From assembly GCA_030141605.1 (NCBI GenBank), contig JAQGDQ010000256.1:62001-126000 (forward strand): DNA of 64,000 nucleotides, written 5' to 3'. The notes beneath the pieces are model-generated. The model did no database searches, was not told where the DNA came from, and saw nothing but the letters and a program-made list of their open reading frames with translations. The translations under genes were made by a program, and so were the position numbers. The DNA is from Tubiluchus corallicola. Taxonomy: Eukaryota > Animalia > Priapulida. Below, piece by piece: positions 1 to 64,000 of the stretch. Within the stretch, counting starts at the first letter, position 1. The number at the start of each line of letters is the position of its first letter.

Positions 1-3000
1 GCATTCAAGCTATATAACCTTGCAACTAGCTCGTGAACTCGAATTGCCGTTAACAGACCCTGAAACTGTTAATATAGCCACCTTTGCGAATCCGTCAGTT
101 AGTAAGATCGAATGCTATAGAGGTGCAATTAATCTTTTTAGTAAAGATAGCTCACAGATACTTAAAATGCATGTGCGAATTATACCAGAAATTGCACCTG
201 CTGCTACTACCCGCTCACCCCTACCTGCAAAGATTCGTTCTCTACTGGATAGTTTTTCTGATCTTGCAGATTCAGACCCGGGTGGAAAGTCTGAAACAAG
301 CGTTCAGTTTTTGATTGGCAATGACTACTATCTTTCACTTCTGTGTAATAAGTATCACATCTTCCCAGGACTGTATCTAATTGATTCCATAGTGGGAAAA
401 ATAGTTGGTGGGAGAATAAATACTAAGGCTTCATGCAGTCTTAGTTTTGAATATAAAGAAACCTCCCTCTAGCCTGGCGTTACTACAAACGGTTTAGAGC
501 TGCTCTGAGACACTTTGTCCACTCCTACTGGCGAAACTTATCTCTCTTGTGTGGATGATACTTTACCGGAGAATGGGAAACATAAACCTGGTCACATATT
601 TTCTATATAACGATTCTGGTACCTGGACACGTAGGGCAACACGGACTGTTCAAGTCAATCACCTGATGAAACGGCCCAACAAAACTTCAATCGCTCAATA
701 GAATTTCGTGGTGATAGATATTATGTTTCCTGGCTCTGGAAAACAAATCATCCTCCTTTACCTGATAACTATAATCTTGCACTCGGGCGTCAAATCTTGT
801 CTTTGAAAACTTAGTTCTCTGCCCGAGTTACTGGCCCAGTGTGACAAAGTGATACGTGATCAGCATGCCAAGGGAATAATTGAACTCGTCACCCCAGATT
901 TTATTCAGGGCCCTATACATCACTACATCCCACACCATGCTGCGATCAAGCCAGAACGAGTGACTTCCCAAGTCCGTATAGTGTATGACGGATCTGCAAA
1001 GGCAATCCCCACTACAGTGTCATTAAATCAACGTCTTCTCCGTGGTCCTGTTCTTCTGCCAGATTTATGTGGCATACTGCTTCGTTTTAGATTGCATCCC
1101 ATTGCAATAACTAGTGATATAATGAAAGCGTTTTTGCACGTCGGGCTACATGAAGAAGACAGGGACATCACTCGCTTCCTATGGATTAAAGATATATCTC
1201 AGCCACATGTCTACGTAACAATCTTCAAAAATTTCGCTTTACAAGGCCCCCCTTTGCCTTATTTCGTCTCCGTTTCTTCTTTCTGGCACAATTAATCACC
1301 ACCTTCGGCCAATGGGACAGATATACCCCATAGCTTAAAAAATTTTGAGGGACATGTATGTCGACAACCTAATTACTGAGGTGGCCACTTTGAGGGAAGC
1401 CATAGCTTTCTATGACGATGCAAAAATCCTGTTCTCAACAGCAGCTTTTAACTTAAGAGAATGGTCTTCTAACTCAACTGAATTCATTGAATCCTTACCA
1501 GAAAAAGACCAAGTGTTAGCAAATCATGCCAAGTTATTAGGCCTTAGTTGGGATATAACTAATGATACGCTATCTATTGCTCGTATTCACTTGACTTGTT
1601 TCAATGAAGCAATTACTAAGCGGCAAATTTTTCAAGCAGTCGCAAAAAAATATTTGACCCTTTTGGTCTTGTCAGCGCTCTTGTAATAGGTGCTAAACTG
1701 TTTATTACTTTTCTGTGGCGAGAAAAATATGATTGGGACACTGTTATAGATGATACTCACCGCGCCACCTGGATAGAACTTGTTGAATCTCGTAGACTGA
1801 TTTTGCATATAAACGTCCCTAGATGCGTCACTCAAATGCATTGCCATTCTTCGAATGAGTTTCAACTCGTCTGTTTTGTAGATGGCTCTCAGAATGCTTA
1901 CTGTGCCATCATCTATCTTAGACAATGCTATGATGGCGAATGCACTACTCATCTTATATTCTCAAAGGCACGCATAGCACCACCTAACACAAGTGTTCCA
2001 AGCGTCAAACTTTTAGCGCTAAAAGGCGTACGAGCTATGAATTTCGTTGAGAAACATTTGAACGTAACGATCTCTCGTCTCATTGTTTTCTCGGATTCAG
2101 TCTGCGTGCTTTCGTGACTACAATCAAAGAAGCTGCTTGCGAACTTCGTTCAGAATCAAATAGCAGAAATTCGCAAAAAAAACTGAAACAGAATTTCGTC
2201 ATGTGCCAACAGAATTAAATCTAGTTGATTTAGGCACTAAGCTTCCAGTGAAACCCCTAAATAAATTTTGGTTTCATGGACCAGAATTTATTCAAATGAA
2301 TGAATCGTACTGGCCCGTAGGCACTTTGCCTACATTGACGTCTAAAAAGCTCGAACAAATAAATAGAGAAATAAAACACGGAAGCTCAGTGCTTTTTGAA
2401 ACGAGCTGCGTGGCACAAACTGTACATCATACAGTACATGACTTCTAAATTTTTGATATAAACAGATTTTCGTTCTTTATGTCGTCTAATAAACGCAACA
2501 TGCTGGCTCTATCAAGCAATAGATAGGTGGATGCTTAGATCACCTGCAGCGGGTGCGCTTACAGCTGCTGAAGTTTACCACGCGCGTCTAAAGTGGATAA
2601 AATATATTCAGCATGAAGAGTACTTCCTTCCAGACGGTTCTTTCAACTCTTTGCATCCGTCACTGCGCGAATTGCGAACATTGCAGGACGATCAGGGTCT
2701 AATCCGTTGTTCGAGTAGAGTGAAGCAAATCTGTCCAACACAAGGTGAAAATTTACCTACATTGCTCAAACTGCCATGTCGGAACTGCTCAAACCCTTGC
2801 TTTACTACTGCAAAACTATTGGATTCCGGCAGGCAGGGCTCTTGTCAAAAAAGTGCTCAATCGTTGTACTGTATGTCGCAAAATGGATGGTGGACCATAT
2901 AAAATGCCTTCTATGGCAGATTTACCACTTGAACGCGTCCAATCATCAGACCCATTCGCTCATATTGGGATAGACTACGTTGGTCCGATTTTGGCCAAGA

Positions 3001-4614
3001 AATATACCCCTGACTCTCGTAAACCTAATCTCGAAAAGGTATGGGTCTGCCGGTTTGTTTGTCTATCCGTCAGAGCCATTCACATTGAATTGGTAACTGA
3101 CTTGACAGCTGAAACGTTCATTTTGGCTTTACGACGTTTCTTTGCCCGTCGCGGAACACCAAAAACAATTATTAGTAACAATGCTAGCCATTTTCATCTC
3201 GCAAAGCAGTCGGTCTCTACCTTCTTTATGCAACAGTTAAGTCTACCCAAGTTCAAAATTTTCTGGGGCAAGCAACAATCACCTGGAAATTCATTATTAC
3301 CCTGAGTCCCTGGATTGGCGGCTTTTACGAAATTCTCGTTGGTCTTGTAAAACGCTGCCTGAAAAAGACTATTGGCTGCAAACCCTTATATGAATGCCAA
3401 CTTAATACCCTTCTGGTTGAGGTGGAAAATATTCTTAATAGCCGCCCCCTCACTTACGTTGATTCTAGCATTCATTCATTCACAGTTATCACACCTAATC
3501 ATTTCCTCAATACTCTTTCAAACAACAATTTACCTATTGAGTCGAACTTTGACCTTGACCCTACCTACCAACCAGAGACTCCGTCTTCTGCATACTTTAC
3601 GTACACGATGGAAGAAAGACCTGAAGCAGTTGGACGCATTTTGGACGATTTGGCAAAGAGACTATCTGTTGAGCTTGCGAGAACGCTACCAGTCGTCTGT
3701 GAAACAAAAACGCGTCACCTCAACTTATCTGCCCTGCATCAATGACGTCGTGTGGTGCAAGATGTGGACATTCCCAGAAGTCAGTAGAAATTGGGCCGTA
3801 TCACAGAGCTCATTCGTAGCCGAGATGGTAATATTCGAGCCGCCGAAATACTAGTGAGAGGAAATCAAAAGAAGAATAGTGAACTAGTTCGTTCTTTAAA
3901 TATCTTGTTTCCTCTGGAGTTTGATGATAATTCTGTTCACAACACTGAGACTGAGGAAAACGGAAAAAACCAACGTGCAGCTGATTCCACTCGACCGGCT
4001 ATTCGACCCACATCGACCAGAGCTGCCGCCATCGCTGCCGCTAAACGAATTTCGAGAATTGCAGCAGAGGAAGCTAAAGCTTAAACAACGCTAATGGACC
4101 TTAAAATCAGAAACATTATGAAACCCTACAGAAAATCTGTTTCATTCAGGTCTTTCGTTGTTTTAAATTTGCAAATTTGTGTGTTTGTTCAAGCAATATT
4201 GTTTTTGCTATCACGATATCTTCGTTTTGATTTAACAATTTGCTATGTGAACTCTTTTTACATACTGCTAAAGTATTAAGTTGTGATTACGTGGCGAGAG
4301 TGACTACGTTGCCGTCTTACTGAAGTACAGTAATTTTGTTGCGACGTTTAAGTGAAATTAACGTACTTATCTGCTTAATTGCAAATTATGTAAATTTTTT
4401 GTTTGTCGGGGAGTGTCGAGAATTTAAATTCCGCTTTATTCATATTGGCTTCATTTCAGTTCAGGCCTTTAACTAGGTCAATTTCTAGAGAAAGATATGT
4501 TTAGTTTAGTTTACAGTAAGACTGCTTCTTTTACACAATAAAGAATATAGCTCGCAAATTTCTATATTTAAAGAGAATTTTCTTTCTACGTATTGAATCT
4601 AAAACTTTACAACA
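1..4614 (+). mobile_element. Degenerate BEL/Pao LTR retrotransposon (pol plus 3' LTR); 5' part lies outside the window
   Basis: Frameshifted ORFs in BEL/Pao order: protease tail (SYIT..LA..LEL, FLIGNDY), RT (HYIPHHA, RIVYDGSA, SLNQRLLRGP, SDIMKAF, YVDN), Pao RNase H (FVDGSQNAYCAIIY, LIFSKARIAP), integrase (CxxC, MADLPLERV, PFAHIGIDYVGP, RAIHIELV, RRFFARRG) and DUF5641-like FWTIWQRDYLLSLRER. Multiple stops and frameshifts. Confidence 0.95.
4414..4614 (+). repeat. Putative 3' LTR of the BEL/Pao element
   Basis: Purine tract GGGGAG immediately before TGTCG at 4414, internal AATAAA at about 4537, and an end ...TTACAACA at 4614 where Gypsy coding sequence resumes. Confidence 0.6.
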
Positions 4615-6106
4615 CTTAGGTGGTGTACTAAAACACTGTTTAATGTTAAATGGTGTCACAGCAGTTCGGTAATCATTACCTAGCAAAAAGGGCACAGGAA
4701 GACTATCAGACACTGCCACTCTCAATCTACCATTGACTAGCGTACATTCCACCTCAACAACAGCTATACGTGTACTTTTAACATCGCCATGCACACACCA
4801 AATTTTAGTACAATTTTCACTTTGTAGAAACTGTTCTAGACGGACATAACGTGGTTGGATCAAACTCACGCTAGCAACAGAATCTCTTATACCATCAATC
4901 CAGATACCATTAATTTTAGCTTTAAAGCTAAACTCATCAGACTCAGGCATACACTAGGTGAACTAGTTGAGTGACTGGATTGGTGACCAGTACCTCCTGC
5001 CTTGGCCAAGAATTGACGACTAGGATTTCTGCTCTTGCCACTAGTTTCACCATAATTAGGGCGTTTCGGGCACTGGGTCCTTTTGTGTCCAAGTTCTCCA
5101 CAAGTATAACAGCGTATCTTCTTCATGACGTCGTTATTCATCTTTTTTCCAGAACCATTTGAAAAAACTGCCGGCCTAGAATTTCCACGATGTTGTTGCA
5201 TTGGTTTAAGTTTTGAAGCCGTACCTAACGCATTAGAAGCAATGTACAAATCAGCTTTCTCTGTCACCTTTTCCATTGTCTTCTGCCCTTGCTGCCTGAC
5301 CCAAATGCTCATTTCACGGGGCATCAATGTAATTGCCTGCTCAATACATAGCAGTTCACAAACGTTCTCAAAGGTGGACGCTTCTTCGGCTTTCAGCCAT
5401 TCTTGCAGGGCACGATCAAGCCGTGCAAAAAACTGACGGAATGTTCCATCCGGTCTCCGAGTAATCTTGCGGAAAAGCTCAAGATACATGTCATTGGAGA
5501 GGACATAGGCAGGTAACAAAGTCTTCTTTATAACATTGTAATCTTGCATGCTGTCAAGTGGTAGTGTTGAAACAGTAGTAGTTACAGCGAAAAACAGTAG
5601 TTACAGTGAAAAAACTTTATGCTTGCAGAATATTTATAAATTTGTCATTCAACTGACACACACTGGCTCAACGCATACAGTCATACAAAAATACTGCATA
5701 TTAGGGTAATGTAAGTGCAAATCAAACAAAGTAGCAAACTAGAAATATACAAAATCTAGGCTAAGACCTTTGACTAGCCTGCAACGAAATAACGGTTTCA
5801 CTAGCACTTGAAACATTTATAGTGCAATCAAGGACAAATCGGGTGTTCAAGTCGGCATATACATGGAATTATAGCGTTTATAAAATCTGCAGGAAAACTA
5901 TTTAAATAATGGACAAAACACATTCAACTGAGTAATCAATAAATTCATTCAACGGAAGATGCTATGTTCTTTCGACATGCTTTTGCCCAAAGTTTCCCCC
6001 AGAAAATTAGCTATGTAACTAATTTCCTGAAAGTAAATATCATTAAATTCTCAAAATGCTGACAAGGAATTTTATTCCTACCGAGTTACACCAAATAAAG
6101 TCAAAA

Positions 6107-6124
6107 ATCCCACTTCTGACACCA
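6107..6124 (-). other. Primer-binding site complementary to the tRNA-Leu 3' end
   Basis: Minus strand reads TGGTGTCAGAAGTGGGAT, 3 nt downstream of the LTR end (…TCACA). This matches my recollection of the tRNA-Leu acceptor end ATCCCACTTCTGACACCA. Confidence 0.85.
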
Positions 6125-6127
6125 GAA

Positions 6128-6585
6128 TGTGACGATGTAGTCTAATTTCCGCTATTGCAAATAGGTGGTTCGTGATTTAAGTGTAACCCTTAGGTAAAGA
6201 ATAAAACACTTAGTCGAAAACACTGGAAAAAAAACCACTGAAGTAATAAAATAATATACCAATTTAATTAATATCCCAAAATACATTGCAAGACAAATAT
6301 TAATAATAAAGATTAAGCCGGCTAAGAAAAACAAAGAACAACGTAACGTTTTTCGACAGTCCTGTCTTGGCATCATCAGGCGACTTTTCTCCTGCTCCCA
6401 TTCCGCTTCATCTCTCTCTGACTCCTCACCAGGGGGCTTCATCGAGAAATGGTGCACCATAGAACGGTTGAGTATACTACTTCTTCATGGATCTGATTAC
6501 GTGAACGACGACTCCTGATGACATCCTCCCCTCCACTTATATGACGACAAAATAGAGTAGCATTCAAACTCCTGCACTCGTCACA
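6128..6585 (-). repeat. 5' LTR (458 bp) of the Gypsy element
   Basis: 8-bp inverted termini TGTGACGA (6128) and TCGTCACA (6585), directly adjacent to the PBS. Confidence 0.8.
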
Positions 6586-7199
6586 AGGTAAGGATCACCA
6601 ATTTCGTAATTACAACATGGAAGCACCAACGACAGTATCATCAACGTCAGGTAAATGCGGGTAAGTATCATCAGCAGCAGATATTGCCGACAACTGGTAA
6701 GTACAATCTTTTATAAGTTATGTATCATCAGCGTCAGGAAAATGTAATCAGCAACAGGTAAGTATCATCGCTGGAACGTAGTCGTAACCACGTAGACAGA
6801 TCGCTTTTCTACAAGCAAGCACCGTTACTAAACCATCATTTTATGACATGAGAACGTCCGCTTAATTCGATAGCTTAAAGCGGAATACGTAGGCGAACTG
6901 AACAGCCAAAATTTCGTCTACGTGGCTTCAATCACATGATGTAGCAGTAATGCATAAACAGTGTCATTGAATGTACAGGTGAAATCTGATTTCAGAACTG
7001 GTTAGCTTCTGTCGTTATACCGTTAAACAGTTTAACTAAACTTCTTTTATGAAAATTGAAAATAATAAATGGTGGAATTATAACAGTAGGAACTAGTTAC
7101 ATAACCTGGCCTAAAATAAGTCTGAGCGTCACACGCAGGATAAAGGACGACGTCACACGTCGCACACGTCCGTCAAGCCCACAATGCATTAGGGATCCC

Positions 7200-7858
7200 T
7201 TAAAGCACAAAAACCCTCCACTTGCATAAAGCTTAAAAAATTCGTCTCGAAATTTTATACCACTGAAAAACCTTTTTGTATGCATGCCTTGCATTGGCCG
7301 CAATGCTGTATAAAACTTGTAAATTTAAACTCCCGCGATGACCGATGCACAGCCATGGTAGGCCGTTTGAAACAAGTTTTGATAACATCAAGGAAAGTTT
7401 GAAAAAATAATCAGAGCATTCGTAGCATACATTTTGCTAATTAAGTAAAACTTTAAATTACTGTATCTTGTCAATAAGATTGAGAATACGTTTTTGGCTA
7501 GTGAATGGTGCACCCTGGAGGGTGAGCCAGCGACATTTTACTAGTTGGCACAAACATTATAAATTATTATTTCTAGTATTTTCCAGCAGATAAGCGAAGT
7601 GCTAAGTAATATAGATTTGCACGGAAAGTTTTTTGGGTCATAATTTAACATTGCCTTTTCTTCTCCTGATTAACGGGGCGTAGTGACGTCATGTAAAGAC
7701 GCCTTCGGAACAGTATTGCGGGAGATTTAAAATTAAAACAAACGAAAATTCCTTTCAACGCGAATACCATATGTGCATAAAATTGCTGTAAAGTAGTACA
7801 ATTTTTTAAGGCGATTATTCTGAAACCTACTTCAGGTGCCCTTTTTCTAGTCCTTTAA
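7200..7858. mobile_element. Non-autonomous DNA transposon (MITE), TTAA-flanked, Kolobok-like; copy 1
   Basis: Colinear similarity to 51507-52134 (e.g. AAATTTAAACTCCCGCGATGACCG, GGTGCACCCTGGAGGGTGA, CTGAAACCTACTT). Ends TTAAAGCACA...GTCCTTTAA form imperfect TIRs within TTAA. Confidence 0.75.
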
Positions 7859-7877
7859 AACAGCTATGAGGGATGGA

Positions 7878-7950
7878 CTATGGTGGCCTAGTGGCTATGA
7901 CGTCGATCTTGTAAGTCGAGTCTCTGGTTTTAATCCAGGTTGTCCTAACT
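7878..7950 (+). mobile_element. tRNA-derived SINE-like fragment
   Basis: A-box-like TGGCCTAGTGG and degenerate B-box GGTTTTAATCC at tRNA-like spacing; no intact cloverleaf. Confidence 0.4.
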
Positions 7951-8200
7951 TTTCACATTTCTTATTTTTCGAATTTGGTATCAGCGTTTAATTAATTTTA
8001 GGTTTGTATCAAGCATGTTGTAGCTCTGTTGTTACAAAGTCAAGGTACTAGTAAATCAATAGCGTTTTGGATGCACCCCAGTGAGACAAAGCTACCTTCG
8101 GGTAAAACAATGGTCTTGCAGAGAATAAAATGAAACCCGTTAAGGTAAGAAGAAAATAAATGAGTCGAAGTTAATGTGCGATAGTTATGCATGCCTGTAC

Positions 8201-11200
8201 CTGTTGAAGCCTCTGCACTCGTTTCACCAGTGATAATTTCGTCAAGTTTCCATCCTGCAACGTGGACATGTCTTAGATCTGTGCTTCTTTCACCAAACCA
8301 TGCGAATTTCACATCATCCTCAATGTGCCCATCTGAAATATACTTAACTCAGTTAATATAAAGAAACCTACAAACTGACAAAAATAAAGAAAACTGTAAA
8401 GAAGGAAAATAAGTGACACGCAGTCGTTTAAGCACATGGGCATTAAAAGAACAAAAAAGAAATCACTCTTCTTATACGCAATAAGTTGAAGTCATTAAAG
8501 TGCTTTCAGTCTTCAGTTAAATATCTTGGTAGAGAGATTTTAGCAAAATAGATCTAATATTCACTTAGGTTTATATAGTCGTATTACATAAGGCGGTCAA
8601 TCAATCTAACACTAATAATCAATCTAACACTAAAAACAATATTGCATCTAACTGTATACGATACAATTAAAGATTCAGTTTTGCCTTTATTTATTTTATT
8701 CATTAAATTCATGATGTTTGCATATACGTGCGAGGAGTAGTTACAACATTATTATATGATAAAGTACTCGTGTCTGTTTCTCTATATTACCATGATTGTT
8801 TCTACGTTTTGCATCTTCTTTTACAATGTAGGTTTAATCACATTGTATAATGCAAACCTTGCTCAAATTGTTACACTACTGCAGTTAGGAAGCACATCAG
8901 AACACTTCTTGCCTGTTAATCGTGCGTTACTTTCACGCTGTTTGTACCATTTACCATTCAATTACTGAATGATTCACTCATTTACTCAGTTATATATTTT
9001 ATGATACACATATTTGATACAAATATACATAAAGAACTTGCGGTAAAGTTCATGCAATTTAAAGTCTTCACAATTAAGCTCTTTGCATAGTGTAATTTTA
9101 TCTAGATATAAAAATTGGTTTCCCTGTAAACTCTTTTACAAGATACAATGTCACCAAGATGTAAAAAAAATTGGTTACCTTGTATTTTATTTTCATGTAA
9201 ATACAAAAATATCCTCACAAATTGGCTTAAGAGTTATTTTAGTGTAATTTTTACGACCGATTATAATAGCTCTTGCAGCGAAAACGTTTTGTAAAAAGTT
9301 GACTTGAAACAGAAAGAAATAAGTTCTTCCATCGTATGTTTACAGATAATGGGAAACTCTACTGTAAAAAATATAATGATTATACTTACAACTTTCTATA
9401 TACATACTACAGATTTGAGTGTCAAATGGAAACTTCCTGAAATCCATCGGAGCCATCATGGTAACACGGATCCTGAAACCATGTAGTTTGTTATAACACG
9501 ATAGGCACGGGGTGGTTGGTGCTATTGCTAGACAGCTAGCCAGATAATTTAAAATTAGCACGGTAGGCCTAAAGTTACTAATTCTATGCGTTGTCTTGTC
9601 ATAAAGAATTTCTGCCACTGATAATCGGTTCAATAATTTTCAATAAGACCGATACGTAGAAAATGTAGAAACAATCTTGGTGATATATGAGAAACAATAT
9701 TGTAAGTATGTATACTATACACTTAAAGGTATTGTATTAAGTATTGTTTTCACGACTGTTTCTACTTTTTGTACGTTTTTATAAGGATTTTACACTTTTT
9801 ACACAGCTTAAATCTATATTGTTTAAATATTATCATTAAATGGGCACACAATTTATTAAATTTTATTTCTATTGCAGTGCTACTCTCAGTTGGATCAGCA
9901 AGGTAAACTGTCAACAACTAGTCGACCTATCTTTGACCAGTAGGATCATTCTTAACAATCAAACTGACCACTCAACCGGCCCCGAGAAGTACAAATTTAC
10001 TCGCTTAAGCTGACACATTGCAGACATATTAAATTTTACTAACTTGGAACTTGTCAGTACGTCTCCATTATGCGTAATGCGAGCAAACCCAGACCCTCTC
10101 TCTCCCATTTTTACTTGGCTTGCTCTTTTGGCATTCGAAAAGAAAGGGTCTGGAGTCCAGATACTATATGGTGGATAAAGAGTTATTTTGTGTGCAGAGT
10201 CATGAAAGGCAAGGCGTGGATCATTCCATCGCTGTCTGAAGAAAACTGTTGCGCTCCACTCCTAAAAATAAAAAAACCATGCTTGCATTAAATGACTGAT
10301 TTTATTTTACTCTTTATTTCGAACTAAGTCCAGCATAATAATTACAGCAACATAACAGCAAAATAATTACAAAACAATTAATACTAATCAAATCATTATA
10401 ACCCCTCCCTCCGAACATATGCAAGTTGATACACAACATATACAAGCAAAATAACATTTCAAAAGATATATACAAAATACGATGCTTCAAGTATGAATCT
10501 TCACCCATAGTTTCTGCATGATGTCTCATTGGTCGTTCACATCTGATGCGAAAAATGCGTCACTGCTATTCAATGCTTTTATAGAGTATTAGAAATTCTG
10601 TTACTCTACTATATAGACTGTGTGTAATTTTCCTGTGTATTACTCAGCGTACAAAGCACCATGGCCACCAAAATGGTTCTGGAACCATAATCATATGGAT
10701 AATTGAAAAATTAAGGTTTAGAAATATTCTAAGCCACTTTACGTTTGCTGTACTCTGTAGTTATAAAAATGCCGCCAGATTACCATACCGATAAGAATTA
10801 ACAATAAGAGTTAAACAGACGAATTTAACATTAACTGAACAATAATGAAACCTTCTAAAAATGCGGTTCGCTCTAGCCTGATAATATCCAGATCATCTTT
10901 ATTGTCTTTTGTGACTGACTGGCTGACTGACTGACTGACTGACTGACTGACTGACTGACTGACTGACTGACTGACTGACTAACTGACTGACTGACTGACT
11001 GACTGACTGACTGACTGACTGACTGACTGACTGACTGACTGACTGAATGACTGACTGACTGACTGACTGACTGACTGAACGAACGAACGAATGAATGAAT
11101 GAGTGACTAAATGACTGACTGACTGACTAATTGATCACTAAGCTGACTGCTTACAAGCTGGAAGCGATGACTGGGTGGTGATTGATTGGTTAGTAGGCTG

Positions 11201-12460
11201 GTTCGCTAATAACGATTCACTGATACGCTTAACTGGTTATTTGGTTAGACAGTCGATAGGCGGTCAGTCTGTCAGTCAGTCAGTCAGTATAAAAAGATTT
11301 TTTATTATTTTAATTTTCCTGCCAGTGCATAAAAACTGAAAATCAGAGCCGTTTTACTTACCATGTTAGCAGTATCAACTGAAACGTCCAGGAAGTATAG
11401 ATTGAGTCCGACGAGCACCGGTTTTTCTCCTAAACAACGACATTGTTTTTGTTAATATTTAAACAACTTTTTAAGTAAATGCATACATATGATTTGTATA
11501 TAGTTGGCTCACGTTCGTGCAACCTTAGAATGGTTCTCTATAAACCTGTTTGGAAGAACTATCTGCTATCCGCAAGACAATATCGACTAGAGGTTTCTTT
11601 TTAAATTGTAATCTAGCTGTATAGTATGGCTATTAATATAGGGGATGAGCATCGAGCTTTGTCTTCTGTGTTAGGTTTTTGAAGTTCCTTGCAGTGGCTA
11701 GCATAGTCCCAGATAGCATAACACCACAATTTTAACACAAATGAAAGAAATGTTGTAATGTTTTAAGTTTTTGAACTTTACTTCCTCTAGATACAGGCTT
11801 AACAACCTACATAGCAAATTTGTGTAACCAGAAATTGTGCACCTAATGTTAATGCAAAAACATTACAAAACTAGCTGTGTAATTTTTTGAAAAAGAAACT
11901 TACTATACTTCTTTTCTTCAGTCGATGAACGATGTTATTGGTGGGGCGCTAAACTAACTGTTATTACGCCGAGGCTTACAGATAAGTAACTTATTTAAAC
12001 TTCATAGACATGTTAAAACAAAAACGTATCGCAATAGCTGTTGCCGCTTCCCGGGATAAAACAGAAGCAAATAGTTATTTGGGGATAATTAAATTTTAAG
12101 CCTTTTGTTATAGTAACGTAGTAGTGTAATAGTCCGTCTAATCAGTTTATAATGATACTTTACTGTATCCTAACTTATTCTATACTATAGAAATTGTAGT
12201 ATTATATAGTATAGCACAATATAGCAGCGACATTTTGTACCGTATCTGTCATAACAAAGCAAAGAAATTTATCCGAGTTAGCTGTTTCTGTTAGCTAATT
12301 TTGCTGACGTAACAAAAAAACTTTATTTACCATAAAAGGGCCTAACGTTGAAGTCGTAATCAGTTAACAACTCGTGGAAAATTTTTGTTGCATTAATGGC
12401 GTGATCTCCCGTAGAGCTGAAAAAGAAGTTATTTTTATGTTAAACGCATTTCATTATTTT

Positions 12461-12535
<75 letters not shown>

Positions 12536-12623
12536 ATTAAAATAAATCTTACTTGGAATCTTGACTTTTGACGCTTGAAAATAAAAAAGCAAAACACAAA
12601 ATAACGTCTCTAATAAGCTTCAT
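8201..12623 (-). CDS. Pentameric ligand-gated ion channel subunit (GABA/Gly/GluCl-like), extracellular domain only; Cys-loop first Cys replaced by Ala. Exons 12553-12623, 12331-12416, 11362-11429, 10044-10261, 9390-9472, 8201-8332
   Basis: All introns are GT-AG with compatible phases (2,1,0,2,1,1) and no stops. Translation: MKLIRDVILCFAFLFSSVKSQDSNSTGDHAINATKIFHELLTDYDFNVRPFYGEKPVLVGLNLYFLDVSVDTANMEWSATVFFRQRWNDPRLAFHDSAHKITLYPPYSIWTPDPFFSNAKRASQVKMGERGSGFARITHNGDVLTSSKIRVTMMAPMDFRKFPFDTQICSMYIESYGHIEDDVKFAWFGERSTDLRHVHVAGWKLDEIITGETSAEASTG. Contains a signal peptide, YD..RP, RQxWxDxRL, WxPD, FPFD and ESYG motifs, and the 68-bp and 83-bp exons typical of anionic pLGIC genes. Confidence 0.9.
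10912..11130. repeat. (GACT)n microsatellite grading into GAAC/GAAT units
   Basis: Direct reading; intronic. Confidence 0.97.
12463..12534. repeat. (CT)n microsatellite
   Basis: Direct reading; intron 1 of the pLGIC gene. Confidence 0.97.
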
Positions 12624-12718
12624 GTTTAACTGGATACAAAGCCTGCACTAACCGTCAGCCGGAGAGACTGGTCACGTACTGATCTGAGACTCCGGAATAC
12701 CAGAACTCTTAAACGAAC

Positions 12719-12729
12719 GCCGGAAGTGG
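12719..12729. promoter_or_regulatory. ETS-type motif (GCCGGAAGTG) about 100 bp upstream of the pLGIC start codon
   Basis: Consensus match within a locally GC-richer patch; function is inferred only. Confidence 0.25.
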
Positions 12730-13270
12730 GTGTTTTCTAATAACGTCTATTAGAGATAGTAAACGTGCACAACATCCTGTTAAATACGTCTAAATTTCAT
12801 TTTTAAAAAAGTTACTTGAATCATGAAATAATGACTATGTACATCTGGATGAGTAGGATCAAGACACGGTTTAGAAAAGGTTGCGAGAAAGGAAAATTAG
12901 ATTTGTATTTATTTAATCTAAACATTGTGACAGTACAGTCAGCGATAGATCTTGTATAACATTATAAAGGTTTGGTTATGTTTTTGTATTAGTTTAATTG
13001 GCTAACGCAATACAATGGAGTACACACAAACTTTTTACGTTTGCCTTTTCAGAAAGTTTAATATCAAATACATAGCTATATTTCATATATTCCAAATTTT
13101 ATTCCAGTATATTGTCCTTTGCAAAAATGTTTTTGCATAAATGCTGAGTTTGCGCACACCAGGTACTAAAAATAAAGCAAGCAAACAAGAAATAAAGTAC
13201 TCAAATTAAACAACTTTATTAAACATTTTTATCAGTTAACACTTGTCGCGAACGACACGACTATCTTTCA

Positions 13271-14186
13271 CTAGTAAACATAGTAACTGTCATCATAACC
13301 ATGGCTGCTGCCATAGCCAGAACCGTAACCACTGCCATAATTAGAACCATAATCATTGCCATAATCAAAACCGTAACCACTGTCATAGCTTGAACCAAAA
13401 TCACTTCCATGGCCAGAACCGTAACCACTGCCATAAGCAGACCCGTAACCATTAGCATAGCCAGAACCAGAACCACTGCCATAGCCAGAACCAGAACCAC
13501 TGTCATAACCAGAGCCAGTACTACTACCATAGCCATAGTCACCTCTGCGACGATCATAGGTTCTTCTGCCATAACTGGTACCATAACCGTATGAAGGACA
13601 ACCTAGTCTTTCTCTGTTGTGGTAGTTGTCATGAACGCAGGTTTGTTGGCATTCATCAAAAATGGTTCCACGAACGCAGTAGCGAGGAGCTGGTTCGTAG
13701 TGGTCGCATTGGAAATAATTTGAACAGTCGTCGGGATCGCGCAGAAGTAGATCATTGTAAGCGCAATAATCGTGCTGTTCGCAATAGTAAGGTTCGTATG
13801 AACCGTAGCCAGAACGGTAGCTCGAACCATAGCCAGAACCGGAGCCATAGCCGTAATTATTACCCGTAAAAGACCCGGAACCGTAGCTCGGACCATAGCC
13901 AGAGACGGATCCGCCGTCATAGCCGTAATCATTCCCGTAGAAGAGCCAGAACCGTAGGCGTAATTAGATAATAAGTCTAAACTATACAAGTCGTAATAAG
14001 AACCGACGCTAACATGCATAGACACTGGAACAAAAAAAATATATAAAATTTTAATAATTATAATAACTATAATATTAGTTACATCTAATGTAAACGTATA
14101 ATTGAATTTGGTAACAGCATCATCAAACAGTTGTTAGATCACTTACCGCACAAAACCGCGCAAAACAGAAAAGCCAGGCGATTCAT
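13271..14186 (-). CDS. Secreted Gly/Tyr/Ser-rich protein with central 8-Cys chitin-binding type-2-like domain (copy A); apparent 1-bp frameshift at about 13934. Exons 14147-14186 and 13271-14024
   Basis: Signal exon [13 protein letters not shown] followed by gtaagt; acceptor ttccag. After the shift the frame reads [14 protein letters not shown]...[70 protein letters not shown]...(GSGSGY)n...DDSYYVY*. TATA-like TATAAAG at 14284-14290 and AATAAA at about 13215. Confidence 0.85.
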
Positions 14187-15249
14187 ATTTTCGAGAGGTA
14201 GGCTCTTGAAAATGAAAGAGTTGCTAACTTTTGATGTAAACAGTCCATCTCAATGAATGTCCGAAATTAACAAGAAAAAATGTCTTTATAGTAGCTCAGT
14301 AAGTTGCCTATTCATTTGAATAGACATCACAAAATGGCTTCTGTGGGTTCTATACTATAAGACGTTGTATAAGACTTAGTGATTGTCCACTTGCACTTGT
14401 TCGTGTCCACGGGCAATAAATCGTGTATGAACAATCAAGTACTGTGAAATGTTGATCTTAAGGAAAACATACAATAAACAAATAGATTTCGCAGCTTGTT
14501 TTCATTTTATCCTTGTACAAACAGCATGGAGTACTGTACAGTTAGGTCAACTTCCACGCAATGAGCAAATAATGCTGTAAAAATTTAATAAAAAATCTTC
14601 TACCTGGTTGCCCCATAAATATATCCTTAAATATCCTTAAAACCTTCCATACCAAAATCCACTAACAGCAGTGCATCTTGTGTGACGTACATCTAGCTTT
14701 CTCACTCCAGTTCTACTTTTAACCATTGTCAGTTGAATAATCAGGAGAATAGTTTCAGATTTTTGCTCTTCAGTCAACATATATAGCCTTAAAACCTTAC
14801 ATGCCAAAATCGTCCGAATATTACCGTTACAATTTGAGAGTTCAGCTTTTTCTTCCTGCTGCAGGGTAACAGATTAAATGAGTTAAATGAGAAAGCCAAG
14901 GAAAATTTAATAAAACCCGTCCACCAGTATAAAAACAGCAACATGCCTGCCTCCATCAAATAGTTTGTTCTATAATATGAAAAAATATTCTTAGCTGAAG
15001 TCAATTTTCTTCCCTTTGTCATTTAATAATACTAGTGCCAGTTTTAATCTTTCAACAGTACTCAGCAGTGAAACCAACAAAGCAATTAAAAGCTACTTTT
15101 TGGTCGAGGGCACAGCCCAAATCGCTACTCATCTGAATGTTGTTCTTGTTGTTATTCTTGATATTACTGGAAAGACCTTTGAAAAAAAGTCTAATACTCT
15201 CTGTATTTGTAATGGATAGTCATGATTTGAAGAAATGTACTAAAATAAA

Positions 15250-15440
15250 TTCCTCACCGATTAACGGAGTCGGATTTTTGTTCTACTATCATGAATTCTA
15301 GCTCCACCAATTCGCAACAGATCGTCATGGAACCCAACAGGAATAAACCAGATTAACAAGAACGAATTCTAGATCGACTGACAGATTCGGATTTTTATTA
15401 GCCAGCTTAAATTCACGATGGGGGCATTGACGTCATTTCT
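15250..15440 (+). repeat. Dispersed repeat fragment related to 60880-61090
   Basis: Shared blocks AGATCGTCATG(G)AACC and GA(C/T)TGAC.GA.TCGGATTT...AGCCA..TTAAATTCA.GATG..GGCATT. Confidence 0.55.
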
Positions 15441-15559
15441 AATCAAAGGCATTGAGTTCCTTGACCAATAATTCAAATAAACGAACTTGTTTTAGTTCTC
15501 AAATACAATAAAGAAAGGGGCTACAAAAGTGCAAATCACTTAAAAGTAAACACAAACAA

Positions 15560-16050
15560 AAAGTATACAGAATATCGAACATTTTATTTATTACGTAAGA
15601 TTTATAAACAGAATTAACAAAACAACATTACTGTATTGCTGTATAGTGTCAACAATGAGAAATAAGCTTACAGTGACTAATTTTACTGATTAGTCTCAAA
15701 ACAAAATTTGTAGCGGCATGGCTGCCAATTCATTACCTATGACAATAACCAATTCCATAGCCCAATCCGTAACCATGTCCGTTGCCAGATCGACTAACAT
15801 TAGCAGTATATGCATTGCTAGAATTATTATAACTAGGTCTCCCGCCCGGTTCATGTTCCACCATTTGTCCATAGACTTCGGTACTCCCAAGATAGTAGCC
15901 CGCACCTGGCCCCTGTCATAACCAAACCTAGCCCCAGAGTCACACCTGCAGCCTCTACCAGAATACCTTTCATAAGCCATTTCCATAACTAGACCACTGT
16001 TCATAACCAGTTGTACGAAATTGCGTCTGTCAGTGTTAACCATAGCCCCT
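15560..16050 (-). pseudogene. Decayed 3' fragment of a third GY-rich paralog (copy B)
   Basis: 3' UTR and C-terminus align with copy C (15695 CTCAAAACAAAATTTGTAGCGGCATGGCTGCCAATTCATTAC vs 17521 CTCAAAACAAAATCTGTAGCAGCGTGGCTGACAAATCATTAC). The GY frame (…SGNGHGYGLGYGIGYCHR**) is broken by frameshifts and stops; no chitin-binding domain or signal exon was found. Confidence 0.8.
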
Positions 16051-17558
16051 GGCCTTTATTTTCCTTCTGAAAATACATTTTCCTTTGACACAAACCTAGC
16101 GACACAATAATTAGCTAGCGTATCATAAACTTTTTCGTCGCTGACGGTAGCTAAGAACTTAACGGGAAACCTCACAAAGGCACACGTACATTAACAGAAG
16201 AGGATCTGTTTTCGTTAGTTACAGTTGCGAAATTGGCTCTGCCTGTCAATTATGAGCTTTAAATTTGGATCTTCTGAAAATGGATTTTCCTTTGATAGAA
16301 ACACTAGATGATCTTGCCATTATAGTTCTAAATCTTCGTTTCACGGACGTTGTTCTGGGTGAACTGGGTCTCCCACTTTTCGTCGTAAATTTTTTAAATA
16401 AAAATCTTTGTTTTCTTAATTTGTCTCTGCTCTTGTATCTTTTTGGTAATTCTCGGCCAAGCTTTAAATGAAATTTTTACCTACTAATTTTTCTAAAATT
16501 TCTTTTGTGATTGGCAGCCAGAGCGACGTTACTCCACCAGTTGCGTGATGGTTGCTGCGTGTATTCGTTCTTCGGCACTTCCTCGATATCTGAGCAGGAC
16601 AAATTTTGCTTTTGTGCGGTCGGGAAAGCAGTGACAACAATAAAAAGGCGTCAATTTTTCTTCATATTATGGAGTAGATTGTTTTGACCTACAGTTTAGG
16701 AATGGGTCCGGTTTTGCTTTAAACAGTTTAATTAGGCTACTTAAATCCGTCAGGTTTTGTAAACAAACATAAACCCATAAACATAGAATTTACATACACA
16801 TCAAAGACATGACTGCTGATGGTATCCATCTTTTTTACAACATAACTAGGTTTTCAAATGTTTTGATGTTAAGTTCCTTAATGAGGTGAAGGTATATATG
16901 TCACTATAATAAACAATTTCTACTACTACGCGCGCTTTAATTGGCGTTTGAATACGTAAAAGGTTCATTAGTTTCCTCTGGCAGGTAGAGCCATAATACA
17001 GTCACCACCATGGTTCCTGTATAACATGTAAAGAACTTTTATTCAAAAATAAATTACATATTTCATTTGGTACTTTAATAAGTTAATGTCAGCACCTGTA
17101 TGTGTGTAGTGCACCTGTAACGGAAAAACGGCAAAATGACAGTGATGTTACTGACTTTTTCATGAAATCCTCAAACCCTCGTTACTAATATAGTGTAAGT
17201 TGATTTAATCAAATGAAAACCTACACAAATTCAAGAAAAACTGACGTCTTTTGCGATGTACTTTGCTGACTGCTTAAAAGGATATGTACACAAGAAATGT
17301 GCCGTTTCGTGATATGAGCTAACGTAAGAGTATGACTAACCAGCTTACGAGAATTACTGGAAATTATCGCAGTTATTTTGGTAAATATGTTCTACACTAA
17401 AACAATATATACAACCGAACATTTTTATTTATAAAAAAAAATCAGAATTTAACAAAATAAAATTACTGTATTGTTGCATCAACAATAAAACAAGCTTGGT
17501 GACTAATTTCATTAATTAGTCTCAAAACAAAATCTGTAGCAGCGTGGCTGACAAATCA

Positions 17559-18741
17559 TTACTTATGTCGATAACTGTAAGCTCCGTAATTATTGCCCAA
17601 CCCGTAGCCAAGTCTACCGTATCCGTTGCGGGAACTACTACCAGAGTCAGATCGACTACCATATCCGCCTGTGCCAGAATTGCTGTGCCCAGTTCTACCA
17701 AAAGGCCCATATTCCGATGTTTGACCATAACCTGTGCTTCTTCCGGAATCATAGCCAGCCCTTAATCCATTGCCATAGCCGAATCTACTGCTAGAACCAC
17801 TTCTGTAACCATAGCCAGAAGATCCTCCATAACCGTAGCCACTCCCATAACCAGACCGCCGTTCATAACCAGTTGCAGGTTGGTTAACATAACCAATTCC
17901 ATATCCAGGTCTATACTCATAGTGAGCTCTACTTCCATATCCTGGCCTGCTACCGTAGCCGCTGCTGTAACTACCACCATAATTGGCAGCATTTCCATAA
18001 CCATGCTCACGGCTAGGTCTAGATCCATAATTGCTTTCATAATCGTAACTGTTGTCGTAACCATAGCCCGATGCTGTCAAGCTGCGGTAACTGGAACTTC
18101 CGTCTCCATAACTGGGCTGCGAACCTCCGCTTCCGTAGTTACCATAGCCCGATGCTGTCAAGCTGCGGTAACTAGAACTTCCGTCTCCATAACTGGGCTG
18201 ATAACCTCCGCTTCCGTAGTTACTAGACCTGCCTGTGTCAACAGGATTACTGCCGTAGCCATTACTGCCATCGTGGCCGTAACCGTACCTGCAAAGTCTA
18301 GCCCTGTTTTCAGCATTGTCAGTGACACATCGTTGTTGACACTCGTCGAAGATAGTTCCATCTGCGCAGTAACGATGCACTTCAGAAGCTTGGGCTGTAC
18401 CGGTGTGGACGCATTCGATATAATTTTCACAATCATCGTGGTCTATCAGCAGTTGGCCACTGTGGGAGCAAGCATCATAATGCGGACAGTACGACTCCCC
18501 CTTGCATGTGGCTACTAAAATAAACTAAACTTAACATTGCATCCATGCAAATAAAAGCAAATGGGATAATAACAGTACATGTCTCAACTCAAAAAAGAGA
18601 AACAGAAAAAGCACTAGCTCTAATAAGGATTTACAGACGATCAATAGCTTTAATGAAAAAATGAAAAACTAATAACAACCTAAAAAGAGTGCACGTACCT
18701 AAAAAGAATGCACAAAGCAACACAATTCCCGGACGTGCCAT
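17559..18741 (-). CDS. Secreted Gly/Tyr/Ser-rich protein with N-terminal 8-Cys chitin-binding type-2-like domain (copy C, 332 aa). Exons 18699-18741 and 17559-18514
   Basis: MARPGIVLLCAFFL|[80 protein letters not shown]... followed by about 240 aa of G/Y/S/R-rich sequence. Phase-1 GT-AG intron, as in copy A. Confidence 0.92.
18061..18222. repeat. 81-bp in-frame tandem duplication within copy C
   Basis: Two near-identical units encoding NYGSGG(Y/S)QPSYGDGSSSYRSLTASGYG. Confidence 0.9.
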
Positions 18742-18823
18742 GTCTCCTGGCAAAACTATTTGCGACTACGGACCACTCGCAAGCCAAGCTTCGTGTAACA
18801 TATACGGTTTCAGATAGTGTGCG

Positions 18824-18831
18824 TTTTTATA
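18824..18831 (-). promoter_or_regulatory. TATA box of GY-rich gene copy C
   Basis: TATAAAAA about 85 bp upstream of the ATG; copy A has a similarly placed TATA. Confidence 0.55.
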
Positions 18832-19699
18832 CCACTGCAGCTATTCATGCGTTTACCTGACGACCTGGTTTTGCTTGCTGGCTTCCTTGGCTTCCGGACG
18901 AAAGTTAATTCATATGCACCCGTAGCAGGTAGTGCAAGTAGTGCAGACGTGATGTAATGTCGGTATACGTGAACTAAGTTAGTGTAGCTCGAATTTAATT
19001 TCTTATTTTCGCTGATTAGTGCACATTAATTGTAATTTTAAATGGATAAACAATCAAACAATGATAAAAAAGTTATATGACGTACACGTGTTTTAAATGC
19101 ATTCAGTTAAATGTCGATTTTGCCTAAACCCATTTTCAATATAAGCAGTCTGAAAGGTAATGTTTTGTGATAATAATCCAAAAAAATTATGATTGTGACC
19201 TAACTTCCATAAATATGAGTGGTCATTAGGTACGACCAAGAGCAACGCTGGTGACATTATCTAATCCTAATCTATTGGATACTGAAAAAAGAAATCTCGC
19301 GCCATAAATTTCACATTAAAAAATGGCTTATTTATACTAACTTGTGTTTAGGGTAGTCAGGTTTTCATTTTTAGACAAACTGTTTCATAAAGACCACAAG
19401 TAACAATTAATGAAAACTCCCAGGCAAAAAAGCAAGAAAAAATTCGACTTTTCAAATTACTGATGTTAGGTTCATCTTCAGGTGACAAAATAAGAAAGAA
19501 AAATGAATTACTGGTACTAAATTCTTGAGTTTCAATAATAAATAAATGAATAAATGATAATAAATAATTTTTTACATTATTATACACAGATTTCACACTA
19601 AAAGAGTCACATACACAGGATCACGACAAATAAGAAACAGAAAAAATACCTACCACTCACGGTTACAATCACAGAACTTTCTGCCATGTCTCACTCTAA

Positions 19700-20150
19700 A
19701 ATTCTATGATTGTGAACATTAGTCTAAACTGTCGGATGTTCAACACTTACATATCTTCCATTTTTCTATACAATTCAAAATTATGGACCTTGAAAATAAA
19801 TAGTCAGCTGGAGATTGAAGATTTTCAGCGACGTTTATACAGATCGTTGTTGCAGATAAATTGGCCAAAAATAATAAGCATCAAAGATTTGTACGACAAA
19901 GTCAAGGAAGAAAAAACCAGAAAGATAAAACGCACAAATGCTTATCTGGGTGGGCCAGGCTCTGAGATTACCCGAAGACAGTCCACTTAAGAAGCTAAGG
20001 GGAGCCAGATTGCTCACATGGATGGATTTCGCACAATGGAACATCTTTAGTTTTGAAAGATACTTCATACTTCATTGTGTAGACAGTAGAGTAGCAAAAG
20101 AACGTACCATTTGGCGGCAGAAGGTGGACAGTCGTTGGACGATTGATGCT
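19700..20150 (+). mobile_element. Non-LTR retrotransposon (LINE) 3' fragment
   Basis: FNTYISSIFLYNSKLWTL...IEDFQRRLYRSLLQINWPKIISIKDLY resembles the post-RT region of LINEs (LYxSExWTL...FQRRxLRxIL.I.W); frameshifted. Confidence 0.7.
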
Positions 20151-20162
20151 GATTGTAACCAG

Positions 20163-20458
20163 TTATTTTATTTTATTTTATTTTATTTTATTTTATTTTA
20201 TTTTATTTTATTTTATTTTATTTTATTTTATTTTATTTTATTTTATTTTATTTTATTTTATTTTATTTTATTTTATTTTATTTTATTTTATTTATTTTAT
20301 TTTATTTTATTTTATTTTATTTTATTTTATTTTATTTTATTTTATTTTATTTTATTTTATTTTATTTTATTTTATTTTATTTTATTTTATTTTATTTTAT
20401 TTTATTTTATTTTATTTTATTTTATTTTATTTTATTTTATTTTATTTTATTTTATTTT
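20163..20458. repeat. (TTTTA)n microsatellite
   Basis: About 59 units; explains the spurious (YFILF)n ORFs. Confidence 0.98.
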
Positions 20459-21227
20459 GTCAGATTTCACAGGCGTCGGATCTGTTCACCTGTGTGTTGG
20501 CTTTTGACTCGAGTCAAACTTGCCTACTCCAAATTCTTCCGTAAAGATACGGCATCCGTCAATTCCGTGGGAACTGGATTTCTCCAAACCCAACAAAACT
20601 TGCCTTTTCGTATACCTCTGTGTTTTCTATTGTATTTTTCCTTATTTTTAGACTTTTAGTTGAGGCATTTTTCATTAATAATTCTCACTATTCTTGTAAC
20701 TACGAATAAAACATATTATAGCTGCAAAGTACGTAAAAAACCATAGATGACGTTCTGAAAGCAGATTTATTAGCAATAATTGTTATCGTTATTTACAAGT
20801 TCTCGCATTATAGAAAACCTAATTTAAGTGCAGGCTGAAGCCCAAAAATTGGGTGTGTAAAAGCTGAAAGAAACTGTGGGCACGATGTCGTCTACATTTG
20901 CCTACTGTAACATATTACAACGCTCCACATGTAGAGCAAATCCTCTGCCAAAACTATACAAGCCTACTTAAACTGAGTTTAGGCATAATTTAATTTGTCA
21001 TTAAATCCAGAGACAGTATACGGGAGAATAAATACTGAAAATTCAAATAGTATTAAGCCTAATAGGTCAAACTTCAGCGAATTACATGGCTTGGCATGGA
21101 TTGAGGAAGTTATAATGTTGCCACTACGACATCATTGTAGCTCTTTACATGTTTGATCTGGGAAGACCGTAAGGTCTTATTCAAGAATTATTGGCAAATT
21201 CACATTGTTGGCAAGTTTTCCAAAACA

Positions 21228-22493
21228 CTAAGCAGAAACATTTACAGGTTTGCATTTCATCTTCCACCAATTATTTAGCTGAGCGCCTGTATAAGTTTTA
21301 GTCACATATGGACTAATCTGATGTAATCGTCTGCACAATTCACACCAGTGTGTTGGATAAATCGGAACGTGATTCTTGCCCCTTTGCATCGGATTCGGGA
21401 ACCTCATAACAGCTTCATATTTCAGTTTCCACTCAAAATAACTGTTATATTCTGTTTCATTCATATGCAACAAATACTCTGCTAGCTGTTTGGGAGATTT
21501 GAAATCTTCTACGTTAATATAAGAATGTGGCGGGAGGATACCGGTGTAGTTAATGCCTCCTAAAACAATGGGAATGACGTCGTACATCATTGGGCCAAAA
21601 ACTTTTTCTGTGACGTAATCAACACAGCGGGCATTTTCGAACGCTAAATAAAATTTATACTTTTTCTGTAGCATCTGGTAGCACTGTTGCATGCCACGGC
21701 ATTTAAGAGAACCGCACGTTCCATATTTATCGACTTTGACATGCTTTTCTAATTCCTTGACATAATTTTCTCTCTTGCTGTATGTTTTACAGTTGCTCAC
21801 AAACCACGCAACAAGCTTTGTTCTATTCCATAAGTGCTTCCTTATAAACCTAAATTGATTTTTCTTTGTGGCATTAAACGATCGCGGAATAATTTCACCG
21901 TACCTTTGAACAATATCTGAATTTAAGCGATACGTCATAGTCCAATTAAAAATATTGCCTAATTTTGACAAGTCCGATGGTGTGTACGCTGGTGATTCCA
22001 TCAAGTAGAACACCCACCGTTGCTTGGGAGAGCGTTTCTTTGGTATGGCATTCCACTTACTTCGTATGTGCACTAACACAGCGTCACTTTCAGCTAACAA
22101 TGACTTGTTGGTGGTAGTGAAGCAATTGGAATATTGTTTAGGACAGTGAGTCTTAAATGGCTGGCTTCCAACTCCCCACAAGAAATCCCGAGCTCCTTGT
22201 TTATACAATGCATTCCAATATAAAATCAATTTTGGACGATTACGAAACGGATACTTCAGGAATGTGCTGTTAGGTTTTATCTTTGGTTTTATCTGTTGTT
22301 GATTCCAACTTTGAAGCGCTGTTTGAATTCGGATTTTTTGAAACCTGAGGTCACCCACACGCTTTGAAAGATCTATCGAGTATAAGGTTGCATGCTTTGT
22401 GACTATTGCAAATACGAAAAGACCTATTATAGTCAAAAAAGTTAGCAGGAGAAAAGTAACTTTAATTACTTTAACACAATAATTCATTGTCAT
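21228..22493 (-). CDS. Alpha-1,3-fucosyltransferase, glycosyltransferase family 10 (FucT-C-like), single coding exon, 421 aa
   Basis: Type II N-terminal TM segment; QRWVFYLMESP, FNWTMTYRLNSDI, VAWFVSNC, VDKYGTCG, the GT10 motif YKFYLAFENARCVDYVTEK, PPHSYINVEDF and C-terminal WCELC. Confidence 0.96.
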   Translation of the reverse strand: MTMNYCVKVIKVTFLLLTFLTIIGLFVFAIVTKHATLYSIDLSKRVGDLRFQKIRIQTALQSWNQQQIKPKIKPNSTFLKYPFRNRPKLILYWNALYKQGARDFLWGVGSQPFKTHCPKQYSNCFTTTNKSLLAESDAVLVHIRSKWNAIPKKRSPKQRWVFYLMESPAYTPSDLSKLGNIFNWTMTYRLNSDIVQRYGEIIPRSFNATKKNQFRFIRKHLWNRTKLVAWFVSNCKTYSKRENYVKELEKHVKVDKYGTCGSLKCRGMQQCYQMLQKKYKFYLAFENARCVDYVTEKVFGPMMYDVIPIVLGGINYTGILPPHSYINVEDFKSPKQLAEYLLHMNETEYNSYFEWKLKYEAVMRFPNPMQRGKNHVPIYPTHWCELCRRLHQISPYVTKTYTGAQLNNWWKMKCKPVNVSA

Positions 22494-23084
22494 TCTATAT
22501 CAACAGATAACCTTAACATAAACACGTTCATGTTACCATAAGTTTGTTTATGTATAATTCCCTTAGTTCATCAACAACATATATAGCACATACACTTATG
22601 TATACATTTACTCGACGACCAAGCTTTAATGGTAGTGTACTATAGACACTTACACTACCATTGTGAACACTAGCACTTCCCAAACTGAATTCGCAAACTG
22701 AATGATTTTAACTACAAGCACGGGTTGTATAACACAATGCATACTCCTGCCACGCTGTCAACAACTGTATAATAATATGAGTTAATTCAGTAACATATAC
22801 GGAATACATCGCTATGTGTTACACAGCTACATTGATCGTGTATCCACGCAACACTACTTCTACAAGCATTTTATTATAGTAACTAAGAGTACAAAATTAA
22901 GATTGTTTTCCAGCAGGTCTTTGTTGTGCGGAGTACAATAATGCAGTCAAGCTGTGCATTTGTTTCATCAATCCTTAATTATGACGTCATAATCCATTTC
23001 TAAGCATAAAATCTTAATTACAGTAAGAACTTTGCGCATAGCTTCAAACGTTTATCCGCTAAAGTGTGCCTCAATAGTCGAATG

Positions 23085-23720
23085 TACGTAAAAATGGCAC
23101 AGGTAAAAATAGCACAAGAACATTTATGCACGGTAAAAGTGACACAGGAAAAAATGGTACACTTAGTAAAATATGTGTTTAGGGTTAGTGTTAAAGTGGG
23201 GTTCATTGTTTTAGTTACTTTTACCTCTGTCAAGGAAGTTATGCTTCAACACAGTTTGTTTGTCTGTTTTTGTTTGTTATGGCAGTAAGCCTAGTATGTA
23301 AAAACTATCTAATAGATAGATTTGATAGAAACTTTGTGAAGAAAGGCGTTTATGCGGTGCCAAAATGGGAATCCTTTCGCCAATTCTTTTTTCGCAATAC
23401 TTGACCGAACATCATGCACAAAAAAAGTTTCGTGAATTTAACATTTGTGTTAAATTTTTTTAATAAAAAAAATCAGACGAGTAAGTTTAGGATTGTTCGG
23501 CTTTAGCAGAGATCTGCTTCCTACTGAGCGCATTCTACCTCATTATAGAAATCAAATGCATCAAAATAACATATGTGCCATTTTTTCGTGTGGCATTTTA
23601 GCTACTTTACCATTTATGCCATTTTTACCAGTGCCTTTTTACATATGCCATTTTTCCTGTGCCGTTTTACCTACTTTTCCATTTGTGCCATTTGTTCCTG
23701 TGCCATTTTTACCGCACGCC
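23085..23720. mobile_element. Foldback/MITE-like element with inverted arms made of AAAATGGCACA subrepeats
   Basis: The left arm (23085-23165) repeats GTAAAAATGGCACA-like units; the right arm (23570-23720) repeats the complement TGTGCCATTTTT(AC). Confidence 0.7.
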
Positions 23721-24829
23721 AAATAGTCAGCTCGCGAATGAGTGTATCCATTTTATAATACGTGGTGCCACAGTCGCATTTTTGCTTCACGCAAGTTCTT
23801 GTCCATTAAAAATTTTGCGTGCCCTATCGACAATTTTTTAACAAAAAAAATCATTTAAGCCTGTTGCTGTTTGCAGGCTTGTTTGTTTGTTTATTTGTAT
23901 TTTTTTTGAAAAAAACATGTGGCACATATATGCTGATCACAGATGGCTGTTCACAGCTGATTTGTGAGAAACTAAATTGTAAATTCTGTTTAATTGTTTG
24001 ATTCATACATTTAATCCATATTACTTTTACGCCACTTTTACCTAACATTATGCCGAAGTACTATACCTATAAAGTACCTAACCTGCTAAGATCGCAAAAG
24101 CTGAAAGTTGCATATTAATATGTGAGCTTAAAATGCCATTTTATATTTGCTCTGGATGTGAACTACAATATTCCTATTCGTACGTCGTTTCATCAAAATA
24201 TCCAAGCCATTTAACTATTACAAAAAGCAAAAAGCTCCAATCTAGGTAAACACAGGTGCACTTAAAAACACGCAGCTACTTTCAATGTCGTGTTTCTGAA
24301 CGCCAACAACGTTAGTCAAAAGCACACCTTCACAAGACTTTTCGTTTATCAACGTTATATCATAATTATGCATGCACAGAAAAACTACATCGTAGCCTCT
24401 CATCCTGGTAGAAACTTATGTATATAAAAACCTGTCATCGTCTAGCCCAGTTTCCCTTTTTTCGCGAGGCCTACTAATTCCCCACGAAAGCCATTACCAT
24501 CGCCAATTACGTTTTCTCCAGGAAAAGCAACTGGAAAACTCGAAATACGGTCATTTTTGCTCATTGCCCGAATACCGCGTAGAAAAAAACTCCTAGTGGC
24601 ACTAGGTGGGGTCTTGAAGGAAAATGTATAGATCTTTGGAAAGAGGAGAAACGTGTCTACACTGTGATGAGGCCTTTTTCTAGTCCACGACCCTGTTCAA
24701 TAACAGCTCACACAAGTTGCTATGTTCAGGTTAGCCTAGCGTGGAAGCTCAGATAGTTCTACTGGTTACATCAACACTGGTAAGCTTGGTAACACAATGA
24801 TAGATAATAAAAAAAGCAAAGGTCGGAAA

Positions 24830-24897
24830 TACTTCTTGGTTTGAACTAGTGATCTCGGGTGTTGGAGGCCCAAAGCACTAGCTACTAGGCCACAAAG
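24830..24897 (-). mobile_element. tRNA-derived SINE-like fragment
   Basis: Minus strand GTGGCCTAGTAGCTAG (A box) … AGTTCAAACC (B box); similar to 7878-7950. Confidence 0.4.
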
Positions 24898-25374
24898 TCA
24901 AACTGCTCTCTAAAGATGACTCACTGATTCTGAACCAGCAGAGATATCTCAGCCACATCTGGATGCGACAAATCCTCTTGAATGAGGCAAACAGCTACAA
25001 TTAATGACTGTTGAACCCACATGGTCAAAAGCCACTCACTAACCAATTTTGACATTGCTTAACTTCGATCACGAAGCACACCCTGTGACCAGTGGTTATT
25101 CACCTAGTCTCGAGCCTGTTGTAGTCAATCTTTTCCAAGTCAAATCCGCCACCTGTTCAGACGTTAAATTTTGTCTTAACCCTAACCCTTACCCAACCCT
25201 AATCCTAACCTCAATCCTAATCTGCTTAAATAACTAATTTCTTATATATATATATATATATATATATATAAGTGCAATTTAGACTACTGTGCAGTAACCA
25301 GAAAAGAGCAGAAAAACATTAATGGCGACTAAAAATTGAACGTATTTACAACTGTTTACCAAAATTGAAAATTA

Positions 25375-26700
25375 TGATTTATTTAATTAATATGGCCGTG
25401 GGTATAGAAATTTTGAATTGGTATGCATGTTGTCGTACTGGTGTGATGGTATTTCATATTTGGTTGATATTAATGATTTCAGTTTTGTTTTAAATGCTGA
25501 TAAGGACCCGATTTGTTTAACCTGTAATGGTAAAGAATTCCAAAGTAAAATTGCTTGCATGATTATAGAGTTGGTTCCTTATTGCGCATTTGTCCTAATT
25601 GTTTTAGATTACTTGTTCTGGAATTGACTAGAGGATTTGGAAGAAAGTTAAATCCGTTTATTTTGAAATGGTTTCCTGATGTTGTTAATGCATTTAAACA
25701 GAAAGAGCGGAGTAAAATATTCTTTGTGTGCTTCAGTGGTTGGAAGTTTTAAGGTTTTGCTAGTTGCTGAAGCTTTGAATTTTTGTCTACCTGCCTTACG
25801 TTTGTATGAGTGCCCAGCTGTCAATTTAGTTTGATTTAGGAGGATTTAGGATGAAGGAGATTTAGTTTTAAGTCATTTTCTCTTTTGGTTTTTTGAAGTA
25901 GTGTCCGTATAAGAAGTGTGGCAAAATTAAAGTTTTGTATCTTAGCTTGTTATGTTAGTTGTCAACTTGTTCTATAACTTGTCGGAGATATTATGTTCTA
26001 GACGCCATTTTTGTGTATATGTTATTAACGTGTTCATCCCATCAAAGTTTATTGTCTACCTATATACCCAAAAATTTAACATTATTAGTTTGTTTGATTA
26101 TAGCATTTCCTATTGCTAGCCAATTGTTTCCTAGTGTTAATACCACGTCGTTAGTACTTAAGGATAATGAGAGTATCATGAATTCTGTTTTATCGTTATT
26201 CATTTTTAGATTATACTGAACTATATTTATACTTTGTATATCTTTTTCTAAATAATTTCGTGCAGTTTGGATACTTTCATGGGCTAAATAGATTGTAGTG
26301 TTATCAGCGTATTGTATAATTTGTGAAGATTGCAAAACATTTAATATATTGTTTATATAAAGGGAAAATAATAACGGACCTAGTAATATTCCCTGTGGTA
26401 TACCTTTGTTCAACGTGGCACAGTCTGCAAAGCTGCTTGTGTCTAACTATTACTCGTTGTTTTCCACCTATGAGATAATTTTTTATCAATTTTAACGATA
26501 TTAAATCGAATCAGTTTTGTTTTAAGTTGCCTAAATGTAGCTGTGATTACTAGTATCGAATGCTTTACTTAAATCTAAAAATGCGGCTATTGTTTGTCGT
26601 CCAATTTTCTGTAGTGGGTATCAGGGCGTCAATTATTGTACGGTGTTTACAGAAGCCAAACTGATGTTTTGGTAAAAGTTCGTGTTCATTTACGTATGAA
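25375..26700 (-). mobile_element. Degenerate LINE (CR1/L2-type) reverse transcriptase and 3' end
   Basis: FLDLSKAFD-like segment at about 26560-26585, NYL.G.KQRV, GIPQGILLGPLLFSLYIN, YADNT, LKMNNDKTE and VKFLGI; many stops. Confidence 0.9.
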
Positions 26701-28355
26701 TTTACACATTAGATCACCATTGATACTTAGAGGGGGATCTAGCTGATTCTGCAAATTTTGCAAAGATTTGTGATGAAATTTAAGAAAAAACTTTTAAAGT
26801 TGACTACATTTTTAATAGTCCGTACCCATCTTCCCGTACTTGCAATATAACAGCTTGCAGAATCGATTTTTTATTCCAAGAAAGTCTTCCCATATTCCAA
26901 GGAAGCTCAATAATCTGCATTGTTATAGACTTTTTAAAACGTCAATTAATTTAACAGCTTCACCAATCAACTGATCAACTGGAATTTCGTGAGTTGTCAC
27001 TTTTTCTTTCCATGATAATGCACTGGAGAGTCCCTATGCGAGGCGCCATGTTCAGTCATACAAAAATCATTTACTCCTAAATACACTCGAGCGTCATTTT
27101 AACCCTGACATACACTGTTAGATCAAACGGTAATGCTGTAGGCCATTGAACCGTTTCATTTTCCGCTAAATTGTAAAAGCTAAGTTGATAAATTTCGTCT
27201 TCAAATTCAAAACAAATAAGGTAAATTTATTGATAGAAAAGTAATAAATGAGTTTTTGTGATGAATGTTCGTGAGCATGCGCACCAGTGTCGCGCGCATT
27301 GTTGCATTGTTTCTAACCGACCAATTTGCCTGCTACCGCTGGTTGTGAAAACCCACCCTCTCTCTACCCACTACTAAAGTAGGAATGTAATTTTTGTATG
27401 AACTTAGGTTTAGGTACTTTTAACATTGCAGCTTTTTCTGTAATGTGGAATTTTTATATATAATGTACCACTCTATATTGTTGAAACTACTTTACTAGAC
27501 GCGTTATATAATTTTGTAATGTATTGTAGTATTGAAAACCATGCTTTATTATATTTATCATCATAGATGCAAGCAATACAGTGATTAGTGTAGTCACGTA
27601 TTGGGTGGGACGGTATTTGGGTGTGCCCCACCTTTTTGGCTTGCTATATTGAATGTATTGTCATTTTAATAAACGACCTCATTTTATCAACTAATTTCAT
27701 TCTTATGCAAAAAAACTAGCCAGGTTCAGTCAATTTTACATTTAGGTCGATTTTATGAACATTAGCTTACAAAAAAGCATTTTGCTTTCATAATTATTAC
27801 TAATGAAGTAGAACACACGTAATAAATAAAATTTGTGCGCGCTCGGTTGCAAAAACTATATCAATATCAAATCTTAGTGCACAAATATATACGAAATGCT
27901 TTTACTAGCTTAAATACTAATGGCACTAAGACGGCAATCTGTTTATTAAGATAGATGCTGCGCTGAAATATATCAAAAAGACGCTGCAAGGTAACTGACT
28001 CCGCTCAAAAAATCAAATTGACAAATTGGGCCATTGTTGCCACCTAACTTTGGTATACGTGTTATTGCGTTAAATAGCGCAAACGTGACCTAGCTGCACA
28101 CAAGTCTTAGCATACCCTTTCCTCTGGTAACCAACCTGTTTTAAAACGTGCATGCTGGCTTTGCTTCTTAAAAATATAAAAAAATTGAGCAGTCGCAGAT
28201 AACTTGGAAAATAATAATACATACATCAGGGAGGTTTTTTGACAAAAAATATTATTATTACATAGACAATGTGTAGCGAGAGTAACAGGTGCGACAAAAA
28301 TGAACTGTGAAAATCTTATAGGTTGCTAAACTCATCACACGACAACTAATATAAG

Positions 28356-29243
28356 TTACCAGTACACAAGTGCTAAAACCAGTTGCAACAACATAATAAA
28401 TGCACTTATTTCTAACGTCGACCCGTTGGTAACACGATTTGCCACAGCACTGTTGTCCAAGACTGCTATAATCCCCAACGGGGCACCCGAACCGCCTCGA
28501 ATTTTCATGGGCAAGCCTATAACAGTAAAACCACGTGGTGGAAGTTTGTCCAAATTTGCCAGATTTTCTAAGCCAGGAATATTTTCCTCGAAAAGAGTTT
28601 GGTGCGTTTCAAACAACTTTGACTGCCCATAATCCAGTGATGCCGTGTCTAAACCAAACGCTTTTATTTTCCGGTTTTTAACCAGCCATCTTGCTGTATC
28701 CGGGTGCATTCCCGGGAAATGTAGAAGAGAAACGTCGTCCGTGTCGGTCCCCAGATAGGTTTTCCTGTCTGGGTAAAACTTGGCCCAGTCGGTATTTATC
28801 AGCAATATGCTGTCGTCGGGAATTCGTCCGTATAGCTTTTCCCATGATTTCAGGTCATCAACAGCCACTTGATAATCGGCATTGTTTTTTGTCTTGCTTG
28901 ATACATCAACAACAATGGCTTCACCGATGAACTGATCAATTGCAATTTCGTGCACAGCAATTTTACCTTTGGCAAAATGAATGGGCGAGTCAATATGTGT
29001 TCCTCCATGTTCTGCCGCACAGAAGTCATTCGATTCATAATAAAAGCCGAGGTTATTATAGCCCTTGAAAAACACTGTAATGTTAAATGGACTGGCCGTC
29101 GGCCAATAAATTGTCTCACCTTCAACAAAATCGTAAGCCAAGTTGACAATTTTTGTCGACGGACTGAATATTTTGCATCTTACAAGCGTTAACAATAGAT
29201 ATAAAAGCACACAATAGGTGGCAACTGTATTTTGCAACCGCAT
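28356..29243 (-). CDS. Putative cyclase / kynurenine formamidase (KynB, isatin-hydrolase-like) family metal hydrolase; signal peptide and hydrophobic C-tail; single coding exon, 295 aa
   Basis: Family motif AEHGGTHIDSPIHF (HxGTHxDxPxH), LHFPG, GLDTASLD, GLENLANL, LPMKIRGGSGAP. Confidence 0.93.
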   Translation of the reverse strand: MRLQNTVATYCVLLYLLLTLVRCKIFSPSTKIVNLAYDFVEGETIYWPTASPFNITVFFKGYNNLGFYYESNDFCAAEHGGTHIDSPIHFAKGKIAVHEIAIDQFIGEAIVVDVSSKTKNNADYQVAVDDLKSWEKLYGRIPDDSILLINTDWAKFYPDRKTYLGTDTDDVSLLHFPGMHPDTARWLVKNRKIKAFGLDTASLDYGQSKLFETHQTLFEENIPGLENLANLDKLPPRGFTVIGLPMKIRGGSGAPLGIIAVLDNSAVANRVTNGSTLEISAFIMLLQLVLALVYW

Positions 29244-31727
29244 GCTTCCAACAAAAATACTGCAGGTCCAGAGAATGTGTAAACTTAAAAGAGGTCCCTG
29301 TGCTGTAAAAGCGGGAAAATTTCAAAACAAAACCAGACCACACACTAGTAAAAATAACTGAAATAGTTAAACCAACTTACGTGCTTAAGCTGCGCTACGT
29401 ACATAGGAATGTTTGACTGCACAAGGTCACTTCCAGAATTAAGAAAGCGTTACCATAATACAGCTGAGTGCACACAATTATGTACGATGCATTTACTGAC
29501 TACAACATCGTTACAGTAACTTGGTATTGAATTGTATGGCCAACGTTAACAAGCCACGAAGTTGAACGTGAAGTTTTCATAGTAATGTTTTTCGTTAAAA
29601 TTTAATTATCGCTATAGTAGTTAGTTGATTCAATTTTTGTTATTGATTAATCTTTTAGAGTTACTCGTTAGCGAAGTAACTATATGGAAAGGTCTGTTTC
29701 GCCGTAATACTGCTCTCGTTCTCGTTGTCGTTGTTCATTTAATACGTTTTTATCAGTTTTTAACATTCCGAAGTTGCTCCATATTCTAAATTTTTACGAA
29801 AAAACGAACCATGACAGCTTATAATGGTATTATGAAAAATATCCAGCCAGTTGGGCAGAAAAAACTCAGTAAGTGAAAAAACCCAACGCTTCGCATCTCA
29901 ACTATAAACTATAGTTCTTCCTTTTAAATCATTTACGGTATTGACTTCCTCCACAGTTTGAATTCAATAATAAAATGCAAATACATACAAAACAAATTAA
30001 CAATGAACAAAAACAAAAAACAAATTTATTAAAAACTCTCATGGCTGAACAGCTATACAATGCTGACCAATCGATTTAATAATCGAAAATAATATCTATA
30101 AGCGCTTTATACTATACAGTTATACTTTCTATTATTCTCTATTTATCGTTTTGTTGAAAAAGCATTTATAAACTCGTTAAATTGCGCCTGTGATTTAAAA
30201 CTCCAAATTTGTGCATGATTAGAAACTCATGCCTTCTGCACTCCATGTCTTACTCTGTGTATAGGCCTGACTAACAACAAAGAGTGGAAAAACCAAAATG
30301 GCAATTCAATAAATTATGTAGCCTATATAAACAATTATCCTAAAACCTAAACATTATAAATTATATTTATATAAGGTACGGCGGCTACAAAAATTGTTTG
30401 AACAAAACGAATTTCAACAGTCATTTATGATAGTTATTATCCTGAACATGCAATATCAACAACTGCATTTATTGCAGCCTATGTAGGCGCCTATTTACTC
30501 TCACTAAACAACAAGAATTAAGTTTCACCTAATACTATTAGGTTGACACGCTTATTAGCTTGAACGTCACGTCTTAACTTCATGTCGGTCATTTTTAATT
30601 TAGGCAAGATTACCCGCACAGCCGTGTAGGCCTCAGTCGATTTCTTAAAATAGGATAGAGAAAAATAACATATCAAACACAAAATCTATACCATTGTGAA
30701 CGAGTGTAGGCCTACTCGTTATCCAAAACTGTATATTTGAACCACAATACCTGGCATTTTTTATTCTCAACGTCAACAAAAAATAATATTTTTCGATTTG
30801 TTTCTTGAATTTTTCTATAACATGCATGGAACTGTAACTTGCTGATTACATATCCCATACAGGCGTATTACTAAAAGTTTTTCCAAGGGTTTTCATTATT
30901 GAAGCGTTTCAACGTAAAAAGACTCATTGCCACAAACCAAGGACATGACAACTAGACCATACGCCCCTTGTAATCATAACGTTGGATTGTAATACAAACG
31001 TTTAAGCTTCCTTCGTTTTGTTTTCCGATCCATTGATCTAAATTTGTTTTCCAATAAAATCGGAAACTGTTCGTTAATAATTTTTAAACCATTGAAGTAT
31101 CCTAACTTTGTATAAATCTGAATCCTCTAAAAAACTGAATGGAGCAGAGTGCATGTGGTTACAGTTGCATTTGTCACTATACTTCAAAAAATCCTTTTGT
31201 TTAGAAATATGGTTGCCAGAACACTGAAAGTCATAACATTCCAGCAGTTTGTAAAAATGTCTCATTACAATATTTATTACTCAACTCATATTTGACTCGC
31301 TTATACGAAAACCTGTATCGTTTTTGTAGTTCATTAACACTAACAGTTAAGCACTGTTTTAATAAGTGCACCATTTACACAAGTTACACGTGAGAGACTT
31401 GGAAAATACGCCTAACGCCCAGCGCCATCTATCACAGTCAAAATAAATGATCTAGAATACTACAGTCTTCGGATGCACATTGTAATAATAATGGCACACG
31501 CCCAAAGTTCTGTAATAGGCCTACTGTTAACTCATAACTGATGATAATTTATTTACAGTAGCTCTTTGTCTTTCTTTTTTGTCAGATTAAGTGCTTTTTC
31601 CATTATTTACAACTGCATAGGTCACGTGTCCCTTTTGCTGACGGCGCCATATTGGCGATAAATTTGGAATTTTTTAAACAGCACATCTCAGACCAAAATG
31701 TAACGTTACACGATCTTACAATGTTCC

Positions 31728-42326
<10,599 letters not shown>

Positions 42327-43934
42327 TTTGACCGGCCCCCACGCTGTTAATGGCGACCTGTAAAAAATGGAAAATTTGGAAAATTCCATGTCGGAAGACA
42401 ACAACGAAACTAAATGAATTTGTTTACAGCTGAAAACACTACGTTCTCCTTAAACAGTTCTTTTTTAAAAAAAAATACCATACAAAATTTTAAACCTTTA
42501 ATTACTGAACTCGAAGTTGGAATTCTTAGCATTTTCAAATACTGCACTTTCGGTTTACGTTGAATACTTAAAGATAAACACGCTGCATGGACTTCCTCTG
42601 TAACTCAAAAATCAGCTTAAGCTGCAGTTGATTTTCAAGCTGAGAAAGGGCTATAATATGGTCTGAAGACTTCAAAACTGAGATTCCAAACAAAATATTA
42701 ACCATCTCGTCAGTCAAATAAAAACATCACTACAGTTTCAAGTAGTAGTCTTTCGACGTATTCCTTTCCAGTTGTTTTTATATACTGAAGACTCGTGAAT
42801 GTATTTAGTGGGGGCTTGTGCCTTCTTTCTTTTTTCAATTGAAGGTAGCCCTCAATAATGGACTAAATCTGCCATCGCTTTTCTTTATATAGTGTAGATT
42901 TTTTTATTGTGACGTTGTGACAATTTTTGTCGTTAAAATGTATCTTGGTGTTAATGGTGTTTTTAAAATTTAAAAATACGAGAGTTCACTGATTTTTTGA
43001 AGCTTAAAAACATCGAGTCCTCCCTTTAAACTGAAATCGTTCAAGTATTGTGAGAAACCATAATCTACTGCGAGCTTGTTCTCGCCTCGGCACTTCTCAC
43101 AATCATTGCATTAAATCCGACAGACTCGACAGGATTCGGATCACGCCAATACTTTCACATTACGCTTACAAAGCTACTAAAATCTTAGTATCGAATTTCG
43201 TCGTATTGCTCCATCGATCAAGGCGCAAAGAACTAAATGAGTTCTGAAAGCCGAGGAGAGTCGATCCAGACAGTGCATAATAATGCATCTTGCCATACGT
43301 TGTATCAGTCAACACAAGAGGCGTTTTGAATAAATTATAGCAGGCATTTGTACATTCGGTTAAACTTTTGCACATTCGCACAATATTGACCTTAATAAGC
43401 ACAAAAAGTCTTGCAAAACACCATTATGAACGTAAATGTGAATTTTCCTTTAGGTCCACCCCGTATGTTATACATCTGCGCAATTGGTGACAGTAAGTGT
43501 TTGTCCTGCGAACGCAAAATCCAGCTAGGTACACAATAACTATCCAGTCATAATATTTCTAGTTCATCTCAGTAAACTCGCTTCTCGGTCGTAGTAAGGA
43601 ACGGTCTTTCCTGAACCTTCAATATAAGTTCACATCAAGTTGAATAAGGGAGGTAATAATTCATCTTTCTTTGAAAAGGACAGATTAGTTGTGAAGAGCC
43701 AATTACGCGTGCTTTCCCATTCGGATACAATTAACAAATCGTTGCCTATGTCAATATCTGAATAATTGTTACTTCTAACGTTATTGCCTTGCATCCTACA
43801 AAGGTGATTAATGGCATGTAAGTGCTGAACACGCCCTCTGGTGGAAATGCATTTATGAGCATCCTTCCGACTTTTTTAAACAAAAGTTTTATCTACGTGA
43901 AACGTTGTATAAGTCTTCAGAGGACTTAAACCGC

Positions 43935-44350
43935 TCTACAATATTGACCCATATTCATGCACACACGTTGCTAAAATGTCTTCCAAGTTTGCCTCCTACT
44001 GGAGTACTTAAACTATCAACACCACATCTGTATGGCGGGCCACTTCCGAGCCATCGTTGAAAGCGTGCGCGTCTTCAGTGTACAGGAATCGTCCTCCGAT
44101 ACTGAATTATATCCATACAGTGACTTTTGACCCGACACACGTTGCTAAATGTCTTCGTTACTTGCTTCCTGTCAAAGCTTACAAAATAGGAACACCACAT
44201 CTGTGAGACGCAGCTGTGAGTCACGTCTAGGTCGTAAGTCTACAGCTACAATACTGACTAATATCCATATGCAATGATCTTTAGTCTGATGCATGTTACT
44301 AAAATGTCTTCAATACCTGCCTCCTCCTAGAGCCTTCAAACTATCTGTGA
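43935..44350 (+). repeat. Three degenerate tandem units of about 155-175 bp
   Basis: The core CACACGTTGCTAAA(A)TGTCTTC...TGC(C/T)TCCT...ATCTGT recurs at about 43963, 44136 and 44290. Confidence 0.7.
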
Positions 44351-46224
44351 GATTGTACAGTTCAGACCATACATATGGTTGCACTGGAGTTAAAAGTTAA
44401 ACGTAGGGGTGAAAATAATGTGCCTATAATCGATTGTGGTTTAATTACGTCTTTTAAAAATTCCTGAACTACATCAGTCGTGTCACCGTCAATAATTACT
44501 TAAAATTCAAAGAAGCAATAACCAAATAAAGATATCATTGCTATTGTGTCTCAGTTTATGTATGTAGCCTATTATAATGTAAATGATAATCTGTCTAGTC
44601 TGAACTAATGTAATATTAAAACATTTAAATAAGAAAACATGAACACTAGTACAGATATGTTGGCCTCCGAAAAGCAAAGAATTATAATCAATCGGGTTCA
44701 TTTTATTGGGGTTTTTACGTGGACATTTTTATTGTGAGTTGAAATGATTATACACCTCCGCGATCTTTGTGATTTTTATTCACGGCTTAAGCTCGGTACT
44801 GTTGTCTGCTACAATTTTCATTCTTTCCAGTGTCATTTTGACACACTGGCGAGTTTCTGGCAAGTTTCTTTATTGGATTACGGTTTCGCTTTAAGTATAA
44901 CCGCTGTTTTTCACGGCCGTCCGTCTCTAATGCGACCATTGAGAGTTCAACAATTCAGACTCTAACCACTGCTGATTAATTGGACAAATTAAACGAACTT
45001 GTCGTGACGAACAGAGAGGAAGCTAGAAAGGGATTCCGTAATGCATCTCATCACGCGAGCCCGTACACTAAACCATAGTTATATTAATTATAAGAAAATA
45101 GTCGATACTGGTGACGCACGTGCATAGTGCACTCGTTCTTTAACAACTGATTGCAATGTAGGAATCGTTTCAAAAAGTATTGACCGGATTAATTATGAAA
45201 GCTTCGTTAAGTCTGATTGTTTCAGATAGAAAATCAAAAATAAATCTGCGGAATTCGAACACCAGATTATAGATCGCGTATGTCAGTATGTCTATATATA
45301 TATATATATATTAGATATTCTAAAAGCTATGTACGGCTTGTTCGTATATTTATTGAAATTTGTTTATTATAATAAATATTTTCTCAGCTTTGGTGCGAAT
45401 ACTCTTAGTGAACTGCTTAGACAATTTCCTATACATTTCGGCAACGTTGAATGAAAGAAGTTTGTGCAAATATTACTTGTAAAAACTACATACGGAACAT
45501 CTATAATTTGAAAAGAAGGAAGAGAAATAATTCAGCAAAACTCATTTTTGGAGGCTAACAACAAAGAGATACGCTTCTTCTGACGAGTGATTTAAACAGA
45601 ACTTCTAAAAACATTATCAACAAGTAAAATTTTATAACTGGATGAACCCGTTATATAATGTTAACTCGTGGTGATGAAATAAACTTAAGGAGCGTCTGCT
45701 TTGGCTTCAGCGGTGCATTCTTCAATATAAGAAAGACCGGATATTATCTTACTCGATCATTTCTTGGGCTTCCCCTAAACTAATTTCCTGTATTTTGAGT
45801 ATGTTTATTTCTGCAGCCAGATTCGTATTTTGGGTGTGTCTATTCCTTTGAATGTTTAGGTTTAAAACGTTAAGGCGACCAGTAAAGGTTATTTCCTCAT
45901 TTTACTGCGGCTCCGCGGAGCCTAAAATGCCTCCATTAGATTTTCATATTTTCAAGTTCCGACTCTACATATTCATAGCAAAGGCAGTCAAGTCTTATGC
46001 AACACCCTAGGTATTGGTCAGCAAGTTTTCTCATTGGTCAGTCAAAGGCCAATTGGGTTTGTGTCATTAAAACAAAAGAGTGTCAACAATGAAGAAAAAA
46101 TGACTATATAAAGTAACTATACTTACATACTGTTTTTATTTACGTACTATGGTCTTCTTTACTACTACTTTCCTACTATATTTTTATTTATATACTGTCA
46201 CTAAGTAAATAAATAAGTACGGAA

Positions 46225-46590
46225 ACAAGTAAGTAAGTAAACAAGTAAGTAGGCAGCAATCAAGCAAACAAACAAGCAAGCAAGGTATGTATGTATGTAG
46301 ATGTAGGTAGGTAGGTAGGTAGGTAGGTAGGTAGGTAGGTAGGTAGGTAGGTAGGTAGGTAGGTAGGTAGGTAGATAGGTAGGTAGGTAGGTAGGTAGGT
46401 AGGTAAGTAGGTAAGTAGGTAGGTAGGTAGGTAGGTAGATAGGTAGGTAGGTGGGTGAGTAGGTAGGTAGGTAGGCATGCAGCTAGGCAAGCAGTCAGGC
46501 AGGCAAGTAGGTAGGTATGTCAGGAGGTAGCTAGGTAGGTAGACCGGCAGGCAGGCAGACAGGCAGAAAGGCAGGAAAGTAGATAGGTAG
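46225..46590. repeat. (AGGT)n microsatellite with AAGT/AGGC variants
   Basis: Direct reading. Confidence 0.97.
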
Positions 46591-49500
46591 GTTCACGAAC
46601 AAAAACATTTTCTGCTTTTGACTGCACATATTTATTGCAAGTAAATACTAAGAGCATTGAACCCGCATTAACAATTAGTCACAGGATGAAATACGATTTT
46701 GTGTTTTCGGCTAATTTAAACTTAGCGATACGAAGGAACAAGAATAGATGCAAAAAATAAAAATAATTGTTATTGTGATTGTTAATTTTGTCTGTTGAAA
46801 AAAATGAAACCAGGCACTTGGGCGGGAGAGAGGACTAAACTTTAGCGTAGTTGCAGTAAACAACATCAGCTGAAGACTGATGTCACTAAATCACAGAGTC
46901 ACAAGCTTTGATGATATTCTCTGGACAGTCGTCACGTTCTATTTTGTGAGTAAATAAACTGAGCATCTCCCCTCTTCAGCAACCTGAACGAAAGAGACGA
47001 AATACCTACTGGCGGAGAAAACAGCTTTATTACTCATCATCACACAAAAGTGACAACAATACTGGCCTATAATGTCAATCGGCTTCCCTAATCTGTGTTT
47101 TGAAAGCATCAGTTTCAGTTTTGAAAACATCCTGCTTTCACAGCAGTGGCTTATTTTGTCTAAAAGCAAACAAGTCAATCGTAATGGTAACAATTATTAT
47201 TACTTGGGTGTTTTTTGCTTTGGAATTCTTCCTCGCTGTGAATGCCTGGAACGAGGGTAGAATCGAAAAAGTCGCATCAGAGTAAACAACATAATAAGAG
47301 CTTCTTTGCTGGGAGACGTGAAGCTGATGAAAAGTCTGCTAAGAATGTTCATGAAAAGATTCGAATTTCTCTAGTGTTGACTCGATAATCGACAACAACT
47401 CAAAAGAATTCTCAAAGTTACTGTGATGAAACTAATAGCAGCTGTTGAATGAAAACGACAAGACGACGTCAATTTTTTTTCAAACGTTCGTTTTCAAAAG
47501 TATTTTTACATTTTTCTTGATGAAAAGGATACTAAAGAGCAAAGGAGAGAAACACATATTTGTAATATTTTTACTTTGTAACGAAACTTTTACGAATACA
47601 AATACAATACGAAACTTTTTTTGTAAAAAGATTTTCTTAAAAATGTGTCCATACAGACGTATTGGCAAATGTAATTTCATTAGACTATCCTTACAGAAAT
47701 CTTTAATGTATTCATTTTCTTCTCAAGAATTCGTAAGCTTATCCTCACACTAAGGAGTTGATTCCTATTCCGTCTGTCAGTGAAGTATTTAGGCCCGTAG
47801 GCGTGGTTTTGAAATAGGTGCTTAACACAAAACATTTATTATTTATGAAAGAACAGCAGCTGCTCCCATTAAGTCAGCCTACTTGTCATGGATTCAAAAA
47901 TGCCACGGTTTCGCTACAAATTTGCACTTACTATTAGGTGGCAGTTAAATCAAATATCTCAACTAAAAAATCTTAAACGCTGTTTTACAAGTGAGGTCAG
48001 CAAGCGTCATGGCTCTTTTGGTCCCTTTCACGCACTTACACCAGGTGTTTCTGCCACAAATTAAGAAGGTGGAGGACGAGTCCTGGATGGTATGGATCTT
48101 CTAAAATCATATGCGCTATGTGATCATGAAAAAGCCGCGGTTTGCAGTCAACCCCAGTTTCTGCTCACACGCGTGAGCAGCTGCATCTTGAGCCGCAAAA
48201 CGCGCGACACCACGCGGGTAGGTAAACTGTAAAAAAGTTGAAAAAATAAACCCTGGGTAACAAATGTGGACCAAGTTGTGCAGCAGCAGGAAAAGTTATA
48301 GTTCCAGCTTGGCACGTTGGTAGCCAAAACAATCACAGCGAGCATTATTTAGTGAAGCAGCAGGCGGTGCTTATGTTATAACTGACCACCCTCTACGCAA
48401 TCTGTAAAAATATTTATGATAAAACAAAAGCAAAAGCCGCTGTTAATTCACAGAATTCATGCATTGTCAAACTTATGGTGCCATGATATAAAACTCGTTC
48501 ATTTTATATCTCAGGCAATATTTCGTAACGACATTCTTCCATTCCTTCTCTCTTTTCTTTCTACCTTCCTTCTTTCATTATTTCCTTTCTCCTTTGCTTT
48601 TTACTTCTTTCCTACATTCCTTTGTTTTCTCATTCTTTAATTTGTTGTTCTTTTTTATCCATTCTTTCTTTTACTCACTGATTTGCTCTTTTATTTCTCA
48701 TCCCGTCCAGATTTTGCTCTTTTCTTCGTTCTTCTTTCCTTCCTTTCTTCCTTTTTTCTTCAACCCTTGCTTCTGACACTGTTTACGTACCTACCAACCT
48801 ACCTATCTGTGTAACTACATACCTAACTACCTGTAGTGTGTCTGCCTGCCAGGCTGCCTGTTAAAGCTTAAAATGTTAAAGTGCATTGAATCGAAGACTG
48901 TTATTTGCTAGTTATCTCCCAAGTTATATATCTGCATAGCAATACTCAACTAATCCGATGATAGATCGTTAGCAAAAGCTATAAAAGGTCTCTCACAGGG
49001 TAAACAGGTAACAGAATCGATCATAGATCAATAATTTCTACTCAGTCACCTGTTCTAACACTCACACTCTCGCAATAAATATTGCTGCATACAATACCAG
49101 GCGCCTGGCGCTATTGACATATTTGAAATGGACATTCTTCAACGAGAGACAATACGATTGGTTCATGGAAAACGTGACATACTGTAGTGACTATTCTACA
49201 CTACAAATACAACCATAATTGAATAGGCGTATTCCTACGTTAATTCCTGAGCACGGTTACAACATTGCATCCAACGTGGAGTAAGGAGTATGCTTGCAAT
49301 AAAGTCGAGAATGGTTCACTTGTTAATTAAGTCATTATAATACTTAATATTTCGTCATGCATTAACGACGTGCACATAAAAAAATCACGCAGAAGCATAT
49401 TGTGCGCGAACAAGAAAATTGTAAGAGATAGATGGTCAGACGATGGCATAATTTATGTATTCCCTATCAGTAGGCGTAGTTAATTAAACTGTCACAATTA

Positions 49501-50646
49501 TACAGGATGATCCACTGTGTTGCATAAGAAAAGCATGCAAGAAGTAAACGGAACAGAATGCAAAACTTGTTTTTCGACATTGTCTACGACATGATCAATT
49601 GTAGCTGATCAGTTCCCAAAAAAGTGACACTGACCAATGATCACGTGACATGTGCACTTTATACTACAAAAAGTTAAAACCGTTTCAAACTGCATGTCTG
49701 TCAATTCCTTCATCGCCAATTGAAAATATTTGAAAATAACCGTAACTGAAAACGCACAAATCCAGGTAAAACCAGCGTAACCGTTTTTTAACATTTGTTC
49801 TTATTTAACATTTGTAGGCATTATTGTATTTTCATTTGTCAAATTTCTTCGGGAGCCAAATCATTCAGCACTGAGTGATGGAATCCCCATTAAGTTTAGC
49901 CAACTTTTGGCTTTTTAATCAACTCTAGCAAACTACGCACCATTTTAATTCCGCATTGCCAATAACTAATAAAAATCATATCGTCTGATAGCGTATCAAA
50001 CTACGTTTACTCTGTGTTGACATAATGCAACAATTCGAAACTGAAATTTGTTCGAATGCGACTCGACCAAGTCATAATCTGTCACTTCTACAAGCATCAA
50101 GCTCGGTCGATTCGATTCGGTTCTTCCAACGTCGAAAAAGTCATCCTATAAACGTAAAGCTCGAATATCAGCTCTCCGGTTATTTAAGAAATTACTAGCT
50201 AGACAATTATCTCACATTTATTTAACGCGTGCTGTAACTACACAGCGAAATGGAAAACGGTCATATTAAGTTGCATTTGAAGAGTTTTTTCGAAATTTTG
50301 TTCTGGAAATTACTTGGTGAGTTGTGGCTGACTGCATGCGTTGTCAGACACCGCTTGGGCTTTTGTAATAGAACCTGTAGTCCAATCAAGAGTTTCAAAA
50401 ATCTTTAGATGTCCCATCTGTTAACAACCTGTTAATAAAAATCATTAAGAACTTGCGAGTAGATCGTTTAAGTTATGGCAATTACTGTTACAGTTGCAGC
50501 TACGGGTACAACATTTCTGCGCCAACACCAAGCAGTGAGCGCATATCGCGAGCATTGGATTTTAGGATAACTGGCTTGCAGAACTAGCTTGTAAACTAGA
50601 ACTCGGTTTTACATCAAAATTACTGTCGGTTTTACATCAAAATTAC

Positions 50647-50765
50647 TCTCCCCCTCTCTCTCCCTCCCTCTCCCCCTAACCCTCCCCTCCTCCTCCCCTC
50701 CCCCCCCTCTCTCTCTCCCTCTCCCCCCTCTCTCTCTCTCTTTCTCTCTCTCTCTGTCTCTCACT
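50647..50765. repeat. Polypyrimidine (C/CT)n tract preceded by a 22-bp direct repeat
   Basis: Direct reading; TCGGTTTTACATCAAAATTACT occurs twice at about 50603-50647. Confidence 0.9.
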
Positions 50766-51506
50766 CATTTGCTCGCTCGATCGCCCTTCCTCCCTGCCAA
50801 TAATTTTTAGAATACTTATGCACCTCTATGATCATCACTCTCTCGGCTGTAAGATGAAAACACTTTCATTAAGATTGTCCCTAATAAATAAAATATTGAT
50901 ATCTTTGCAAATGAACATTTTATACCACTCGTGGGACAAAGCGGGTAATTGGACAACACATATGAATACAAATTGGTAGTTAATAACATTTGTTTCTCTT
51001 ACTGTAGCCGCATGCCGAAACTAACAACTTCTGTTCATTACGCAATTGTCGCAATCAGTTTAAGCGAAAATTACCTGCGTTTTCCAGTCGCTGACACGTG
51101 GACAATTTTTCGAAAAATAATGCTGCAGCGACTGGGCGTGGGTTACTACTGTACCCAGAACTGTATTTGCAGCAAAAGAATTACATCACAAAAGATGAAA
51201 AGCAGTATGGATGTCCGTCCGCCCTTTGTGCACGCCCACATGCTGCTGCGTACCCCAAATGTGGTGCACCGTAAGAACCAGCATGGTCCCGAGAAGTGTC
51301 AATTACGTCACTTTATGACTTTGTGTTTAAGGTGAAGGTGCTTCTTTGACTGGTGGGTCTTTGTCCTTGTTGCTCCTTTGACTGGTGGTCCTTTATCCGG
51401 CGGTTCTTTGACCGCCCACTACTAAGACAGTTGGGTCAGCAGTCTTGAATCACAATATCGCCGAATCACAAGATCTCCGAAACACTCCTAGATTTTGTAG
51501 GAGATC

Positions 51507-52134
51507 TTAAAGCACAAGAAAACCCTCAACTTACATAAAGCTTAAAGAAATTCGTCTTGAAATTTTATACCACTTACATACTGCCTTTTTGCGTATTTGA
51601 CTTGCGTCGGCAGTAACGCTGTATAAAACATTTAAATTTAAACTCCCGCGATGACCGTCAAGATAACACTGAGTTAAGTTTGAAAAAACAATCAGACCAT
51701 TTGTAGCGCACACGTCACTAGCTAAGTAAAATTTAAAATTACTGTATCTTGTCAATAAGATTAAAAGTACGTTTTTGATTAGTCAGTGGTGCACCCTGGA
51801 GGGTGAATCAGCGACATTTTACAAATTGGTGAAAGCATTTTTAAATATTTAATAATTTTTTTCTAGTTATATATGTCTTTCAAGCAGGTAAGCGAAATGC
51901 TAAACAAAATAATTTTGCATTAAAATTTTTGGGGACATAGTTTAATATGTACTTTTCTTCCGTTTACGTAAGTGACGTCATATAATGGCGCCGTCGGAAA
52001 GTTTAAAATGAAAACAAACAAAAAACCCTTTCAACGCGAGTACGGTGTATGCATAAAATTGCTATAAAGTAATATAATTTCTTAAGGCGATTTTTCTGAA
52101 ACCTACTTTAGCTATCCCTTTTCATGTCCTTTAA
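51507..52134. mobile_element. TTAA-flanked Kolobok-like MITE; copy 2
   Basis: Same orientation and colinear with 7200-7858; ends TTAAAGCACAAGAAAA...TTTTCATGTCCTTTAA. Confidence 0.75.
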
Positions 52135-55100
52135 GTATTAGTGATTATAATGCTTTTGCTTATAAAAATAATGTTGCCTATCAACCCTAAATCTAAATCT
52201 AAATACCAAGGCCAGTAAACATGTTAAAGTGAATTAATAATCTTGGTACCATATCCTAAAAATAATAGAAACGCAACAAAAGTTCGGCAACTTTTGGCCA
52301 AACCTTGTTTTTTCGCCTTTTCCTTCTGTTAGCCAGACAATCGCTATATATTATAACGCCTGCAACCCGAGAACAATAGTGTGCGAATATCCCACTTGGG
52401 TTAGACTTGTTACTATTCCAAATGTTTAACTCTTAGTAAAATGTCTAATCACAGGACTGAAGTGGCATTCTATTCCAGTAAGTATGGTTAATTTAGTTTT
52501 CTAAGAAGTACACTGCTTTCTCTTAAAACTGCAGCTGTTTAAAGTTATGGGAAAAACGAGCAGCTGCACTTGATAAAACTCGCGTAAAACACGTGGCACT
52601 AAACTCACAATTAAACTGTTTTAAACTGCTTTTGACAACATATGTATATAGTTTCTACTCAAAACACCTTCCGTCGTTTAGAAAATTTATTGACTTGACT
52701 TGGCTGTCTGTAAAAAGGACAAGACCGATTAATTTTCGCAAAAAATTTTACTCAAATTTCATACGTCCACGCGTTATTTCACTGTGCGGAGCGTTATTAC
52801 TGTGAGTATAGCATTTTTTGTGTAAAACTAGAAAAATATATCGTTTTATGCGGGAGTCGGCGGGACTACAAAGGCAGCCATTTTGAAAGCCATCTGCTTA
52901 GCATAATTAAAGCGAGTTCTTCAATACATACAGAAGAAAAATACTGATGAAAATCCTAGAGTAGGCCTACAAACAATTTTATTAAAAATAAATCGTGGAT
53001 AAACTTAGTAATGAGTATTTTTCTGGTGCATGCTGACACTTTCTTGTTGGCACGAAATTTCTCAATTATTCGTCTCTATTACCGATCCCTTAGAATAGTG
53101 TTAAACAAAATTTTGCGAATTAACTAAAATACAATTCAAAACTTATTTATATGTTCCCTTCTCTCTTACACTAATTTAGCTATCTACAAATGTTTCGTTT
53201 CTGATTTGAGAAGACAAATCAAGCTGTGTTATTTCAAAAAACAATTTGACGTTTCACTTTGTAATAACACTACTTGGTATTTGTTTTAAGGTATTCAAAG
53301 CGATTTTTATATTTTTTGCTTCTTTATCTTTTCCACTTTTGCTAATAAAAGCGGATATAGCAAAACGCACTGGTGGCTTTGCATAACTGTAATCTTATTA
53401 CTGTCGCAAAAAACCACTGTAGCACAAGGCACAGAACTTGTCAGAAGACAAGGAAATCAAATGGCATAGGATTCGATTGTTAGCCGAGATACAGCAGAAT
53501 TACAAGCCGTTTTCGAGCAACAACACATCTCACAGTTATTGTCAATAAAACAAATCAGGACGACACTTTGCCATGTGCTCTTTAGGTATCTGAGTCAACA
53601 AAGATTCTTCCAATTCACTGTCGTCAGCCGTCAGATATTGACAAAGTCTAAGAAGCCACGCGGGAAACGAACGCTTACTCGATGGGATTCTCTGCAAACC
53701 AAATTAGAGGAGACGTCGAAGGGATTGCTTTAACCTTTCACCAACAAACGATACGTGGTTCGTGGTCACAACATAACGAAGCACGCGGATTAGACAGTGT
53801 AATAGGCAGGGTCGTCCTCTAGGGCATTTCTGTCTGCACTAGAAAAGACACGAAACTGATTATACGCAACTGATTCAGCCTTTTCGCTTTTCGGGTCTAC
53901 GTTTAAGCACAATTCCTTGCCAGCGGTTTCAAAAGCCACAAGTATTTGTCTGACAGAACGGCAGTCTTTGAAATCCTTTCCTAAGCCAATAACATGATTT
54001 AAGCTGGAATGACCGCCAATCGAATTAATTTTTTGCACTAAAGGGAGCAGATCATACAGCTAAAGTAAAAGTGCAACCCACAAAACTAATTGGTCGCGTA
54101 TAGGATAATTAAATTAATTCATTTATTCGCTTGTTTTTTGCCTTTTCGTCTGTTTGTTGTTGTTGCTGTTGTTCGTCTCTGTTTGCTACTGTTGCTGCTG
54201 ATATTGTTGCCGCTTTCCCTGATGTTATTACTGTTTCTCCCTTCCTTATCAGTCCAACATACTCCCGTTTAATAATTTTTATTCCTAAATTTTAATCCTT
54301 GTCTACTTTTTTATTTATTTTATCCTGCCCGCTTTTATCTCTTCATTCCTTGTTTTACAAATTGGTTACTTGATTTCGATTGAGTTATATTAATTAAGTG
54401 GCCTTGTAAGAGTGTAAGGAAATGTAGTTAGTATTACAGCATTTACAGTATTTTTGCGTGCTGTATGGTAACATTTAGTCATTTGCTCTTTAAGGAAAAG
54501 CCAATGTTGCAAGTACAAATGCTTTGCGTCATTACCCTACCCAGGCTGTAGTATATGCATTAGAAGCCACATTACATTAGACTGTAGTATTACGAACTAG
54601 ACTACTTTTCTACTCTTACATTGCATAGGCAGAATTTGTTACGTACGCAAGTCTCTGTTATGTTTGAAATTTAAGTAGTTTTATAGCGATAATAGTGGTA
54701 ACTAACCAGTATCATTAAGTAATGATTTTCTAGACTAGAGCAAATTTGTATTTTTGCAGAATAAACAACTTAGCTAGGAAACGCAACACTGATTTGAGCG
54801 TGTGCATTACAACTAAATTCTTTAATGCTACATTACGTTTCAATACTTGCTCGTTATGGGTAATTCTATTAGAATAATAAGCTAACAGGCTTAAACGGCG
54901 ATTCTAATTATTTACATAATAATGATTTATTTATAACATTTAGTTTATTCTGCAGACCACAAGAAACATGCTATAAAAACATAATCATGTAATCCGAGTT
55001 TCTCTGTAATATAATTATTATACCTGTGTGTTTGATCAGGGTAACTCGTGTCAATATTATAAATAATCTGCAGCATTATTGATGCGTCAGAGAAATAATA

Positions 55101-57849
55101 TCATGCAGCATGATACTTTACTACCTTCAAACTAAAATTCAAAATGAATGAAAAAAATCACCGCCTGAACTACAGATTTAAAAATATTTGCACATCAGAT
55201 GTATATTGTTTGTAATAAGACTATTACGCAATATTATAACAATTAACAAACGTCAACGATACGATATTAAACCTAAGACGTATTAGTCCTACAAATTAAA
55301 AGTGTCCTAGGTGAGTCTAATTTAATACTTTGCTAAAACGTTCTTCAGAAAACTGATTTTTGAATTTTTGAATTTGTGCAAACACGGCTAGACACTCAGT
55401 ATGCATTCTCACAGAAACAACAAAAGAACGGTTCTTTATAAGCTATTACAAAACTTGGAGTACTAGTTAAAATTTCGCACCCAACTGCAACACCAGATAC
55501 ATTTGTATGACACATTTTCTTACGAAATACCACAACATGCGCAATAAACCGACAAGAAGAAAGCCATTAGATACAAACAGATGATTTCAAAGCATGCAGA
55601 CATGCTATTTACGATACTTCGCTTGTCAGCCATTCAGCGTAAGGATCTCGTCGGTATTTTGTCATATGTCCACGTCACAAAAACATGTTTGTTTCCTTCG
55701 ATGTTTTGACGTGTACAGGAAGTAAATTAAACACCAACGCAAGAACCAGTAGTGAGAATGCAATTCATGTAATGACCAAATTATCCAAGAAGAATTTTTG
55801 CAGAAAAGAAAATTGTGAAATAAATGAGAGATCATAAAAATTGATGTCGGTGAAGTTCACCGAAAATATTTGCACAAAAATAGTAGACATTAAAAGTCCC
55901 GATAATTTTAAATCTGTTAAAAAGATAAAGATTCAAAGTGTTCGTTATGGCTATATTTACAGTTTTAAAGTTTGGTGTAGTTAGTCTATAATAAGTAAAT
56001 AATATCCATAAATATCTGTAAAATAGATTGTAGTACTTATCTTTTCTTTAAAATTGTTAGTTCTCAACAACATCCTCGTTCCATCTCCCGTTTACCCTAC
56101 TCGCCGCACGTGCACTACACTACACTACCAAAGTGAGCTACAATTAACTGGTTCACAGTTAAAAAAATGTTATGCAGCAGACATAAGTTTTGTTGCAACT
56201 CTTACTGACTAAACACAACGAAATTTTGTTTTAAGAAAAAAAACATTTTAAATACATATAATGTAAAACCAAGAAAACCATTATTATTTTGTTCACTGTG
56301 CATAAAGGTGGCATTTTTGTACCTAATTTCTTTCTGTTTGGTATAACTATTTAAACCTTCCAACTGCCAACTCACTACAACGCTGAGCAACTATTTATTC
56401 ACTTTCCTGTATTATGCTTCTTTACCATTTTCATACAACACTCAAAGGCCAGACCTACTTAACCTGTTTAATTGTGGCGAGACCGTCTCACAATCTAAGA
56501 TAGAAAGGTAGAACAGCAAAGGTATCTTTGCCACGTTCCGACGTGAATACAGCATGTGAGTTACTAGTGCAACGCAAAAATAGCAAAGTTTACGAAATAC
56601 AAGACACATATTTGCAAAATCGCGGCCCAGAGAAAAAACTTGATTTGCAGAAGTACAAGAAACACAGAAAAAGCGCAAATGAGACGCCCGCATCGCATTT
56701 ATCAAAGCTTGTGATGAACCTCAGATAGCAAACTAGAGGGATCGCTTTCTGCAAGTTTGTAAACAGGTTCCCCGCTAATGCAAAAACATCATAATAGATT
56801 GGCCTAACATCTCCGAATATTTTGAATCTTCCGCAAAGGAAGCATCAGAGAACATTTGACAAAAAAAACGACTACCATTGCGAAGAACTGTGCGTCACTG
56901 ATCAGCAGCAGCGTAATAGATCCGAATGCTCACAAAGGTTCTGCAAAACTACACATCAAACTGCAAATTCTATCCACAAGGCCTTACTTTCGAAATCTTC
57001 TGTCAACCCTGTAATCCTTACGTGTGACGCTGCCCTCAACGGAGTGCCAGACCCGACGTGAAACCATAGTCAAAAACCATCTAACGCATAAAACATTGAA
57101 AGGAAAAACACAGTTTTTTCAAGAATGATTTACGTAAAAGAATTATTACAACGTAAATTTTACTTCACGTTCGCGCCCTGTTTCGTGCACTTGCATTTCG
57201 CCATTCATTAGTTAGATGGACAACAGCGCCTGCATCTCGGAAACGCATTGCACAAGAAAATAGGAGCTGTACCTCTTTTCAGTTCACTTATGCAACTAAC
57301 TTATAGTGAAAAATTGGGTGATGACACAGCGGTAGGCTAAGCTAGGAATTTAAATTTTTAAACTTAAAATTTTGAAACTTAAATTCGCCAAGTGGTGTAA
57401 ATTTCACAGATAGTGCTGTAAAATGGCACTGTATTTCGAATTTCCCTTTTGCAAACAATTAGAATCCGGCGCTCGTGGAATGTTCCTGCCGTTTGAAAAT
57501 TGCGTTTACTTGTGACGTCACCGCTAACTGTACTTGCCGGCGGTTAATTAAGTTTCTAAGCCAATATTTAACTATCAGAAACACTTTGGCATTTTATGGT
57601 ATTTCAAAATGTGGTAAGTTATGAAAAATTATCCTGTTTTTCTTTAATAGGAAAAGCATAAGGACCGCAGCTGACCAGATCTTATTTACAGACAAGGACG
57701 TTAATATTGTCTTAGCTAATAAGCAAAGCTTCAGTTGCCCACCCCAAGGATTTGGTAAACTTTAGAGCAATCTGCAGCCTCAAGGATATTTATTACCAAA
57801 TGTACCATATGGCTAACATATTTGAATGTTCACAGTACATATTTGTGTT

Positions 57850-58890
57850 TGTAAATCCTAGCATATCCTAGGTGCATATACGAAACGCAAAAAAAGCTCT
57901 TATAAAAGTCAAAGAACAATATAAGACTGATTATAATGTAACTTTTTTATGTTTCCAGTAAACCGATCACTACATAGACATTATTGCTAAATGTTAAATG
58001 TAACTCCGACAGCCGTTTGGTTATTGGTGATGTGGTAGTGACTGTGCTGTGTCGACTACGACGATCATATTTTGATGACACATTCTGCAGCAACATGTTT
58101 CACAAGCTAATGTGACGACCAAAGAGAAAAAGTAAAAGAGAGGATAAAGAATCTACTCTAAACACTTTCTGTTAAGCCAAATAGCATGAGCAAATTACCA
58201 ACAGGTGGTGTGAGCATAGGTGACACATTACTCAAGCAAGTCAGCTGTGAAAAGTATGTGGGTCATGTAACTGACAATCAGGAAAAATAAAGAGATGACA
58301 AATATGTCTCTTTGTTACATCAGATCGAACAAATTAATTCGTACATCCATGTCAAACTAATTTTATTTATGTCATTGTACAAATTTTTATTGCTCAGCAC
58401 TGTGGCACAACTTTTACTACTATAGTTTTAAATATATAAAACTCGCTTATAATACACGAGTACACATGCTTTTTAAACAACGTTTGGATTGTTCTACTAA
58501 AAAGTGTCTTAATGTCACATTATCCTACTTTGACGTTATTTTATTAAAAAATATTTACGATCTAAAGATACATCTTTTAATAGTCATAACAGTTTGATAA
58601 ATGAAAATTTTAACGGTGATTGTATCTTTTTATCTAAAATTTACCAATATTGGATAAATCAGCTATATACAGAAAACCTCTACTAATTTTAAATCTTTAA
58701 TATGGCACTTGTATTCTGCCGAATTTTTATCTGTAAATAGCTTTATTACTGTAGTATTTTATGTGTGCGTGTGTGCGCGCGTGTGTGTGTGTGTAAGTGT
58801 GTGATGTATTACACATATGTAGTAGTTTTTATTGTGTGTTGATATTATTGGTTTTACCTGGAATAAAGTCCATGTTATCTTATTTTATCT
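57850..58890 (+). mobile_element. Highly decayed LINE 3' portion
   Basis: Fragments GDTLLKQVSCEKYVGHV (KYLG motif) and FYCSALWHNF...IKLAYNTRVHMLFKQRLDCS (LINE post-RT motif). Ends with AATAAA at about 58862 and a TTATCT-type tail. Confidence 0.6.
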
Positions 58891-59519
58891 TTTTTATCTA
58901 ACACAAATTCGTTAAGGCCATGAACCCTACAAGCACCGCACATAATTACATCACACCCAGATTCACCAAGAGTAACATGACCAGGTCGATTTTCGAACTA
59001 CATTTGGAGCACTGATGATGATTATGACTATAATTGAGGGATCAACTACTACTACGTAATAGTTCTGAAGCTTCCACGCCTGGACGCAAGAATTAAAAGT
59101 AAAAATTTCGTTTCGGATATGCTTAAGGTAGCGAGCAGGTACGATGACACCCAATCATCAACGTGCAAAAATGCACATTTGATACTTTCAGAACATTTTG
59201 CCAAAGCGAAGCGATTTGATGAATGGCCGATGGATGGGCAGACAAGCTCGTAAGCCAATTTTATTCAGAGAATTCTCATAGTCTGTGGTATAAATCAGGC
59301 TTTGTCACTTCAAGCGAATACGAATCAAACGAGAGGCGCGCAAGACATTCACAAGTAATAAGGAGATGGTATACAAGCAATCCATGTACTGATGTAAAAA
59401 TTGAGAACACTGCTTCAATTTGACAGTTGGGCCTTAATATTAACTACCATTTGTTTCATTGTGCAAGAAACGTTTGAATTTTAGGCCTACTCGTTTGACA
59501 TACTTGCACATTCACTCTT

Positions 59520-59659
59520 TCATCATCATCATCATCATCATCACCGTCATCATCATCATCATCATCGTCACTTTATTATTATCATTATCATATACTACTA
59601 CTGCTACTACTACACTACTACTGCTACTGCTACTGCCACTGCTACAACTGCTGCTACTG

Positions 59660-59721
<62 letters not shown>

Positions 59722-59776
59722 ACTGCAACTGCTACTGCTACTGCTACTGCTACTGCTACTACTAAAAATAATAATG

Positions 59777-59869
<93 letters not shown>

Positions 59870-59935
59870 GTATTACTACCACTACAACTACTATTATTAC
59901 TGCTACTAGCAACCATCATAATCATCGTCATCTTC
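59520..59935. repeat. Compound trinucleotide microsatellite (CAT)n-(CTA/CTG)n-(AAT)n
   Basis: Direct reading; explains the poly-I/L/S/A ORFs. Confidence 0.97.
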
Positions 59936-60879
59936 GTATTCATTACCGCTTGTCTTCACTATCAATATCGTTTGATTTCAAAATACTTGCTTGTACCTGA
60001 AAAATTCATAAGCCCGGTATTTGTTGCTATTAACAACAGCCGTTGGCAGCAATTTAATTAGAAAACAGCCGTTTTATTATTCTCCTTATCACCAATATTA
60101 GTCATTGATGAAGATGGTAAAAGAGATAATAACGTGCTCTTTACACACCTGCATGCTAAAACAAACAGCACATGACCAGCGCTCATTAATGGAAATCGTT
60201 GAATGTAGTTGGTGCAGTAGTAACAACATTTGAAAGTTCACGTTCAGGTAGCCAGGCTTCAGCAAGATAATGCAGTGAATGTGTGAAACTCGGACTTATT
60301 AAGGTAGTGCAAAATTATACCAGTTAATTGGTAAACACGCCCGAGCTTTATATACCAATTACGTAAGAGAAACACGTAGCAACTCCACGGCTATCATAAG
60401 GCCCCGGTTGCAATGCAGTTTTTGCAATAAAATTATTAAGCATAAAATTAAGAAGATTGGTTTTATTAAGCGTCTTCTTTAGCTCATTTTAAAGAGAGAA
60501 AATTTGGATGTGGCCTCAACGAACGAGAATAACCAATTATGATCAGTTAATTTAAACTCAAAAAAGTACATTTGACGTACGAAAAAAAAGTACGAAAAAA
60601 CTCTCACGCGTCTGATATGGTTTTCTACGTGTGTTTTCCCAAAATTTTTTTACATAATCAAATAATGGATATAGGAGGGCTGTTCAAGGTAGCATAAACT
60701 ATAGCACTATTTATTTTACATTTAGCTATTGAACGTAGGCAGGTAAGTAACTTAAATTTCATTCAACTAGAGTTTTAGATCAAAGTAACCCGACCCAAAT
60801 CGACACTCTTTTGGATGTAATGTTATTCTTTTTGATGTTGTTGTTGAAGGGTGATCTTTTTAGAAAAATGCCTAATGCC

Positions 60880-61090
60880 ATAGATCGTCATGAACCGTTA
60901 CTCAAACATACTAGAGTGAATTCTGCATCGATGGCAGAATCAGTGTTGCGGTTTACCATTTTGAATTCAAAATCACGACAATAACATCATGTTTAGAACC
61001 CCCATGGGTAATCATGAAACTTTGTAACAGCAAGTATACTAGAACAGGTTCCGCATCGATTGACGGAATCGGATTTCGATCAGCCAATTT
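60880..61090 (+). repeat. Dispersed repeat fragment related to 15250-15440
   Basis: Shared blocks as listed for 15250-15440. Confidence 0.55.
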
Positions 61091-61135
61091 AAATTCAAGA
61101 TGAAGGCATTAATATATATATATATATATACACGC

Positions 61136-61426
61136 ACAATTTGTGAAAACACTTTTAAAATTATCAAGTACATAACTAGTCAAAAACTGTTGTAAGCAAT
61201 AACGTTATACTAAATATCCACTTCGAAATTAACATCTTTCAACTTTCCCTACATTTGATATTTAGCATATATAGCTCACAATTTGTGAATAGTATGATAA
61301 AACACACGTAAAATTATTAAGTACATAACTAGTCAAAAACTGTTGTAAGCAATAACGTTATTACTACTAAATATCTAAAGAAAATTTACAAAAGTAAGGA
61401 AAGTTGAAACACGTTAATTTCGAAGT
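61136..61426. repeat. Local direct duplication interleaved with a ~30-bp inverted repeat
   Basis: AAGTACATAACTAGTCAAAAACTGTTGTAAGCAATAACGTTAT occurs at about 61166 and 61319; inverted pair at 61220-61250 and 61397-61426. Confidence 0.85.
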
Positions 61427-62735
61427 ATTTATGTATCGTAGAATTAAAATCCAGCTGCACAGTGTAGCTTCGCAACTTCACATTGACAACAGTTGCATGC
61501 ACAAAACATTAAAGATGATATTCATTTAAAGAATAAATTTCGCATCTATTGACGGAAGCCATTTTTAATCCACCGTGTTAAGCTCAGTGAATCCCTCGAC
61601 CAATAGTTCGAGTCGAACTTGTTAAGTAGATCAACTGCTTTAGGAGTTCTAAACTTGTAATTGTCAATCGCATAACATTAATTTGACTAAATTTAATAGA
61701 GCGATATAAATCACGGACATAAATCTTCCAGTAACGAAATTTGAATCCATATCTGCAATGGGAAAGCTAAGATTGCAGTAGACATTTTCTTACGTCTTGT
61801 AAGTTAAATGGTTTACTCAACTTGAAGTTTAAGCTGTCTGGTTTTACAGCAACTGCTAGCTAAGCTCGTTGATGGTACTTGTAACAGGCAAAGTTGGTAA
61901 AACGGCACAAACGCCTGGCAATCTCTATAAATCTAATTATCCCGCCTCGCTTATTGACGACCAGGTTGCAAAAGTGGAATGTGTAATCTGCGATTAACGA
62001 TTCACTGCACTGCAAACAGTTCAAAGTTAATTTAGCTTCAGTATCTATTAAAGGATTTCTCTCCACCCGCCCTCTCGTGGCTTCGTCTGAGGCAGCTCGG
62101 CGGAATCTACGGACCACACGCACTGTCACCAGCCGTCACATTGCTTATACAAAATCTGATGAAAATCCGTGTTAGTTAACCTTCTTCTCCGGAGTGTGTT
62201 ACGCGTTTCGTTGCCCTCATTTATAGCTTGTTATACAAACTGGAGAGGCAATTGGAACGCAGAAACTACAGACAGTTTTGTTGATTTTTAATTTGCAATG
62301 CTCCGGCGCAAAAACACTCAAGTCTAAGTGCCAATTTAGTTGGATACATGAACCACGCAACCACCATTATTTCGACTGCGATATATGTTACAGTTGCGTG
62401 CATTACAAGCGCCGCATAAACTACTGACTGCAATTTTTAACCAGAGAAACAGCTGTGCCCGTTCATGCTTTCCATGAGCTTAAGGGAAACAAGCTCTGTT
62501 ATAGAGCTATAGTAGAGATAACGAAGCAAAAAGCATGCCAAAATCGAAAATAAACACAGTAATAAATCGACCTGTAAATAGCTCATATAAAATATTAGAA
62601 AATAATGTAAATAAAGCCACCTGTTCTGTGAAAACGTATAGACTTAAGACCTAATTATCAAGACAGACTATGTTCACTCATGCGGCCCATATGCCTGTAT
62701 AAATGTAATTGTACTCCTGTATTAAAATCGTGTGC

Positions 62736-62736
<1 letters not shown>

Positions 62737-62787
<51 letters not shown>

Positions 62788-62840
62788 GCGTGTGCGTGTG
62801 CGTGTGCGTGTGCGTGTGCGTGTGCGTGTGCGTGTGTATG
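62737..62840. repeat. (GT)n plus (GCGTGT)n microsatellite
   Basis: Direct reading. Confidence 0.97.
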
Positions 62841-64000
62841 TGGTATCAACACTATTAATTTAGGAATCATTTATAGTTTATATAAAGTTCCATAACTATC
62901 CTCCACTAATCTGAATTTTAATTTTCTTTGCAGTTAATCCTCCAATGATGGTCATCTACGTTACACTTTTACTCAGCAGTTGAAAATTTCTTTTAGTCTA
63001 CATTTGAAGCTTTGCGCCATTTTCTTTTGCTCTCAGGCTGACTCTAGAGCAGAGCTGAGAAATCGCTGCATTGCTATATAGGAAAGAGCGTTATGCATAT
63101 AGATGTAATTTAAATCGCTACCGTGGACTTGCGAAGCCAAGTTTGATGCCACCAAAATACTCATGAGCCATGGATCATAGACTCGGTAAGCAACTTGCCA
63201 TTTGGTTCGTGTTGTAATTTCTATTAATTTTAGATAAATATTTGAAAATAATGAGGGATTTGAAACACCTTGTACATGCGACTTAATTCCAGTAGAACAT
63301 GTCCTTGTGTCCTTACACAGGTAACATACCTCTTAAGCTTAAGCAAACATAACCAATCGATCATGCTGGCATTCGGCTGAACAAAAACGACACCGCACTA
63401 GTATTAGCAACTAAAAGCAGCTGAAACAACTTTTAAAACAAGATTTTTATAACTCTTTGACGGAAAACGTACTGCAATACTAGAGAATGCAAGGCTGTGT
63501 TATGTTTCCACCTGACAAAACAAACGTGAAAACAATAAAATAATGGCAATTATGAAGAAACGAGACATCGTAACTAGAGGGGGTCTTAATGTCTCAAGGA
63601 TTATTCTAAGATTGCAAAAAGCAGTAATTTTGCTATGGGCACTCCAGAATCTATTTCATATAGAATGTCACACCCAAACATTTGAATTATCTGACAGTCC
63701 CTGTACGTCTAAGTTAACACGATTTCTTATACGCTTTTCTCCATTTATAATATATATTGTATATTACATTGAAATATGCATAGATGCATACAGGTGACAT
63801 GCCGATACATTTTTCAGACACTTCTAAACAGCTAACACTAAACAGTTCTCAAAACATAATTTATCAGTCAAACGTAAATAATTTTTTTGGTAAAAAAACA
63901 GGCAACAAACTAACACAGAGGGGTCAAATAAAAAATATAAAAAAGTGATAAAAAGGTAAAAATGTTTCTTAAAGCAAATTAAATGTCCGGGTTTGGCCGA

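What the first reader, a model, noticed from the sequence alone, without database searches (positions are those of the whole stretch)
9390..9472. Cys-loop receptor without the Cys-loop disulfide
Seen: the 83-bp exon reads IRVTMMAPMDFRKFPFDTQICSMYIES, versus ISLVLSCQMRLEYYPLDKQFCSLDMAS in the neighbouring GluCl. The first Cys is Ala (GCT at 9451-9453, two substitutions from TGT, so a single-base error is unlikely). The mature ectodomain encoded by the six exons has only one Cys, and all six exons are open with intact splice sites. Established: the C-x13-C bond is nearly invariant in animal pLGICs, while prokaryotic GLIC/ELIC and a divergent Cys-less group keep only the Pro; MDFRKFPFD resembles that prokaryotic loop. 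Inference: this gene has the intron layout of the anionic GABA/Gly/GluCl family, so it probably represents an independent secondary loss of the disulfide in a possibly undescribed lineage-specific channel.
Basis: partly seen in the sequence, partly recalled or inferred. Interest (0 to 1): 0.85.

Follow-up and report, generated by a model that had tools for sequence, protein, structure and literature searches.

The report
Priapulid channel missing Cys-loop disulfide
A neurotransmitter-gated channel gene, likely from a priapulid worm, has alanine in place of one of the two cysteines that staple the family's signature loop while keeping every other near-invariant residue; it is likely a working GABA- or glycine-type subunit that lost the bond on its own, a rare change of a kind already reported in nematodes, a spider and a tunicate.

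Summary
Observation confirmed, on the minus strand. Six GT-AG exons give an open 219-codon ectodomain with Ala155 (GCT) at the first Cys-loop position and one Cys in the mature part. Contigs of two runs from one sample, possibly the window's source, carry the same codon. The protein keeps 18 of 19 columns that are at least 90% conserved in 58 relatives; the one miss is that Cys. Spliced contigs of a diverged relative join exons 3|4 and exon 6 to an exon outside the window, but do not cover the Ala. It is anionic-type, not bacterial-type, and not a duplicate of the neighbouring GluCl (AU p 0.0007); finer placement is unresolved. It keeps the amino-acid-agonist motif with loop-B Glu and no glutamate Arg, so GABA or glycine is predicted. 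Secondary loss in anionic channels is published (Jaiteh 2016), including Cys-to-Ala in a spider. No orthologue was found, the pore exons are absent from the window, and function is untested.

The parts
12553..12623 (-). Exon 1, coding part: ATG and signal peptide (holds Cys10)
   Evidence: Open frame, donor GTAAGA; signal peptide by inspection only; no RNA cover tested
12331..12416 (-). Exon 2 (86 nt): N-terminal helix and YD..RP motif, two N-glycan sequons at 24 and 32
   Evidence: AG/GT ends; sequons; weak profile match
11362..11429 (-). Exon 3 (68 nt): beta1, loop G; Leu66 where ecdysozoan GluCls have Arg
   Evidence: AG/GT ends; joined to exon 4 in an X6 contig; alignment
10044..10261 (-). 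Exon 4 (218 nt): loops D (Arg84), A (Phe115) and E (Ser146)
   Evidence: PF02931 E 1.2e-10; GlyR and GABA-A best in PDB; X6 contig covers 10141-10262, X3 contig 10014-10251 identical
9390..9472 (-). Exon 5 (83 nt): beta6, Cys loop with Ala155 and Cys169, loop B Glu174
   Evidence: PF02931 E 3.6e-07
9451..9453 (-). GCT codon, Ala155, in place of the first Cys-loop cysteine
   Evidence: spanned without difference by X1 and X2 contigs; not covered by X3, X4, X5 or X6
8201..8332 (-). Exon 6 (132 nt): loop B Tyr176, loop F, loop C up to Thr219; no loop C cysteine
   Evidence: AG/GT ends; X6 contig leaves the window at this donor and goes on in frame
1..8200 (-). Intron 6 as far as the window goes: repeats and retroelement remnants; beta10 and M1-M4 exons are not here
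   Evidence: No profile match to a membrane exon and no close match to the exon-7 start; Pfam SCAN, zf-CCHC, integrase

Best explanation
The gene encodes the ectodomain of a fast-evolving anionic-family pentameric channel subunit that lacks the Cys-loop disulfide, and it is likely a working subunit, predicted to bind GABA, glycine or a similar small amino acid, that lost the bond independently in this worm lineage. Shown: Ala155 replaces the first Cys; Cys169 has no partner in the six exons; the rest of the conserved core is intact; a relative splices the transcript on into a beta10 exon. Inferred: the beta6-beta7 loop is held by its conserved Pro163, Asp165, Met157 and neighbouring hydrophobic residues, as in disulfide-free GLIC; Cys169 stays buried as a plain hydrophobic residue; agonist binds between Glu174/Tyr176/Thr219 plus a loop C Tyr on one face and Arg84/Ser146 on the other; the pore, not seen here, would pass chloride.
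For: 18 of 19 columns conserved at 90% or more in 58 relatives are kept, against 22 of 112 variable columns; the only miss is Cys155. Open frame and GT-AG introns despite an end branch of 1.3-2.9 changes per site. Run X6 (RNA by guess) has exon-to-exon contigs at 3|4 and 6|7, with 12 differences in 122 nt and 4 in 91 nt and no gaps; of the 4 differences that could be placed, 3 are synonymous (chance 0.04-0.065). Agonist motif of PMC4338433 (loop B aromatic, loop C Thr and Tyr, loop D Arg, loop E Ser) is present, the loop C Tyr only in the X6 contig; loop B starts with Glu, which abolished glutamate gating in that paper, and loop G and loop A Arg are absent. Separated from bacterial-type rows by a 100/98 branch; pairing with two of them rejected (AU p 0.003, 0.004); grouping with the window GluCl plus Priapulus GluCl rejected (p 0.0007) and with core GluCls rejected (p 0.009).
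Against: No RNA or second individual covers the Ala codon. M1-M4 are not in the window, so ion selectivity and even the presence of a pore in this genome are unseen, and retroelement remnants fill the downstream intron. The tree position moves with the taxon set: inside a GluCl-plus-orphans group (98/97), beside the RDL/GABA group when other long rows are left out (91/78; 83/65), at the base of the animal rows with bacterial outgroups. AU does not reject sisterhood with GlyRs (p 0.168), the wide GluCl-like group (p 0.251) or the Cys-less P0313 (p 0.186). No cationic, nematode LGC-34, ACC/MOD-1 or primary Cys-less animal sequence was in the trees. RDL Glu202 is Tyr here. Cys mutants of Torpedo nAChR and GlyR lose function (as cited in PMC4795631), and C. 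elegans LGC-34 gave no currents (PMC9962794).
Confidence: 0.6

Rival explanations
1. It is a working but non-GABA/glycine subunit: a divergent offshoot of the wider GluCl-like radiation, acting as an accessory subunit or as a sensor of pH, metal or another chemical, like the orphan chloride channels of arthropods.
For: With all rows in, it falls in a 32-row group of GluCls and divergent arthropod orphans (98/97); AU does not reject this (p 0.251). The known spider Cys-to-Ala sequences are GluCl-like. Loop C lacks the first aromatic residue seen in GlyR.
Against: That placement joins long branches and vanishes when they are removed. No loop C cysteine pair, no loop G Arg, Glu in loop B. Best single scores are RDL-like proteins (122.9, 116.0, 114.3 bits; window GluCl 82.3). 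The full agonist motif would be unlikely to persist unused (inference).
Confidence: 0.2
2. The gene, or this allele, is decaying: retroelement insertion cut it off from its membrane exons and the Cys was lost after function ended.
For: No membrane exon in the 8.2 kb downstream; retroelement remnants at 1-5600; no RNA over the Ala codon.
Against: Two base changes are needed at this one codon while 18 other invariant columns, all splice sites and the frame are intact. X3, another study, is identical over exon 6 and most of exon 4; X6 is spliced and continues in frame.
Confidence: 0.1
3. The loss is not independent: the gene belongs to an older Cys-less anionic lineage shared with P0313 (both Cys lost, unnamed source) or with one of the nematode groups.
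For: P0313 is among the closest sequences (42% over 161 residues; 39% over 188 columns), has FPFDTQ in the loop, and pairing is not rejected (p 0.186).
Against: P0313 nests with RDL-like rows apart from the query in the free trees (95/86) and has Phe and Leu at the two sites. It was found with words from this gene, which favours likeness. Dirofilaria/Loa/Ascaris and Strongyloides loops differ plainly: both Cys gone, loop C Cys pair kept (read by eye, not in a tree).
Confidence: 0.07
4. It belongs to the primary Cys-less (Pro-loop) clade of protists, lophotrochozoans and flatworms and never had the bond.
For: Short loop words are shared with bacterial-type proteins (MDFRKFPFD in P0317); it is drawn to the base of the animal rows by bacterial outgroups.
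Against: Cys169 is still there; intron positions match the neighbouring GluCl; scores and AU tests side with animal anionic channels; the amphioxus and sea-urchin Cys-less rows in the Jaiteh alignment look unlike it in loops D and A (by eye).
Confidence: 0.03

Closest known systems
'Secondary' Cys-less pLGICs of the anionic clade (Jaiteh, Taly, Henin 2016, PMC4795631; passages and four supplement parts read)
   Same: Anionic-clade subunit whose Cys-loop disulfide cannot form; FPxD kept.
   Different: Reported from two nematode groups, a spider and Oikopleura; no Priapulus or Halicryptus entry in the supplements (0 hits). The 7 secondary Cys-less rows I read (3 of the Dirofilaria group, 1 Strongyloides, 2 spider, 1 Oikopleura) lack both loop-closing Cys; this one keeps the second.
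Stegodyphus mimosarum GluCl-like A0A087TRD3 and A0A087T721 (rows read in the Jaiteh alignment)
   Same: First Cys replaced by Ala, followed by Pro, with FPFD at the tip.
   Different: Second Cys is Arg; they keep loop G Arg, loop B Ala and the loop C Cys pair of GluCls. Convergent, most likely.
Nematode LGC-34 / Dirofilaria Q70GM3 (PMC9874803 main text; rows read)
   Same: Ecdysozoan anionic-derived subunit without the Cys-loop bond.
   Different: Shifted YPFE/YPFV loop, both Cys lost, second (loop C) Cys loop kept; no agonist found for LGC-34 (PMC9962794 passage).
Insect RDL / GABA-A beta and GlyR alpha
   Same: RDL R111, F146, S176, E204 match Arg84, Phe115, Ser146, Glu174; F206 is Tyr176; Y254 has a Tyr in the X6 contig (numbers from PMC4019635 passages, mapped through PDB 9she at a constant offset). 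No loop C disulfide, as in GABA receptors.
   Different: About 35-39% identity only; not placed inside either clade with support; they keep C-x13-C.

Membership tests
pLGIC (Pro-loop) superfamily | Neur_chan_LBD ectodomain with [F/Y]PxD loop | tested here: met
   PF02931 on exons 4 and 5; FPFD at 162-165
pLGIC (Pro-loop) superfamily | Four membrane helices after beta10 | tested here: inconclusive
   Not in the window; X6 contig goes on for 117 nt past exon 6, of which 30 are shown and read as a beta10-like start
Cys-loop receptor in the strict sense | C-x13-C disulfide | tested here: not met
   Ala155 ... Cys169
Anionic clade (GABA-A/GlyR/GluCl) | Closer to anionic animal subunits than to bacterial-type channels; shared introns | tested here: met
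   cationic rows were not in the trees, but none is among the 60 best of 189 PDB matches to exon 4
Anionic clade (GABA-A/GlyR/GluCl) | PAR-type anion filter before M2 | not testable with these tools
   M1-M2 exon lies outside the window; no genome held
Secondary Cys-less anionic pLGICs (Jaiteh 2016) | One or both loop Cys missing in a member of the anionic clade | tested here: met
   this is a grade defined by the trait, not a clade
Ecdysozoan GluCl | Loop G Arg, small residue at start of loop B, loop C Cys pair | tested here: not met
   Leu66, Glu174, no loop C Cys; AU p 0.009 and 0.0007
RDL / GABA-gated chloride channel | Amino-acid-agonist motif with loop B Glu | tested here: met
   the loop C Tyr is seen only in X6; GlyRs share the motif
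RDL / GABA-gated chloride channel | Supported placement in the RDL/GABA-beta clade | tested here: inconclusive
   Sister to it at 91/78 and 83/65, elsewhere
RDL / GABA-gated chloride channel | GABA-gated chloride current | not testable with these tools
   Needs expression
Primary Cys-less eukaryotic clade | Both Cys absent, prokaryote-like ectodomain, acidic M2 -1'/-2' | tested here: not met
   Cys169 kept; ectodomain is anionic-like; M2 not seen; no animal member of this clade was in a tree
Nematode LGC-34 / Di-LGIC group | Shifted YPFE-type loop, both Cys lost, loop C Cys pair | tested here: not met
   Compared by eye with rows; not tested in a tree

The most novel reading that the evidence does not exclude
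A priapulid-specific, GABA- or glycine-gated chloride channel that folds, assembles and gates as a homomer with a half-open Cys loop (Ala plus a free Cys): the first animal anionic channel without the bond to have a predictable ligand, so a natural test of why the disulfide is needed in all other animal receptors.
Probability: 0.3. Interest if true: 0.65.

Novelty: new member of a known kind. Interest (0 to 1): 0.42.

Why it matters
Jaiteh et al. 2016 state that the conservation of the Cys-loop cysteines remains partly unexplained and that Cys-less animal channels must stabilise the same fold another way. The best-known secondary case, LGC-34, gave no agonist response. This subunit loses the one Cys while keeping the other invariant residues and a full agonist motif, so it is a better candidate than most for a functional test and an Ala-to-Cys revertant. 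The trait itself is not new, which caps the score.

Tried and rejected
Whole-genome search: no genome is held for this window, so the membrane exons and paralogues could not be sought. Orthologue searches: exon 4 by word index, 0 of 7 candidates passed; exon 4 against 1.84 billion representatives, 282 hits at E up to 0.001, the 150 listed at most 52% identical, best single-stretch score 46 bits; an alignment of exons 2-5 on one scaffold protein, 17 of 1737 candidates passed, none orthologous (exon 2 was misaligned there). These searches are weak for a fast-evolving gene. ESM Atlas gave only the generic family. No RNA holder was listed by the run search; X6 came in by species label. X3, X4, X5 and X6 do not cover exon 5: a hole, not evidence. 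Alternative exon 5 with Cys: none. Upstream AGs at 9535 and 9527 could add Cys-containing residues, but they have weak pyrimidine tracts and would break beta6; rejected by inspection. RNA editing cannot turn GCT into a Cys codon by A-to-I or C-to-U (own knowledge). Local duplication from the neighbouring GluCl: rejected. A close paralogue as the source of the X6 contigs: X1 depth is flat at 172 over exons 4 and 5, which argues against one at 80% identity or more. No structure or complex was predicted, since the spliced ectodomain is not a single stretch of the window. A formal dN/dS was not possible: 4 of 17 X6 differences could be placed. Rows dropped before counts and trees: 270 proteins matched, 149 spanned the ectodomain, 55 remained after thinning at 75% identity, 3 were added later (58); trees used chosen subsets of 36, 33, 26 and 25 rows. 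Of 5 rows without C...C in the 58, three (P0238, P0258, P0187) look truncated or mis-spliced. Literature searches that found no description of this gene or of a priapulid Cys-less channel; most subscription papers are not searched.

Full report
Observation. The gene has six coding exons in the window: 12623-12553, 12416-12331, 11429-11362, 10261-10044, 9472-9390 and 8332-8201, with AG and GT ends. Joined, they give 219 open codons with Cys at 10 and 169 only. Exons 4 and 5 match PF02931. The window holds two matches to the loop motif, this exon and the GluCl exon, so there is no spare Cys-bearing copy. Contigs of runs X1 and X2 span the codon without a difference; they are one sample that may be the source.

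Host. The neighbouring gene at 41407-31728 is a complete GluCl apart from its first exon. Its membrane exon is 84% identical to Priapulus caudatus GluCl, the highest identity among the 120 hits listed, and the two pair at 100/96 with 76% ectodomain identity. The host is therefore likely a priapulid other than P. caudatus (inference; no kinorhynch or loriciferan rows were at hand). Unreviewed notes on other pieces of this genome say the same.

Is the gene alive? In an alignment with 58 relatives, 19 columns are at least 90% conserved and the gene keeps 18; the miss is Cys155 to Ala. It keeps 13 of 18 columns at 75-90%, 20 of 40 at 50-75% and 22 of 112 below 50%. The relatives were partly chosen by likeness to exon 4. 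Run X6 (RNA by the tool's guess, same species label, another study) has two contigs that join exon 3 to exon 4 and exon 6 to a further exon; they differ at 12 of 122 and 4 of 91 letters, without gaps. Three of the four differences that could be placed are synonymous, a weak sign (chance 0.04-0.065). The 30 letters shown past exon 6 continue the frame as a TGxYxR-type beta10 start with no Cys. That exon is not in the window (0 matches at 3 mismatches; best 11 mismatches of 32), nor is any membrane exon of this gene. The 8.2 kb downstream hold high-copy repeats and retroelement remnants. No run other than X1 and X2 covers the Ala codon.

Relatives. No orthologue was found in three searches. The best full ectodomain matches are 35-43% identical: RDL-like, GlyR-like and orphan arthropod chloride-channel subunits. 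In the PDB, exon 4 is nearest GlyR and GABA-A, and exon 5 nearest GABA rho-1 and GlyR, ahead of GLIC. Exon lengths 218/83/132 and their phases parallel 221/83/135 in the GluCl; 68/221/83 is the GABA-A/GlyR pattern (recalled). Trees put the gene on the animal side of a 100/98 branch against bacterial-type Cys-less rows, and AU tests reject pairing with two of them (p 0.003, 0.004). Within the anionic group the place is unstable: among GluCl-like orphans in the 56-row tree (98/97, with a long-branch warning), beside RDL/GABA when other long rows are removed, basal with bacterial outgroups. Rejected: local duplicate of the GluCl (p 0.0007) and core GluCls (p 0.009). Not rejected: wide GluCl-like group (0.251), GlyR (0.168), P0313 (0.186). 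The loop columns were left in these trees.

Mechanism. PMC4338433 (passages) defines an amino-acid-agonist motif and shows that ecdysozoan glutamate gating needs a loop G or loop A Arg and is abolished by Glu at the start of loop B. This protein has Arg84, Ser146, Tyr176 and Thr219, a loop C Tyr in the X6 contig, Glu174, and neither Arg. The RDL residues named in PMC4019635 (passages) map to the same sites through PDB 9she; RDL Glu202 is not kept. GABA, glycine or beta-alanine is thus predicted, glutamate not. With Ala155 the disulfide cannot form. The change needs two substitutions, by way of Ser or Gly if they came one at a time. I infer that the loop is held by Pro163, Asp165, Met157 and hydrophobic packing, as in GLIC, and that Cys169 is buried. 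None of this was modelled or measured, and chloride selectivity rests on family alone.

What is known. PMC4795631 (passages; supplement search and parts 147, 148, 199 of file 1, and file 2) describes a primary Cys-less clade and 'secondary' Cys-less sequences inside the anionic clade: two nematode groups, two spider genes, one Oikopleura gene; their screen accepted loss of one or both Cys. The spider rows have Ala at the first position too. The seven secondary rows that I read lack both Cys. I read 3 of 201 parts of that alignment, so unread rows may include one-sided cases; no Priapulus or Halicryptus entry is in it. PMC9874803 (main text) covers schistosome Cys-less channels and LGC-34. PMC9962794 (passages) reports no currents for LGC-34. 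PMC4569296 and PMC9318448 (passages) added nothing on this trait. My own set held two more credible natural cases among 58: P0179 (second Cys is Val) and P0313 (both lost), both unnamed. Seven paper searches found no description of this gene.

Verdict. Real, likely functional, most likely an independent secondary loss in a lineage-specific orphan subunit. The kind is known; the member appears to be new, and its one-sided loss with an intact agonist site makes it a good test case. Interest 0.42.

Noticed in passing
window 41407-31728, minus: Intact GluCl gene (7 exons traced, first exon not sought), orthologous to Priapulus caudatus GluCl; same strand, 19 kb upstream of the finding's gene.
   Followed up: yes
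window 18524-17562 and 13963-13274, minus; possibly also near 16050-15700: Two tandem Gly/Tyr-rich proteins with a chitin-binding CBM_14 domain, likely cuticle proteins; the 3' ends near 17520 and 15694 look alike, which hints at a third copy.
   Followed up: no
window 22499-21231 and 29321-28359, minus: Single-exon GT10 fucosyltransferase and a Cyclase-family (PF04199) gene between the two channel genes.
   Followed up: no
window 1-4100 plus and 5600-4534 minus: Broken retroelement pol with integrase (BEL/Pao-like by recall) and an opposite SCAN/zinc-knuckle gag remnant inside intron 6.
   Followed up: partly
window 7190-7900: Very high-copy short repeat (summed contig depth about 1e6 in X1 against 172 for unique sequence).
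   Followed up: no
proteins P0313 and P0179: Unnamed full-length anionic-type subunits with natural Cys-loop loss: P0313 (RDL-like, both Cys lost) and P0179 (GluCl-like, second Cys is Val).
   Followed up: partly
runs X1-X3 against X6, window 10141-10262: X6 bears the same species label as X1 yet differs by about 10% in coding sequence, while X3 is identical; a cryptic species or a mislabel is possible.
   Followed up: no
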